Shown here one piece after another: positions 1 to 64,000 of a stretch of 64,000 nt of DNA. Below the pieces are notes generated by a model. It was given only the letters and a program-made list of their open reading frames with translations. It searched no databases and was not told where the DNA came from. Positions within the stretch are counted from its first letter, which is position 1; the number at the start of each line of letters is the position of its first letter. The stretch is from Longimicrobiales bacterium. Lineage in GTDB: Bacteria; Gemmatimonadota; Gemmatimonadetes; Longimicrobiales; Gaopeijiaceae. A program made the translations under genes and the position numbers. The stretch spans positions 3,040,001 through 3,104,000 of the forward strand of contig OZ220732.1 in NCBI GenBank assembly GCA_965116905.1. The letters are read 5' to 3'.

Positions 1-1329
1 GGGGAGTTCCTTCGCGACGCGCGCGACCGAGTACGCGTTCTCGGGATCCCCCACCTCGTTGGCGCCGGTCTCGATGTGCAGCAGGCCCAGATTCAGGCCT
101 GCCACGCGCCCGGAGAGCCTGCCGCCGCCCGTGATGGGGACCGGCTGGCCGCCGGAGATGCCGATGCGGCGGCTGAAGAAGAGGTCGGCGCCCCCTGCCC
201 CGACGGTGAAGAAGCCCGCGTTCTCGAGGAAGAACGGGCGCTTCTCGGGAAACAGCAGCGAGAAGCGGGTCAGGTTGACCTGCTGGTCGTCGACCTCGAC
301 CTGCGCGAAGTCGGTGTTCACCGTCATGTCCAGGGTGAGGCCCTGGGTGACCTGCACCTTGGCCTCGCCCCCGAACTCGGCCTGTCGTCCGAACCCGGTC
401 TGCGACGCGTCGGTGTAGTCCCGGGTCGAGGCTCCCAGCACGTAGGGCGTGACGGTGGCGGATCGGCGGAACGGCGGTTCGACCCCCGTCAGCTGGCCCG
501 CGAAGTCGAGCCGGTAGAGCCCGAACTCGCGGGGAACGGCCGCCCAGAAGTCCTCTTCGTTGAGGCGGCGGATCCTGCGCGAGACGTTGAAGCCCCACGC
601 GTCGGTTTCGGACCCGTAGCGCAGCGTGCTGAACGGGATGCGGAATTCGGCGTACCAGCCCTCGGCGTCGCGGGATGTGGCGACCGTCCAGCTGCCGTCC
701 CAGTTCTTGTTGAAGCCGCCCCCGGCACCCCGCTGGAAACGGCGCTGCCCGGTCATGCCCCCGCCGAGGAAGAACCCGCCGCCGCTGCCCTGGGAGGCGA
801 CCTGGCCGTCGTACTCGATCCCGGCGGGCGTGGTGCCGAAGACGAAGCCGTTCTGCTGGTCGTTGTAGGTGTCGAAGACCATGATCACGGCATCGGCATC
901 GGTGACTTCGTAGTCGCGGATGGACTCACCCGGGACGATGGCGTCCGCCTGGGAGTCGTAGGCCCACACGGCGACGTAGACGGCATCCTGGTCGAAGAGG
1001 ATGCGGAGTTCGGTGGGTTCGGTAGCGGGCTGGCCGTCGGCCGGCTCGCGCTGGGTGAAGTCGGCGAGGGGCGCGGCGGTTGCCCAGACCGCGTCGTCGG
1101 GGACGCCATCGATGACGGGCGGGGCGTCGGCGCGGGCGGCAATGGCAACTCCGGTCGCGGGAGCGTCGGAGGCCCCGCCGTTGCCGTTCGCCGGGGCCTG
1201 CTGGGCGTGCGCACCAGGCGGGCCGCCGGTGGGACCGGGCGCAACGGCTGCCAGGAGGCCGGCAGCCACGGCGATCAGGACCCTGTGTGGAGAGAGAGCA
1301 TGCGTCGTTGCGATGAGTGATTGCGTCAC
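1..1329 (-). CDS. CBM9-like/DUF5916 domain outer-membrane protein (runs off window start)
   Basis: Not in the ORF track because it is open at the edge. Manual translation from GTG 1329 gives a signal-like N-terminus, then PPVIDGVPDDAVWA...FTQREP...TELRILFD..AVYV...FDTYNDQQNGFVFGTTPAG, typical of CBM9_like/DUF5916 proteins. The frame is open to base 1. Confidence 0.8.
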   Translation of the reverse strand, partial: MTQSLIATTHALSPHRVLIAVAAGLLAAVAPGPTGGPPGAHAQQAPANGNGGASDAPATGVAIAARADAPPVIDGVPDDAVWATAAPLADFTQREPADGQPATEPTELRILFDQDAVYVAVWAYDSQADAIVPGESIRDYEVTDADAVIMVFDTYNDQQNGFVFGTTPAGIEYDGQVASQGSGGGFFLGGGMTGQRRFQRGAGGGFNKNWDGSWTVATSRDAEGWYAEFRIPFSTLRYGSETDAWGFNVSRRIRRLNEEDFWAAVPREFGLYRLDFAGQLTGVEPPFRRSATVTPYVLGASTRDYTDASQTGFGRQAEFGGEAKVQVTQGLTLDMTVNTDFAQVEVDDQQVNLTRFSLLFPEKRPFFLENAGFFTVGAGGADLFFSRRIGISGGQPVPITGGGRLSGRVAGLNLGLLHIETGANEVGDPENAYSVARVAKELP

Positions 1330-1348
1330 TTACGGTACCGGTGGTGGC

Positions 1349-1370
1349 TGGGGACAGAATTGGGGACAGA
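1349..1370. repeat. Direct repeat TGGGGACAGA x2 (12-bp period) in divergent intergenic region
   Basis: TGGGGACAGA at 1349-1358 and 1361-1370, between the divergent DUF5916 and TBDR genes. Confidence 0.6.
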
Positions 1371-1439
1371 CGGTCGAACCCAATTACAATGGACAGCTGA
1401 TCGGCGGGTCGCGTTGAAGGGTCCGGAGAGGACATCGTC

Positions 1440-3961
1440 ATGAAGATAACCTCGGGCAGCGCACGGGCATTCGGCCTGCACGCGACACTGCGTTGCGTCG
1501 CGGCCATGGGCGTCTTCGCGGCCACCGGCGTGACGGGCGGTCCGGCGCTGGCACAGGAGCCTCCCGACACCGTCTTCGAGGTGGAGGCGCTCGAAGTGGT
1601 CGTCGGTTCGCGTGCCGGTGTGGCGGACCCGGCGACGCTCCCGGTCCCGGTCGACATCTACGGTGCCGAGGAGATCGCGCGTCTGGGAGAAGTCGATCTC
1701 GCCGAAGTCCTGGGACGGATCGCCCCCTCCTTCAACTCCACCCGTCTCTCCGCCGGGGACGGCGCAGCCCTCCACGTGGCCACGCTGCGCGGAATGAACG
1801 GCGACCAGGTGCTCGTGCTGGTCAACGGCAAGCGGCGTCACGGCGTAGCGTTCGCCAAGGTGCTCGCGGTGTCGGGACAAGGCACGACCGGCACCGACTT
1901 GCGCGCGATTCCCGTGCAGGCGATCAAGCGCATCGAGGTGCTGCGCGAGGGTGCGGCCTCGCAGTACGGCTCGGACGCGATCGCCGGCGTGATCAATATC
2001 GTGCTCAAGGACGACGCGAGCGGGATCAACGCGGCAACCTTTCTCGGGCGAACGTCCCGCGGCGACGGAACGAGGCTGATCACGTCGGCCAACGCCGGTG
2101 TGTCCCTCGGCGACGGGTTCCTCAATGTCACCATGGAGGTGGCCAGACAGGAGGTGACGAACCGGGCTGGCGCCGCACCCACCTGCTTCGGTCCCGACCC
2201 GTCCTACGGCCCCTGTGCGGATGGCGGCAAGGTCATACGGCTGCAGCGAAACGGCGAGCCCGACTACAGGGGCGCGGGCTTCATGGCCAATGCGGCGTTC
2301 CCCGTCGGAGAGTCTGCCGAATTCTATGCCTTTGGGGGCTACTCCGGCCGCGAAGCGGTCTCGGACGGCCTGTACCGGAAGGCCGACTGGGTGCCGCGCT
2401 CGGTCAGCTACGTGTATCCGGACGGCTTCTTCCCCGTCGAGGAGTCGGATCTCACGGACAAGTCGGCCGTGGCGGGGCTGCGGGGCGATGTGGGCAGATG
2501 GTCGGGCGACCTCAGCCTCGGCTTCGGGCAGGGCCGGTTCGCCTTCGGTGCCGCGAACTCAATCAATCCGTCTATGCGGCCGAGTACCTGGCCAGGAACC
2601 CCGGCGCGGATGGAGCGTCCATCGCGGCCAACGCGGGCCCGCGCAACACGTTCAGCGGGGGACTGAACGTACGCCAGTGGACGCTGAACGTCGATGCGAC
2701 ACGGGAACTCGACGTCGGCTCGACCCAGGCATTCCTGGCCTTGGGCGGTGCCTTCCGGAGAGACGCGTACTGGATGGAGGCCGGCGATCGAGGCTCGTGG
2801 GCATGCGGCCCGAGCGATACCCCTGGCAGCTTTCCGGCCGCCCATCACCAGAACGACGGGTCCGTGTTCGCGAGCTGCGGGATCCAGGGCTATCCCGGCT
2901 ACAGCACTTCCTCGGCTTCGCTGAGCGAGCGGGATCGGAACAGCTTCGGAGCGTACGCGGACATGGAGTTGCAACCGTCCGACGCCGCAACGCTGAGCGG
3001 CGCCTTGCGCTTCGAGCAGTACACCGACGCTGGCAGTTCGCTCACGGGCAAGGTGGCGGGCCGCGTCGAACTCGGCGAGTCCGGAGCCGCGCTGCGGGCC
3101 GCCGTCTCCACCGGCTTCCGCGCGCCGCGCCTGCCTCAACGGGGCTTCAACACGATCGGCTTCGTCGGCGGCAGCGAGGGGCTGGTGAGCGCCGGATTCC
3201 TGCCCGAGGGTGATCAGATCGCCTGCGACGACTTCGGGGCCTGCTCTCTGTCCCATGAGACATCGCTCAGTTTCACCGGCGGGTTCGTGTATTCCGGCGA
3301 CAATGGTCTCCTCGTGACCGCCGACTACTATCGAGTTGCGGTCGCTGACGCCATCGCACTGACGCAGAGCCTCAACTCGAGCCACGGGCTTCGTCCGGGC
3401 GCCCGGTTTCAGGGCCGGCCGGTGGACGCCGTCGCATTCTGGACCAATGCGATCGACACGCGTACCCAGGGATTCGATCTGGTCGCGAGCTGGCGATTCC
3501 GCGGGATGGCGTGGGGGGCCGCCGATCTTTCGGCCAGCCTGCACCGGAACAGCACCGAGATCACCGCCAACCGGAATGACAACTTCATTGGCGCCACTCA
3601 GCAGACCCTGATCGAGCAGGCGCAGCCGGGGCGCCGGATCGGCGTGAGCGCCGATGTCCGGTCCGCCCGCGGCTTCGGCGCCCGGCTCAGCGTGAACCAC
3701 ATCGGAGCGGTGACCACGCCGTTCATCTTCGAGGAGAACATCGCGATCGACGCCGCGGCCATCGCCGATCTTGAGGTCACGGTGCGGATCGCCGACCGGA
3801 TCCGCCTCGGACTGGGCGTCAACAACCTGCTGGACAAGCTGCCAAACCGGCTCCCGGACGACTCCGTGGCACAGCTCTGGACGATGGAATACCCTTCCGA
3901 ATCGCCGTACGGCGTCGCGGGGCGGATCTGGTACATGCGGGTGAACGTCGTCGGGAACTGA
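1440..3961 (+). pseudogene. TonB-dependent receptor interrupted by a 1-bp frameshift at about 2572 (pseudogene or sequencing error)
   Basis: ORF 1440-2666 has the signal peptide and plug (LRGMNGDQVLVLVNGKRRH, IKRIEVLREGAASQYGSDAIAGVINIVLK). The barrel continues in another frame (YAAEYLARNP...STGFRAPRL...GVNNLLDKLP...GRIWYMRVNVVGN) to the stop at 3961. Junction AAT CCG TC|TAT GCG GCC. Confidence 0.8.
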
Positions 3962-3998
3962 GCCGAGGCCAGGGCACAGGCCCGCTGCACCCGGATCG

Positions 3999-5275
<1,277 letters not shown>

Positions 5276-5276
<1 letters not shown>

Positions 5277-8200
5277 CAGGAAATCACGCCCATGCCCAGC
5301 GCCTGGATGCGGCGGTTGAAGTCGGCGAGTTCGTCCCCCAGCACGTCTTCGACCGCTTCCCGGATCCGCAGCAGGCGTTGTTCGAGGATGTCGTGCACCT
5401 CGCCCTGCTGGTCCGTCGGCGGGAAATCGCCGATCGACACGGTCGTGAAGAGGTATCCCAGCCGTTCGATCAGCCGGGTGGGGTAGCGGATGGCGTCCTG
5501 TCCGGTGCCGGTCGCGCGCATCTGGAAGAGCCCGTCCTCGGCCGCGATCAGGCGCTGGTTGAGGGCATCGGCCGCGGCCACGAGTTCGGGCGTGTCACCC
5601 CTGTCCTCCAGGACCGCGCGCACGTCCAGCAGCTGCCGCCTCACCCATTCGACGCGGTTGATCAGCTCGCCCGTCTCCTCCAGATCGGCCCGGATGTCGG
5701 CCAGCGCCGCCAGCTGGACCTCGATGTCGGCGAGGGTCCCCTCGGAGTGCGGATCCTTGCGCACCTCCAGCTGCTGGGTCAGGACTTCGCCGCCGACCCT
5801 GAGGGTCACCGTGTACGTGCCGGGCGCCTGAAGATAGGTTCCCGCCCCGGGGCCTCCCAGCGGCCCCCCGGGCAGCGGCCGCCACCGCTCCTCGCCCAAC
5901 GGGACGTCCTCGCCATGGAGCGGCTTCGTGCGCAGCCGGACCTCCTCGACCGGATCGTTCATCAGGTCCCACCAGATCCGGTTGACGCCCGCGCTGGCCG
6001 TGCCCTCCAGGGTGCGGACGACCTCGCCGTCGGCGTTCGCGATCTCGATCACCACGCTGTCGTCGGTCGCCTCGGCGAGCCAGTAGTTCAGGGAGGCGCC
6101 GTACGGCGGGTTCTCTCCGTCGGACTGGTCGTCGAACATCGTGAAGGGCGCCGAGATCGGCTGGAATCGGTAGGCGGGACGCGGGGCGAAGAGGTGGGCC
6201 GCACTCGCCGCCACCTCGGGGGTGAGCTGCTGGAGGGGCGTAACGTCGTCCAGGATCCAGTAGCCGCGTCCGTAGGTGCCGACGACCAGGTCGTTGAAGT
6301 GCTCCTGCACGACGAGCCCATACATGGGTGCGGGCGGCAGGTTGGTGTGGAACTTCTGCCAGCGGTCGCCGTCGTCGAAGGAGACGTACACCGACGCCTC
6401 GGTGCCCAGGTACAGGAGGCCGGGACGCTCGGGATCCTCGTGGATCGCGCGGGTGTAGCTGAGCACGCCGTCGTCGATGCCTTCGGTGATGGGCGTCCAG
6501 CTCTCGCCGTAGTCGTCGGTCCTGTAGGCACGGGCCTCGAAGTCGCCCACCTGGTGGTGCTCGATCACCATGTACGCCTTGCCCGCCGTGTGCCGTGAGG
6601 CGTCGATCCCCCGCACCACCCCGTCCGGCGGCAGGTCCGGGATGTTCGCCGTCACGTTCGTCCAGCTGGCGCCGCCGTCACGGCTCATGTGCATCAGCCC
6701 GTCGTTGGTTCCGGCCCAGAGTACTCCGGGCTCGAGCGGGGACTCGTCGAAGGCGTAGATCACGCAGCAGTACTCCACCCCGATGTTGTCCGGCGTCAGC
6801 CCGCCGCTGATCCCCATGCGGCTGCGATTGTTCGTGCTGAGGTCCGGGCTGATCACCTCCCAGCTCTGCCCGCGGTTGGTCGTCCGATGGACGTGCTGGC
6901 TCGTTACGTAGACGGTGTTGTTGTCGTGCGGCGAAATGAGGAGCGGGAAGGTCCACTGGAAGCGGTACCTGAGCGAATCGGCAGGGTGGCCGGTGGTCGA
7001 TTCCGGCCAGACCTCGACCTCGCGGTATTGGCCGGTGCGCGCGTCCCAGCGCGACACGATGCCGCCGCCCGCTCCCACGCCGGATGCACTGGACCAGACG
7101 ATGTTCGGATCGGTGGGGTCCGGCGTCGCGAAGCCCGATTCTCCTCCGCCGACCGAGTGCCAGACGCCACGGGGAATCCCCACCCCGAAGATCCCGCCGC
7201 CCATGCGGCTATTGCTCGGGCCGCGGGTTGAGGGCCCGTCCTGCCGGTTGCCCATGACGTTGTAGGGAATCGCATTGTCGACGGTGACGTGATACATCTG
7301 GGCGACCGGCAGCTGCGCGCGGAACCAGGTCCTGCCGCGGTTGCCGGAGATCGCAAGGCCGCCGTCGCCACCCACGATCTGGCGGTCGCCGTCGTACGGG
7401 TCGATCCACATGTCGTGATTGTCCCAGGTCGGGCCTTCCATGAACCCCGCCGCGGTTGAGGTCACACCGCCGTCCAGCGTGGTGCTGTAGATCGCTGCCA
7501 GGAAGTACGCCTCGTCCGCGTCGTCGGGATTGGCCTCGCAGCGGGTGTAGTAGGCCGTGCGGCCGGCGAGATCGCGGTCGTAGCTGACAAGCGACCAGTT
7601 GTGGCCGCCGTCGTCTGACCGCCAGAGTTCGCCGCCGTCGGTGTCGCCGCCCTCCCAGGGAACGCCGTCTCCGGTCTCGATGAGGGCGTAGACGCGGCGG
7701 GAATCGGCGCGGCTCATGCACAGCGCGATCTTCCCGATCTCGCGGGTGGGAAGGCCGTTGCCGGCGAGCCGGGTCCAGGTGGTGCCGCCGTCGCGCGAGA
7801 CGTGGATGGCGCTGCCGGGGCCGCCGGATGTGCGGGTCCAGGTCCGGATCGCGATCTGCCAGGTGCCCGCAAAGAGGATGCGGGGATTGTTCGGATCCAT
7901 GACGAGGTCGCTCGCGCCGGTCTCCTCGTCCACGAAGAGCACGTGCTCCCAGGACGCGCCGCCGTCCATGGTGCGGTAGATGCCCCGTTCAGGCTGGGGC
8001 GCGTAGCCGTGCCCGATGGCCGCCGCATAGACGATGTCCGGGTCGGTCGGATGCACGATGATGCGGCTGATGCGCCCCGTGCCCTCCAGCCCCATGTGCG
8101 TCCAGGTCTCTCCGGCATCGGTCGACTTCCACACGCCGTTGCCGATCGACACGTTGGAGCGGATGAAGGGCTCTCCGGTGCCCGCCCACACGATATTCGG

Positions 8201-8530
8201 GTCGGAGGGTGCGACCTCCACTTCGCCCACCGAATGTACCGGCTGGTCGTCGAAGACGGGCCGCCAGTTGACGCCTCCGTCCTCGGTCTTCCACAGGCCA
8301 CCCGAAGCCGCTCCCGCGTAATAGGTAAAGCGGTCCCCCGGCACGCCGGTCACCGATGTGATCCGGTTCCCCAGCGGGCCGATGTGGCGGTACTGCATCG
8401 GGGCGAAGGAGGATGTGGGGACTTGCTGGGCGCTCCCCGGCGACGGGCGCATGGACGTCGCAGTGACCGACGCCAGCGTCAGAACAAGGGCAAAAGAAGC
8501 ACGTGGCACGAAGGATGACATCGTGAACAT
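5276..8530 (-). CDS. VPS10/BNR (Asp-box) repeat glycosyl-hydrolase-like secreted protein
   Basis: Repeated (S/T)xDxGx(S/T)W Asp-boxes, N-terminal YRHIGPxGNRI, signal peptide ending at AQQ. Start taken as ATG 8530 (alternatives 8521 and 8551). Confidence 0.85.
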
Positions 8531-8570
8531 TCTCCCGATGGCGGTTAGCAAAAGCGTAGGACCTGATTAA

Positions 8571-8650
8571 ATGTGTGTACCGGAAAGCAATTATGCGCAC
8601 CGGAGAGCAATTGTGCCCACCGGAGAGCAATTGTGTCCACCGGAAAGAGA
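8571..8650. repeat. Intergenic tandem repeat, 4 x 20 bp (consensus TTGTGYSCACCGGARAGCAA)
   Basis: atgtgtgtaccggaaagcaa / ttatgcgcaccggagagcaa / ttgtgcccaccggagagcaa / ttgtgtccaccggaaagaga. Confidence 0.9.
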
Positions 8651-8701
8651 ACCGGCCGCCCGCAATGACGCCAACGATGGCCCCACTGCGAACGGCCGGT
8701 T
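8643..8701 (-). terminator. Long RNA hairpin (terminator or stabilising stem) after the lipoprotein gene
   Basis: Minus-strand AACCGGCCG-UU-CGCAGUG-GG-GCCA-ucgu-UGGC-GU-CAUUGCG-GG-CGGCCGGUU pairs over about 23 of 24 positions using G-U wobbles that work only on the minus strand. It is followed by CUCUUUC and lies 20 nt after the stop at 8722. Confidence 0.55.
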
Positions 8702-8721
8702 GCCGGTTCCGGGACTCGCGG

Positions 8722-9198
8722 TCAGCTGTGGTCGTCGTGCACGTGCGCGTGCACCGGCGTCGTCACGAAATCGGCGTGTCCCGACCCTATGGCGCCGTGC
8801 ATGAGCATGAACGTCACATCGGTCTCGCCCTCCATGTGGCCGTGCAGATGGCCGCCGAACTCACCGGGGCTGTCCTGTTCCCACTCGGCGATCGACTCGT
8901 CTTCGATGTCGACTTCCAGGTACGTGTCGTCTTCCAACGGGATCGGATCGCCGTCGTGATCCACGAAACGGACGGTGATGTGCGGCGTTTCCTCGCCCAC
9001 GTCAACCTCGAGCTCGCCGGTCCAGGTCTGGGTTTCTCCGTCGTAGGACGCGATAACCTGGCCGCTCATCACGAGTTCCAGACCCTCGGGTTCGTAGTGC
9101 TCTTCCTCGTGTTCGGTCATCGACTCGCAGGCCGCGAGGACCAGGGCGAGAGCGGCGAGAACGGCAAGCGGTGCGTTTCTGTAGCTCCGTGTCTTCAT
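8722..9198 (-). CDS. His/acid-rich lipoprotein, putative metal-binding partner of the adjacent TBDR
   Basis: Lipobox LAAC. Motifs TEHEEEHYEPEG, GGHLHGH, LMHGAIGSGHADF and C-terminal HAHVHDDHS. RBS AGGAG upstream. Confidence 0.8.
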   Translation of the reverse strand: MKTRSYRNAPLAVLAALALVLAACESMTEHEEEHYEPEGLELVMSGQVIASYDGETQTWTGELEVDVGEETPHITVRFVDHDGDPIPLEDDTYLEVDIEDESIAEWEQDSPGEFGGHLHGHMEGETDVTFMLMHGAIGSGHADFVTTPVHAHVHDDHS

Positions 9199-9251
9199 TT
9201 GTGTTTCTCCTGTGTTCGTTCTGATTGGAACAGTCGTGCCCGGGCACTTCC

Positions 9252-11450
9252 CTAGAACACGACCCGGTAGGTTGCTGTCAGGCCCCTCCCGGCCTCGGGC
9301 ATGATCGCCTTGACCCGGGAGAGGTGATTGCGGTATTCCGTGTCCGTGACGTTGTTGAGGCTCACGGTCAGGACATTAAGGCGGCCTCCCAGAGTGATCC
9401 GGGCGCCGGTGGAGAGGCTCAGCACCGTGTACCCGTCGGTCGGCGTCTCGAACTCGCCGATCCGGTCCTGCCTGGCCGCCATCTCGGCCTCACCGCGCAT
9501 GAACCACAGCGGGCGCTCATACTTCAAAGCCGTGTGCCCCCTGAGCGGAGGCACGAGGGGCAGGGGCTGATCGGAGTCCTTGAGGGTCCCCTGCACCGAT
9601 GACACCACGGCCTCGAGGGCGAATCCGCTACCGACGTCCACATCCAGCCCCGCCTCGAAGCCGCTGAACACGGCGTCGTTGCCCTGGAACTGGTATACCG
9701 GAAGCAGCACCCGGCTCAGGCGATCGGTGTCCTCGCCGTAGACGTAGCCCCTGATGTCGTTGTAGAAGCCGGTCACCTCGCCCCTCACCCTGTCGGACTC
9801 GAAGCGCAGGAAGATGTCCAACCCCCTTCCGATCTCGCTCTCAAGAGACGGGTTCCCGACTTCGAAGGCGTATGCCGCAAGGTGGGGTCCCTCCGAGTAC
9901 AGCTCGTCGATGTCGGGCGATCGAAATGCCCGCACAACGCTTGCGCCGAGCGTCAGGCCTGAAACCGGGTTGAACAGGACGCCCATGGATCCCGACAGGG
10001 CGTGGAAGCTGCGCTCACGGATCTCACCGATGTCAGAATCGCGATTCGCAGCCAGCGGATCGGCCCTGGTCCAGTCATAGCGCAGTCCCCCCTCGATCCT
10101 GGCGGGGCCCAGGTCGACTTCTTCCAGCAGGTACATCGCCGCCCTGAGGCGACGTGTGTCCGGCGTGAACAGGCTTCCGCCGTACGCAAAGTCCTCCCAC
10201 GAAACCCGGGCCCCCACTGCACCCGCCGCAAACGGCCCCCATTCCGCATGGCGGCCCAGGATATCTCCGCTCACGGCCTGTTGTTGGTAGAGGGTGCCCA
10301 GAATGTCCGGGGGCTCGATCTCCCGATGCTCGTACCAGGTGTGGGTCGCGGCGATACGGATATCCCGAAAGAAGACGCCCGATTCTTCCACTACGGTCTG
10401 GAATTTCGAGGCAAAGCGGTTCATCTCGATGCGAACGCCCTCGTCGTGCCCCCCGACGAACCCTCCCGGTATGCCGTAGTCGTTCCAGTACCCACGGAAG
10501 GACGCACCGAGATGTCCCCAATCCGCTACGTAGGCAGATCCCACCCCGCCGCTCCATAGTCGACCGTCGGTGTTGAACAGGGTGCCCACGGGCGTCTTTA
10601 GGTCCCCCGCCGTCCGCGCAGCCACCTCCACGCGCAGCGGCACCCGCTCCGCCATCGGAAAGACGACGGTCGTGCTGCCACCGACGGCACCTGTTGCACT
10701 CTGACTCTGAAGCGTGGTCGACCCCGTTACGTGGTGTGGGACCGACGAGGGAATCTCGTCACGTATGACGTTGATGACTCCTCCCAGCGCATTGCCTCCA
10801 TACAGCAGTGCCCCCGGGCCGCGCACGACTTCGATTCGCCGCGCGGACGACGGATCCAGGCCGGTGGCGTGGTCGTTGCCCGAGTTGGAGGCGTCTCCGA
10901 CCGGAGTGCCGTCCTCCAGCATCAGCACCCGATCGCCACTCAGCCCCCTGACCACGGGCTGTGAGACCATCGGCCCCATGCTGATGGCGGCCATTCCCGG
11001 CATCGAAGCGAGGGTCGCCGCGACGGTCCCCTCGCTCCTGAGCTGCAACGCGTCGCCGGCCATGACGCCAACCGGCCGGAGTGCCTCCGCGGCCCCTCGC
11101 TCGGTCAGCGTCGCCGTGACCACCATGCCCTGCAACGCGATCGGCGATGTCGTCAGCTCGACGACGACCACCGGGGACTCGTCGCCCGCCGCGACCTCGG
11201 TGTTCAGGCTCCGATAGCCCAGGCGCTCTATCCGCAGAGTGTAGTTCCCCCGGGCGATTCCCGTGAGGTGGAAGGTCCCGTCCCCGTGGGTCACCGCTCT
11301 CGTTCCCGTCCCGACCACCGCGACGAAGGCGCCCGCGAGCGGTTCGCCCGTCTCGGCATCGCGCACGACACCCTCGATCTCGCCCTCGTGCTCCGGTTCC
11401 TGGGCTTTTGCCGTGGTCCGGAGCAGGACGAGTCCGACGAACATCGTCAT
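9252..11450 (-). CDS. TonB-dependent receptor with N-terminal carboxypeptidase-regulatory-like domain, ZnuD-like (probable Zn/Ni/Co uptake)
   Basis: GEIEGVVRDAETGEPLAGA N-domain. Plug PVVRGLSGDRVLMLEDG...NDHA...RIEVVRGPGALLYGGNALGGVINV. ELYSEGPHLA and YRNHLSRVK motifs typical of the ZnuD-like clade. C-terminal F. Start taken as ATG 11450 (alternative TTG 11489); the ORF-track start at 11999 is over-extended. Confidence 0.88.
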   Translation of the reverse strand: MTMFVGLVLLRTTAKAQEPEHEGEIEGVVRDAETGEPLAGAFVAVVGTGTRAVTHGDGTFHLTGIARGNYTLRIERLGYRSLNTEVAAGDESPVVVVELTTSPIALQGMVVTATLTERGAAEALRPVGVMAGDALQLRSEGTVAATLASMPGMAAISMGPMVSQPVVRGLSGDRVLMLEDGTPVGDASNSGNDHATGLDPSSARRIEVVRGPGALLYGGNALGGVINVIRDEIPSSVPHHVTGSTTLQSQSATGAVGGSTTVVFPMAERVPLRVEVAARTAGDLKTPVGTLFNTDGRLWSGGVGSAYVADWGHLGASFRGYWNDYGIPGGFVGGHDEGVRIEMNRFASKFQTVVEESGVFFRDIRIAATHTWYEHREIEPPDILGTLYQQQAVSGDILGRHAEWGPFAAGAVGARVSWEDFAYGGSLFTPDTRRLRAAMYLLEEVDLGPARIEGGLRYDWTRADPLAANRDSDIGEIRERSFHALSGSMGVLFNPVSGLTLGASVVRAFRSPDIDELYSEGPHLAAYAFEVGNPSLESEIGRGLDIFLRFESDRVRGEVTGFYNDIRGYVYGEDTDRLSRVLLPVYQFQGNDAVFSGFEAGLDVDVGSGFALEAVVSSVQGTLKDSDQPLPLVPPLRGHTALKYERPLWFMRGEAEMAARQDRIGEFETPTDGYTVLSLSTGARITLGGRLNVLTVSLNNVTDTEYRNHLSRVKAIMPEAGRGLTATYRVVF

Positions 11451-11583
11451 TGCGACGATGTGGTACGATCTGAAAAGCGTCGGTTTCAAGGGTGCCGCTC
11501 GATTTCTGCATCCACATCTGATGCGAGCCATCCGTAACGGCCGGACGGCCTCGCGGGTTTCCAGGGGGGGTCGCCGTGGAGGA

Positions 11584-11946
11584 TCAGGCGTGTGGCGGAG
11601 CCCTTGGTATTCCCGGTGCGGACCAGATCGACGCGTCGGCCGGCAGCGGCCAATCCGGGCACCGCTGCGCAATGTGGATGGGCGCAGCGCTACCGCCGGG
11701 TATCGAAATCCCGGGTGTGGCGCCCGTCGCCCACAGCGACCGCACGATCTGACAGAAGAGGTGCCCGTGATGACCCAGGCACTCGGTGCTCTCCGGTGTT
11801 TCGATGTGCACCGGCGACCCGAATTGGGCCTTGTCCAGAACGGCATCCGCAGGAACCAGCAACGTTGCAACGGCCACCTGGGCCGCAGCGATGCACGAAA
11901 CGGCGACTCGCCGCCACCCGCGCCTGCTGGATTGCCGTAGGAACAA
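11584..11946 (-). CDS. DUF2946/CruR-like leader protein with Cys/His motif and C-terminal RAPP arrest motif
   Basis: 120 aa: basic N-terminus, hydrophobic segment, HIE...ECLGHHGHLFCQ, Pro/Ala-rich linker, ends IPRAPPHA*. Lies directly upstream of the TBDR on the same strand. Confidence 0.75.
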   Translation of the reverse strand: MFLRQSSRRGWRRVAVSCIAAAQVAVATLLVPADAVLDKAQFGSPVHIETPESTECLGHHGHLFCQIVRSLWATGATPGISIPGGSAAPIHIAQRCPDWPLPADASIWSAPGIPRAPPHA

Positions 11947-12000
11947 AGTCGTCGCCTTGCTGATGCCGGGTGCACTGGCTGGTCGTCAAGACTCAGCACA

Positions 12001-12074
12001 TGGGCCCAGAGGGACTTGAACCCCCGACCGTCGGATTATGAGTCCGCTGCTCTGACCGCCTGAGCTATGGGCCC
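12001..12074 (-). tRNA. tRNA with CAT anticodon, probably tRNA-Ile2 (lysidine-type); CCA not encoded
   Basis: GGGCCCATAGCTCAGGCGGTCAGAGCAGCGGACTCATAATCCGACGGTCGGGGGTTCAAGTCCCTCTGGGCCCA folds as a cloverleaf. The GACTCATAATC anticodon arm and paired G1-C72 resemble Ile2 rather than the initiator Met tRNA. Confidence 0.9.
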
Positions 12075-12114
12075 GGATAAGGCTAACGAATCCACCGATC
12101 CCCGGCCACCACGC

Positions 12115-12750
12115 TCAGGAGGTCCCGAACAGCCGGTCTCCGGCGTCGCCGAGGCCGGGCACGATGTACCCCACATCGTTCAGCTGGCGGTCCAGGGCGG
12201 CGGCGTATACGGGGACATCCGGATGCCGGGCCGTCATGTGCGCCGCGCCCTCGGGAGCAGCCACCACGCACATCAGGCGAATGTCGGTGGCGCCTTGCGA
12301 TTTCAGTTCGGAGGCCGCCGCTGCCGCCGTCCCGCCCGTGCCCAGCATCGGGTCGAGCAGCAGGCAGGTCGAGCGCCCGCTCGGCGAAGGCAGCTTCCCG
12401 TAGTACCTCACGGGCTCGAGCGTCTCCTCGTTCCTGTAGAATCCCAGATGTCCCACCTTCACCCCGGGAATCAGCTTTCGGACGCCCTCCAACATTCCCA
12501 GTCCCGCCCTCAGGATGGGGACGGCCACCAGGCGGTCTTCGCGGATGCGGCGCAAGCGGGTGGTTTCGAGCGGAGTCTCAACGCTCACCTCGTCGCCCTC
12601 CAACGCCCGCGTTACATGAAATGTCATCAGCAGTGTGATCTGATCGAGAAGCTCCTTGAACTCCGGCGACCGGGTGCGCTTGTCCCTCAGGAAGGACAGC
12701 TTGTGCTCGATCAGTGGATGACGGACCACTTCCAGCGTCGAATCAGACAC
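12115..12750 (-). CDS. upp: Uracil phosphoribosyltransferase
   Basis: HPLIEHKLS, VPILRAGLGM, LLDPMLGTGGT, YIVPGLGDAGDRLFGT. Confidence 0.96.
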   Translation of the reverse strand: MSDSTLEVVRHPLIEHKLSFLRDKRTRSPEFKELLDQITLLMTFHVTRALEGDEVSVETPLETTRLRRIREDRLVAVPILRAGLGMLEGVRKLIPGVKVGHLGFYRNEETLEPVRYYGKLPSPSGRSTCLLLDPMLGTGGTAAAAASELKSQGATDIRLMCVVAAPEGAAHMTARHPDVPVYAAALDRQLNDVGYIVPGLGDAGDRLFGTS

Positions 12751-12762
12751 GCGTATCTCCTT

Positions 12763-13560
12763 TCAACCCCGGCGACCCCGGTCGTCCCGGCGGCCCCGGC
12801 GATCCCGGTGCCCCACGAGGCTCCTGGCCTCGGCCAACTCGGAGCGGCGGGCAGGCCTCCAGGCTCCCGGCTTCAGGCCCCCCAGCCGAAACGGGCCGAA
12901 CCGGGTCCGCGCCAGGGAGCGCGGGGGATGGCCCACCGCCCTGAGGAGCCGGCGAACCTCCCGTTTTCTGCCCTCGGTGAGCACGATCCGGACACCCGGC
13001 TCGTCGCCTTCCCACTCGATCCTGCGCACCCTTGCCGGGCGGGCAAAGCCGTCCTCCAGCTCCACCCCTCCCTTGAGGCGTTTCAGCGTGCGGGAGCTGA
13101 GTCGCGCCGCAATGCGCGCCTGGTACTCGCGCTCGATCCTCCCGCGGGGGTGCGCCAGAGCGGCGGCGAGGTCGCCTTCGTTGGTCAGGAGCAACAGGCC
13201 GGAAGTATCGCGGTCCAGCCGTCCCACGTAGCGCAGCCCGCTGGCCCAGGGTGGCAGAAGGTCGTACACCGTCTTGCCCCCGTGAGGGTCGCTCCTGGTA
13301 CAGAGGACGCCGACCGGCTTGTGGAAGACGATCCAGCGGCGAGGCGCGGGCTCCACGACCCGGCCATCCAGGGAAACCACGTCGGTCCCGGGGAGCACAC
13401 GGGCTCCCATCCGGGTGACGGGCTCACCGTTGATGGCGACGCGGCCTTCCCTGATCATCACTTCGGCCTGGCGACGCGACGCGGCCCCTGCCTGAGACAT
13501 GTACTTCTGCACACGCACCCGCTTCTGCACACGCACCCGCGAGGGAGCCTCAGGCTTCAC
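12763..13560 (-). CDS. rluB: 23S rRNA pseudouridine synthase RluB/RsuA family
   Basis: S4 domain (QKYMSQAGAASRRQAE), HKPVG, GRLDRDTSGLLLLTNEG, EGRKREVRR. Follows scpB. Start GTG 13560. Confidence 0.9.
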   Translation of the reverse strand: MKPEAPSRVRVQKRVRVQKYMSQAGAASRRQAEVMIREGRVAINGEPVTRMGARVLPGTDVVSLDGRVVEPAPRRWIVFHKPVGVLCTRSDPHGGKTVYDLLPPWASGLRYVGRLDRDTSGLLLLTNEGDLAAALAHPRGRIEREYQARIAARLSSRTLKRLKGGVELEDGFARPARVRRIEWEGDEPGVRIVLTEGRKREVRRLLRAVGHPPRSLARTRFGPFRLGGLKPGAWRPARRSELAEARSLVGHRDRRGRRDDRGRRG

Positions 13561-14221
13561 TCTGCGGATCCGTGATGCCGTCGGCGTGGGCAAGCACCGC
13601 CTCCACCGCGTCCTCTGCGCTCGGGGACTCGTCCGCATCGTCCTCGCCCCCCGCCTCGTCCTCTGCCGAGTCGGCCGACGCATCGTCCAGGGGTGCCCTG
13701 TCCCGGAGAACCACGGGGAGTTCTTCCGGCCTCGGCAGGTGCTCCATCGAGGGGAACCCGAAGTGCTCCAGGAACCGCGCCGTGGTGCCGTAGAGCATGG
13801 GCCGCCCGACCCCTTCTCCACGGCCCACCGCCTCGATCAGTTCGCGGTCCAGAAGGGTGCGTATCACACCCGTCGAATTGACGCCGCGCACGTATTCGAC
13901 CTCGATCCGGCTGATGGGCTGCCTGTAGGCCACGATCGCCAGCGCCTCCAGGGCGGGACCGGACAGCCGCGACGACTTCGGCACCGTGTCGAAGCGCTCG
14001 AGGTACGGAGCGAACTCGGGCCGCGTCATCAGTTGCACGCCATCCGCGACCTCCCGCAGCTCGAACGCGCGCCCCGAGTTGTCGTATTCCGCACGCAATG
14101 CGGCCAGCGCCTCCTCCACGCGGTCCTCGTCGAGAACCTCGTCCGCGCGCGCGATCTCGCCCGGCGACAGCGGGGCATCGCTCGCAAAGAGGATGGCCTC
14201 TACAATGCTGGCGTCGTTCAT
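13550..14221 (-). CDS. scpB: SMC-Scp complex subunit ScpB
   Basis: IVEAILFAS, LSGPALEALAIVAYRQPISRIEVEYVRGVNS, GRPMLYGTTARFLEHFG. ATG 14221 overlaps the scpA stop. Confidence 0.95.
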   Translation of the reverse strand: MNDASIVEAILFASDAPLSPGEIARADEVLDEDRVEEALAALRAEYDNSGRAFELREVADGVQLMTRPEFAPYLERFDTVPKSSRLSGPALEALAIVAYRQPISRIEVEYVRGVNSTGVIRTLLDRELIEAVGRGEGVGRPMLYGTTARFLEHFGFPSMEHLPRPEELPVVLRDRAPLDDASADSAEDEAGGEDDADESPSAEDAVEAVLAHADGITDPQSEA

Positions 14222-14958
14222 GTCGTGTCGTCGAGCTCCACGTCGAGGTTGCGGCCCTTGTAGAACCAGAGTGGCGAGAAGGGCTCGCGCTGCCTGAGCG
14301 CCACCACGCGGCGCCGGCCCAACTCGAGTCCGGCCAGCAGCGTCATGACACCGTGCATGCGCTGCTTCCAGGGCGCAACCAGGCTGGAAAACTCGATCCG
14401 GCTCGCTCTCTTCACCGCCCCCACGATCAACCCGACCTTTTCCCGCATGGCCACCGGGCGCACCGCAACCCGGTGCTCGATCCGGCGCTGCACCGGAGAT
14501 TCCACTCCCAGCGCCGCCGCGTAGAGCTGGTCCCAGGTTGCGCTCAGTGGAGCATCGGCCAGCGCCGGTCTGGGCCTCGGCGCCACGTAGCCTTTTGCGA
14601 AACGCCGGCCGCGGTCGCTCTCCGCAGCGCGCATCCGGGTCGCGACCTCCCGGACCAGTTCGTACTCGAGCAGCCTTCGCACCAGTTCCGCGCGCGGGTC
14701 GTCGTCTTCCTCGTCCGTGGGGCTGGGCAGGAGCATGCGGGCCTTGATCCGTATCAGCGTGGCCGCCATCTCCAGGAATTCGCCCGCCTCGTCCACGCCG
14801 GTTGCGCCGAGGTCCTCGGTGGCCTGCAGGAACTGATGCGTGATCCGTGCGATCGGGATGTCGAAGATGTCGATGTCCTGCGCGCGGATCAGGTGAAGAA
14901 GAAGGTCGAGCGGACCGCGGAAGCGGTCGGTCTCGACGACCATGAATGCCTCGGTCAT
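14218..14958 (-). CDS. scpA: Segregation/condensation protein ScpA
   Basis: FRGPLDLLLHLIR..DIDIFDIPI, EFLEMAATLIRIKARMLLP, DPRAELVRRLLEY. Confidence 0.95.
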   Translation of the reverse strand: MTEAFMVVETDRFRGPLDLLLHLIRAQDIDIFDIPIARITHQFLQATEDLGATGVDEAGEFLEMAATLIRIKARMLLPSPTDEEDDDPRAELVRRLLEYELVREVATRMRAAESDRGRRFAKGYVAPRPRPALADAPLSATWDQLYAAALGVESPVQRRIEHRVAVRPVAMREKVGLIVGAVKRASRIEFSSLVAPWKQRMHGVMTLLAGLELGRRRVVALRQREPFSPLWFYKGRNLDVELDDTT

Positions 14959-15605
14959 GGCACCGGCGCCAATCCGAGCACCCACTCAAACGCGACGAAC
15001 ACCGGAGAGAGCAATACGCCGAACGCACCGGGGAACACCAGGACGGTCAGGAACAGCAGGGTCACCCCGTAGCGTCCCAGCTGGCGGTAGCGGGCTCCAA
15101 CCGCAGGGGGTAGGAGATGATACAACACATGGGAGCCATCGAGCGGCGGAATCGGAATCAGGTTGAAATAGGCTAGAATCAGGTTTATGAAAACACCATA
15201 GGTTAGCATTTGCGCGAGACTTATTCCGACTCGCCCGTCAACCAGCGGCAGGTCCTGGAGGAGCACGACGGCGACCAGCCCCAGGGCGCACACGACCACT
15301 AGGCCGAGGTTCGAGACGATGCCGGCAAGCGAAACGCGGATGTCGCCCGCCGGGTAGCTGCGGTAATTGCGCGGGTTCACCGGAACCGGTTTGGCCCACC
15401 CGAACAGGAAATCGCCGGGAAGCAGGTACAGCACCAGGGGCACCAGGACCGAGCCCATCGGGTCCAGATGGGGAATCGGGTTGAGCGTCAGGCGGCCGAG
15501 GTCGCGGGCCGTGGTGTCCCCTTCCCTCAGCGCCTGCCACGCGTGAGCCACCTCGTGGACGACGACCGAAAACAGCAGAACGGGCAAGATCAGAAGGATT
15601 TCCAT
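14955..15605 (-). CDS. Site-2 protease (M50) family membrane metalloprotease
   Basis: HEVAH zinc motif, GRLTLNPIPHLDP, GWAKPVPVNP, FNLIPIPPLDGSH. Start ATG 15605. Confidence 0.93.
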   Translation of the reverse strand: MEILLILPVLLFSVVVHEVAHAWQALREGDTTARDLGRLTLNPIPHLDPMGSVLVPLVLYLLPGDFLFGWAKPVPVNPRNYRSYPAGDIRVSLAGIVSNLGLVVVCALGLVAVVLLQDLPLVDGRVGISLAQMLTYGVFINLILAYFNLIPIPPLDGSHVLYHLLPPAVGARYRQLGRYGVTLLFLTVLVFPGAFGVLLSPVFVAFEWVLGLAPVP

Positions 15606-15778
15606 AACCGGAATTGTAGAAAGGTCCCCCGGCGGCTGCCAGCCCGGTCGCGGTGGCGGGCGGGCGCCTTGCGGGCGGCGGTTGATCGGATTGGCCCCCG
15701 GTTCTACCTTTCGAACCGGCCCTCCTTTCGGAGGCCGGCAGCAGAGCGCACGACCCACTGCGGGGAAACCATACCGAG

Positions 15779-16033
15779 ATGCCCAACATCAAGAGTGCGA
15801 AGAAGCGGATGGAACTGAGCCGGGAGGCGCGGAGCCGCAACCGCGTAACCCGTTCCCGCATCCGCACCGCGGTTCGCAGGGTACGCGAAGCCGATACGCA
15901 TGAGAACGCGGAAGAACAGCGCCGCGACGCGGTTGCGCTGATCGACAGGGCCGCGAACCGCCGGGTACTTCACCCGAACAAGGCCGGCCGCATCAAGTCC
16001 CAGCTGGACCGCCTGGTCCGCGGGCACGAGTAG
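15779..16033 (+). CDS. rpsT: 30S ribosomal protein S20
   Basis: MPNIKSAKKR...RNR...SRIRTA...LIDRAA...[10 protein letters not shown]. Confidence 0.96.
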   Translation: MPNIKSAKKRMELSREARSRNRVTRSRIRTAVRRVREADTHENAEEQRRDAVALIDRAANRRVLHPNKAGRIKSQLDRLVRGHE

Positions 16034-17327
16034 CGGGCCCCAGGCTCCAGACCGTCTCGCCGCCCACCAGTGTCCTGACGACCCTTCCCACCACGCCCGC
16101 CCCTTCGAAGGGCGTATTCCGGCCCTTGGAGAGGAAGTCTTCGGACGCGACCGTCCAATCCGTCCCGGCGTCGATGAGCACGATGTCGGCCGGCTGACCG
16201 GGTTCCAGACTGCCTCCGGGCAAGCCGAGAGCCCGCGCGGGACCGGTCGACATCCGGTGCAGCAAGTCGCTCAGCGGAAGCAGGTCCTTACGCACCAGAC
16301 CCGTGTGCAGCACGGCGAACGCGGTCTCCAGGCCCACCGCACCGTGAGGCGCGTCGTCGAAGGCCTGCTCCTTTTCGTCGTAGTGGCGCGGCGCGTGGTC
16401 CGTCGCAATGCAGTCGATGGTCCCGTCGGCCAGCGCCGCGGCCAGCAACTCCACGTCGCGCGCCGTCCGCAGCGGTGGGTCGACCTTGTATTCCGTGCCG
16501 TAGCCCTCGAGCAGCTTGTGGGACAGCAACAGATGGTGCGGCGTGGCTTCTGCGGTAACGTGCACGCCGGCGGCCTTCGCCGAGCGGATCAGTTCGGCCG
16601 CCGCGCCCGTTGAGACCCGCTGCAGATGAAGCCGTCCGCCGGTCGCGCGGGCAAGTGCGAGGTCGCGCGCAACGCCGATCTCTTCCGCGACGGCCGGCTT
16701 CCCGCGCAACCCCAGCCGTGTCGACATGACGCCTTCGTGCATGACGCCGCGCAGCGCAAGATCGCGGTCCTCGCCATGGGACAGCACCGGCACGCCGAAC
16801 GACCTGGCGTACTCGAGCGCGAGCCGCATCAGGGTGGAGGAGGCGACGGGCCTGCCCGCGTCGCAGACGGCAACGGCGCCGGCATCCACGATCTCGCCGA
16901 ACTCGGTGAGGCGCTCCCCCTTGCAGCCTGCGGACAGCGCCGCGACCGGGTAAACCCTGGCGCCGCGTGCGCGCCGTCCCTCGGCAACGATGAAGCCCAC
17001 CGACGCGGGATCGTCCACGACCGGATCCGTGTCGGGCATCGCGCAGACGCTCGTATAGCCACCGGCCGCAGCCGCCATCGTTCCCGTGCGGATCGTCTCG
17101 CGGTGCTCCCATCCCGGCTCGCAGAGGTGCACGTGCGGATCCACGAACCCCGGCGCCACGACGAGGCCGCGCGCGTCCACCACATCCGCGTCGTCCACGT
17201 CGTCCGCGTCGAGCCCGGCGGCCACCGCTTCGATGCGGCCGTCCACGACAAGTACGTCCGAGTTGTCCGCGTCGAGCCCGGTGGCCGGATCGATCACGCG
17301 TCCCCCGCTGATGAGAACCCGGCTCAT
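15993..17327 (-). CDS. pyrC: Dihydroorotase-family protein with degenerate active site (PyrC'-like)
   Basis: Amidohydrolase fold motifs [38 protein letters not shown]. Follows pyrB. Several catalytic positions are substituted (see findings). Confidence 0.88.
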
Positions 17328-18295
17328 GCGCCCGTCCAGTCCCGCGCCGCCTCGGCGAGGTGCGGCGCACCGCCCGCCAGCAGGTAGAGGACCGCCATGC
17401 GCACGGCCACTCCGTTGGTCACCTGCTGGAGGATCACGGAGTGAGGCCCGTCCGCCACATCCGAATCGATCTCGACGCCACGATTCATCGGTCCGGGGTG
17501 CATGATCAGCAACTCCTTCGGCGCGCGGTCCAGCCGTTGGCGCGTGATCCCGAACACGCGGTTGTACTCCCTGAGCGATGGCACGAAGCCGTCCTGCATC
17601 CGCTCCAGCTGCAGGCGCAGCACGTTCAGAGCGTCCGCCCACCGGATCGCGTCGTCGACCCGCGCGAAGACCCGCACGCCGAGCCGCTCGATCCGCGCCG
17701 GCAGCAGGGTGCGCGGCCCGCACACGCCGACCCTCGCGCCCAGCTTGACCAGACCGTAGATGTTGGACCGCGCCACGCGCGAGTGCAGCACGTCCCCCAC
17801 GATGCACACCCGGAGGCCTTCAAGGCTTCCGAAGTGGTCGCGGAGCGTGAGGATGTCCAGCAATCCCTGGGTGGGATGCTCGTGCGCGCCGTCGCCCGCG
17901 TTGATCACGTTGGAGGGGATGCGCGCCGCCAGGAAGGACGCGGCGCCGGCCGACCAGTGGCGGATCACCACCATGTCGATGCTCATCGCCTCGAGGTTGC
18001 GCGCCGTGTCCACAAGGGTCTCCCCCTTCGAAACCGACGACCCGGAGGCGCCGACGTTCACCGTGTCGGCAGAGAGCCGCTTTTCGGCGAATTCAAAGGA
18101 TATCCGGGTCCGGGTGGAGGGCTCGAAGAAGAGGTTGACGATGGTTTTGCCGCGCAGCACCGGGAGCTTCTTGATGCGCCGTCCGGTGATCTCCTTGAAG
18201 GGCTCGGCGGTATCCAGGATGACTCGAATCTGATCCGGCGACAGGGGCTCCAGCCCGATCAGGTCCTTGCCCAGAGCCGCCGTGGATCCGGTCAT
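17324..18295 (-). CDS. pyrB: Aspartate carbamoyltransferase catalytic subunit
   Basis: [49 protein letters not shown]. Confidence 0.97.
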
Positions 18296-18861
18296 CCGCT
18301 CTCCACGGCGCTCAGTACCACCGCCAGCCGCCCGTCGGTCTCCGGCACGAGCACATCCACCCGCTGATTCGCCAGCACCTGAAACGCGCGGCCCACGATG
18401 TCCGGCTGGATCGGCAGTTCACGGTCGCCGCGGTCCACGAGCACGCAGAGGAGAATGCGCGCGGGACGCCCCCAATCCATGAGTTCGTTCAGGGCGGCGC
18501 GTGCCGTGCGCCCGGTGTACAGCACATCGTCCACCAGCACGACCGCCATGTCGTCCAGACCACCGGGCGGGAGCTTCGTCTCGCCGACCACCGGACGCGG
18601 TCCGACGGTCATCAGATCGTCCCGGTAGAGGGTGATGTCCAGTGTACCGGTGGCGACTTCGATCCCCCCGGCGGCGGCGATGGCGCCGGAGATCATGCCG
18701 GCGAGATCGACCCCGCGCCGCTGGATGCCGATGAGCACGAGACGACGGGTGCCTCCCAGCTTCTCCACAACCTCGTGCGCCATGCGGTCGACGGCACGCC
18801 GGACATCCGCGCCGTCCATGAGCACCGTTGGGTTCGTGGGGGTCACCTTTCGGTTTCGCAC
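18292..18861 (-). CDS. pyrR: Pyrimidine operon regulator / UPRTase PyrR
   Basis: [41 protein letters not shown]. Confidence 0.95.
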
Positions 18862-19010
18862 TCCTCCAAGAGGCCGCGATCATCGCGGCGGACAGCGTTC
18901 CGGGCGGCCCAAAGGTAATTGCACGGGAAGCCGTCGGCCAACATCATGGTGGGGTTCCGGGTTCGGCGACTCCCGGCCCTGCACGTTCCCACCGCCCACG
19001 GGGAGCCCTC

Positions 19011-21092
19011 ATGTCCCTTCGAACCACCCGCTTCCACCGCGCGCTTCCCACGGGCCGACGCTGGCGGCGCCCCGCCGCGGGGACGGGTCCGGCCCGGACC
19101 GTCCTGAGGGCATGCGGCCTCCTCCTCATGGGCGCTTTCCTGGTGACTCCCGCCGGCGCGAGCGGGCAGACAGCCGTCGAAGGCCCGAAGGTCGTGCTCG
19201 GCTCGGTACCGTTCACGCTCACGGTGCACGGCGCGGACGATCTTTCCTCGATGGTCGAGGTGCGCAGCGCCGACGGGACCCTGATCGCATCGGGAACCGT
19301 GGGTGCACGCCAGATCCGCGAATTCAGGAACGTCGTCGTGCACTCGCAGACCGAGCTTCCGCTGGAGGTGCGGGTGGGCGGCACGGTTCACACGGTCACC
19401 AGCCCCTACGCGCCGGCGTGGTTCTCGATTCTTCCGCCGCTCGTCGCGATCGTGCTGGCCCTGGTCTTCAAGGAGGTGATCACCGCGCTCCTCGCCGGGA
19501 TCTGGCTGGGCGCACTGGCGGTGGCCGGCTACAACCCCGTGCAGGCGACCTGGCGAGTGATCGACCAGTACGTCGTCCCGGCCCTCGGCGACACCGACGG
19601 CGGTCACACGCAGATCGTCGTCTTCAGTCTGCTGCTGGGCGGGATGGTTGGAATGATCAGCAAGAACGGCGGTACCCTGGGCGTGGTGCGCGCCGTCGCG
19701 CCCCTGGCCAGAAACCGGCGCCGGGGCAAGCTGGCCACGGCCGCCGCCGGGCTCGCGATCTTCTTCGACGACTACGCCAACACGCTCGTCGTCGGCAACA
19801 CCATGCGCCCGATCACGGATCGCCTCAAGGTGTCGCGCGAGAAGCTCGCCTACCTCGTGGACTCGACTGCGGCGCCGGTCGCCGCCCTGGTTCCGGTCTC
19901 GACCTGGGTCGGGTACGAAATCTCCCTGATCGGCAGCGGCCTGACTGCGGCCGCCGGCACCACGACGGGCGCCGAGGCGGCCTTCCTGGGGGGTCTCAGC
20001 CCGTACACGGTCTTCATCCAGACGATCCCCTACCTCTTCTACCCCATACTCGCGATGGCCTTCGTGTTCCTCACCTCCTACATGAACCGGGACTTCGGGC
20101 CCATGGCCAGGGCCGAGAAGCGGGCAGCGGCGGGCCGGGGGCTCTTCCGCGAGGGTGCGCGGCCGGCCACCGACACATCCGCGAGCTTCGTGAACGCCAA
20201 GGAGGGAGCCCCGGAGCGCTGGTGGAACGCCGGCCTCCCGGTGTTCACCGTGGTCACTGTCGTGCTCGGCGGACTGTACGTGTCGGGACGCGCGGCGGTG
20301 GGCGCGGCGGACCCGGCCGGCGGCGGCCTGTCGCCGGACGCGACCGGGATCTTCCATCACCTGCGCGATACCTTCGGAGCGGCCGACCCGTTCAATCCTC
20401 TTCTCTGGGGATCGCTAGCGGGATGCCTCGTCGCGGCGGCACTGTCGCTGGGTCAGCGCGTGCTGTCGGTGCACGAGTGCGTTGACGCGTGGCTGGGCGG
20501 CGTCAAGGCCATGATGATCGCGATGGCGATCCTGACACTGGCGTGGTCGCTCGGCGCGGTCACCCAGGACGTCGGCACGGCGGGCTACCTGTCGCAGCTG
20601 CTGGGCGGCAACCTGCCGCTGTACCTGCTCCCGGCGCTCGTGTTCGTGACCTCCGGCGCGATGGCGTTCGCCACCGGGACATCGTGGACCACCATGGCGA
20701 TCCTGATCCCCCTGGTGATCCCCCTGACGGTATCGCTCGCGGGCGGCACGGGCTTCGCCGACGGCTCCGTCTACGGCATCCTCCTCGGCACCACGAGTTC
20801 GGTGCTCGCGGGTGCCATCTGGGGCGACCATTGCTCACCCATCTCGGACACCACGGTACTGTCGTCGACCGCGGCCGCGTGCGACCACGTCGACCATGTC
20901 CGCACCCAGTTGCCGTACGCCCTGCTGGTCGGTGGCGTCGGCCTGGCGCTGGGGAGCGTGGGGACCGCCCTCGGGCTGCCCACCTGGATCGCGCTGCCGG
21001 CCGGGGTGGCCATTCTGGCCATCCTGCTGCGCGTGTTCGGCACGCCCGTTCCGGAGATCGGCAGCGGTGCCGCGGCGGAGAATACACCCTGA
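19011..21092 (+). CDS. Na+/H+ antiporter NhaC family transporter with N-terminal extracytoplasmic domain
   Basis: FFDDYANTL, SREKLAYLVDSTAAP, FATGTSW, GDHCSPISDTTVLSS, DHVDHVRTQLPYA. Start ATG 19011 after GGGAG. Confidence 0.9.
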   Translation: MSLRTTRFHRALPTGRRWRRPAAGTGPARTVLRACGLLLMGAFLVTPAGASGQTAVEGPKVVLGSVPFTLTVHGADDLSSMVEVRSADGTLIASGTVGARQIREFRNVVVHSQTELPLEVRVGGTVHTVTSPYAPAWFSILPPLVAIVLALVFKEVITALLAGIWLGALAVAGYNPVQATWRVIDQYVVPALGDTDGGHTQIVVFSLLLGGMVGMISKNGGTLGVVRAVAPLARNRRRGKLATAAAGLAIFFDDYANTLVVGNTMRPITDRLKVSREKLAYLVDSTAAPVAALVPVSTWVGYEISLIGSGLTAAAGTTTGAEAAFLGGLSPYTVFIQTIPYLFYPILAMAFVFLTSYMNRDFGPMARAEKRAAAGRGLFREGARPATDTSASFVNAKEGAPERWWNAGLPVFTVVTVVLGGLYVSGRAAVGAADPAGGGLSPDATGIFHHLRDTFGAADPFNPLLWGSLAGCLVAAALSLGQRVLSVHECVDAWLGGVKAMMIAMAILTLAWSLGAVTQDVGTAGYLSQLLGGNLPLYLLPALVFVTSGAMAFATGTSWTTMAILIPLVIPLTVSLAGGTGFADGSVYGILLGTTSSVLAGAIWGDHCSPISDTTVLSSTAAACDHVDHVRTQLPYALLVGGVGLALGSVGTALGLPTWIALPAGVAILAILLRVFGTPVPEIGSGAAAENTP

Positions 21093-21120
21093 CGTAACGT
21101 GAGGGTTAGCGGAAACGAAG

Positions 21121-21603
21121 TCAGCCCCGACGTGCCCGAAAGAAGCCGCGCAGCAGCTCGGCGGACTCTTCGGCGAGGACCCCGCCGCGGAGCTCCACGC
21201 GATGGTTGAGCCGTGGATCCTGCACAACGTTCTCCAGGCTCCCGGCCATGCCGGCCTTGGGGTCCGCCGCACCGAACACGAGCCGCGGGATCCGGGCCAG
21301 AACCGCGGCGCCGGCACATAGCGCGCACGGCTCCAGCGTGGTGTACAGGGTGCAGCCCTCCAGGCGCCAGTCGCCCAGCCGCCGCGAAGCGCTCCGAATG
21401 GCCACGGTCTCGGCGTGGGCCGTGGGATCGCAGTCCTCGACGGTTCGGTTGTGGGCCTCGGCAATGACCTCGCCGTCGCGTACGATCACTGCGCCGACCG
21501 GCACCTCGCCGCGAAGCGCTCCGGCCCGAGCAAGCTCCAGCGCCCGCGCCATCCAGACACGATCGATGTCCGGGCCGGGCGGGACGTCGGGGACGCTGCT
21601 CAG
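21121..21603 (-). CDS. tadA: tRNA adenosine(34) deaminase
   Basis: GEVPVGAV, DPTAHAE, TLEPCALCAGA, FFRARR. First ATG is at 21552, but homology (DRVWM) extends upstream to an in-frame CTG at 21603 that overlaps the lexA-like stop. Confidence 0.93.
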   Translation of the reverse strand: MSSVPDVPPGPDIDRVWMARALELARAGALRGEVPVGAVIVRDGEVIAEAHNRTVEDCDPTAHAETVAIRSASRRLGDWRLEGCTLYTTLEPCALCAGAAVLARIPRLVFGAADPKAGMAGSLENVVQDPRLNHRVELRGGVLAEESAELLRGFFRARRG

Positions 21604-22307
21604 TGCGCGATGGCGGTCTTCGTGAACGAAGCGGGGCCGACCTGGCGGTAGAGACCCGTCACGCGGCCGACCAGAACCAGGGAAGCGGGCTCGTCCACGC
21701 GGGCGGGCACCCCCTCCCGTCCCAACGGGTGAAGAAGCACCTGCGACCTGCTTCGGTGGACGCGAAAGTAGTCGGGGATCCCCCCCACGCGCGCCACGAT
21801 CACTTCACCGTCGGCTAATTCGTCCGCCACCACGGGAGCAACGACGAGCAGATCGCCCTCGGCAACCGACCCGTTGGGGAGCACTCCCCGCGGAGCCCGC
21901 ACCATGAAGCCCCCCTTCCCTCCGGCCAGCTGGCGGTCGAGCGTGATGTGGGCCTCCGCCTGCCGGGAGCGTACGCCGGGCATGGCATCGCGCAGGTCTT
22001 CGAAGCACGGCAGCGAAACCGATTCCGCGTTGAGGTCGATTCCCAGGATCCGCACGCCCCTCGAACGGGAGGGATCCCGCTCGATGTAACCCTTGTCGGC
22101 CAGCGCCTGGAGATGTTCGGAGACCGTCTTGGTGCTCTTGATGCCGAAACGCTTTCCGATTTCCCGGATCGACGGCTGGTAGGTGTTGGTCCGAAGGAAA
22201 ACGACGATGAAGTCGAGGATGCCCCGCTCGATCTCGCTCAGCGCCGGCGCCGCGGCGGCACCGGATATCTGACCTGGAGAAATGGCGGATTTCTGTCCGG
22301 TTCGCAT
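21600..22307 (-). CDS. lexA: LexA-like repressor with intact wHTH but degenerate S24 peptidase domain
   Basis: LexA N-domain ILDFI...YQPSIREIG..FGIKS...V..HLQALADKGYIERDP..SRGV. C-domain FMVR...EGDLLVV...DGEVIVARV...GRVTGLYR lacks the AG site and the Ser/Lys dyad. Confidence 0.8.
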   Translation of the reverse strand: MRTGQKSAISPGQISGAAAAPALSEIERGILDFIVVFLRTNTYQPSIREIGKRFGIKSTKTVSEHLQALADKGYIERDPSRSRGVRILGIDLNAESVSLPCFEDLRDAMPGVRSRQAEAHITLDRQLAGGKGGFMVRAPRGVLPNGSVAEGDLLVVAPVVADELADGEVIVARVGGIPDYFRVHRSRSQVLLHPLGREGVPARVDEPASLVLVGRVTGLYRQVGPASFTKTAIAH

Positions 22308-22347
22308 GCGCTTCCGGGTGAGAGGATGGCCGATCGGGAAGGACGCA

Positions 22348-22376
22348 ATGTTAGGCGCGCGCCACTCGATTCGCAA
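22348..22376 (-). promoter_or_regulatory. Putative sigma70 promoter of the lexA-like gene
   Basis: Minus strand TTGCGA (22376-22371), 17-bp spacer, TAACAT (22353-22348). Confidence 0.5.
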
Positions 22377-22436
22377 CCCGCGGACCGTCGAGTGGACCGT
22401 CGAAAGTGGCCTCCGGCTGGACGCGGCGGAAACCGG

Positions 22437-23891
22437 TCAGGCGGGCTCGGCGTGCGAGGTGATCGCGTCGACCGCGCGCCCAATCCGCCCCAGAGACCGT
22501 TCCCGGCCCAGAATCAGAAGGACATCGAAGATCCCGGGCGACGCCGGAAGGCCGGTCAGCGCAAGGCGCAGCGGCTGAAACACCTTGCCGGCGCCCACCC
22601 CGAGGTCCCCCGCGAGGCCCCGAAGCGACTGCTCGAGGGCCTCCTCTTCCCACGCGGCCACCGCCAGTGCCTCCGCCACCCTTGTCAGGATCTCGGCCGC
22701 ACCCCCGGGATCCCTGTACCAGCTCTTGCGCGCCGCCTTCGCGTCGTAGCTGGTGACGGGACCGACGTAGGGGGCTGCCAACGCCGCCATCTCGGAAAGG
22801 GAGCGGCTCCGGGGAGCCAGGGCCGCGGTCATCCGCAGGAAGGCGTCGTCGGAGAGAGCGGACGGGCCTTCGGCCGCGGAGAGCCGCGAAGCCAGGGTCC
22901 GCCGCAGCCGCTCCGAGAGTTTCCGGGTGCCCAGCCGAGCCATGTACTTGCCGTTCATCCAGTAGAGCTTGGCGGGATCGAAGACGGAGCCCTTCTTCAG
23001 GACCCGGTCCATGGCAAACCGCGCCACCAGTTCGTCCCGTGACATCAACTCCTCGTCGGTTCCGGGCGACCAGCCCAGCAGCGCGAGGAAGTTGACCATC
23101 GCCTCGGGCAACACGCCTTCCTCTTCGTAGCTGTTCACCGCCTGGGCGCCGTGCCGCTTGGACAGCCTCTTGCCGTCCGGACCCAGGATCATGGGCAGGT
23201 GTCCGAAAGCGGGGACTTCGCGCCCCAGCGCTTCGTACAGCAGGATCTGTTTGGGCGTGTTGGAGATGTGATCGTCGCCGCGGATGACGTGGCTGATTCC
23301 CATGTGGGCGTCGTCCGACACCACGGCGTGATTGTAGGTCGGCGTGCCGTCGCCCCTCAGGATGACGAAGTCCTCGATCTCTCCGTTGGCGAAGCGCGTC
23401 TCGCCGTGCACCATGTCCCGCCACGAGGTGCTTCCGCCGGGAACCCGGAACCGCACCGCGAAGGGCTCGCCGGCCGCGGCCCGCCGCTCCGCCTCGGCCG
23501 CCGGCACGCGCGCGGCGAGTTCCCGCGAGAGCCGGGTCACCGCACCGCTCCCGGCTGCGACGGCCGCGTCCCGGGCGCGCTCGAACTCCTCCTGTGGGGT
23601 GAAGTCCCGGTAGGCGCGGCCCCGCTCCAGGAGAAGAAGCGCGTCGGCACGGTGCCGCTCGAGCCCGTCGGCCTGGAAGACGGGCTCTTCGTCCCAGTCC
23701 ATGCCCAGCCAGCGAAGGCCGTCCAGGATGGCCTCCACGTGCTCGGGCCGGCTCCGATTGCGGTCGGTGTCCTCGATTCGCAACAGGAAGGCGCCCCCGT
23801 TCCGGCGTGCCAGCAGCCAGTTGAAGAGCGCCGTGCGGGCTCCTCCCACGTGAAGGTACCCCGTGGGCGACGGAGCGAAGCGAAGTCTCAT
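22437..23891 (-). CDS. gltX: Glutamate--tRNA ligase
   Basis: RFAPSPTGYLHVGGARTALFN, LRIEDTD, HVIRGDDH, KRLSKRHG. Confidence 0.96.
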   Translation of the reverse strand: MRLRFAPSPTGYLHVGGARTALFNWLLARRNGGAFLLRIEDTDRNRSRPEHVEAILDGLRWLGMDWDEEPVFQADGLERHRADALLLLERGRAYRDFTPQEEFERARDAAVAAGSGAVTRLSRELAARVPAAEAERRAAAGEPFAVRFRVPGGSTSWRDMVHGETRFANGEIEDFVILRGDGTPTYNHAVVSDDAHMGISHVIRGDDHISNTPKQILLYEALGREVPAFGHLPMILGPDGKRLSKRHGAQAVNSYEEEGVLPEAMVNFLALLGWSPGTDEELMSRDELVARFAMDRVLKKGSVFDPAKLYWMNGKYMARLGTRKLSERLRRTLASRLSAAEGPSALSDDAFLRMTAALAPRSRSLSEMAALAAPYVGPVTSYDAKAARKSWYRDPGGAAEILTRVAEALAVAAWEEEALEQSLRGLAGDLGVGAGKVFQPLRLALTGLPASPGIFDVLLILGRERSLGRIGRAVDAITSHAEPA

Positions 23892-23898
23892 GGCGAGA

Positions 23899-26800
23899 TC
23901 AGCCGGCACCCGCTCCCGCGGCCGCCGCGCGGCGCGCCTTCGGGCGCTCGAAGAGCAGGTAGAGCGCCGGCGTGGCAGTCAGGACCAGGAAGGTCGACGA
24001 CGCCAGTCCGCCGATCAGGGCGTAGGCCAGCGCGTTCCAGATGTTCGAGTTCGCCGTCTCGCTGAAGATGACGAGCGGCGCCAGCCCCAGAATGGTCGTC
24101 GTGGTTGTCATGAGAATCGGTCTGACGCGCTCCAGGGTCCCCTTCTGGATGGCGGCTTCCAGCGCAAGCGGCGTCTCTCGCCGCACGCGGTTGATATGGT
24201 CGACAAGGAGAATCGCGTTGTTCACCACGATTCCTCCCATCATGATGACGCCGATGTACGCCTCGCGGGTGAAGTGCGCGTCCAGGTAGAAGAAGAGGAG
24301 AAACACCCCGATCAGGGCCATGGGCACCGTGAGGAGGACGCACAACGGCAACAGCAACGACTCGAAGAGCGCGGCCGTCACCATGTAGATGAGAAGGATG
24401 GACACGATGAGCAGCAGCGCCATCTGCGACTGCTCCTCCAGCGACCAGCGCCACCGGTCGGCCTTCTTGACCGTGTACCCGGGCGGCACCTCGGTCATAT
24501 CGATCACGCTGTTGTGGTAGAGGTCGCCGAGCTTGTAGGGCCCCCGGAACTCGTACGCTACGGAACGCTCGTACTGCTGGTCTTCGCGGCGGATGGTGGC
24601 CAGCACCTCGCGCGGGCGGATGGTCACGAGCTCGCCCAGCCGGACCGGATTGCCGGTCGGAGTCAGGACGAGCGTTTGCTGCAGTTCGACGAGATCGACC
24701 TCCCGGTTCCCCTCCAGCTTCACGTCGTAGCGGACTTCGTCGCCTCCGATCTTCAGCAGATCCTGGCTCACCTGACCGCGCACGGCATCCGATATCTGCA
24801 TCACCAGGAAATCGACCGTGAGATCGTGGCGGGCAACGACATCGCGGCGGATGTCCACGGCGAATTCCGATGCGCGGTCACGCGTGCGGAACCCGAAGGA
24901 TGCGTTCGTGTTCACGTCGCGAATGCGTGGAAACCGCTCCAGCCGGCCTCCGAGGTCCTCGGCGATGTCGCGCACCTTCTCGTAGTTGTACCCGAGGACC
25001 TGGATCGTGTAGTTGGGCGGCGATCCTCCACCGCCGTAGAAGGAGGGACCGTAGCCGTATACACGCACCTCGGCGCGTGAAAACCCCAGCGAGAAGGCGA
25101 AGAGTTGTTCCTTGATGCGCACTGGCACGTCGGTAAGCTCGAGAGCCTCGGGGAAGGTGACCGTGGTCCGGCTCGACTCGGGATAGACATTCGTCGTGAA
25201 ACGCTCGACTTCCGGCATCTGGCGCAGACGTTCCTCGAAGTACCGGGTCAACTGGTCGGTGCGCTCGATGTCGGAACCCCGCGGGAGGCGGATGGAGATG
25301 TCGATGTAGGTCTGCTGGCCCCAGCCTCCACCCCAGATCCTGCCCTTGTTGACGTACTGGTCGAACAGGTATCCGGACCCGCCGAGCATCGCGAGACACG
25401 CGACCACCACCACCCACGGCCGACGCAGCGTAAACCCCACGAGCCCCTGGTAGAAGCGCAGGTAGAGCGGCGGGCGCGCCGCCGAGCGGCCGGTGGGGGA
25501 TGGAGTCGCCTGCTCTCGTGGTGGCAGGATCCTGCCGACGAGCCCGGGGATGAAGCTGAACGCCACCAGGAGCGACGCCAGGAGACTCAGCACGACCACG
25601 ATGGCCAGCGGCAGGTAGTAGATCCGCAACTCGCCCTGCAGATAGACGAAGGGAGCGAAGACGATCAGGGTGGTTGCGGTCGCGGCCAGGATGGGCAGCA
25701 CCACATGTGTCGCCCCCTCCTGGATCGCGCTGTTCCGCGATCGTCCGGATTGCCATCGTCGGTAGATGTTCTCCAGCACCACGATGGAGTTGTCCACGAT
25801 GAGGCCGAACGCCATCGCCAGCCCCATGAGCGTCAGGACGTTCAGGGAGAATCCCGCGAAATAGATCAGGTTGAGCGAAATGAGGATCGAGAACGCGATC
25901 GTGGCGAACACCACGACCGCGGAGCGCAGCGATCCCAGGAACAGGAAGAGCACCCCGAAGATCACGATGACCGATATGAGCGCCCGGCTGCGCAGGTCGG
26001 ACATCTGCCGCCGGATCTGTCTGCTCTCGTCCCAGTCCAGGATAAAGCGCGTGTTGGGCGGGTTTCGAAGTTCGACGGCCGCCAGGCGCTCCTTCACGTT
26101 GTCCGCGACCCGCACCGAATTGGCGCCGATCTCCTTCTGGACCCTCATTTCCACGGCTGGCCGCGAGTTGACGCGGTAGTGATTACGAATGTCCTCGTAG
26201 GTGTCGCGCACGACCGCGATGTCCGAGACCCGGATGACACGCCCGCCGTCGGACTTGACGATCGCGGTGCGGATGTCCTGGGCGGATACGGGCCGGTTGC
26301 GGATCGTCACCGTCCACTGGCGGTCACCGGACCGGACCGCGCCTGCCTCGCGCACGAGATCGAGATTGCCCAGCCTCCGGTCCACGTCGTACGAGCTCAC
26401 GCCCATCGCCGCCATCAGCTCGCGGTCCAGCTCGATTTCGATCAGCCGCTCGCGGCCCCCGCGTGCGGTGACCAGCGCAACCCCCTCGACACGGCTCAAT
26501 TCGGGAATCACGACATCGTCGAGGTGTTGCCGAAGCGATTCCAGCGTCCGCGCACCCGTGAAGGTGTAGCTCAGGAGCCCCCGCCCCTGCGTCTCCCTGA
26601 ACTCGTCCGGGATATAGGGAGAGACCATCACCCGGTCGACCCCGGGGGGGAGTTCGTTCTCTTCCAGCGTCGCAAGCCGCTCGGACAGATCGAGACGCGC
26701 GAAATCCATGTCGACGTCGCGGGAGAACTCGATGTCGATGCGCGTACTGCCTTCGGAGGATTCGGAAACGACCTTTTCGACGCCCTCCACCAGCTGAATC

Positions 26801-27003
26801 GCCGCTTCCAGGGGCGAGGTGAGGAACGCCTCCACCGTCTCCGGAGAGGCGCCTCGCCAGGTCCCCTGGACCGTCAACTGGGGCAGCCGGGTGTCGGGCA
26901 TCAGTTCGACCGGAATGTCCTGCCACGCCCGCACCCCGAGAAGCGCGACCGCGACGTACGCCATCGCGACCGCCACCGGCCGGCGCATGCTCAGCTTGAT
27001 CAT
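23899..27003 (-). CDS. RND efflux permease subunit (AcrB/AcrD/AcrF family)
   Basis: RRPVAVAM, GLIVDNSIVVLENI, GIVVNNAILLVD, RVRPILMTT. Confidence 0.93.
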   Translation of the reverse strand: MIKLSMRRPVAVAMAYVAVALLGVRAWQDIPVELMPDTRLPQLTVQGTWRGASPETVEAFLTSPLEAAIQLVEGVEKVVSESSEGSTRIDIEFSRDVDMDFARLDLSERLATLEENELPPGVDRVMVSPYIPDEFRETQGRGLLSYTFTGARTLESLRQHLDDVVIPELSRVEGVALVTARGGRERLIEIELDRELMAAMGVSSYDVDRRLGNLDLVREAGAVRSGDRQWTVTIRNRPVSAQDIRTAIVKSDGGRVIRVSDIAVVRDTYEDIRNHYRVNSRPAVEMRVQKEIGANSVRVADNVKERLAAVELRNPPNTRFILDWDESRQIRRQMSDLRSRALISVIVIFGVLFLFLGSLRSAVVVFATIAFSILISLNLIYFAGFSLNVLTLMGLAMAFGLIVDNSIVVLENIYRRWQSGRSRNSAIQEGATHVVLPILAATATTLIVFAPFVYLQGELRIYYLPLAIVVVLSLLASLLVAFSFIPGLVGRILPPREQATPSPTGRSAARPPLYLRFYQGLVGFTLRRPWVVVVACLAMLGGSGYLFDQYVNKGRIWGGGWGQQTYIDISIRLPRGSDIERTDQLTRYFEERLRQMPEVERFTTNVYPESSRTTVTFPEALELTDVPVRIKEQLFAFSLGFSRAEVRVYGYGPSFYGGGGSPPNYTIQVLGYNYEKVRDIAEDLGGRLERFPRIRDVNTNASFGFRTRDRASEFAVDIRRDVVARHDLTVDFLVMQISDAVRGQVSQDLLKIGGDEVRYDVKLEGNREVDLVELQQTLVLTPTGNPVRLGELVTIRPREVLATIRREDQQYERSVAYEFRGPYKLGDLYHNSVIDMTEVPPGYTVKKADRWRWSLEEQSQMALLLIVSILLIYMVTAALFESLLLPLCVLLTVPMALIGVFLLFFYLDAHFTREAYIGVIMMGGIVVNNAILLVDHINRVRRETPLALEAAIQKGTLERVRPILMTTTTTILGLAPLVIFSETANSNIWNALAYALIGGLASSTFLVLTATPALYLLFERPKARRAAAAGAGAG

Positions 27004-30000
27004 GGCCGCCGGCTCCTCCACCCGCGGCGCGCGTCCTCGATCACGGAATAGACCACGGGTACGACGATCAGCGTGAGAGCGGTGGCGACCAGGAGGCCAC
27101 CGATGACCGAGATCGCCATGGGAGCCCTGAGATCGGCGCCGCGGCCGATTCCCAGCGCCATGGGCAGGAGGCCCAGTACCGTCGTCACGGTCGTCATCAC
27201 GATGGGTCGCAGCCGCACCTCACCCGCCTCCAGGATCGCGTCCCTGAGACTCAGGCCGCGAGCGATTCCCTGGTTTATGAAGTCCACCTTGACGATCGCG
27301 TCGTTCACCACAATTCCAACGAGAATCACAATTCCGATCAGGCTCATCGTGTTGAGGCCCTCACCCGTGAGCACGAGTGCAAGGATAGCGCCCACGAGCG
27401 CGAGAGGCACGGCCATCAGGATCGTAAATGGGTGGACGAAGGATTCGAACTGCGCCGCCAGGATCATGTACACCAGCAGCAGGGCCAGCCCGAACGCGAA
27501 CGCGAGGTCGCGGAACGAACGGCGCATTTCCTCGTTCTCGCCGCCCACATCCACCCGGATATCACGTGGCGGCTGCATGCCGGCGAGCGTGCCCTCGATG
27601 GCGACGATCGCGTCCCCGAGCCCGCCCGACGCAACGTCGGCGTACACGGTCACCACCCTGCCCTGGTCCTCCCGGCGGATCTCGGCAGGCCCCACGGTCT
27701 CGCGAATGGTCACCAGCTCGCGCAGCGGCACGCCTTCGACCCGGAGCATGTCGAGCGTCGACGCGTCGTGGCGCAGGAAGTCGGGCAGCCGCACCATGAC
27801 CGCGATCTTGCGGTCGAAGTCCACGAACTCCGTGGCCCGGTCACCGCGCATCGCCGATTCGATCGTTTCCGCCACGACGCGCGGGTCGATGTTGTAGTTG
27901 GCGGCGGCTTCGGCATCGATCGACACCTGGAACTGGGGCTGCCCCCGCTCCGACCCGATCCGGACGTTGCGGACCTCGGGCAGTCCCGAGAGCCCCTGGC
28001 GCACGTCCTGCGCGAAACGGTAGGCGTCGACGAGGTTCTCCCCGCGCACGCGCACGGCGATGTCCGCCTCTCCACCCCCCAGGATATGGCCCAGCGCGGT
28101 GGCCTGACCGGTCTCGAAGGACAGCGTCCCCGCCGGGAACTCGCTCGCCACGTTCTGTGCCCTCGCGACGACCTCCTCCGTAAGCGCGGCGTCGTCGAGC
28201 CTCACCTGTATCGTCGCGGTGTGAAGCCCCGAGGCCTGACCCTCGTCCCCCCTTGCCTGCACGTCGCGCCCGATGTGGCTGAATACCGCGGCCACCTGCG
28301 CGTCGTCGATCATGCGGCGCTCCAGCGACTCGACCGACTCGGCCGTCGCCTGCAGCTGCGTCCCTTCGGCCAGCTCGACGCGCACGTCGAAGGCGCCCTG
28401 GTCGACGTTGGGAAGAAGATCCCGGTCCAGTCCCACGGCCAGAAGGAGGCAACCGCCGAGGGCCCCCGCAGCCACGGTAAGCACCGTGCCGCGACGGTCC
28501 AGAGAACGCGCGAGGACCCCGTGATACCAGGCCGCGAAGGCCCGGAAAAGCCGATCGAAGACCCGGAAGAAGGGTCCGAAGACGGTCGACAGAACGCGGT
28601 TTCCCAGCTCCAGCCAGAACCTGACGAGCTGAGGGACCAGGGACGCGACTCCGGCGACGGCCCGAATCGGGAGCCGCAGCAACCCCACCACCAGCCAGCC
28701 GATCCTGCCCAGCAGGGTCGAGGGGCGCGGGCGCGCAGGTGCCGAAGGTTCGGCGTACTCTTCGGCTGCCTGTCCCCCGCCCTTGAAGTGGGCAGCCATC
28801 GAGGGAAGCAGCGTGAGCGCGACGGCGAGGCTTGCGAGCAACGAAAACGCGACCGCCAGCGAGAGGGCTCCGAACAGCTCCCCCGCCACGCCCTGCACGT
28901 ATATGATGGGACCGAAGACCGAGATCGTGGTCAGGGTCGATGCCGTGATCGCTCCCTGCACCTCCTCGGCCCCGCGCGCGGCGGCTTCGAGGGGGCCGGC
29001 ACCCAGCTGCCGGTGCCTGAAGATGTTCTCCAGGACGATGATCGAGTTGTCGACCAGCATCCCTACCCCGAGCGCCAGTCCCCCCAGGCTCATGATGTTC
29101 AGCGAGACCCCGAACGCGTCCATCAGCGCGAAGGTCCCGACCACCGAGATGGGAATGGCAAGCGCGATGGCTACGGGGTAGCGGGGATCGCGGAGGAAGA
29201 AGAAGAGCACGACGAACGCGAGCAGGCCCCCGAGGATCAGCGCCTGCACCACGTTGCTGATCGATTCGTCGATGAACGTGGCCTGGTTGTACGCGATCTC
29301 GGCCGTGAAATCGGGGTACTGTTCCTTCAGCAGGTCCAGGGTCTCCTGCACATCTTCGGACACGGCCACCGTATTGGCGCCCGCCTCCTTGAAGACCAGG
29401 AGCCCCACCGACTCGAACCCGTTGTAGCGCGCGATCTCCTCGCGTTCCGCGAAGCCGTCCACCACCGTGGCGATGTCGCCGAGCCGGACCAGTCGAAACG
29501 CGGTCTCCTCCTCCCCGCTCTGCTGGCCCGATTCCCCCTGACCGCCCAGCTGCTGCCTTCCCACGACGACGTCAGCGATCTCCTCGACCGTCTGGAATTC
29601 GCCCAGGGTGCGGAGCGGATACCGATACCGCCCCCGCAGGATCGTGCCGCCGCGGGCCGAGTAGTTGGCCTGTTCGAGCGCCCGGGACACCTCGGCGAGC
29701 GTGATGCCGTTCGCCTCGAGTCGCGGCGGGTCCACTTCGATGTGAATCTCGCGGTCGAGCCCGCCCGTCACCGATGCCTGGGCGACGCCCTCGAGCTGCT
29801 CGAGCCGGCGCCGGAAGACGTCCTCGGCCACCTCCTTGTTCTCCAGGAGGTCGCCCCCACCCGTGAGTGAAATCGTGAGGATCGGCTCGGCCTGGGGGTC
29901 GACGCGCAGAATGGTCGGCCGGTCGGCGGTCTCGGGAAACTGGTCGCGGATGTTGTCGAGACGCTCGCGCACATTGAGCGCCGCGAAGTCCATGTCCGTG

Positions 30001-30293
30001 CCCCACGCGAAGCGCAGGGTAACGAGGCTGACGCCCTCCTGGGACACCGAGGTCACCTTCTCGACCCCGGGCACCGCGGCCGCTTGCTGCTCGACACGCT
30101 CCGTCACGAGGCGTTCGACCTCGGCGGGTGCCACGTTCGGATACCCGGTGTAGACAACAAGACGCGGAAAGCTCACATCGGGTAGCAGGTCGATCGGCAA
30201 CCGTGTAAACGATATGCCGCCCAGGAGGACGACAGCCATCACGAGCATCGCGACGGCGACGGGACGCCGTGTAGAGGTTCTCGGCACCGACAT
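27000..30293 (-). CDS. RND efflux permease subunit (AcrB/AcrD/AcrF family)
   Basis: RRPVAVAM, LPIDLLPDV, GMLVDNSIIVLENI, RLRPIVMTT. Confidence 0.93.
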   Translation of the reverse strand: MSVPRTSTRRPVAVAMLVMAVVLLGGISFTRLPIDLLPDVSFPRLVVYTGYPNVAPAEVERLVTERVEQQAAAVPGVEKVTSVSQEGVSLVTLRFAWGTDMDFAALNVRERLDNIRDQFPETADRPTILRVDPQAEPILTISLTGGGDLLENKEVAEDVFRRRLEQLEGVAQASVTGGLDREIHIEVDPPRLEANGITLAEVSRALEQANYSARGGTILRGRYRYPLRTLGEFQTVEEIADVVVGRQQLGGQGESGQQSGEEETAFRLVRLGDIATVVDGFAEREEIARYNGFESVGLLVFKEAGANTVAVSEDVQETLDLLKEQYPDFTAEIAYNQATFIDESISNVVQALILGGLLAFVVLFFFLRDPRYPVAIALAIPISVVGTFALMDAFGVSLNIMSLGGLALGVGMLVDNSIIVLENIFRHRQLGAGPLEAAARGAEEVQGAITASTLTTISVFGPIIYVQGVAGELFGALSLAVAFSLLASLAVALTLLPSMAAHFKGGGQAAEEYAEPSAPARPRPSTLLGRIGWLVVGLLRLPIRAVAGVASLVPQLVRFWLELGNRVLSTVFGPFFRVFDRLFRAFAAWYHGVLARSLDRRGTVLTVAAGALGGCLLLAVGLDRDLLPNVDQGAFDVRVELAEGTQLQATAESVESLERRMIDDAQVAAVFSHIGRDVQARGDEGQASGLHTATIQVRLDDAALTEEVVARAQNVASEFPAGTLSFETGQATALGHILGGGEADIAVRVRGENLVDAYRFAQDVRQGLSGLPEVRNVRIGSERGQPQFQVSIDAEAAANYNIDPRVVAETIESAMRGDRATEFVDFDRKIAVMVRLPDFLRHDASTLDMLRVEGVPLRELVTIRETVGPAEIRREDQGRVVTVYADVASGGLGDAIVAIEGTLAGMQPPRDIRVDVGGENEEMRRSFRDLAFAFGLALLLVYMILAAQFESFVHPFTILMAVPLALVGAILALVLTGEGLNTMSLIGIVILVGIVVNDAIVKVDFINQGIARGLSLRDAILEAGEVRLRPIVMTTVTTVLGLLPMALGIGRGADLRAPMAISVIGGLLVATALTLIVVPVVYSVIEDARRGWRSRRP

Positions 30294-30296
30294 CGG

Positions 30297-31730
30297 TCAG
30301 TTCCGATCCAGCGAGGTATCGATCCCGGCCTCCTGGCCGACGATACCGGCGGCTTCGTAGAGCCCCAGCAGCGCGCCCGCGAACTCGAAGCGCTGATCCA
30401 GGGCGTCCCGGAGTGCCGAGGCCTCTTCGCGGATCGCCGCTCTCAGGTCCTCGATGGACTTGGTGGCCAGGCGGTACTCCTCCTGGACGATGCCAAGCCG
30501 CTCGGTAGCGATCTCCAGCCGCCTGGTGCGTTCGCGAAGACTCGCCCATGCGGCTTCGAGGTCCACGTACCGGGCGCGAATCTGCTCCTCGAGTTCGAGT
30601 TCGGCCTGGCGGAGGGTCTCACCCGCGTTCCTCAGGTCGACATCGGCCGCAGCGATCGCACGCGACGTGGTGAAGCGGCTGAAGACCGGAATGGACACGC
30701 TGAGGCTCAGACCGCCGTTGAAGTCTTCGGGATCAAAGGCGAACAACTCTGTCCCGTCGGGTCCGAACGAGCCGCGACTGATGCTCGTGTTCAGCGACAA
30801 CGTCGGCCAGCGGTCGGATCTCTGGCCACTGAGAGCGGCCCGGCGGACTTCCAGCGTGGCGTTGGCCGCACCGACGGTTGGGCTCTCCCGCAAAGCGAGA
30901 TCAACCAGGCCATCGACATCCAGGTCAGCCGGATCAAAGGACTCGGGCTGCCGTTGCTCGACGTCGAGCGCCGCGAGCGCGGGATCGCCGATGGCTTTCC
31001 GGAGGGCGAGCAAACCCTTTCGGTAGTTCGCCTGCGCCGTGTTGAGGGACAGGCGCTGAGTCTCGAGTTCCAACTCGGTCGCCAGCAAGTCGGATCGCCC
31101 GATCGATGCGAGCTCGAAGAGGCTGGTGGACAACTCCAAATCGCGCTGGCGGGCCGCCAGCAGTTCCATCTCCACTTCGAGGCGGGCCTTCTGGCGTTGG
31201 GCGACCAGGAACTGCCGCTGAACCTCCGCGAGAATCGAATTCAGTTCTCTGCTTGCCGTGAGCCGGTCGGCGTGCGCCTGCGCGCGGGCCTGTCCGAGTT
31301 GGTGAAACCGGCTCCCTCCGCTGAAGAGCTGAACCCCCAACGACGCGCTCTGATTGGTAGAGGACGAGGTGATGGTTCTCACTTCCGGGTTTTCGAGCGG
31401 GTTGCCAAAGAAATCGAGCGCCGTGCTCTCTCTCCGGAAGTTCTGGCCCGTGCGATAGGACAATGACAGATCCGGCAGAAACCTCCCCAGCGCCTCCCGC
31501 CGCTGCGGCTCGGCCAGATCCATCCGGTTGACCTCCTGCCGATACCGAGGGTTGTGCTCGGCCGCGCGGCGAAGCGCTTCCTGCAGCGTAAGGACCGTGA
31601 CCTCTTCGTCCGCCCCCATCTCCTGCGCGCCAGCCCGCTGCCCGCCAGCAAAAACGACCCCGGCGGCAACAACAATCAGCACCTGGCGAATCGTCGCGGC
31701 CCGTGTCGGGCAAACCCCTCGCCCCATCAT
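30297..31730 (-). CDS. TolC family outer-membrane efflux protein
   Basis: Signal peptide, LTLQEALRRAAEHNP, two OEP repeats (FLPDLSL; RWPTLSL...SIPVFSRF). Start ATG 31730 overlaps the MFP stop. Confidence 0.9.
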   Translation of the reverse strand: MMGRGVCPTRAATIRQVLIVVAAGVVFAGGQRAGAQEMGADEEVTVLTLQEALRRAAEHNPRYRQEVNRMDLAEPQRREALGRFLPDLSLSYRTGQNFRRESTALDFFGNPLENPEVRTITSSSTNQSASLGVQLFSGGSRFHQLGQARAQAHADRLTASRELNSILAEVQRQFLVAQRQKARLEVEMELLAARQRDLELSTSLFELASIGRSDLLATELELETQRLSLNTAQANYRKGLLALRKAIGDPALAALDVEQRQPESFDPADLDVDGLVDLALRESPTVGAANATLEVRRAALSGQRSDRWPTLSLNTSISRGSFGPDGTELFAFDPEDFNGGLSLSVSIPVFSRFTTSRAIAAADVDLRNAGETLRQAELELEEQIRARYVDLEAAWASLRERTRRLEIATERLGIVQEEYRLATKSIEDLRAAIREEASALRDALDQRFEFAGALLGLYEAAGIVGQEAGIDTSLDRN

Positions 31731-32905
31731 CGGGTCGGCCTCCCGCCCGCTTCCTCCGGGTCCGCTACAAGCTCGACCGCGGCGTCGTGTGGCAGGTAGT
31801 AGTGTCCGTCCACCAGCACGATTTCGCCGGGAGCGACCCAGTCTTCGTCCCCCTCGATGAGTTCGACGAGCCGTTCGTTTTCCAGCCCCGGCGTCACGTA
31901 TCGCCACTTGGCCCTGCCGTCCTCGAGCACGAAGAGGTGGGTGCGGCGGTCCGCGGTCTCCAGGATCGCGGTGCGCGGCACCAGAATGCGGTCCGGGAAC
32001 TGCTGGGCCTCGAGATCGGCCTCGGCGTACATTCCCGGCTTGATCCTTCCGTCCGCGTTGTCGATGTGAACGGTCACGCGCGCCGTGTTCGTCTCCGGGT
32101 CGATCACCGGATTGATCGTCTCGATCACGCCTTGAAAGGGCCGGTCCGGGAAGGCCGTGAAATCCAGCGTGGCCACCCGCCCCTCGTCGAGGTACACCAC
32201 CTCGGTGCCCAGGACCTGCACAGCCACCTTGATCGGGTCCAGGTCGACGATCGTGAGAAGCTCGTCGCCTTCGCGGACGAACTGTCCCGGCACGACCATC
32301 ACGTCGGCCACGCGGCCACCGAAGGGTGCGCGCACCGCGGCCTTCTCCAGTTCGAGAACCGCCTTGCGGTGCGCGACCTCCGCCTCGTCCAGCCCGGTCA
32401 CCGCGCGAGCGAGCTGGTCCCTCCGGGCCCTGACCTCGGGATCGTCCAGCTGGTCGTCGCCGATGACCCGGGTCTGATAGTCCACGCGGGCCTTCTGCAG
32501 CGCCGCGAACCGCGCCGCCACCTCGAGCGCGTACTCGGTGGTGTCGATCTGGACCATCAGCTGGCCCGCCCCCACGGCGCGGTTCTCCCGCACCGGCACG
32601 GAAGCCACGATTCCCGAGGCGCGGGCCGTGAGCTTCGCTTCGCGGATCGCCTCGGCGCGGCCTTTCGCGGTCACGGAGATCCACAGCGTGTCCTTCACCG
32701 CCGCCACGCCGGTGACTGGCTGGGGAAGCTCGGTGCTGAACTGCTGCTGTACCGACTCGACCACCTCGCCGGCCTCTTCGGAGAGTTCGGCCGAATCGCT
32801 TTCCTCTTCCGGCTCCGGGCGGAGGCGCCACCAGACGCCGCCGGCCAGCAGCGCCAGGATGATCAGGACCGTGAGTACGCCAAGGGTGGATCGTGATTGT
32901 GCCAT
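31727..32905 (-). CDS. RND efflux periplasmic adaptor (MFP) subunit
   Basis: N-terminal TM anchor, VRAPFGGRV, INPVIDPETNT, IKPGMYA, LVPRTAI. Confidence 0.93.
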   Translation of the reverse strand: MAQSRSTLGVLTVLIILALLAGGVWWRLRPEPEEESDSAELSEEAGEVVESVQQQFSTELPQPVTGVAAVKDTLWISVTAKGRAEAIREAKLTARASGIVASVPVRENRAVGAGQLMVQIDTTEYALEVAARFAALQKARVDYQTRVIGDDQLDDPEVRARRDQLARAVTGLDEAEVAHRKAVLELEKAAVRAPFGGRVADVMVVPGQFVREGDELLTIVDLDPIKVAVQVLGTEVVYLDEGRVATLDFTAFPDRPFQGVIETINPVIDPETNTARVTVHIDNADGRIKPGMYAEADLEAQQFPDRILVPRTAILETADRRTHLFVLEDGRAKWRYVTPGLENERLVELIEGDEDWVAPGEIVLVDGHYYLPHDAAVELVADPEEAGGRPTR

Positions 32906-33129
32906 CGCTCACATCTCTCTTTGGAAGACGTGGGGTCGGAGACGCGGGTGCCGTCCGACACCCTACCACTCTGACACCATCCTGTCGTGAGGAGGTTGCC
33001 GCGGGTCACGTTGTCCTTACACCCGGTCACGGCGACAACATCCCATCTATTACACACTGCGCGGATTCTATCGTTCCAGACGCGCGAGCCCCGCGAACCG
33101 TGCAATCCCGGGCGGCCGCGGCGGTGCCC

Positions 33130-34365
33130 TCAGTCGCCGCCGGATCCCGCCCCCGCCGACACGGCGACCGAATACCTGCGGGCCACGTAGTCGCCCAGGA
33201 TCTCCTTGAACTCCTCCACGATCCCGTCTCCCTTCAGGGTGCGGTAGTGGGCACCGTCGACGTACACCGGCGCCTTGGGCTCCTCGAAGGTGCCCGGCAG
33301 GGAGATCCCCAGGTCGGCGTGCTTGGACTCGCCCGGGCCGTTCACCACGCACCCCATCACCGCCACCTTGAGGTCCTCGACCCCCGGGTAGATCCGGCGC
33401 CACTCGGGCATCCTCTTCCGGATATGGCCCTGGATGTCCTCGGTCATCTCCTGGAAGAAGGTGCTCGTCGTGCGGCCGCAACCCGGGCACGCGGTCACCT
33501 GCGGCTCGAAGCTGCGGATCTCGAGCGACTGGAGAATCTGCTGCGCCACCCGCACTTCCTCGGTGCGGTCGCCTCCGGGCCGCGGCGTAAGCGACACGCG
33601 AATGGTGTCGCCGATCCCGTCGAGCAGGAGCGGCGAGAGCGCGGCGGCGGTGGCCACGATGCCCTTGGAGCCCATGCCCGCCTCGGTGAGCCCCAGGTGC
33701 AGCGGGTACTCCGTGCGCGGGGCCAGCTGGCGGTACACCAGGATCAGGTCGCGGACTCCCGACACCTTGGCGCTCAGCACGATGCGGTCCGCGCCCAGCC
33801 CCGTCTCCTCCGCCAGGTCGGCCGAACGCGTCGCGCTCTCGACGATGCAGTCGCGCAACACGTCGCCCGCGTCCTTCGGATTCTCGCGCCGGCCGTTCTC
33901 GTCCATCATCTGCGTCAGCAGGCGCTGGTCGAGAGACCCCCAGTTGACGCCGATGCGGATGGCCTTCCCGTTCTCCATCGCGATCCGGACGATGGACTGG
34001 AAATTCTCGTCGCGGCGGCTCGTGCCCACGTTGCCCGGGTTGATCCGGTACTTGGACAGGAGCGCGGCCGCGCGCGGGAAGTCGCGCAGCAGGATGTGGC
34101 CGTTGTAGTGGAAGTCCCCCACGATCGGCACGGTGCAGCCCAGGTCGGCCAGCCGGTCGAACAGCTCCGGGACGGCGGCCGCGGCGTGCTTGTTGTTCAC
34201 CGTCACCCGCACCAACTCGCTCCCCGCGTCCGCCAGCGCCTTGACCTGTGCGGCGGTCGAGGCCGGATCGGCGGTGTCCGTATTCGTCATCGATTGCACG
34301 ACGACCGGACCGCCGCCCCCCACCTTGACCCCGCCGATATCGACGCGCGCAGTCTTTCTGGCCAA
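33130..34365 (-). CDS. ispG: 4-hydroxy-3-methylbut-2-en-1-yl diphosphate synthase
   Basis: [44 protein letters not shown]. Confidence 0.97.
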
Positions 34366-34463
34366 GGGCTCCTCGCTTACGTTCGGATCGATGTCCCTGC
34401 CGCCTCCCGCAGCGACGCGGTTGAATGAAACCTACCGGAATCCAACGTCAGGACGAAGATCCC

Positions 34464-37319
34464 ATGAAGAATCCGCTCGCACCTCGCCACGCAGCCGCCC
34501 TGCTCCTGGCCGCCGTCTTCGCTACCGGCGCGGGAGCGCAGGAGAAGCCCACGCTCACCACCGACGACTACGGGCAGTGGGAGTCGCTCGGGACCGCGAC
34601 GCTGTCGCCCGACGGCCGCTGGATGGCGGTGGCCATCGGACGCGTCGATGACGAGGACGAACTGCGGGTCCACGCCACTGACTCCGACTCGGTCGTGGCG
34701 GTCCCCTTCGCCACCCGCCCCGCCTTCAGCCGGGACAGCCGCTGGCTGGCCTACTCGATCGGGGTTTCGCCCTCCGAGCGGGACCAGGCGGAGGCGCGGC
34801 AGGAGCCCCCGCGCAACGCGCTCGGCCTGTTGAACCTGAGCACCGGCGAGACGGAGCGCATCGACGAGGTCGAGTCCTTCTCGCTGTCCGACGACGGGCG
34901 GTACCTGGCGTTCAGCCGCTACAAGCCCGAAGGCAAGGAGAGCGCCGGGGTCGACGTGGTCGTGCGTGACCTGTCCTCGGGCGCGACCCTCAGCTTCGGC
35001 AACGTGTCGCAAACCGCGTGGAGCGACGAAGGCCACCTCCTGGCGATGACCGTGGACGCCGACGATCGCATCGGCAACGGCGTGAAGGTCTACGACCCCG
35101 CGTCCGGCCGCCTCCGGTCGCTGGACACGGATGACGCCACCTACAGGGGTCTTTCCTGGCGCGACGAAGCCATGGACCTGGCGGTCCTCAAGACGTACAC
35201 CGACGACGCCCACGAGGACACGGCCCACGTGGCGCTCGCGTGGCGCTCCCTGGACGAGGGCGAAGGCCGGGCGTTCGTGCTGGACCCGCGCGAAGGATCC
35301 ATGCTGCCCGAGGGCACCCGCCTGGTGGAGCACCGCACGCCGTCGTGGTCGGAGGACGGAGATGCGCTGTTCCTCGGCCTTCAGGACCGCCGGCCGGTCG
35401 AAGAGCCGGAGGAAGAGGAGGAGGACGCCGCGGAGGACGGCGAGAACGAGGAGGAAGAGGGGGAAGAGGGCGAAGGTGACGGCGATGGCGAGGGGGACGG
35501 CACGGAAGGCGACGCCGCGGACGCCGGAGAGGAGGAAGACCCCCCCGGCGTCGAAATCTGGCATTCCCGCGACGTGGATCCCGTGCCGCAACAACGCGTG
35601 CGGGAGCAGCAGCTCAGGCGGGTCAACCACATCGGCACATGGCGCCTGGACGACGACCGCTTCCTCCAGCTCGGCGGCGACCACGCGGACCAGGCCCAGG
35701 TCGTCGCGGGCGGACGCCACGTGGTGGGACGCGACGAGACCCCGTACGACGTGGACGCCATGTTCCGCCAGCAGTTCCACGACATTTACGCCGTCGATGC
35801 ACGGACCGCGCAGCGCCAGCTCGTCCGCGAGCGCGTAACCATCACGCTCGGCGGCAGCCCAGGCGGCCGCTACGTCCTGTGGTTCGAGGGCGAGGATTAC
35901 TGGAGCTACGACCTGGAGAGCGGACAGACGCACAACCTCACCGGGGGACTTGACGGCGTGTTCGTCAACCTCGACCTCACGCCCACCCGCGAGCAGATGC
36001 CGCCCTTCGGCGTCGCGGGCTGGACGGAGGACGACGAGGCCGTGCTGATCAACGACCGCTGGGATGTCTGGGAGGTCCAGGCCGACGGCTCGGGCGGGCG
36101 GCGCCTGACCGAGGGCGCGGAGGAGCAGGTCCGCCACCGCCTGCTGCGCCTCGACCGCGAGGCGGACGCGCACGACCCGGACGAGCCCTTCTACTATTCG
36201 ACCTACGGCGAGTGGACGAAGAAGGCGGGATTCTCGCGCGCGCGTCCCGGCGACGCCCCCGAACGCCTCGTCTGGGACGACGCGGCCTACGGCGGCTTCT
36301 TCGGCGGCCTGCTCAAGGCCAAGGACGCCGACGTCTACGCCTTCCGGGGGGAGCGCTTCGACGATTCGCCCGACTACTTCGTGGCGGGCGAGGACCTCGA
36401 CGACGCGCGCCAGATCACGCGCACCAACCCCTTCCACGACGACTACGCCTGGGGCCGCTCGGAGCTGATCGACTACGAGAACGAGTGGGGCCGTCCGCTG
36501 CAGGGGGCGCTCATATACCCGGCAGACTACGAATCCGGGACGCAGTACCCGATGATCGTGTACCACTACGAGATGCTGTCACAGAGCCTCCACAGGTACG
36601 TGGTCCCCGACGCCACGAACTACTACAACGTCCAGGCGTGGAGCCAGGATGGGTACTTCGTCCTGATGCCCGACATCGTCTACCGCGACCGCCGCCCGGG
36701 ACAGTCGAACGTGGAGACGCTACGCCCGGCCGTGGCGGCCGCGATCGAGACCGGAATGATCGATCCGGACAGGGTCGGATTGATCGGACACTCGTGGGGC
36801 GGCTACCAGACCACCTTCTTCGTGACCCAGGACGACCTCTTCGCCAGTGCCGTCGCGGGCGCGCCCCTGACCAACCTCATGAGCATGTACCTGTCGTTCT
36901 ACTGGAACAGCGGGGGCACCGACGCGCGCATCTTCGAGATCAGCCAGGGACGCATGCAGGTGCCGTGGTGGGAGGACTGGGATTCGTACCACGCCAACTC
37001 GCCCATTCATCACATCGAGAACCTGAACACGCCGCTCCTGATGATGTTCGGCACCGAGGACGGCGCGGTCGAATTCAACCAGGGCGTCGAGTTCTACAAC
37101 GCGGCCCGTCGCACGGGCAAGGACATGGTGCTTCTCGTGTACGAGGGCGAGAATCACGGGTTGCGCAACGAGGCCAACCAGAAGGACTACCGCGACCGGA
37201 TCATGCAGTGGTTCGCGCACTACCTGAAGGGCGAGCCGGCGCCGGACTGGATCACGAAGGGACTCCCGTATCTCGAACAGAAGGACGGTTTGGCCCGGAA
37301 GAAGCGGCGGATCAGCTGA
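34464..37319 (+). CDS. Secreted S9 family (prolyl oligopeptidase/acylaminoacyl peptidase-like) peptidase
   Basis: Signal peptide, propeller repeats (LSPDGRW, FSRDSRW), catalytic GHSWGG / TEDGAV / ENHGL. Confidence 0.92.
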   Translation: MKNPLAPRHAAALLLAAVFATGAGAQEKPTLTTDDYGQWESLGTATLSPDGRWMAVAIGRVDDEDELRVHATDSDSVVAVPFATRPAFSRDSRWLAYSIGVSPSERDQAEARQEPPRNALGLLNLSTGETERIDEVESFSLSDDGRYLAFSRYKPEGKESAGVDVVVRDLSSGATLSFGNVSQTAWSDEGHLLAMTVDADDRIGNGVKVYDPASGRLRSLDTDDATYRGLSWRDEAMDLAVLKTYTDDAHEDTAHVALAWRSLDEGEGRAFVLDPREGSMLPEGTRLVEHRTPSWSEDGDALFLGLQDRRPVEEPEEEEEDAAEDGENEEEEGEEGEGDGDGEGDGTEGDAADAGEEEDPPGVEIWHSRDVDPVPQQRVREQQLRRVNHIGTWRLDDDRFLQLGGDHADQAQVVAGGRHVVGRDETPYDVDAMFRQQFHDIYAVDARTAQRQLVRERVTITLGGSPGGRYVLWFEGEDYWSYDLESGQTHNLTGGLDGVFVNLDLTPTREQMPPFGVAGWTEDDEAVLINDRWDVWEVQADGSGGRRLTEGAEEQVRHRLLRLDREADAHDPDEPFYYSTYGEWTKKAGFSRARPGDAPERLVWDDAAYGGFFGGLLKAKDADVYAFRGERFDDSPDYFVAGEDLDDARQITRTNPFHDDYAWGRSELIDYENEWGRPLQGALIYPADYESGTQYPMIVYHYEMLSQSLHRYVVPDATNYYNVQAWSQDGYFVLMPDIVYRDRRPGQSNVETLRPAVAAAIETGMIDPDRVGLIGHSWGGYQTTFFVTQDDLFASAVAGAPLTNLMSMYLSFYWNSGGTDARIFEISQGRMQVPWWEDWDSYHANSPIHHIENLNTPLLMMFGTEDGAVEFNQGVEFYNAARRTGKDMVLLVYEGENHGLRNEANQKDYRDRIMQWFAHYLKGEPAPDWITKGLPYLEQKDGLARKKRRIS

Positions 37320-37363
37320 CCCGCGATGATCGTTTGATGATGCGGCCCTGATACCCTGCACAA

Positions 37364-38593
37364 ATGGACGACCGCAAACAAAGCTACGAGCAGCAGGTCA
37401 GGCCGGAGGCGACCGTCGACGACCTCGACATCGATCTGGCGGCATCGTTCCTGGCCGGAACGCCGGACGGCCAGGCCGGATCCGCTGTGGAGGTGCTCGA
37501 ACGGTATGGCCTGATTGCGCGGTCCGGCGAGGGCGGGCTGGTCACGAACGCTGCACTCCTGCTCTTCGGGCGGGAGCCGGCCGACCGCTGGCACCCGGAC
37601 GCGGGCATCCACGTTTTTCGCGTCACGGGCACCCGGCGCCTGCCCGGACGGACGGGCAACGTGAACAGGGTCGGTCGGGCCGACCCGCCCCTGGCGCGTG
37701 CGGTCGACGAGATCCGTCGAGTTACACGGACGCAAATCCGCCGTTCCGATGCCCTGCGCGACATCTTCTACCGGGATCTCCCGGAGTACCCGGACGAGGC
37801 CTGGCAGGAAGCGCTGATCAACGCGATCGCCCACAGGGACTACAGCGTGCAGAACCGGCGCGTGGAGGTCTGGTTCTTCGACGACCGCATGGAGGTGTCG
37901 AGCCCGGGCGAGGTGCCGGAGCCCGTTACGGTGGAGGCGCTGGGGGAAGGCAATGCCGAGGCCGCCGCCCGCAACCCCCTGATGGCGCGCGTGCTCGCCG
38001 ACGCCGGACACATGCGGGCAGCGGGGAGCGGGATCGGCCGCATGCGCGCGAGCATGGCGGCCAGCTTCCTACGGAGGCCCAGGTTCGAGGAGAAGGGGGT
38101 GGTCTTTTCCGTCAAGCTCTTCAAGGAGCCGACATTCGAGACGGCGGGCCCCGGGTGGAGCTACCTGGTACGGCAGCTCCCCATCTCCGGAGATCAGAAG
38201 CGAATCCTCATCGCCCGTCCCGATGGATTCAGCCACGTCGACTACCAGCACCTGAACTCGGTACACGAGGACGAGGCGAAGAAGCGCGTCCAGGAACTGG
38301 TGGAGCAGGACATCGTGTGTCGCGACTTCGACACGGGCGAAGACGTCACCAGGTGCTATCTGACCGCCGAACTCGACGAGGCCCGCTGGTTCCTCGAGGA
38401 TCGGGTACCCAAACTGCGGGCCCACTTTCGCAAGGACCCGTGGCTGCGGAGCGGCGACTACCGAACGCTGTTCGAGATCGGCGTGCGCGACGCCGGACCG
38501 GAAATCGCGCAGTTGGTGGAACTGGGCTTTCTGCGTCCGGAAGGTCGCGGGCGGGGCGCCCGCTACATGCCCACCGCCGCCCTCAGGGGGTAG
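37364..38593 (+). CDS. HATPase_c_4 (RecG C-terminal-like) ATP-binding protein with C-terminal wHTH; lacks the N-terminal AlbA_2 domain
   Basis: TNAALLLFG, YPDEAWQEALINAIAHRDYS, DRMEVSSPG, RNPLMA, GSGIGRM, C-terminal LVELGFL..EGRGRGARY. Confidence 0.8.
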   Translation: MDDRKQSYEQQVRPEATVDDLDIDLAASFLAGTPDGQAGSAVEVLERYGLIARSGEGGLVTNAALLLFGREPADRWHPDAGIHVFRVTGTRRLPGRTGNVNRVGRADPPLARAVDEIRRVTRTQIRRSDALRDIFYRDLPEYPDEAWQEALINAIAHRDYSVQNRRVEVWFFDDRMEVSSPGEVPEPVTVEALGEGNAEAAARNPLMARVLADAGHMRAAGSGIGRMRASMAASFLRRPRFEEKGVVFSVKLFKEPTFETAGPGWSYLVRQLPISGDQKRILIARPDGFSHVDYQHLNSVHEDEAKKRVQELVEQDIVCRDFDTGEDVTRCYLTAELDEARWFLEDRVPKLRAHFRKDPWLRSGDYRTLFEIGVRDAGPEIAQLVELGFLRPEGRGRGARYMPTAALRG

Positions 38594-38633
38594 CGGCCAC
38601 GGGCCTTCGCGGCCCCCGGCCTCGCTCCGGCGC

Positions 38634-39896
38634 CTACGAACCCGGATCGCCGTGCGCCGGATCCCCGTGCGCCGGATTCCCGTGGGCGGGGCGATCATTG
38701 GCCGGTGGGTGCTCGCTCCCCCGCACCACCCGGGCTTCCCCGGCCGGGTTCCTGTCCAGGCAAAGCACCTGCTGCGGCTGAACCCGGTCGACAAGCGCGC
38801 GCGAATGCGTCGACGCCAGCACCTGCGCGCCGGGAACCGTGGACAGCGCGCGATGAACTGCGCCCAGAGCGGATGGGTGCAGGCTCCGCTCGGGTTCGAC
38901 GACCCAGCACAGGCCCTCCATCGGCGGCAGCGCGGGGAGCAGCGTCAGCGCCAGGAGCCTGAGCGTCCCCTCGGACTCGAGCCAGGCCGGGGATTCGCGT
39001 CCGTCGTCGTAGACCAGCACCAGGTACTCCGCGCGATCCGTTTCGCGCTCCGAAACCCGAATGTCCGCCAGCCCCGGGATCGCGGTTCGGACCTCGGTCA
39101 GCCATTCCTCGAAGCCCTTCCGCCGGTCGCGGCGCATCCGCCGCACCAGCGCCGGTAGATTGGAGCCGTCGGCGGCGGGCACGTCGTCGAGAGCATCCGC
39201 GGGGCTGTGGCCGCCGAGCGCGCGTCCGTCCAGGGTCAACCGCCGGACCCTTCGCTCCAGAAAGTCCTTGAATTCGGTCGTTGCCGGCATGGTGTCCACG
39301 GACTCCGGCAGGCTGCCCAGGGTGGAACGGCGCGGGCCGAAGTTGATGCCGATCTTGGTCCACCCCTTGCCGCCGGTGGTCTCCGCATAGAACCAGTCGT
39401 TGCCGCTCGCCTTGCTGAGCACGGTGCTGGCCCCGGGCCGGGCGCTCGAAAGGATTGTGGACGGTGGTTCCAGGGGATAGGGGAACAGCGTCTCCTGGGC
39501 GGGAGCCGGGCCCGGCGGGGGCATGAGCACACCCCGTTCCGCCTCGATGCGCACCCCGTCGGCGTCACGCCCCATGGCGATCTCATACCGGTAGGTCCCG
39601 AAGTCCCTGTCCGCCGGCAAACGGGAGACACAGCGTTCGGGAATCACGAACTCGACAGCGATCTCGAATCGCCCGCCGCGTTCGGGCCGGCCCCGGACGA
39701 GATCGCGAAAGTCCCCGGCCCGCGCGTCGACGGCTGCCTCCGGACCCAAGCGCACCAGGTCTCCGAGAAACAGCACGGTATCGATGAGCGTGCGCTTTCC
39801 GCCGCCATTGGGGCCGATCAACAGGTGAAACCGGTCCAGATCGATGTCCAGATGCCGGAAACACCGGTAGTTGAGGGCCTGAATGCGGCGGATCAT
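38634..39896 (-). CDS. AAA_21/AbiEii-type ABC-fold ATPase, motifs partly degenerate
   Basis: MIRRIQALNYRCF, Walker A GPNGGGKR, signature ESEGT, Walker B/D-loop VVEPERSLHP, H-loop STHS. Start ATG 39896. Confidence 0.8.
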   Translation of the reverse strand: MIRRIQALNYRCFRHLDIDLDRFHLLIGPNGGGKRTLIDTVLFLGDLVRLGPEAAVDARAGDFRDLVRGRPERGGRFEIAVEFVIPERCVSRLPADRDFGTYRYEIAMGRDADGVRIEAERGVLMPPPGPAPAQETLFPYPLEPPSTILSSARPGASTVLSKASGNDWFYAETTGGKGWTKIGINFGPRRSTLGSLPESVDTMPATTEFKDFLERRVRRLTLDGRALGGHSPADALDDVPAADGSNLPALVRRMRRDRRKGFEEWLTEVRTAIPGLADIRVSERETDRAEYLVLVYDDGRESPAWLESEGTLRLLALTLLPALPPMEGLCWVVEPERSLHPSALGAVHRALSTVPGAQVLASTHSRALVDRVQPQQVLCLDRNPAGEARVVRGSEHPPANDRPAHGNPAHGDPAHGDPGS

Positions 39897-39927
39897 CCGA
39901 ATGCGGACTCCCTTGCTGTCGCCATAG

Positions 39928-39943
39928 CGGAGGGGGTGGGATT
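39928..39943 (-). repeat. Duplicate of the tRNA-Ser 3' end (att-like direct repeat)
   Basis: CGGAGGGGGTGGGATT at 39928-39943 is identical to 39978-39993. Confidence 0.85.
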
Positions 39944-39977
39944 GGCCTCCGGGCGGCTCCGTATCGCTGTCGCTCAA

Positions 39978-40061
<84 letters not shown>

Positions 40062-40161
40062 GGGCCCGCGAAAGATGGGCGCGCACCGGGCGGCATTCAA
40101 GCGTGGGGCCGGCCCGGCGCCTCGCCGCTCTCGGTGCTCGGGCGGCTTTATCCACAGACTG

Positions 40162-41892
40162 CTAGTGGCGGAACAGCCTCCGTCCCGTGAACACCATGGC
40201 CATGCCGTGCTCGTCCGCGGCCGCGATCACCTCTTCGTCGCGGACCGAGCCGCCCGGCTGGATGATCGCCCCTGCTCCGGCGTCCGCGGCCGCGTCGACG
40301 CCGTCGCGGAACGGGAAGAACGCATCGGAGGCGAGGACGCAGCCGTCGAGCTCCTCCTCCAGGCCGGCTTCGCGGGCCTTTCGCACGGCCAGTCTGGACG
40401 AATCGACGCGGCTGGTCTGTCCCGCGCCGATCCCCACCGTCGCGCCGTTCCTGGCCAGCAGGATCGCATTCGACTTGACGCTCGCGACCGCCGACCAGGC
40501 GAACGAGAGGTCCGCCTGTTCGAGCGCGGTGGGGCGACGCGCCGTGACGACCCTCCAGCCCGGGTCTTCGCGGCCGTGGGAGGGCGGGTCGGGCAGTGAC
40601 TGGAATAGGACGCCGCCGTACACGGAGCGGAATGAGATCGCACCGTCGTGGCCCGCCGCCCGGGCGAGGAACCGGGACCTGGTGCCCGCGTGCGCATCGG
40701 CCTCGCCGGAACCGCCCGCCCCGTCGGAGCCTCCCACCTCGCCGGAACCGCCCGCCTCGCCATCGGGCAACGCCAGCAAGCGGATGTTCTTCTTGGCCGT
40801 GAGCACCTCCAGCGCCCCGGGGGTGAACCCGGGAGCCACCACGCACTCCACGAACATGGAGCCGATTCCCGCGGCCGTGTCGCGGTCGACAGGCCGGTTG
40901 ACCGCGATCACCGACCCGAAGGCCGATACGGGGTCCGTTCGGCGGGCCCGCGCGAACGCGTCGGCCAGCGTCGAGCTCACCGCCAGCCCGCACGGCGTCG
41001 TGTGCTTGACGATACACACCGCGGGATCGGGTGAGAACGCGAACGGGGCCAGGCTGAGAAGGGCACCGTCCAGGTCGAGTATATTGTTGTAGGAAAGAGC
41101 CTTGCCGTGTATTTGCTCAAGTTTCGCAATACCATGATCGCCGGTCGTGGCCGCGTAGAATGCGGCCCCCTGGTCCGGGTTTTCGCCGTACCGCAGGAGT
41201 TCGCGTCTCTCCAGTTCCAGCGTGACCCGCCCAGCCATCGGTTCTTCCGGTCCCGCGTCCGGATGGCCGCTCTCCTCCAACCCCTCCAAATACCCCGCGA
41301 TCGCCTCGTCGTAGGCCGAAATGTGGCGGAAGACCTTGGCCGCGAGCCTCCGCCGCAACGCGGACACTGCCGCCGGCGGGGCCGGGTCCGGCGCCGTGGA
41401 AGCGTCCGAATCCGTGGGAACCGACGCCAGCACGGCATCGTAGTCGGCGGGATCCACCACGACCCACACATCCCTGTGGTTCTTGGCGGCGGCGCGGATG
41501 AGCGTGGGCCCGCCGATATCGACGTTCTCCATCGCGTCGGCCAGCGTCACCCCCGGCTCCGCGATGGCTCGGCGGAACGGGTACAGGTTGACCGCCACCA
41601 GGTCGATGGTTCGATACCCCTGCTCGCCGAGCGCGGCCATGTCGCCGGGCAGCGCCCGCCTCGCGAGCAGCCCCGCGTGAATCGCCGGGTGCAGCGTCTT
41701 GACCCGGCCGTCCATCATCTCCGGGTGGTCGGTCACCTCCGAGACGTCGGTCACGTCCACGCCCGCTCCGCGGAGCGTCCGCGCGGTGCCACCGGTGGAA
41801 AGCACCTCCCAGCCGCACTCCACCAGCGCCCCCGCAAACGCGGTGATCCCCGTCTTGTCCGACACGCTGAGCAACGCTCTACGCCTGGCCAC
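40162..41892 (-). CDS. purH: Bifunctional AICAR transformylase/IMP cyclohydrolase
   Basis: ALLSVSDKTG, GRVKTLHP, LRYGENPDQ, SYNNILD, ASDAFFPF, FTGRRLFRH. GTG 41892 after GGAGG. Confidence 0.96.
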   Translation of the reverse strand: MARRRALLSVSDKTGITAFAGALVECGWEVLSTGGTARTLRGAGVDVTDVSEVTDHPEMMDGRVKTLHPAIHAGLLARRALPGDMAALGEQGYRTIDLVAVNLYPFRRAIAEPGVTLADAMENVDIGGPTLIRAAAKNHRDVWVVVDPADYDAVLASVPTDSDASTAPDPAPPAAVSALRRRLAAKVFRHISAYDEAIAGYLEGLEESGHPDAGPEEPMAGRVTLELERRELLRYGENPDQGAAFYAATTGDHGIAKLEQIHGKALSYNNILDLDGALLSLAPFAFSPDPAVCIVKHTTPCGLAVSSTLADAFARARRTDPVSAFGSVIAVNRPVDRDTAAGIGSMFVECVVAPGFTPGALEVLTAKKNIRLLALPDGEAGGSGEVGGSDGAGGSGEADAHAGTRSRFLARAAGHDGAISFRSVYGGVLFQSLPDPPSHGREDPGWRVVTARRPTALEQADLSFAWSAVASVKSNAILLARNGATVGIGAGQTSRVDSSRLAVRKAREAGLEEELDGCVLASDAFFPFRDGVDAAADAGAGAIIQPGGSVRDEEVIAAADEHGMAMVFTGRRLFRH

Positions 41893-42646
41893 CGGCACCT
41901 CCAAAGGCTTTCTCGATCGACTTTCTGAGCCCGGCACCGGCACCCTCGCCGCCGAGCGTCCCGCCCCCCGCGCCCGGCCAGGAGAAACGTGGTGCCCGCC
42001 CGGCCTCCAGCCCCCTGGCCAGTGCGTCGGCCGCGGCCGGATACAGGACGTGCTCAACCTCCAGCACCCGCGCCCCGAGACTCGACGCCGTGTCGCCCGG
42101 AAGTACCGGCACCGGCCACTGCGCCAGGATCCGCCCTTCGTCGTAGCGCTCGTTGACGAAGTGAATGGTGGGGCCCGACAGGCTCGCGCCCGACCGCAGA
42201 ACCGCCTCGTGAACGCGGCCCCCGTACATCCCCTTGCCGCCGAAGGACGGCAGCAGCGCGGGGTGGATATTCAGAATCCGCCCCTCGAACTCGCGGCAGA
42301 CGCTCGCGGGGAGGAGCTTCAGAAAGCCGGCCAGGAGAATCGCCCGTGCCTGGTGTTTTTGGAGGAGGGCGAGGACTGCGGCTCCGGCCGGGACCTCGGC
42401 GCTTCCGTCGCCGGCATCGGTACCGTCGCGCCTGCGGGGACCACCGGGATCGCCCTTCCCGGTCCGCTCACCGAAGTCGACCCGGTACACCGCCCTGCCG
42501 CACCTCCGGGCCCGCTGTTCCGCCTCGCACGGGCGGTCCACGATGAGGAGTTCGATCCGGTACGCCGCGCCCCGGGCCTCGTGATCGAGCAGTGCCTGCA
42601 TGTTGGTCCCGGACCCCGAGGCGAGCACCGCGAAGGGAACGCTCAC
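41879..42646 (-). CDS. purN: Phosphoribosylglycinamide formyltransferase
   Basis: VLASGSGTNMQA, LAGFLK, NIHPALLPSFGGKGMYG, GPTIHFV..YDEG. Confidence 0.94.
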   Translation of the reverse strand: MSVPFAVLASGSGTNMQALLDHEARGAAYRIELLIVDRPCEAEQRARRCGRAVYRVDFGERTGKGDPGGPRRRDGTDAGDGSAEVPAGAAVLALLQKHQARAILLAGFLKLLPASVCREFEGRILNIHPALLPSFGGKGMYGGRVHEAVLRSGASLSGPTIHFVNERYDEGRILAQWPVPVLPGDTASSLGARVLEVEHVLYPAAADALARGLEAGRAPRFSWPGAGGGTLGGEGAGAGLRKSIEKAFGGAGGQA

Positions 42647-42683
42647 GGGAACTCGAAGCTGCCTGGCCGCGTCCGGGTGCCGC

Positions 42684-43337
42684 TCATGCGAATTCCCCGC
42701 CGTAGACGGGGACGAGGAAGGGGTTCGTCCGGCGCTCCCGGCCGACCGTGGTGTCGGGTCCGTGTCCCGTGTACAGCCGCGTCTCGTCGGGCAGGGTGAG
42801 CACCTGCGTGTGAATCGAGTCCATGAGCGTGTCGAAGTCGGCCAGGGGCAGGTCCGTGCGGCCGATCGACCCCGCGAAGACGACGTCGCCGACGAGCGCC
42901 ACGGGCTCCGACGTCGAGACGAACATCACGTGGCCGGGGGCGTGGCCGGGCGCGAAGACCACCTCGAACTCCGAGCCCCCGAAGGTGAGGTTCCTGCCGG
43001 GCACGAGATCGATGTCGGGGGGCGGCTGCGGCTCGCACTCGACTCCGAAGAACAGCGCGTGTTGCACGACGTTGTCGTAGATGACGCGGTCGAGGGGGTG
43101 GAGGTGGATGGGAGCTCCCGTCTCCTCCCTGGCCAGGCGGACTCCCTCGATGTGGTCGAAGTGCGCGTGCGTCAGCAGGATGGCCGCGATATCCAGGTCC
43201 CGGGCGCGTGCTTCGGCGAGCGCCTCGGCGGTGGTCGCGCCGGGGTCGATCAGGAGGCCCGTCCGGCCGTCCTCGCAGACCACCAGCAGCGTGTTCTGCA
43301 TAACGGGCCCGCCGGCGAAGGTCAGGACTTCCAACAA
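42684..43337 (-). CDS. MBL-fold metallo-hydrolase (glyoxalase II/YcbL-like)
   Basis: LIDPG, THAHFDH, PGHAPGH, GDVVFAGSIGRTD, GHGPDTTVGRERRTNPF. Confidence 0.92.
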   Translation of the reverse strand: MLEVLTFAGGPVMQNTLLVVCEDGRTGLLIDPGATTAEALAEARARDLDIAAILLTHAHFDHIEGVRLAREETGAPIHLHPLDRVIYDNVVQHALFFGVECEPQPPPDIDLVPGRNLTFGGSEFEVVFAPGHAPGHVMFVSTSEPVALVGDVVFAGSIGRTDLPLADFDTLMDSIHTQVLTLPDETRLYTGHGPDTTVGRERRTNPFLVPVYGGEFA

Positions 43338-43344
43338 CGGCGGG

Positions 43345-43692
43345 CTACACCGTGAACGAACTGCCGCAGCCACATCCGCCCGTGGCCTGCGGGTTCTTGA
43401 ACGTGAACCCGGAACCCATCAGCGACGTGATGTAGTCGATCTCGATCCCCTCGAGGTATTGGGCGCTGAAGGGGTCGACAAAGATCCGGATACCGTCGCG
43501 TATGAGGATCTCGTCGTCTCCGTCGGGGCCGTTGTCGATGTCGACGCCGTACTGAAACCCCGAGCAGCCCCCGGGGAGAACCGCGACGCGGAGTCCGGCT
43601 TCGCCGGTGTCGCCGTGCTCTTTCAGGAACCCCTGCACCATCCTGACCGCATTGGGCGTAAGGGTAAGATCCATCACAATTTCATGCTCCAT
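43345..43692 (-). CDS. HesB/IscA/ErpA family Fe-S cluster insertion protein
   Basis: LRVAVLPGGCSGFQY, IDY, GFTFKNPQATGGCGCGSSF. Alternative start ATG 43674. Confidence 0.94.
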   Translation of the reverse strand: MEHEIVMDLTLTPNAVRMVQGFLKEHGDTGEAGLRVAVLPGGCSGFQYGVDIDNGPDGDDEILIRDGIRIFVDPFSAQYLEGIEIDYITSLMGSGFTFKNPQATGGCGCGSSFTV

Positions 43693-43781
43693 CTTCCTGG
43701 CTGTGCCATCACCGGGGCCGGAGGGCGTGCGCCGCCGCGGGACACCGGTCCCAAGAAGCTACCCAATGGGGCAAGAGGGGG

Positions 43782-44474
43782 TCAACGACCCGCCCCGCGA
43801 TCCGCCCGCCGACCCGTACGGCCGTCACTACGCCGACCCGTCCGTCGACCCGTCCCGCGATTCGCCCGCCGACCCGTACGGCCGGCGCCGGTCCCGGCTT
43901 CCAGGCGCTCCACGAGCGCGGCCGCCGACAGGAGGTCGTCCGTGACTCGAAACTCCGGTCCCACCGCGGCCTGCTCGGCGACTCCATGCCCCGTCAGCAC
44001 GAGAATCCCGGTGCCGTCCAGCGCCTGCGCGGGGAGCACGTCGCTCAGCTTGTCGCCCACGAAATAGGAGCCCGCCGTCGCGAGTCCCAGGTCGCCAGCG
44101 GCGCTCTCGTGCATGACCGTGCTCGGCTTTCGGCACGTCGTTTGGGGATCTCCGCCGGGCGCATCGGGGCAGAAGTAGGTTCCGTCCATGACGATGCCGG
44201 CGGCGAGGAGCTGCCGGTCCACCTCGGCCGCCACGCGATGATAGTCGCCGAGCGTGTAATAGCCGCGCCCGATGCCCGACTGGTTGGTGACCGTCACGAG
44301 CGCGAGCCCCAGCGCCCGCAGGCGGTGAAGCGCCTCGACCGCCCCCGGAAGGAGGGTGACGTCGCCCGGATCGGCCACGTACTGGTGGTCTTCGATGATC
44401 GTGCCGTCGCGGTCCGCAAAGACGGCGCGCCGCTTGCCGGCGAAACCGCTTCCTCCAGGACCGGATCCCGTCAT
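43782..44474 (-). CDS. gmhB: D-glycero-D-manno-heptose 1,7-bisphosphate phosphatase (HAD IIIA, GmhB-like)
   Basis: VFADRDGT, VTNQSGIGRG, CP...CRKP, VGDKLSD, VLTGHG. Repeat-derived C-terminal tail. Confidence 0.85.
   Translation of the reverse strand: MTGSGPGGSGFAGKRRAVFADRDGTIIEDHQYVADPGDVTLLPGAVEALHRLRALGLALVTVTNQSGIGRGYYTLGDYHRVAAEVDRQLLAAGIVMDGTYFCPDAPGGDPQTTCRKPSTVMHESAAGDLGLATAGSYFVGDKLSDVLPAQALDGTGILVLTGHGVAEQAAVGPEFRVTDDLLSAAALVERLEAGTGAGRTGRRANRGTGRRTGRRSDGRTGRRADRGAGR
43787..43884. repeat. Direct repeat of a 38-bp unit (60-bp period) in the gmhB tail
   Basis: gacccgYcccgcgatYcgcccgccgacccgtacggccg at 43787-43824 and 43847-43884. Confidence 0.8.
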
Positions 44475-45883
44475 TCGCCGCCCTGCACGTCCACGTCCAG
44501 TTGCACCAGCGCGTGCGCGATGATGGTGTCGCCGCCGGTCCCGAGTGTGCGAAAGTCGAACAGGATCCGGCCCTGCCGGCTGCGCGCGACGATGGGCGGC
44601 GCGTTCGCGCGGAGCGCCGCCATCCACCGTTCGGTCGCTGCCCCGGCCTCGAGGGTCAGGATTGCGCTCGGCAAGCGCGCGTCCGGGAAGGTTCCCCCGC
44701 CGACCAGCGACCGTCCCCGCACGGCCTCCAACCGCAGGGGTTCGGCCCCCCGCTCCGCGCGCAACCGGGTCACCACCCTCGCCACGCTACGCGCCTTTCG
44801 CTCCAGATCCTCCACACGCGCGGTGATCATCTTGAGCACCGGCACCCGCTCGATCGCCCGGTCCGGATTGCGGTACAGCGTGAGCGTGGCCTCGAGCCCC
44901 GCCAGGGTGACCTTGTCGCAGCGGAGCGCGCGGCACAGCGGGTGCGTCCTGGCCCGCGCGACGCCTTCGCGCTTCCCGGCCAGGATCCCGGCCTGCGGCC
45001 CGCCGAGCAGCTTGTCCCCCGAGAAAGCGACCAGATCCACCCCCGCCGTCACGCTCTCGGCCGGCGTGGGTTCGTACGGCAACCCCAGTCGCTCGCTGTC
45101 GACCATCAACCCCGACCCCAGGTCGTGGATCACGGGAACCCCGCTCTCCGCCCCCAGGCGAACCAGCTCCGTCAGCGCGGTCTCTTCCGTGAAGCCCGAC
45201 ATCGAGAAGTTCGAGCGATGGACCTTGAGGATCGCGCCCACCCCCCCGGCGGCCACCGCACGGGCGTAGTCGTCGAGCCGCGTGCGGTTCGTGGTCCCCA
45301 CGGTCACGAGGCGCGCCCCCGCGGCCTCCACCACCTCCGGGATGCGGAACCCACCCCCGATCTCCACGAGTTCGCCGTGTGACACCGCGACCCCCTTGCC
45401 CGCCGCGTGGGCCGTCAGGGCGACCGCGACCGCACCGGCCCCATTGTTGACGACCAGAGCATCCTCGGCGCCGAGCAGCTCGGTCACGAGGCCGGCACAG
45501 TGGGTGTAGCGCGACCCCCTCTCACCGGTCTCAAGATCGAACTCGACGTTCGCGTACCCGTCCGCCGAGTTCATCGCGCTGCTTGCCTCGGGCGCGAGGG
45601 GAGCGCGGCCCAGGTTCGTGTGCAGGATGACCCCGGTGCCGTTGACCACGCCGCGCAGCGACAGCGTCCCGGCCCTGGCAACCTCCATCTCCACCAGCTC
45701 TTCGTAGTCGTCCACGGAGTCGGGCACGGGGATCCTGCCGGCGCGCACCGCGTCCAGCACGGCCCGGACCCGGTCGGTGATCCATACCCGGCCGCGCGAC
45801 CCGATCAGGAGCTGGCACCACGGTTGCGCGAGGAGCCGGTCGACGCCCGGGATCGAGCGGCGGGGATCTTTCCTGGCGATCAC
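44471..45883 (-). CDS. selA: L-seryl-tRNA(Sec) selenium transferase
   Basis: VVNGTGVILHTNLGRAPL, VVNNGAGA, ELVEIGGGFRIPEV, VGTTNRT, DLGSG, FSGDKLLGGPQAG, RALRCDK. Confidence 0.95.
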   Translation of the reverse strand: MIARKDPRRSIPGVDRLLAQPWCQLLIGSRGRVWITDRVRAVLDAVRAGRIPVPDSVDDYEELVEMEVARAGTLSLRGVVNGTGVILHTNLGRAPLAPEASSAMNSADGYANVEFDLETGERGSRYTHCAGLVTELLGAEDALVVNNGAGAVAVALTAHAAGKGVAVSHGELVEIGGGFRIPEVVEAAGARLVTVGTTNRTRLDDYARAVAAGGVGAILKVHRSNFSMSGFTEETALTELVRLGAESGVPVIHDLGSGLMVDSERLGLPYEPTPAESVTAGVDLVAFSGDKLLGGPQAGILAGKREGVARARTHPLCRALRCDKVTLAGLEATLTLYRNPDRAIERVPVLKMITARVEDLERKARSVARVVTRLRAERGAEPLRLEAVRGRSLVGGGTFPDARLPSAILTLEAGAATERWMAALRANAPPIVARSRQGRILFDFRTLGTGGDTIIAHALVQLDVDVQGGE

Positions 45884-47754
45884 GGTCGCCCCTTGCCCCG
45901 GCGCGGGCGGAGCATCGGCCGCTGCCGAGGGCGGAGAATGGGCACGCGAGCGGACCTCCGGGCCGGTCCGGCCGAGCGGGCCGTGTCGGGCACCGGGACG
46001 GTGTCAGGACCTGCCACGGTATCAGGAACCACCACAGTGTCCGGTACTACCATGGTGTCCGGAACTACCACAGTGTCGGGAACCACCACGGTATCCGGAA
46101 CCACCACGGTATCCGGAACCACCACGGTATCGGGCACCACGTCAGCCGTGTCGGCCGCGGCCGTATCCGCCAGTTCCGTCGTGTCCACAGGCTCCTCCAG
46201 CTCGCCCTGCTCGTCCAGATCCTCCGGCTCCTCGGGGGGGAGTTCGAGGACGACCACGGTGGTCCCCTGCCCCCGTCCCGTCCCGGCGATGTTCATGACC
46301 CGCGATATCGACGCCTCGTACGGCACGCCGGCCCGCAGAGGCTCGAACAGCACGCCCACGAGCGTCTGCTCCGGCAGCGGAAGCCCCGAGAGCGTCACCC
46401 GGCCGGGCTCCGTGTCTTCCGCGTCCGACTCCTCTTCCTCCGCCCCGGCTGCGAGGTCGGCCAGCGCGGCGCGCGCCGCCTCCGCTCCGGCGGTGGTGTC
46501 CGCGGCCACCCGGGCCAGCGAGTCCGCGACCGCCCGCGCCGCGGAGTCCGCCCGCTCGGCCAGCAACCCCTCGTATTCGCGTTCCGTGAGGATCCGGACC
46601 CGCACGGTATCGCCAGGCTGGGGCAGCGGCAGCGTGTCGACGACCTCGGCCACGGCGGCGGAATCACCCGCCTCCACGTCGCCGGGCGCGTCGGCGGGCG
46701 GAACCGTGTCGGCCACCGCGGGCGCGTCGGGTGGCGGAACCGTGTCGGCCACCGCGGGCGCGTCGGGTGGCGGAACCGTGTCGGCCACCTCGGTCGTGTC
46801 GGCGGGCGGGACCGTGTCGGCCACCGCGGTCGTGTCGGGTGGCGGGGTCGTATCCGTCGGCTCGGTCACGTCGAGTGAATCGCCTCCTGCCTCCGCATCC
46901 ACCTCCGTGCTGTCGGTCATGTCCGCCACCACCAAACGCGCCGCGATCAGCGCTCCTGGAATCTCCGGATCGAGGTAGTCGTCGAACTCGAACCGCAGCG
47001 TCAGCGAGTCCTCCACCGTCACGCTTGCAAGTCGTGCCGGAGTCGTGTCGGGCTCGATCAGCGACAGCACCGTGAAGCTCGTGTCCGGGGTCAGGTCCAG
47101 CTGCCCGCCGACAAACCGGGTTTGCGGCTCGGACTCGCCAATCTCACGGTCGCGGTTGCGGTCCATCCACGCCCGCACCTCGTAGGGACCGTCCGGGACG
47201 TAGCGGAGCGAGAAGACCCCGTCCCGGTCGGTGAGGTTCCAGTGGGTGATCGTGTCGGTGTCCACCTGAAAGCGGGCCTCGACGCGCACGTCAGGAACCG
47301 CTTCGCCCGTCACGCGGTCCTCCACCATGCCCGCGAGGACGTTGGGCACGAAGTCGTCGCCCGTCGAGACGACCAGGTCGAAGGGGTCGCGCAACCGGTT
47401 CTGGAACATGTCGTTGATCACCGGCAACACCGTCACGCGATACAGTCTTCCGGCCTCGAATCCCTCCTGCATCTCGACGGTGATCCCGTCCCGGCCGTGA
47501 CGCACCCGCACAAGCCCCGTCGACGGCGATACGACCACGGCGTCGTTCAGGTTGCCGGTCGCGGGGCGCTCGCTGATGCGCTCGCTGAAGCGGAAGTGGA
47601 CCTCGTCGACGCCAGGCTCAACGACCGCAAAGGTATCCGGTGTCGTCTCGATCACGTACGGCGGGAAGAGGTCCTCCGGCCCGCCTGGGGGGGCCTCCGG
47701 CCGCGCACAGGCGGCCGCACCGAGCACGACAAGGCAGACCAACCCCCGCTTCAC
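45880..47754 (-). CDS. Ig-like (Big_5) domain lipoprotein with repetitive Asp/Thr/Pro-rich stalks
   Basis: Lipobox AAAC then ARPEAPPGGPED..PP..IETTPD, FRFSERI, carboxypeptidase-regulatory-like segment. GTG 47754 overlaps the valS stop. Confidence 0.85.
   Translation of the reverse strand: MKRGLVCLVVLGAAACARPEAPPGGPEDLFPPYVIETTPDTFAVVEPGVDEVHFRFSERISERPATGNLNDAVVVSPSTGLVRVRHGRDGITVEMQEGFEAGRLYRVTVLPVINDMFQNRLRDPFDLVVSTGDDFVPNVLAGMVEDRVTGEAVPDVRVEARFQVDTDTITHWNLTDRDGVFSLRYVPDGPYEVRAWMDRNRDREIGESEPQTRFVGGQLDLTPDTSFTVLSLIEPDTTPARLASVTVEDSLTLRFEFDDYLDPEIPGALIAARLVVADMTDSTEVDAEAGGDSLDVTEPTDTTPPPDTTAVADTVPPADTTEVADTVPPPDAPAVADTVPPPDAPAVADTVPPADAPGDVEAGDSAAVAEVVDTLPLPQPGDTVRVRILTEREYEGLLAERADSAARAVADSLARVAADTTAGAEAARAALADLAAGAEEEESDAEDTEPGRVTLSGLPLPEQTLVGVLFEPLRAGVPYEASISRVMNIAGTGRGQGTTVVVLELPPEEPEDLDEQGELEEPVDTTELADTAAADTADVVPDTVVVPDTVVVPDTVVVPDTVVVPDTMVVPDTVVVPDTVAGPDTVPVPDTARSAGPARRSARVPILRPRQRPMLRPRRGKGRP
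45980..46141 (-). repeat. Coding tandem repeat 9 x 18 bp (PDTVVV)
   Basis: PDTVVV x4, PDTMVV, PDTVVV, PDTVAG, PDTVPV, PDTARS, with synonymous codon variation between copies. Confidence 0.92.
46680..46857 (-). repeat. Coding tandem repeat about 5 x 36 bp (ADTVPPPDAPAV)
   Basis: TDTTPPPDTTAV / ADTVPPADTTEV / ADTVPPPDAPAV x2 / ADTVPPADAPGD. Confidence 0.9.
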
Positions 47755-50498
47755 GGGCGTTCGCCACCCAACGCTGTCAACTTTGCTTTCCATTTAGTCA
47801 ACTGCAGTTGACATGACTCCAGCTTCTGGCGCTCGCGCTCCACCACGGCCTCCGGCGCACGCGTGACGAAGTTCGGATTGGCGAGCTTGCCCTCGATTCC
47901 CTTGAGCTGCCCTGCGAGCCGCTCGACCTCGGCCAGCGTACGCGTCCGCTCCCGATCCAGGTCGATGACCCCGGCGAGGGGCAGGAACAGCTCGGTACCG
48001 TCCCGCAGGACGGCGCTGGCGCACACCGTGCTTTCCGGCGGAACCGAACGCGGCACGCTCCCGATCCGGGCCAGCCGGCGGAGCAGTTCCTCGCGCCCCT
48101 CCAGCAGATGCGCGTGCTCGCCGCCCACTGCGTGCACCGCGACCTCTCGCCCTTCGCCGACGCGGTATTCCTTGCGCATGGCGCGCACCCGCACGATGAA
48201 CTCGCGCAGCCAGTCGAAGTCGCGTTCGGCCCGCGCGTCGACGAACTCCGGAGCAACCCGTGGCCAGCGCGCGACGATCAGCGGCCCGGCGCGCTCACCG
48301 GAGACCGGAAGCAGGCCCCACAACTCCTCGGTCACGAACGGGACCAGGGGGTGCAGCAGCCGGCAGATCGCGTCCAGGACGTGGGCCAGCACCGTGCGCG
48401 CGGCTTCCCGTCCCGCTCCGCCGGCGGGCAGCCGATGCTTCACGGCCTCCAGGTACCAGTCCGCGAACTCACCGCGGAAGAAGTCGCGCATCGTCTCGGC
48501 GGCGCCCTGCATCCGGAACTGCTCCAGCTCCTCGTTCATGCGCCGCACCGCCTCCTGCCGTCGCGACAGGATCCAGCGGTCCTCGAGGGTCAGATCGTCC
48601 CGCACGTCGGCGAGCGGCAGGATCGGGTCGTCGCCCAGGCTCATGAGCGCGAAGCGGCCCGCGTTCCAGAGCTTGTTGACGAAGTTGCGTCCGGGCGCGA
48701 AGGCCGCCTCGAGGTTCTCGTGGTCCAGGCGGATGTCGGCGCCGACGCCCGCGCTCGCGAGCACCGTGAACCGGAGTGCATCGGCTCCGTGGAGCTGCAC
48801 GACCTCGAGCGGATCCACCCCGTTGCCGAGGGATTTCGACATCTTGCGGCCCTGGATGTCGCGCACCGTGCCGTGCAGGTAGACCCGCTGGAACGGCGCC
48901 TCCCCCATGGCGTGATACCCCGACATGATCATGCGGGCGACCCAGAAGAAGAGGATCTCGGGCGCGGTGGAAAGCGTGTGGCCGGGGTAGAACGCCCTCA
49001 GGTCGCGGGTCTCCTCGGGCCATCCGAAGACAGAGAACGGCCACAGCCACGACGAAAACCAGGTGTCGAGCACATCGGGGTCCTGCTCCAGCGAGGTGCT
49101 GCCGCAATCGCCGCACGCGTCGGGGTCTTCCCGCACGCAGATCACCGCACCGCAGTCGTCGCAATACCAGACCGGGATCCGATGGCCCCACCACAGCTGG
49201 CGCGAAATGCACCAGTCGCGGATGTTCTCCATCCATTGCTCGTAGACCCGCGTCCAGCGCCCCGGGGCGAAGGTGACGGCACCGGTCCGGGACGCCTCCA
49301 GCGCGGGCTCGGCAAGCGGCTTCATGCGCACGAACCACTGCTCGCTGAGCCGGGGTTCGACCACGGTGTCGCAGCGGTAGCAGCGCGGAACGGCGTGGTC
49401 GTGGTCGTCGCGTCCGGCCAGGAGCTCCTGTTCCTTCAGCGCCGCGACCACCGCCTTGCGGGCATCGAAGCGATCAAGGCCGCGGAAGGCTCCCGGCGCG
49501 TTCTCGTTCATCGTCGCGCGCTCGGTCATGACGTTGAGGACTTCGAGGCCGGTCCGCTGCGCGATCTGGAAGTCGTTGGGGTCGTGGGCGGGCGTGACCT
49601 TCACCATGCCGGTCCCGAAATCCGCGGCGACGTGCGTGTCGGCGACGATGGGGATGGCGCGGCCGGTCAGCGGCAGCTCCACGGCCGCGCCCACGAGCGC
49701 ACCGTACCGGGGATCGTCGGGACTGACGGCCACGCCCGTATCGCCGAGCATGGTCTCCGGCCGGGTAGTGGAGACGGTCAGGTACCAGCGCCCGTCGGAC
49801 AGCCGCCCCAGCGCATCCGCACCCCCGGCCCGCGCCGCGGCGGCCGCATCCTCGTGACCCGCGGCCAGCGGGTAGCGCAGGTGCCAGAGCGAGCCCCGCG
49901 CCTCGGCCCCTTCGGCCTCTTCGTTGGACAGTGCCGTCAGACAGCGCGGACACCAGTTGATGATGTATTCGCCGCGGTAGATGAGCCCGTCTTCGTACAG
50001 CGCGACGAAGATCTCTCTCACCGCCCGCGACAGGCCCTCGTCGAGCGTGAAGCGGGCCCGCGTCCAGTCACAGCTGCATCCGATGGCCTTGAGCTGGCCG
50101 AGAATGCGGTCCCCGGTCAGATCGACGTGCTCCCACACCTTTTGCACGAACGCTTCGCGACCCAGGTCGTGCCGGGTCTTGCCCTCGGCGGCCAGACGCC
50201 GCTCGACGACGTTCTGGGTCGCGATCCCGGCGTGGTCCGTGCCCGGCACCCAGAGCGTGGCGCGTCCCTGCATCCTGCGCCAGCGGATGAGCACGTCCTG
50301 GATCGTGTTGTTGAGACCGTGCCCCATGTGAAGCACGGCCGTGACGTTGGGCGGCGGAATCACGATCACGTACGGATCGCCGCCTTCCTCGACGGCACCC
50401 GCCGACGCCGCGAAATGGCCGCCCTCGTCCCACATGCGCAGGATCCGGGGTTCGACCGCCCGGGGATCGAAGGTCTTGGCAAGCACGGGGGCCTTCAA
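47751..50498 (-). CDS. valS: Valine--tRNA ligase
   Basis: PPPNVTAVLHMGH, GTDHAGIATQ, DWCISRQLWWGHRIP, DVLDTWFSS, KMSKS, C-terminal coiled coil. Confidence 0.97.
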   Translation of the reverse strand: MKAPVLAKTFDPRAVEPRILRMWDEGGHFAASAGAVEEGGDPYVIVIPPPNVTAVLHMGHGLNNTIQDVLIRWRRMQGRATLWVPGTDHAGIATQNVVERRLAAEGKTRHDLGREAFVQKVWEHVDLTGDRILGQLKAIGCSCDWTRARFTLDEGLSRAVREIFVALYEDGLIYRGEYIINWCPRCLTALSNEEAEGAEARGSLWHLRYPLAAGHEDAAAAARAGGADALGRLSDGRWYLTVSTTRPETMLGDTGVAVSPDDPRYGALVGAAVELPLTGRAIPIVADTHVAADFGTGMVKVTPAHDPNDFQIAQRTGLEVLNVMTERATMNENAPGAFRGLDRFDARKAVVAALKEQELLAGRDDHDHAVPRCYRCDTVVEPRLSEQWFVRMKPLAEPALEASRTGAVTFAPGRWTRVYEQWMENIRDWCISRQLWWGHRIPVWYCDDCGAVICVREDPDACGDCGSTSLEQDPDVLDTWFSSWLWPFSVFGWPEETRDLRAFYPGHTLSTAPEILFFWVARMIMSGYHAMGEAPFQRVYLHGTVRDIQGRKMSKSLGNGVDPLEVVQLHGADALRFTVLASAGVGADIRLDHENLEAAFAPGRNFVNKLWNAGRFALMSLGDDPILPLADVRDDLTLEDRWILSRRQEAVRRMNEELEQFRMQGAAETMRDFFRGEFADWYLEAVKHRLPAGGAGREAARTVLAHVLDAICRLLHPLVPFVTEELWGLLPVSGERAGPLIVARWPRVAPEFVDARAERDFDWLREFIVRVRAMRKEYRVGEGREVAVHAVGGEHAHLLEGREELLRRLARIGSVPRSVPPESTVCASAVLRDGTELFLPLAGVIDLDRERTRTLAEVERLAGQLKGIEGKLANPNFVTRAPEAVVERERQKLESCQLQLTKWKAKLTALGGERP

Positions 50499-50499
50499 C

Positions 50500-51345
50500 C
50501 TATCGCCGCCTCGTGGCGCCGGACGTGGTGTCGGGCCTGACCGCCGCGTTCGCCCTTTCCTCTTCCTGCTGCGCGCGCTGCTCCTCGCGCCTGCGCTGCA
50601 TGATCTCCAACCGCTCGCGCCAGCTCCGCCGCGCCGCGAGGCTGCCGTATGCGCGCTCGATGTCGGTCATGCGAAAAGCCCATTCGGCCTGGTCGCCGTT
50701 GTAGTCCGGGGGTGGTCCGAAGCCGAAGTTGCCAAGGGGGATCTCGACGTCGCCGAGGTGCACGCGGCCCGGAGAAACACCCCACCGCTTGCCGTCCGCA
50801 TCGGTATAGGTCCAGTCCATCGCCTCAGCCAGCCGCTCGGCCTCCGCGGCGGCCGAGTCGTTCGACGATTCGACCGCGGCGAGGATCCGAAGCTCGAGCA
50901 GCTGCTGCGGAGTAGGCTCCACGAGCGAGGGGTCCAGCGGCGCCCACAGCCGGGGATCCCCCTGCCCGACGCGCAGCCGCTCGGCCGCGCTCCGGTACCG
51001 CTCGGGCATGTAGATGGTCTGATCCTCGAGGCTCGGCGCTTCCGGCGCGGCCTCGGGCTCCGAGGGATCCTCGATCTCGGTCGGATCGCTCGGATCGCCC
51101 ACCTCGGGTCCGGCGAGCTCCACGATGTCCAGCACCTGCATCCCGGGGGCCGGTGGCGGGTCGGGAAGCAGCGGAAACACCCCGGATTCGGGCTGAATCG
51201 CCGAAAAGAAGGGATAGAGCACGATGGCCACAACGTGCGCGAGGGCAGAAAGCAGCAGGCCGGTCAGGAGCGGACGGCGTCCCGCCCGTCGTCGCAGCGC
51301 GGCGCGCGACGGCGGGATAGGCTGGTCTCCGGCCTCTCTGGTCAT
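50500..51345 (-). CDS. Hypothetical single-TM protein with Pro/Glu-rich linker
   Basis: TM segment LLLSALAHVVAIVLY (resembles a TonB/TolA SxxxH anchor), Pro-rich linker, DWTYTDADGKRWGVSPG domain. Start ATG 51345. Confidence 0.75.
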   Translation of the reverse strand: MTREAGDQPIPPSRAALRRRAGRRPLLTGLLLSALAHVVAIVLYPFFSAIQPESGVFPLLPDPPPAPGMQVLDIVELAGPEVGDPSDPTEIEDPSEPEAAPEAPSLEDQTIYMPERYRSAAERLRVGQGDPRLWAPLDPSLVEPTPQQLLELRILAAVESSNDSAAAEAERLAEAMDWTYTDADGKRWGVSPGRVHLGDVEIPLGNFGFGPPPDYNGDQAEWAFRMTDIERAYGSLAARRSWRERLEIMQRRREEQRAQQEEERANAAVRPDTTSGATRRR

Positions 51346-51352
51346 GGGTCTG

Positions 51353-52009
51353 CTAGTCCGGTCCTTCGTGTACGGTTTCGGGTCCCAGGGGCACGCCCTC
51401 GACGACGGGGTTGCGCACCGACGCGCCGCATGACAGCGCGATCTCGACAACGTCGCCTGGCGAGAGCGGCCCGACCCCTTCCGGCGTGCCGGTGGCGATC
51501 AGGTCCCCGGGCTCCAGCGTCATGACGTGCGAGATGTAACTCACCAACCGTGGGATGGCGAACACCATGTCGGCGGTTGTCCCGTGCTGGCGGACTTCTC
51601 CGTTTACCCGCGTGGTCACCGAAATGTTCTCGCGATCGACGGATGCGATCCCGATCATGTCGCCCAGCGGACAGAACGTGTCCAGCCCCTTGGCCCGGGT
51701 CCACTGGCTGTCCGTACGCTGCAGGGTCCTGGCGGTCACGTCGTTGACCGCGACCACGCCGCTCACGCAGTCCCAGGCCGATTCCTCGGGGACGCGCCGG
51801 CAGCGACGGCCCACCACCAGCCCGATCTCGCCCTCGTAGTCCACGCGCCCCACGTCCGGCGGCATGTGGACCGGGTCGCCGTTGCCGATCACGGACGACG
51901 GCGGCTTGAGGAAGATGAGGGGCTCGGCGGGCACCGAGCTGCCCAGTTCGGCGGCGTGGTCCGCGTAGTTGCGCCCCACGCATACGATCTTGCCGGGCCT
52001 CACGGTCAC
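51353..52009 (-). CDS. Fumarylacetoacetate hydrolase family protein
   Basis: KIVCVGRNYADHAAE, FLKPPSS, DYEGE, NDVTAR, KGLDTFCPLG, GDLIATGTPEGVG. Confidence 0.94.
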   Translation of the reverse strand: MTVRPGKIVCVGRNYADHAAELGSSVPAEPLIFLKPPSSVIGNGDPVHMPPDVGRVDYEGEIGLVVGRRCRRVPEESAWDCVSGVVAVNDVTARTLQRTDSQWTRAKGLDTFCPLGDMIGIASVDRENISVTTRVNGEVRQHGTTADMVFAIPRLVSYISHVMTLEPGDLIATGTPEGVGPLSPGDVVEIALSCGASVRNPVVEGVPLGPETVHEGPD

Positions 52010-52025
52010 GATCTCCAAGCGCCGG

Positions 52026-52223
52026 CTAGTCGGCCCGGCGCGAGTGTATGGCCGTCCCCACGAGCGCTCCGAGCGCGGCAATCGTGAGGAAACTGGCGAT
52101 CACCGTCCACCAGAAACCGACATCGGTGTCGCCTCCTCCCCAGCCGATCGACGCGGTGCGGGCCGCACCGGCGGCAAGGGTCAGGAGGAACAATCCGGCA
52201 AGGAATCCAAGCGCCTTCTTCAT
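52026..52223 (-). CDS. Small hypothetical membrane protein (2 TM)
   Basis: 65 aa from ATG 52223 with two hydrophobic helices; fills the gap in a same-strand gene run. Confidence 0.6.
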   Translation of the reverse strand: MKKALGFLAGLFLLTLAAGAARTASIGWGGGDTDVGFWWTVIASFLTIAALGALVGTAIHSRRAD

Positions 52224-52302
52224 TTGCAAACGCACCAGGGTTGGGGAATCCGGTCACTCCGGGCGTGCGGAATCCGCGCGGTACCGCCCCGCCCTCTTGA
52301 AT

Positions 52303-54857
<2,555 letters not shown>

Positions 54858-54861
<4 letters not shown>

Positions 54862-56189
54862 GTCTTGAGCTTCTTCTTCTTCGCGGCGGGGAACAGGACG
54901 TTGTTGAGGATCAGCCGGTAGCCCGGCGAGTTGGGGTGGAGCGCGAGGTCGGTGGGAGGATCCCCGATCTGGTGCTCCGGGTCCTCCGGGTCGTGCCCGC
55001 CATAGTAGGTCCAGGTTCCCTCACCCAGATTGCCATGGATGTACTTGGCCCAGACACCCTCGACGGCCAGCTGCACCACGCCCGGCTTCAGGCGGTCGAT
55101 GGCGAACGAGGTGGTCAGGCCGTAGAAGTCGCGGAGCACGGACTCGTGGCTCTGCGTCAGCATTGCCGGGACCGGATCGAACTTGGCCGAGAAGTCGAAC
55201 AGCGTGAAGGCGCCGAGCTCCTTCTTCCACGGGGTGTTGACCTGGTGCCCGTCGATGTCCGAGAAGGCGTTGACCGACGGAGCCACCTGGACCATGGCGT
55301 CGTGGAAGGCCATCGCATGCCCCCAGTCGACGTTCGCACTGGCGTTGGGATCCGGCGGCGTCCCGTCCGAATACGCCGCCGCGATGTCCACCGAAGTCGC
55401 GGCCAGGGCCAGCTCCAGCGTCTCCGGAGCGGAGCACATGGCGAAGAGGAAGCCACCGCCGTGCACATAGTCGCGGATGCCGCGGCTGACGGCCTTCTTC
55501 AGCGCGGGGACGTTGGGGAAGCCGAGCGTGCGCGCCGCTTCCTCGTTGCGCGCGACCTCGTCCTCCAGCCATGGAGCGCCCGCGTAGGTGATGTAGAACT
55601 TGGAGTACTGCCCCGTGAAGTCCTCGTGGTGGAGGTGGAGCCACTCATAGTCCTCCAGGCCATCCTGGATGACTTCGTAGTCCCAGACCTTGTCGTAGGG
55701 AATCTCGGCGTAGTCGAGGGCCATGGTCACCGCGTCGTCCCACGGGGCGCTGTTCGGCGGTGTGTAGATGGCGATCCTGGTCGCCTTTTCCAGAACGACC
55801 GACTCCATGTTGGAATTGGCCACGATCCCCCGGATCCGCGCCTCTTCCGCGACGCCGACGGGTTGGATGGTCACGCCCATGAGCGCGGCCCGCCGCCGGA
55901 CGGTCTCGGTGTCGGGCAGCAGGAAGGAGCCGCCCTGGAAGTTGAGGAGCCACTCGGCGCGGCCATCGCTGTCCAGGACCGAATAGGCGAGGCCGTAGGC
56001 CTTGAGGTGATCCGCCTGCCCCCGGTCCATGGGGACAAGGAGCATCTGGGCCGACAGCGCGCCCGGCTCGACGGCGGCGATCGTCGCCATGCCGGCAATG
56101 CAAAGGGCACGGCGCCACCGGGCGGGCACCTGCGGCCACGTCGGGCGAGCGGGCCGGGCAGTGCCGGCCATCGCGGTTCGCATGATCAT
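54858..56189 (-). CDS. Secreted conserved protein with class-I GATase-like motif (family often labelled 'asparagine synthetase B' in Bacteroidota; function unknown)
   Basis: Signal peptide, LLVPMD..QADHLKAYG, WLHLHHEDFTGQY, GGFLFAMCSA, GGHDPED, NSPGYRLILNNVLFPAA. Confidence 0.75.
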
Positions 56190-57958
56190 CGGGATCCTCC
56201 GTTCTGTAAGCGGCGCAGCTCCCGACGCGCGCCGGGCACGACCGGGCTGTCCGGGCGGCTGACAATCAGGGTCTCCAGGATGCGGACCGCCTCGTCCCGT
56301 CCGCCTGGATCATCGGCGATCGCGCGCGCCAGGCGCACCGCAGCGTCCGGGAACTCCCGCGCGTCCGAGTGCTCGGCAACAAGGCGGCGGCGGAAGCGCA
56401 CGGCGAGGTCGCCCCGTTCGAAGCGGTCGGCAGCGTGCGCCGCCATCGCGAGAATCGCGGGGCGGTCCGAGGGCGGCACCGCCTCGATCCCGGCCGCGAC
56501 GGCCTCCAGCCCGTCGGCGGGCCGGCCACGGTGGCCGGAAATCGCGACCCGCGCCGCCAGCGCGGCGCCTGCAGGCGTAAGTTCGCTCAGGGCGAGCGAC
56601 AGCTCCAGCACCTCGGTCGCGCGCGCCGGCTCCAGGTCGGGGATGGATGCCTGCAGCGCCACGATGCCCTCGGGCACCGCGCCGCCTTCGAGGAGCAAGA
56701 AGGCACGCTCCAGGGCCGCCCCGGGTCCGTCGATGCCTTCGAGCACCTCGAGCGCCTCGGCGCGCATTCCGCCGGCGAGCAGCCGCGACGCGAGGTTCGC
56801 CGACAGCGCGTCCAGCTCGGTGGCCTCGGGGAACTCCTCCCGGAACGCGGCAAGGCCCTCCACGGCCGCTTCGGTCGTGTGCGCGGCGATCTCCAGCTCC
56901 AGCTGCTCGGTCCAGGCGGTGCGCCGCGCGGACGAGCCGGCCGCCAGCGACCCGGTGATCCTGCGCCGCGCCTCCACGGCGGCCGTGGTGTCGCCGGCGG
57001 CGAGCGCGGCGGCCGCCATCCTTTCGTCGGTCGCGCGGGCCTCTCCGGCGTCGTCGGCCATGGCGTGAAGCAGACGATAGGCCCAAAGCGCGCTGGCGGG
57101 CCGGTCCAGGTCCTCCGCCTTGCGCGCGAACCCGTTGAGGAAGCCGCGAGCCTCGCGTCCGTCGAGCTGCTCCCGGGCGGCGGCCGTGAATTCACGCGCA
57201 GCGTCCTCGCGGCCTTCCCGCAGCGCCAGCTCGGCTCCGGCCTCGAGCCGGGCGACCGTGGCGGGGCCGGCCCCGATTGCCGCCACGATCACCGCGACCG
57301 CCTCGTCGCGTCCGGTCTCCAGGTCCGCAACACGCCGGAACACATCGCCGTTCCGCGCACGGTCACGCCCGAGCGCCCGCGCCCAGGCCGCGGCCGCGTC
57401 TTCAACGCGCCCCGCGGCGACCTGCGCGTCACCCAGTTCGATCAGCAGAACCGGCAGGTCACCGAGCACGTCCAGCCCCTCCTCGATCAACGCCACCGCC
57501 CTGCCCGCCCCATGCAGATCGAGGTATGCGAGCGCGCCCTCCTGGTACGGGTCGGGTGACCCCGGAACGGCCCGGATCCAGTCCCGGACGGCCTCGTCGA
57601 CGGCCCGCTCCGCCTCCGTCTCGGCCAGGATGCTCAACTTGAGCGCCCACACCGTGGCCGTACCGGGCTCGACCGCGAGAAAGCCGTCCACGACGGGAAG
57701 GACCTCGTCGAGCCGATCATCGTTTCTCAGGACCCGTTCCAGCGCGAACACCCCGGCCGACGACCCGGGATGAAGCCGCAGCAACTCTCGAAGCGTCGCC
57801 TCGGCCGCGGCCAGCTCTCCCCTCGCCTCCTGTGTGGTCGCGCGCCGGAGCATGCGGTTCTCCACGCGCGGGTCGTACCGCGCCTGGGCCGCCAGCGCGT
57901 CCGCCGCACAAGGCGCCGACGCGGCGGCGAGACACAGGAGCACGGCCCATCGCCTCAT
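56186..57958 (-). CDS. Secreted TPR/alpha-solenoid protein
   Basis: Signal peptide and Ala/Leu/Glu helical repeats; C-terminal ILETLIVSRPDSPVVPGARREL. Confidence 0.75.
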   Translation of the reverse strand: MRRWAVLLCLAAASAPCAADALAAQARYDPRVENRMLRRATTQEARGELAAAEATLRELLRLHPGSSAGVFALERVLRNDDRLDEVLPVVDGFLAVEPGTATVWALKLSILAETEAERAVDEAVRDWIRAVPGSPDPYQEGALAYLDLHGAGRAVALIEEGLDVLGDLPVLLIELGDAQVAAGRVEDAAAAWARALGRDRARNGDVFRRVADLETGRDEAVAVIVAAIGAGPATVARLEAGAELALREGREDAAREFTAAAREQLDGREARGFLNGFARKAEDLDRPASALWAYRLLHAMADDAGEARATDERMAAAALAAGDTTAAVEARRRITGSLAAGSSARRTAWTEQLELEIAAHTTEAAVEGLAAFREEFPEATELDALSANLASRLLAGGMRAEALEVLEGIDGPGAALERAFLLLEGGAVPEGIVALQASIPDLEPARATEVLELSLALSELTPAGAALAARVAISGHRGRPADGLEAVAAGIEAVPPSDRPAILAMAAHAADRFERGDLAVRFRRRLVAEHSDAREFPDAAVRLARAIADDPGGRDEAVRILETLIVSRPDSPVVPGARRELRRLQNGGSR

Positions 57959-60900
57959 CGGCGGTTGATCCTCTCGAAGTAACGGATCACCAGTGCGCGC
58001 TGGGCCGGCGGGAGCGCCCGCAGCGCGGCGGCGTCGGGCAACGCGAAGCGCAGTGCATCCATGTCGTCGCTGCTCAGTGCGCTCACGCCCGCCCGCTCGA
58101 ACGCCCCGGGCTCGTCGGATTCCCGCTCCTCCGACTCCTCATCGCGCTCCAGCGTCCGTCCGGCGTCGAGCAGGCGGTGGAACAGCCGCTCCTGTCGGCG
58201 CAGCACCTCGGGATCCAGGCGGCCCTGGGCCAGAGCCTCGGCAAGCCGCCTGGCCTCTTCGGCAAAAGCGGACAAGTCGCCGAGCGGGTCGCCCTCCTCG
58301 GGCCCTTCCTCCGTCATCTCGTCGAGCCCTTCGGCCACCTCCTCCTGGCGCCCCGCCATCTCCTCCATCCGCTCGGCCATCGTCTCCTGGCCAAGACGCA
58401 TCGGGGTCAGCGCGGAGGCGTCCTGGATGATCTCGCCCTGCTGCTGCGCGAGCTGCTGCATCTGCTGCATCATCTGCTCCGACCCGGACGCCGAGGCCTG
58501 CGCCTGCCCCTGCTGCTGGCCCGACGTCATCGCGAGGCGCGCGACCTCGTTGAGGCTGCGCACCACGGCCTCGGCCTCGGCCGCCGGCGACGGACCGCGG
58601 GCGCGCGGGTTCTCCATGGCCCCGATCGTACCGTCGAGGTGCTCCATCGCCTGGCCGACGGCGGCGAGCAGGTCCCGCGCCCCCGGCGCCGCCATCTCCG
58701 TACCCTCGGCGTAGTTCTCCGCGAGGTTGCGGATCCCCTGCGCGACGGCCGCCTCGTCGGCCCGGAGCGCCGCCAGCTCGGCGGCATTCGCCCCCTGCAT
58801 CCGGCCACGAAGGTCGGACTGCGTCCGTGCCAGGGCCAGGGCGTCGGCGGCGGTCTGCCCCAGGGCTGCCCGAATGGCGTTCATCAGCTCCTGCTGCATC
58901 TGCATCTGCGCCTCACCCAACTGCTGGGAGACCTCCGACAGGTCGCCAGCCGCCTGACCCGCCTGCTGGCCGGCTTGCTGCTGCTGCCCCTGGCTTGCCA
59001 GCTGAGCCGCCTGGCTCATCTGCTCCCTGGCCTGGCTCAACTGGTGCCGGGCCTCCTGTACGCCCGCTACGGCCCCCTGCTCGCCCGCCTCCTGGAGGCG
59101 CTGCTCCAGCCCTTCCAACTGGCGCTGAAGCTCCTCGGCCTCGGCCTCCAGCACCTCCTGCTGACCGGCCCGCAGCGACTCCTCGCCGCCCTCCATCAAC
59201 GCGTCCGCGAGGATCTGCTGTTCTTCGGCCAGCTCCTGCGCCTCACGTGTCGTGGCGCGGAAGTCCTGCTCGATGGCGGCCTCGCGGAACCGCTGCAGCG
59301 ACTCTTCGAGCCTCTCGCGCAGCCGTTCCTGGTTCCGAGTCATCTCTTCCAGGGCCGCCTGCAGCTCCTCCGGGTCCATTCCGGCGAGCTGATCGCGCAA
59401 TTCGTCCGCTTCCTCGCGGTCCTCCGGGGTCGCACCCTCCAGCAGTTCCTGGAGCTCCTCGAGCCCATCGTCGAGTTCCGGGTCGGCCAGACCGGCATCC
59501 ATCAGGGCCTCGCGCAGCTCCGCGAGTTCGCGCTGCAGCGAGTCGACCGCCTGCATCATGTCGTCCTGCCGCTCGAGTGCCTGGGCGACCTCTTCCCGCT
59601 CCGCGAAGTCCGATTGGCCGTTCCTGCGGCTGCCGGCCTCGGATTCGCGCTCGTTTCGCTGTTGCAGCTCGCGGGCCTCCTCCTCGGCCTGCCGCGCCTC
59701 CTCGGCCAGTTCCTCCACTCCTTCGGCCGTCCTCTCCAGCTCCTCCTGGGCAGCGCGTTCCAGTTCGGCGATGCCACCCATCCAGAGACTGTACTCGGCG
59801 CTCTCGCTCACCTGACGCGACGGATGGTTGTCGATCACTCTCGCCCGATAACGGATCGTGTCGCCGGGGGTGAGCGTCCAGCCCGAGAGCTCGAGCACCG
59901 GCCGCACGATCGCGCCCGCCGATCCACCCAGCTGGACCGCGTGCACCACCGGCTCGCCCGCCTCGCCGAAGGAACTGATGCGCCGCACCACGATCTCCAC
60001 CCGCTCCACGCCGTGGTCGTCCTGGGCGTGTACGACCAGGGGCTGCCTCAGGTCCACGGGCATGATCGTGTCACGCCCGGGAAAGACGATCGCGACTTCG
60101 GGAGGCCGGTCGGGGACCACCTCGAGTACCAGCGGTTCGGGGGCCACTGCCGCCTCCCCGCCCACCGCGTCGGTGAAGTGCCAGGTGTACGTGCCCGTGC
60201 GCTGGGGGAACCATCCGGCCTCGAAGCGCGTGCCGCTGACGTCGAGCGACACCACGGCGCGCTGCCGGTCGTCCCTGAGCGTCCCGGTGCCGAGCGCCCG
60301 ACTGCCCTCGCCGCGCATCCGCAGATGCGTTCCCGCGGGCACCGAGAGCGGCGGCATCTCGTTGCGGTACTCGCCGGGAGGCAGGCTCGTGTGCGGCGGA
60401 TAGGTGACTTCCAGCGAGAAGTTGCTCACGAAGAGCGGGTCGACGGGGGTGAGGACGTGCACGCCGGTGCGGGCGCCGTCCGGCGCTTCGATCCAATACC
60501 GCACCTCGGCGTTCACGGGGGGGAGGGACGTGTTGCCGGTCCCCTCGACGAGCGCGATCGGCCGGGACCGCGTGACCTGCCCCGTCACGTCCCAGCGCAG
60601 CATGACACTGTCCCGCAGCGGCGCGTGCGCGGTGATTTCGACGACGGCACCCCGGGAGACCTCGGCCGTGCCGGGTTCCAGTGTGACCGGGGGAAGGACG
60701 GGCGCGGCCAGCACTGTCAGGGGATTCAGAAGCCCGTCCCAGGCGCTGAAGGTGCGCGACGGCGCCGCGCCCATGACCAGGAGCGCCGCCGGCAGCGCGA
60801 GCCCCAGCGCCGTCATGCCCCGGCGTGCCCGCCCCCGGACCTGGTCGCCAAGCTTGCCCGAGAGTGTCTTCGGGTCCCCGGAAAGCCTCCCGCCGACCCT

Positions 60901-61308
60901 CCACAGAGCCAGTGCCCGGAGACCGGGCGAGGTGCCGGGGGGCGCCTTGCGTGACAGCTCCAGGCCGCCCAGGACCGCGCCCTCCTCGAGTCCCGCGATG
61001 CTGTCCATCGAACGCGTGATCCTATGCTCGGCGCACCAGTGCCGCCCAAGCCGGCGCCAACGCCACACGCCTCCCGGGATCACCGCGAGCACGAGCAGAG
61101 CGAGCAGCAGCGGAACCGGACTGCCCGCGCTCCAGCCGCCGTCTCCGGCCAACCCCGCCGCCAGGACCAGCACCGCAAGCATCAAGGCACCGCACCACCC
61201 CGCCACCGTGAGTCCGAGCGACCGGGACAGGTAGGCCCGGACCCCTTCCACGGCCGCCCCGATCCCCGCCGCTGCAGCGCGCATGGCCTTGCGTTCCCGA
61301 GCCGTCAT
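57955..61308 (-). CDS. DUF4175-like membrane protein with long Gln/Glu-rich coiled coil
   Basis: Three N-terminal TM segments, Ig-like region (DRPPEV...AQDDHGV...YRARVIDN), long coiled coil, C-terminal RQERLFHRLLDA...VIRYFERI. Confidence 0.78.
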   Translation of the reverse strand: MTARERKAMRAAAAGIGAAVEGVRAYLSRSLGLTVAGWCGALMLAVLVLAAGLAGDGGWSAGSPVPLLLALLVLAVIPGGVWRWRRLGRHWCAEHRITRSMDSIAGLEEGAVLGGLELSRKAPPGTSPGLRALALWRVGGRLSGDPKTLSGKLGDQVRGRARRGMTALGLALPAALLVMGAAPSRTFSAWDGLLNPLTVLAAPVLPPVTLEPGTAEVSRGAVVEITAHAPLRDSVMLRWDVTGQVTRSRPIALVEGTGNTSLPPVNAEVRYWIEAPDGARTGVHVLTPVDPLFVSNFSLEVTYPPHTSLPPGEYRNEMPPLSVPAGTHLRMRGEGSRALGTGTLRDDRQRAVVSLDVSGTRFEAGWFPQRTGTYTWHFTDAVGGEAAVAPEPLVLEVVPDRPPEVAIVFPGRDTIMPVDLRQPLVVHAQDDHGVERVEIVVRRISSFGEAGEPVVHAVQLGGSAGAIVRPVLELSGWTLTPGDTIRYRARVIDNHPSRQVSESAEYSLWMGGIAELERAAQEELERTAEGVEELAEEARQAEEEARELQQRNERESEAGSRRNGQSDFAEREEVAQALERQDDMMQAVDSLQRELAELREALMDAGLADPELDDGLEELQELLEGATPEDREEADELRDQLAGMDPEELQAALEEMTRNQERLRERLEESLQRFREAAIEQDFRATTREAQELAEEQQILADALMEGGEESLRAGQQEVLEAEAEELQRQLEGLEQRLQEAGEQGAVAGVQEARHQLSQAREQMSQAAQLASQGQQQQAGQQAGQAAGDLSEVSQQLGEAQMQMQQELMNAIRAALGQTAADALALARTQSDLRGRMQGANAAELAALRADEAAVAQGIRNLAENYAEGTEMAAPGARDLLAAVGQAMEHLDGTIGAMENPRARGPSPAAEAEAVVRSLNEVARLAMTSGQQQGQAQASASGSEQMMQQMQQLAQQQGEIIQDASALTPMRLGQETMAERMEEMAGRQEEVAEGLDEMTEEGPEEGDPLGDLSAFAEEARRLAEALAQGRLDPEVLRRQERLFHRLLDAGRTLERDEESEERESDEPGAFERAGVSALSSDDMDALRFALPDAAALRALPPAQRALVIRYFERINRR

Positions 61309-62021
61309 GAAGTGCGCACCCCCTGCGCCATCGCGAAGACGAAGATGTTCACTCCCATGCGCAGGGCGTCCTCCCTGATCCCGGGCGGATCCTCGTGGAC
61401 GTCCGGATCCTCCCAGCCGTCCCCCAGATCGGTCTCGTACGTATACATGACGACGAGCCGGCCCTGATGGAATATCCCGAAGGCCTGTGGAGGCGCGCCA
61501 TCGTGCTCATGAATCTTGGGCAATCCCTCCGGGAATTCGTAGGGGGAGTGGAAGACGGGGTGATCCGGGGGGAGTTCGATGAGCTCCTTCTCGGGGAAGA
61601 TCCGCGCCATCTCGCGACGGAAGGACTCGTCCAGTCCGTAGTTGTCGTCCGCGTGCAGGAAACCCCCGGCGAGCAGGTAGCCGCGCAGGGCGAGACGCTC
61701 CTCGTCCGAGAAGCGGACGTTCCCGTGGCCCGTCATGTAGAGGAAGGGGAAGTCCCGCAGCAACGGATCGGTGGGGCGAACCGCGACTTCGCGCTCGGCC
61801 GTGGCGATCCCGGTCCGCTCCCGCACCGCGGCCAGCAGGTTCGGCAGCGAGGACGGGTTCGCGTACCAGTCCCCCCCACCCTCGTACTGGAGGCGCCCGA
61901 TGGTTACAGGGCCGGCACCCTGTGCACCGGCATTGCCGGCCTGCCCGGCGAGCGCCACGACCACCGCCCCGGTCCCGACCAGGCACCGCCGCAACCGGGC
62001 GGGCGCGCCGCACACCATCAC
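61305..62021 (-). CDS. DUF4159 domain secreted protein
   Basis: RLQYEGGGDWYANPSSLPNLL, PFLYMTGHG, GGFLHADDNYG, LPKIHEHDG, DLGDGWED, ALRMGVN. Confidence 0.88.
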   Translation of the reverse strand: MMVCGAPARLRRCLVGTGAVVVALAGQAGNAGAQGAGPVTIGRLQYEGGGDWYANPSSLPNLLAAVRERTGIATAEREVAVRPTDPLLRDFPFLYMTGHGNVRFSDEERLALRGYLLAGGFLHADDNYGLDESFRREMARIFPEKELIELPPDHPVFHSPYEFPEGLPKIHEHDGAPPQAFGIFHQGRLVVMYTYETDLGDGWEDPDVHEDPPGIREDALRMGVNIFVFAMAQGVRTS

Positions 62022-62914
62022 CGGCCCTTCCTGGCCCTCACCACGGCTTCGTACGCCGCGCCCCGCGGGATGCCACCCCGCGCGGCCACCGTCCGCGCGG
62101 CGGCGCCGGGGGGCAGCCCCTCGGCCAGGGCCTCGACGGCCAGCGCGTCCACCTCGGCCGCGTCCAGGACGCGCTCGCCCGATCGCCCCCCGACCACGAC
62201 CGTCACCTCTCCGCGCGGCGGGTGCCGGCCGTAGTGGCGAACGGCCTCGGCGGGGGTGCCCCGGAAGATCTCCTCGTGCACCTTGGTCATCTCACGGCAC
62301 ACCGCGATCCGTCGCCGGCCGGCGCCCACGAGCCCGGCCAGCTCCTCCAGAAGCCGGAGGAGCCGCGCGGGCGACTCGAACAGCACGGTGGTGTCTTCGG
62401 CGCCAATGATCCGCTCCAGGGCACGGGCTCGCCTGCCCGCCTTGCGTGGCAGGAACCCCACAAACGTGAACGGGACACAAGGTAGTCCCGAAGCCACCAG
62501 TGCCGCGAGGACCGCCGAAGGCCCCGGAACCGCAACCACCTCGTGCCCACCCTCGACGACCGCGCCCAGCAGGCGCTCGCCGGGGTCCGAGAGCAGCGGC
62601 GTACCCGCGTCCGAAACCAGCGCGACATCGTCGCCGCGCGCCAGCCAGCGCTCCACCCGGGCGATGCGGCTCGCCTCGTTGTGCGCGTGAAGCGAGACCG
62701 GATGCCTGGTCACCCCGATATGGCCGAGCAGCGTCCGTGCCCGCCGCGTATCCTCGGCCAGGATGTGATCGGCCGCGGCAAGAGCGTCGCGCGCCCGGGC
62801 GGTCAGGTCGGCGAGGTTGCCGATGGGCGTCGCCACGATGAAGAGCCGTCCCGGCACCGTGGACGGGCCCGGGAGCGACTCGCCCTCCATACCGGCCCGC
62901 GCGGCGTCCGACAC
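62018..62914 (-). CDS. rsmI: 16S rRNA (cytidine1402-2'-O)-methyltransferase
   Basis: IVATPIGNLAD, AEDTR, VSDAGTPLLSDPG, VPGPSA, FESPAR, REMTKVHEE. Confidence 0.95.
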   Translation of the reverse strand: MSDAARAGMEGESLPGPSTVPGRLFIVATPIGNLADLTARARDALAAADHILAEDTRRARTLLGHIGVTRHPVSLHAHNEASRIARVERWLARGDDVALVSDAGTPLLSDPGERLLGAVVEGGHEVVAVPGPSAVLAALVASGLPCVPFTFVGFLPRKAGRRARALERIIGAEDTTVLFESPARLLRLLEELAGLVGAGRRRIAVCREMTKVHEEIFRGTPAEAVRHYGRHPPRGEVTVVVGGRSGERVLDAAEVDALAVEALAEGLPPGAAARTVAARGGIPRGAAYEAVVRARKGR

Positions 62915-62926
62915 CCTCGGCGCGCC

Positions 62927-63259
62927 CTACAAGTGCTGCGTGATCTTCTGCTCCAGCTGGGCCTTCGGCACGGCTCCCACGATCGTGTCCACGTGCTTGC
63001 CGTCACGGAAGAAGAGGATGCTCGGTATCGATCGCACCCCGAACCGCATCGAGGTGGACATGTTCGTGTCCACGTCGAGCTTGCCGACGCGGACACGTCC
63101 CGCGTACTCGTCGGCCAGTTCCCCGACGAACGGCGCGATGATCCTGCAGGGTCCGCACCACTCGGCCCAGAAATCGACCATCGCGAGTCCCTCGTGAGCT
63201 TCGATCTCGTCCGCGAAGTTGTCGTCGGTGATGGTGACGAGGTTGGAGTTGTCTGCCAT
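62927..63259 (-). CDS. trxA: Thioredoxin
   Basis: VDFWAEWCGPCR, KLDVD, VRSIP, VGAVPK. Start ATG 63259. Confidence 0.95.
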   Translation of the reverse strand: MADNSNLVTITDDNFADEIEAHEGLAMVDFWAEWCGPCRIIAPFVGELADEYAGRVRVGKLDVDTNMSTSMRFGVRSIPSILFFRDGKHVDTIVGAVPKAQLEQKITQHL

Positions 63260-63427
63260 TCTCGGAGTCCCCGGTAAAGTCGTCATGATCGGCCGCCGAC
63301 CCTGCGGGGTGGTCCGCTCCGCGGGATCGGCCGCCTGTGTGATCGCTACCGTTAACTCTAACCAAAAACCGCTCCCCCTTGATCCGCCCTCGCGGCCGCC
63401 GCCCCCGACGCCTGCGGACCCGCGGGT

Positions 63428-64000
63428 TCAGTCCAGCGAGCGGGCGACCCGAAAGCCCACGATGAGGCTCCGATCGAGGAAGGGACTGCGCAGCCGGTAG
63501 GCCGCGCGCAGGTCCCGGACCCCATGGTACCAGGAGCCCCCGCGCGCCACCCGCGCGGAACAGTCCCCCGACTCCCACGCCCTGCCGTCGCCCGGCGCGC
63601 CCGCGTAGCCCTCGTTCCAGCAGTCCTGGGTCCACTCCCAGACATTGCCCAGGAGGTCGTAAAGACCGAAAGCGTTCGGTTTGAAGGACCCCGCCGGCGC
63701 CGTGTTCTCATGCCCGTCGCCGCAGGGCAGCGCGGAGTAGTCGCCATTCGCGTAGAGGCAGGCATCCGTGACGGTGCGGCCCCAGGGGCGCGCCGTCGAC
63801 GTCCCCGCGCGCGCGGCGTACTCCCACTCCGCTTCGCTCAGCAGCCGGTACGAATGCCCGGTCACCTCGGACAGCCACTGCGTGTACGCCTGGGCATCGG
63901 TCCAGTTCACGTTGATCACGGGACGGCTTCCGCGCCCCCAGCCCTCGTCGTCGGGCAGGTGCTCCAGGCACCCGCCGTCCTGCACGCACGCCTCCCACTC
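63428..64000 (-). CDS. FGE-sulfatase (SUMF1/EgtB/PvdO) domain protein, C-terminal part (5' end outside window)
   Basis: RPVINVNW.DA..Y..W, RLLSEAEWEYAARAG, PNAFGLYD..GNVWEW, RGGSW, GFRVAR. Confidence 0.9.
   Translation of the reverse strand, partial: EWEACVQDGGCLEHLPDDEGWGRGSRPVINVNWTDAQAYTQWLSEVTGHSYRLLSEAEWEYAARAGTSTARPWGRTVTDACLYANGDYSALPCGDGHENTAPAGSFKPNAFGLYDLLGNVWEWTQDCWNEGYAGAPGDGRAWESGDCSARVARGGSWYHGVRDLRAAYRLRSPFLDRSLIVGFRVARSLD

Follow-up and report, generated by a model that had tools for sequence, protein, structure and literature searches.

Tandem D-(S/T)-x triplets in a core Gemmatimonadota lipoprotein suggest likely O-glycosylation of the Bacteroidota type

The question raised by this locus is whether a predicted lipoprotein, built in part from tandem copies of the triplet D-(S/T)-(A/I/L/V/M/T), is O-glycosylated. 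It is encoded in a 64,000-nucleotide stretch of a Longimicrobiales genome (contig OZ220732.1, positions 3,040,001 to 3,104,000; here called the window). In Bacteroidota the triplet is glycosylated on Ser/Thr of exported proteins, usually at high occupancy and with mannose first, the core being of the mannose-rhamnose-glucuronic acid type and the modification dependent on export. A 2025 review describes that system as the sole motif-directed bacterial O-glycosylation, unique to Bacteroidota and with its transferase undiscovered; the host here belongs to another phylum. The lipoprotein has 30 such motifs, 23 of them in or beside two predicted disordered segments, and therefore this kind of sugar-tagging likely operates in the sister phylum Gemmatimonadota. 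On the sequence evidence set out below, a Bacteroidota-type system probably attaches O-glycans to the triplets once the protein has been exported.

By its domain matches (Table 1) the gene product is a predicted Big_5/CarboxypepD lipoprotein, in which the marks of the FCB Big_5/Ig-like lipoprotein family are present: the lipobox cysteine, a PxGGP motif, the Big_5 domain and then a CarboxypepD-like domain. That cysteine is conserved almost without exception in 55 homologs, and without any in a diverse set of 25; no model for the protein was found in NCBIfam. Relatives at 89-94% identity belong to Gemmatimonadota/Longimicrobiales, and valS lies 5' of the gene in most of the relatives fetched. 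The gene is a core Gemmatimonadota gene, an ortholog being present in 149/151 genomes. Look-alike clusters were also seen in Ignavibacteriota, Zixibacteria, Chlorobiota, Rhodothermota and Fibrobacterota, and are leads only. One RNA-library contig (X2) spans the gene and was rejected as a sign of transcription.

Table 1. Features of the lipoprotein locus (window positions) and candidate enzyme genes (genome positions)
Feature	Position	Strand	Basis or remark
lipoprotein gene	45880..47754	-	read 47754 to 45880; GTG start; 624 aa, 30 D-(S/T)-(A/I/L/V/M/T) motifs
valS	47751..50498	-	upstream neighbour; GTGA overlap at valS stop
selA	44471..45883	-	downstream neighbour; GTGA overlap at selA start
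signal peptide and lipobox	47707..47754	-	sequence; Cys16 is the predicted lipid anchor
Big_5 Ig-like domain, residues 31-126	47377..47664	-	Pfam PF13205, E 5.6e-5, above cut-off
CarboxypepD_reg-like beta domain, residues 140-200	47155..47337	-	Pfam PF13620, E 6.3e-7, below cut-off
third beta-sandwich domain, split by loop array and helical insert	46249..47034	-	AlphaFold2 model
12-aa repeat array (ADTVPPPDAPAV type), predicted disordered loop	46683..46867	-	36-bp period, 4.5-5.1 copies; pLDDT <50 over most of mature 276-346
predicted helical insert with DSA403, DSL411, DTT419	46471..46584	-	helix at mature 376-413 in model
disordered C-terminal tail	45973..46185	-	12 motifs; pLDDT <50
Arg/Pro-rich C-terminal end	45883..45972	-	differs among orthologs
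TMEM260-like O-mannosyltransferase candidates	genome 498948-501326, 2064594-2066708		PF11028 above cut-off

The preliminary description had counted about 30 motifs by hand, and the exact number is indeed 30, compared to a mean of 3.9 (SD 1.9, maximum 13) in 10,000 shuffles and to 0-2 matches in each of the five other reading frames. Ser or Thr follows 34 of the 66 Asp residues, and 30 of these 34 pairs fit the motif. Besides the 12-aa array there is a second array with an 18-bp period (7-8 copies, 45998-46140). This had been described as nine copies of PDTVVV; nine PDT units are present, but only five read exactly PDTVVV. Likewise every unit of the approximately fivefold 12-aa array was said to hold the motif, and each does hold at least one, but three half-units read DAP, the T having been lost. 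The repeats also vary at synonymous sites, as reported earlier. In the 6-aa array this is plain to see (GAT/GAC, ACC/ACT, CCC/CCG/CCT), while the D-T codons of the 12-aa array show little of it.

In the AlphaFold2 model the Big_5 domain has pLDDT >90 and the strands of the third domain lie at mature residues 226-261, 368-374 and 449-487. The 12-aa array region (11 motifs within residues 277-375) is placed as a loop inside this third domain, and the 6-aa array lies in a free C-terminal tail, in which three spaced motifs precede the nine PDT units. The first domain is only about 18 residues from the lipidated cysteine, its first strand being at mature residue 19. Since the arrays do not lie between the lipid anchor and the domains, but are modelled as an internal loop and a free tail, the suggestion that they form a mucin-like stalk or tether would appear to fail. 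Foldseek returned generic tandem Ig/FN3 matches only (TM ~0.1), with no functional clue; from the tandem Ig-like fold, with three such domains predicted, it may be guessed that the protein is a periplasmic scaffold or chaperone.

In the orthologs the triplet behaves like the Bacteroidota sequon, as had been proposed. In a set of 40 close-ortholog loci (some from the same genomes, and one the query itself) S/T follows 50% of Asp but only 6.9% of Glu, so that Glu is not substituted for Asp. At the 1002 D[ST] sites of this set the next residue is A/I/L/V/M/T in 86.6%, against a background of 41.7%; it is L/I/V/T/A/S in 89% and R/H/K/W/Y at two sites. This profile matches that of Bacteroidota glycosites, which have L/I/V/T/A/S at position 3 in about 90% of cases (PMC12871550) and R/H/K/W/Y in none (PMC10897501). 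Across the phylum, 40 orthologs hold 454 motifs where 68 are expected, and 32 E[ST]x; the excess is at least 3-fold in 37/40. Some deep orthologs have 1-3 motifs only. The repeat units differ between orthologs while the triplet is kept, and 14 different units recur among them.

The preliminary description had further proposed, as a test, a genome-wide comparison of motif frequency in exported and cytoplasmic proteins. With localisation assigned throughout by crude custom signal-peptide rules and a custom gene caller, this genome gave no bulk enrichment (1119/1323 = 0.85 for exported and 1201/1369 = 0.88 for cytoplasmic proteins), and neither did its signal-peptide class (0.76). The motif is under-represented in large families of exported paralogs (527/761 = 0.69), and its signal is absent from a bulk tripeptide ranking, the top tripeptides being beta-propeller motifs. 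Within disordered segments, with the query excluded and repeats collapsed, the exported proteins of the same genome gave 83/45 = 1.85 vs 30/41 = 0.74 for cytoplasmic ones, five control motifs gave 0.89-1.18 and order-swapped motifs were at chance level, though small controls were unclean in this test (Sphingomonas exported 6/3.7 = 1.62; a second Gemmatimonadota stretch, G102, cytoplasmic 11/6.4 = 1.72). Of 1430 tripeptides ranked in these disordered exported segments, DTL comes first and DSA second. Single-copy exported proteins gave 432/357 = 1.21 (171/145 = 1.18 in a Bacteroidota control). The G102 stretch gave 102/50 = 2.06. In this genome only disordered segments and single-copy envelope proteins show the enrichment. 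Exported proteins also contain fewer of the weak sequons D[ST][SGFC] than expected, both here (0.57) and in Bacteroidota (0.40), whereas those of Sphingomonas show no such avoidance (0.94). Unrelated exported proteins carry motif clusters of their own: OstA/LptA-like 25, HEAT 19, Plug 15 and LptD 7. Most of the motifs noted earlier in other proteins of the window were found (one match in the FG-GAP protein), but at 1-5 per protein, vs 0.6-1.9 expected, they are individually not evidence.

The Bacteroidota system and Gemmatimonadota have in common the triplet, its third-residue preference, the lack of Glu for Asp and a bias to exported proteins, in this genome limited to the subsets just named. 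Their substrate classes, putative in Gemmatimonadota, also overlap: the Big_5 family, OstA/LptA (10 sites in the OstA-like Bacteroidota glycoprotein), LptD and LptF. Within the Big_5 family, Tannerella forsythia Tanf_02405 (TF2336; 71.6 kDa) has seven MS-detected O-glycosites (PMC8550257 Tables S1, S2); it is placed in the same family by its Pfam label and by its glycopeptides, which match by eye aligned positions of the Bacteroidales homologs P0130-P0136. A Gemmatimonadota ortholog retrieves those homologs with E 1e-7 to 1e-15. The Bacteroidales proteins are ~590-615 aa long, with 12-16 dispersed motifs and further folded domains, whereas the Gemmatimonadota form has a shorter folded part and disordered arrays in which its sites are stacked in tandem (30 in 624 aa); TfsB, the most glycosylated protein of T. 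forsythia, stands at 19 of 20 predicted sites. Sequon behaviour and a glycosylated homolog are consistent with the Bacteroidota-related system first suggested, while bulk enrichment in this genome and the tether were not supported. Unlike the Bacteroidota system, glycosylation in Gemmatimonadota is deduced rather than demonstrated, and no wzx/LFG locus was found: the genome (97% complete) gave no match to the Wzx flippase families PF01943 or PF13440 and no glycosyltransferases were seen beside the putative metG, as judged by its neighbours' N-terminal sequences. In Bacteroides the LFG locus, which serves the outer glycan, comprises metG, a wzx flippase and glycosyltransferases.

A second phylum makes the search for the transferase tractable, because the enzyme must be common to both. 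Two membrane GT-C families pass this filter and are, by sequence match, core in Gemmatimonadota: DUF2723/TMEM260-like proteins (150/151 genomes; among 14 controls only B. thetaiotaomicron) and YfhO-like proteins (61/61). Both genes are intact open frames here, and enzymes of the Wzy_C (PglL/WaaL), PMT/PMT_2 and STT3 (PglB) families gave no match in this genome. In animals TMEM260 is an O-mannosyltransferase serving IPT domains (PMC10214176; PDB 9RQL). The human protein matches the genome's copy with E 1.6e-15, its catalytic Asp52 aligning with Asp44 in the first outer loop, and the Gemmatimonadota protein is a candidate mannosyltransferase to protein Ser/Thr. In the literature searched, neither an activity report for a bacterial TMEM260 homolog nor a prior proposal of it as this system's transferase was found. 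In this genome its gene and that of the lipoprotein are unlinked. Among 150 of the 304 enzyme matches, those listed, there are at least 64 links within 13 kb on the same strand, in at least 63/104 genomes with both listed, and the 14 linked loci inspected were chosen because they were linked; the linkage is given little weight because it reflects one inherited valS-purH housekeeping string. TMEM260-like is not the sole GT-C candidate, since YfhO-like and a weak TMTC-like protein were also found. The YfhO-like protein is homologous over its full length to Bacteroides YfhO (20% identity, E 2e-20). A 2026 preprint gives YfhO of Bacteroidales as an OTase, as a prediction only (bioRxiv 10.64898/2026.07.27.740950). 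It scores YfhO absent in P. gingivalis; for that species a 'putative YfhO/PMT family' protein is listed in PMC8729774 Table S3. The gene sits in a conserved cassette (GT2 / GT4 / LPG_synthase_TM / YfhO / Dpm1-like GT2) which follows LPS genes in 16/20 loci and may act in LPS modification.

It is possible, though unlikely, that the triplet is a true modification signal for a group not of the Bacteroidota type, such as a phospho-group or other small adduct, or for an unrelated enzyme. The evidence is of selection on sequence, not of chemistry, and the absence of LFG/Wzx matches and the TMTC-like protein encoded close to pilin genes (a weak match, E 0.035) would fit with this; but the third-residue profile is close to that of Bacteroidota, the T. 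forsythia homolog bears the glycan, both common GT-C families are core, and matches below the curated cut-offs point to a GDP-mannose synthase-like gene and a polyprenol-phosphate-sugar synthase-like GT2. Alternatively, an ancestral system could have decayed in this lineage, the motifs being kept unmodified by inheritance and repeat slippage. The lack of bulk enrichment here, vs 2.06 in G102, and the movement of the TMEM260-like gene away from the lipoprotein operon are as such decay would predict, and yet young lineage-specific arrays retain D-S/T-hydrophobic while their other positions change, folded exported proteins avoid weak sequons and the GT-C frames are intact, which makes decay quite improbable.

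The repeats could also be structural or compositional, arising from Asx/ST turns, DTxxP Ig-like starts, acidic metal-binding linkers or GC-rich slippage. D-T/D-S is invariant at three folded-part positions in 55 homologs and DTx[AP]P makes up 163/646 motifs in generic Big_5 proteins, and therefore a few sites may be structural. As a whole, this explanation is very improbable, and was largely refuted by the close-ortholog residue statistics together with a fold control: 115 single-unit family members have O/E 4.18 (still 3.84 after removal of DTx[AP]P), and 35 long multi-Big_5 proteins have 0.99, so that an Ig-fold artefact was rejected. The location of most sites in or beside predicted disorder, the exclusion of Glu, the empty other frames and the chance level of order-swapped motifs also stand against it.

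In the preferred reading, O-glycosylation of the Bacteroidota type, the protein would be exported by Sec and lipidated at Cys16, and a lipid-phosphate-linked mannose or short core would then be transferred to Ser/Thr at the periplasmic face by a GT-C enzyme. The likeliest candidates for the initiating enzyme are the TMEM260-like and the YfhO-like protein, with equal claims, each somewhat less than even; whichever does not initiate may add further sugars. The loop and tail, predicted to be disordered, would not act as a tether but as dense brushes of sugar, with a likely role in hydration, protease shielding or periplasmic spacing. More tentative, and somewhat doubtful as a whole, is a joint reading in which D-(S/T)-x O-glycosylation is ancestral to the FCB group, the DUF2723/TMEM260-like GT-C initiates, YfhO acts later, and Gemmatimonadota built sequon-array bottle-brushes on core envelope proteins. 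If so, the modification would predate Bacteroidota and not be their invention, and the long-sought initiating enzyme would be a bacterial protein related to TMEM260, an enzyme linked to human disease. If glycosylation occurs, this abundant and little-studied phylum would have a heavily glycosylated envelope, and the lipoprotein, with up to ~30 sites, would be a ready gel-shift reporter.

Repeat slippage would gain or lose sites, and selection would retain only the D, the S/T and a third residue that is small and hydrophobic. The copy-number variation anticipated in the preliminary description is present as in-frame length differences between close strains: related contigs have shorter forms of the 12-aa array (net -66 and -102 nt), and one 18-nt unit of the 6-aa array is absent from a related contig.

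The lipoprotein encoded between valS and selA contains exactly 30 D[ST][AILVMT] triplets, which the preliminary description had put at about 30, and two repeat arrays with periods of 12 and 6 amino acids. In 10,000 shuffles of the protein 3.9 ± 1.9 triplets were obtained (maximum 13), and each of the other reading frames of the gene holds 0-2. Eleven triplets lie in residues 277-375, 12 in the tail from residue 505 and 7 elsewhere. An AlphaFold2 model built from 55 sequences (mean pLDDT 76.9) shows three confidently predicted beta domains, the first beginning 18 residues past the Cys, a disordered loop within domain 3 (mature 276-346), a helical insert, and a disordered tail (mature 510-609). 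Since the domains start so close to the Cys and the arrays lie in the domain-3 loop and the tail, the arrays are not an anchor-domain spacer in the model, and the earlier proposal of a tether or stalk is abandoned. A Foldseek search with this model returned nothing beyond generic tandem Ig-type matches. The suggested check for variation in repeat copy number did reveal in-frame length differences; in related contigs one 18-nt unit is absent, or the loop is shorter by a net 66 or 102 nt. After the acidic arrays the protein closes with a basic, Arg/Pro-rich end, here (window 45883-45972) and in many Longimicrobiales orthologs, and the OstA-like protein ends likewise; these ends may be functional, or may be GC-rich read-through as far as the next gene.

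The gene is present in 41 of 41 relatives and in 149 of 151 Gemmatimonadota genomes; the close relatives are Gemmatimonadota of the order Longimicrobiales, and two of four related sequencing runs are recorded as sponge metagenomes. In other Gemmatimonadota classes (loci L083-L092) the lipoprotein has a length of just about 320-340 aa and no arrays, and glycosyltransferase or sugar-modifying genes often lie downstream of it. Across 30 ortholog loci there are 8-31 triplets per locus versus 0-2 for the Glu control E[ST]x. In a hand-picked set of 40 phylum-wide orthologs, 454 were found against 68 expected, with 37 of the 40 at least threefold enriched and the poorest holding 1-3. At 1002 D[ST] sites from 40 loci, which are not independent and include the query and several duplicate genomes, A/I/L/V/M/T follows in 86.6% (background 41.7%); S, G and F come next, and R/H/K/W/Y occur just twice. 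Fourteen different repeat units recur among the orthologs; therefore the units change and the triplet stays. Outside the phylum, a search started from a divergent ortholog brought up 15 longer homologs, with Bacteroidales and Zixibacteria among them by source name, and a profile search gave 115 further single-unit members, for which two of the 10 clusters checked gave organism names (Zixibacteria, Ignavibacteria). As a control for the fold, these 115 have an observed/expected ratio (O/E) of 4.18, 112 being at least twofold enriched, while 35 long multi-Big_5 proteins from unspecified taxa have 0.99.

Bulk enrichment in exported proteins, the test originally set, was not seen: for 3232 genes called with a custom script and classed by simple signal-peptide rules, O/E was 0.85 exported and 0.88 cytoplasmic. 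The distribution is split. Single-copy exported proteins reach 1.21 and exported families of at least five members 0.69; there is strong avoidance in nine of the 12 largest exported paralog families (0.17-0.62), and one family of 70 members is enriched (1.63). Ten proteins carry an excess at P < 0.001, versus 0-5 for seven control motifs, the top carriers besides the query being OstA/LptA-like (25), HEAT (19) and Plug (15) proteins. In disordered segments the exported ratio is 83/45 = 1.85 versus 0.74 cytoplasmic; of 1430 tripeptides, DTL ranks highest and DSA next. Exported and cytoplasmic ratios were 1.18 and 0.95 in Bacteroidota (800 kb of records), 0.77 and 0.82 in Sphingomonas (800 kb), and 2.06 and 0.88 in G102, a second Gemmatimonadota stretch (400 kb). 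For D[ST][SGFC], a set of weak sequons, the exported ratio was 0.57 in the source genome, 0.40 in Bacteroidota, 0.70 in G102 and 0.94 in Sphingomonas. Counter to a glycosylation reading, the controls gave low and noisy counts in disordered segments (6/3.7 for exported proteins of Sphingomonas, 11/6.4 for cytoplasmic proteins of G102).

Known glycoproteins offer a comparison. In T. forsythia, 7 glycosites are recorded on the Big_5 protein Tanf_02405 (PMC8550257), and its glycopeptides match, by eye, aligned stretches of the Bacteroidales homologs P0130-P0136, which carry 12-16 triplets against about 3 expected. An OstA-like protein with 10 glycosites is described in Bacteroidota (PMC10897501), and LptD, LptF and fusion proteins are mentioned in PMC8729774, where a waaL mutant showed no shift. 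Position 3 of Bacteroidota sites is L/I/V/T/A/S in about 90% (PMC12871550), close to the 89% in the Gemmatimonadota orthologs.

The source genome (97% complete) gave no match to PMT, PMT_2, Wzy_C, STT3 or Wzx, and, judged by N-terminal sequence, none of the genes adjoining its putative metG resembles the Bacteroides-type glycan locus (LFG). The lpt and kds genes are present, yet Wzy_C (O-antigen ligase) and Wzx are not matched; the LPS may be without O-antigen. Two families of membrane glycosyltransferase (GT-C) are candidates for the initiating enzyme, TMEM260-like and YfhO-like, each plausible at somewhat less than an even chance. The TMEM260-like (DUF2723) family occurs in 150 of 151 Gemmatimonadota genomes, with two genes in the source; its five matches in a plasmid collection are all Bacteroidota, and motifs found throughout its length recur in DUF2723 proteins of Bacteroidales. 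Human TMEM260 loses its activity when Asp52 is mutated (PMC10214176), and Asp44 is the aligned residue here. In many other Gemmatimonadota genomes, though not the source, the gene follows the lipoprotein in one gene string. YfhO-like homologs occur in 61 of 61 genomes. Of 20 such loci, 19 have adjacent GT2 and LPG_synthase_TM genes, 18 have a Dpm1-like GT2 beside the gene, and 16 lie downstream of lptB. The YfhO-like protein of the source genome is a full-length homolog (20% identity) of the Bacteroides YfhO adjoining ahcY, and YfhO is predicted to be the transferase placing glycan on protein in a July 2026 preprint (bioRxiv 10.64898/2026.07.27.740950). Since P. gingivalis has both DUF2723 and a putative YfhO/PMT protein (PMC8729774), that species cannot discriminate between the two.

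It is likely that the lipoprotein would be exported and then lipidated, that a GT-C would move lipid-linked mannose or core onto the Ser/Thr of every triplet, forming glycan brushes on the domain-3 loop and C-terminal tail, and that repeat slippage would change brush length. The putative system is likened to Bacteroidota O-glycosylation, without assignment as a member, because the LFG was not found and the glycan itself is a prediction. Going by search listings, the literature covered, with few subscription journals, held no report of O-glycosylation of this kind in Gemmatimonadota or elsewhere outside Bacteroidota, and nothing on DUF2723/TMEM260 in connection with Bacteroidota.

Location of the lipoprotein gene and of other genes discussed
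Feature	Location	Strand	Remarks
Lipoprotein, 624 aa	window 45880-47754	-	lipobox Cys16, Big_5, CarboxypepD_reg-like domain
OstA/LptA-like protein	genome 2914878-2916854 (L033:9879-11855)	+	PDSA-type tail; between lptC and lptB
Exported HEAT-repeat protein	genome 1249844-1252618 (L034:4845-7619)	+
TMTC-like membrane protein	genome 3286049-3287761 (L208:7050-8762)	-	TPRs; weak PF08409 match

The operon after the OstA/LptA-like gene and lptB continues with rpoN, GT2, wecB, GT4, yfhO-like, LPG_synthase_TM and Dpm1-like GT2 genes. The HEAT-repeat protein contains a long helical repeat with DSA about every 18 residues. The TMTC-like gene and a GT2 sit within a type IV pilin gene cluster and could possibly form a separate pilin glycosylation module. 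Elsewhere in the window, positions 39900-40000, just before an AAA-ATPase gene, seem to hold a tRNA-like stretch, as judged from shadow ORF translation.
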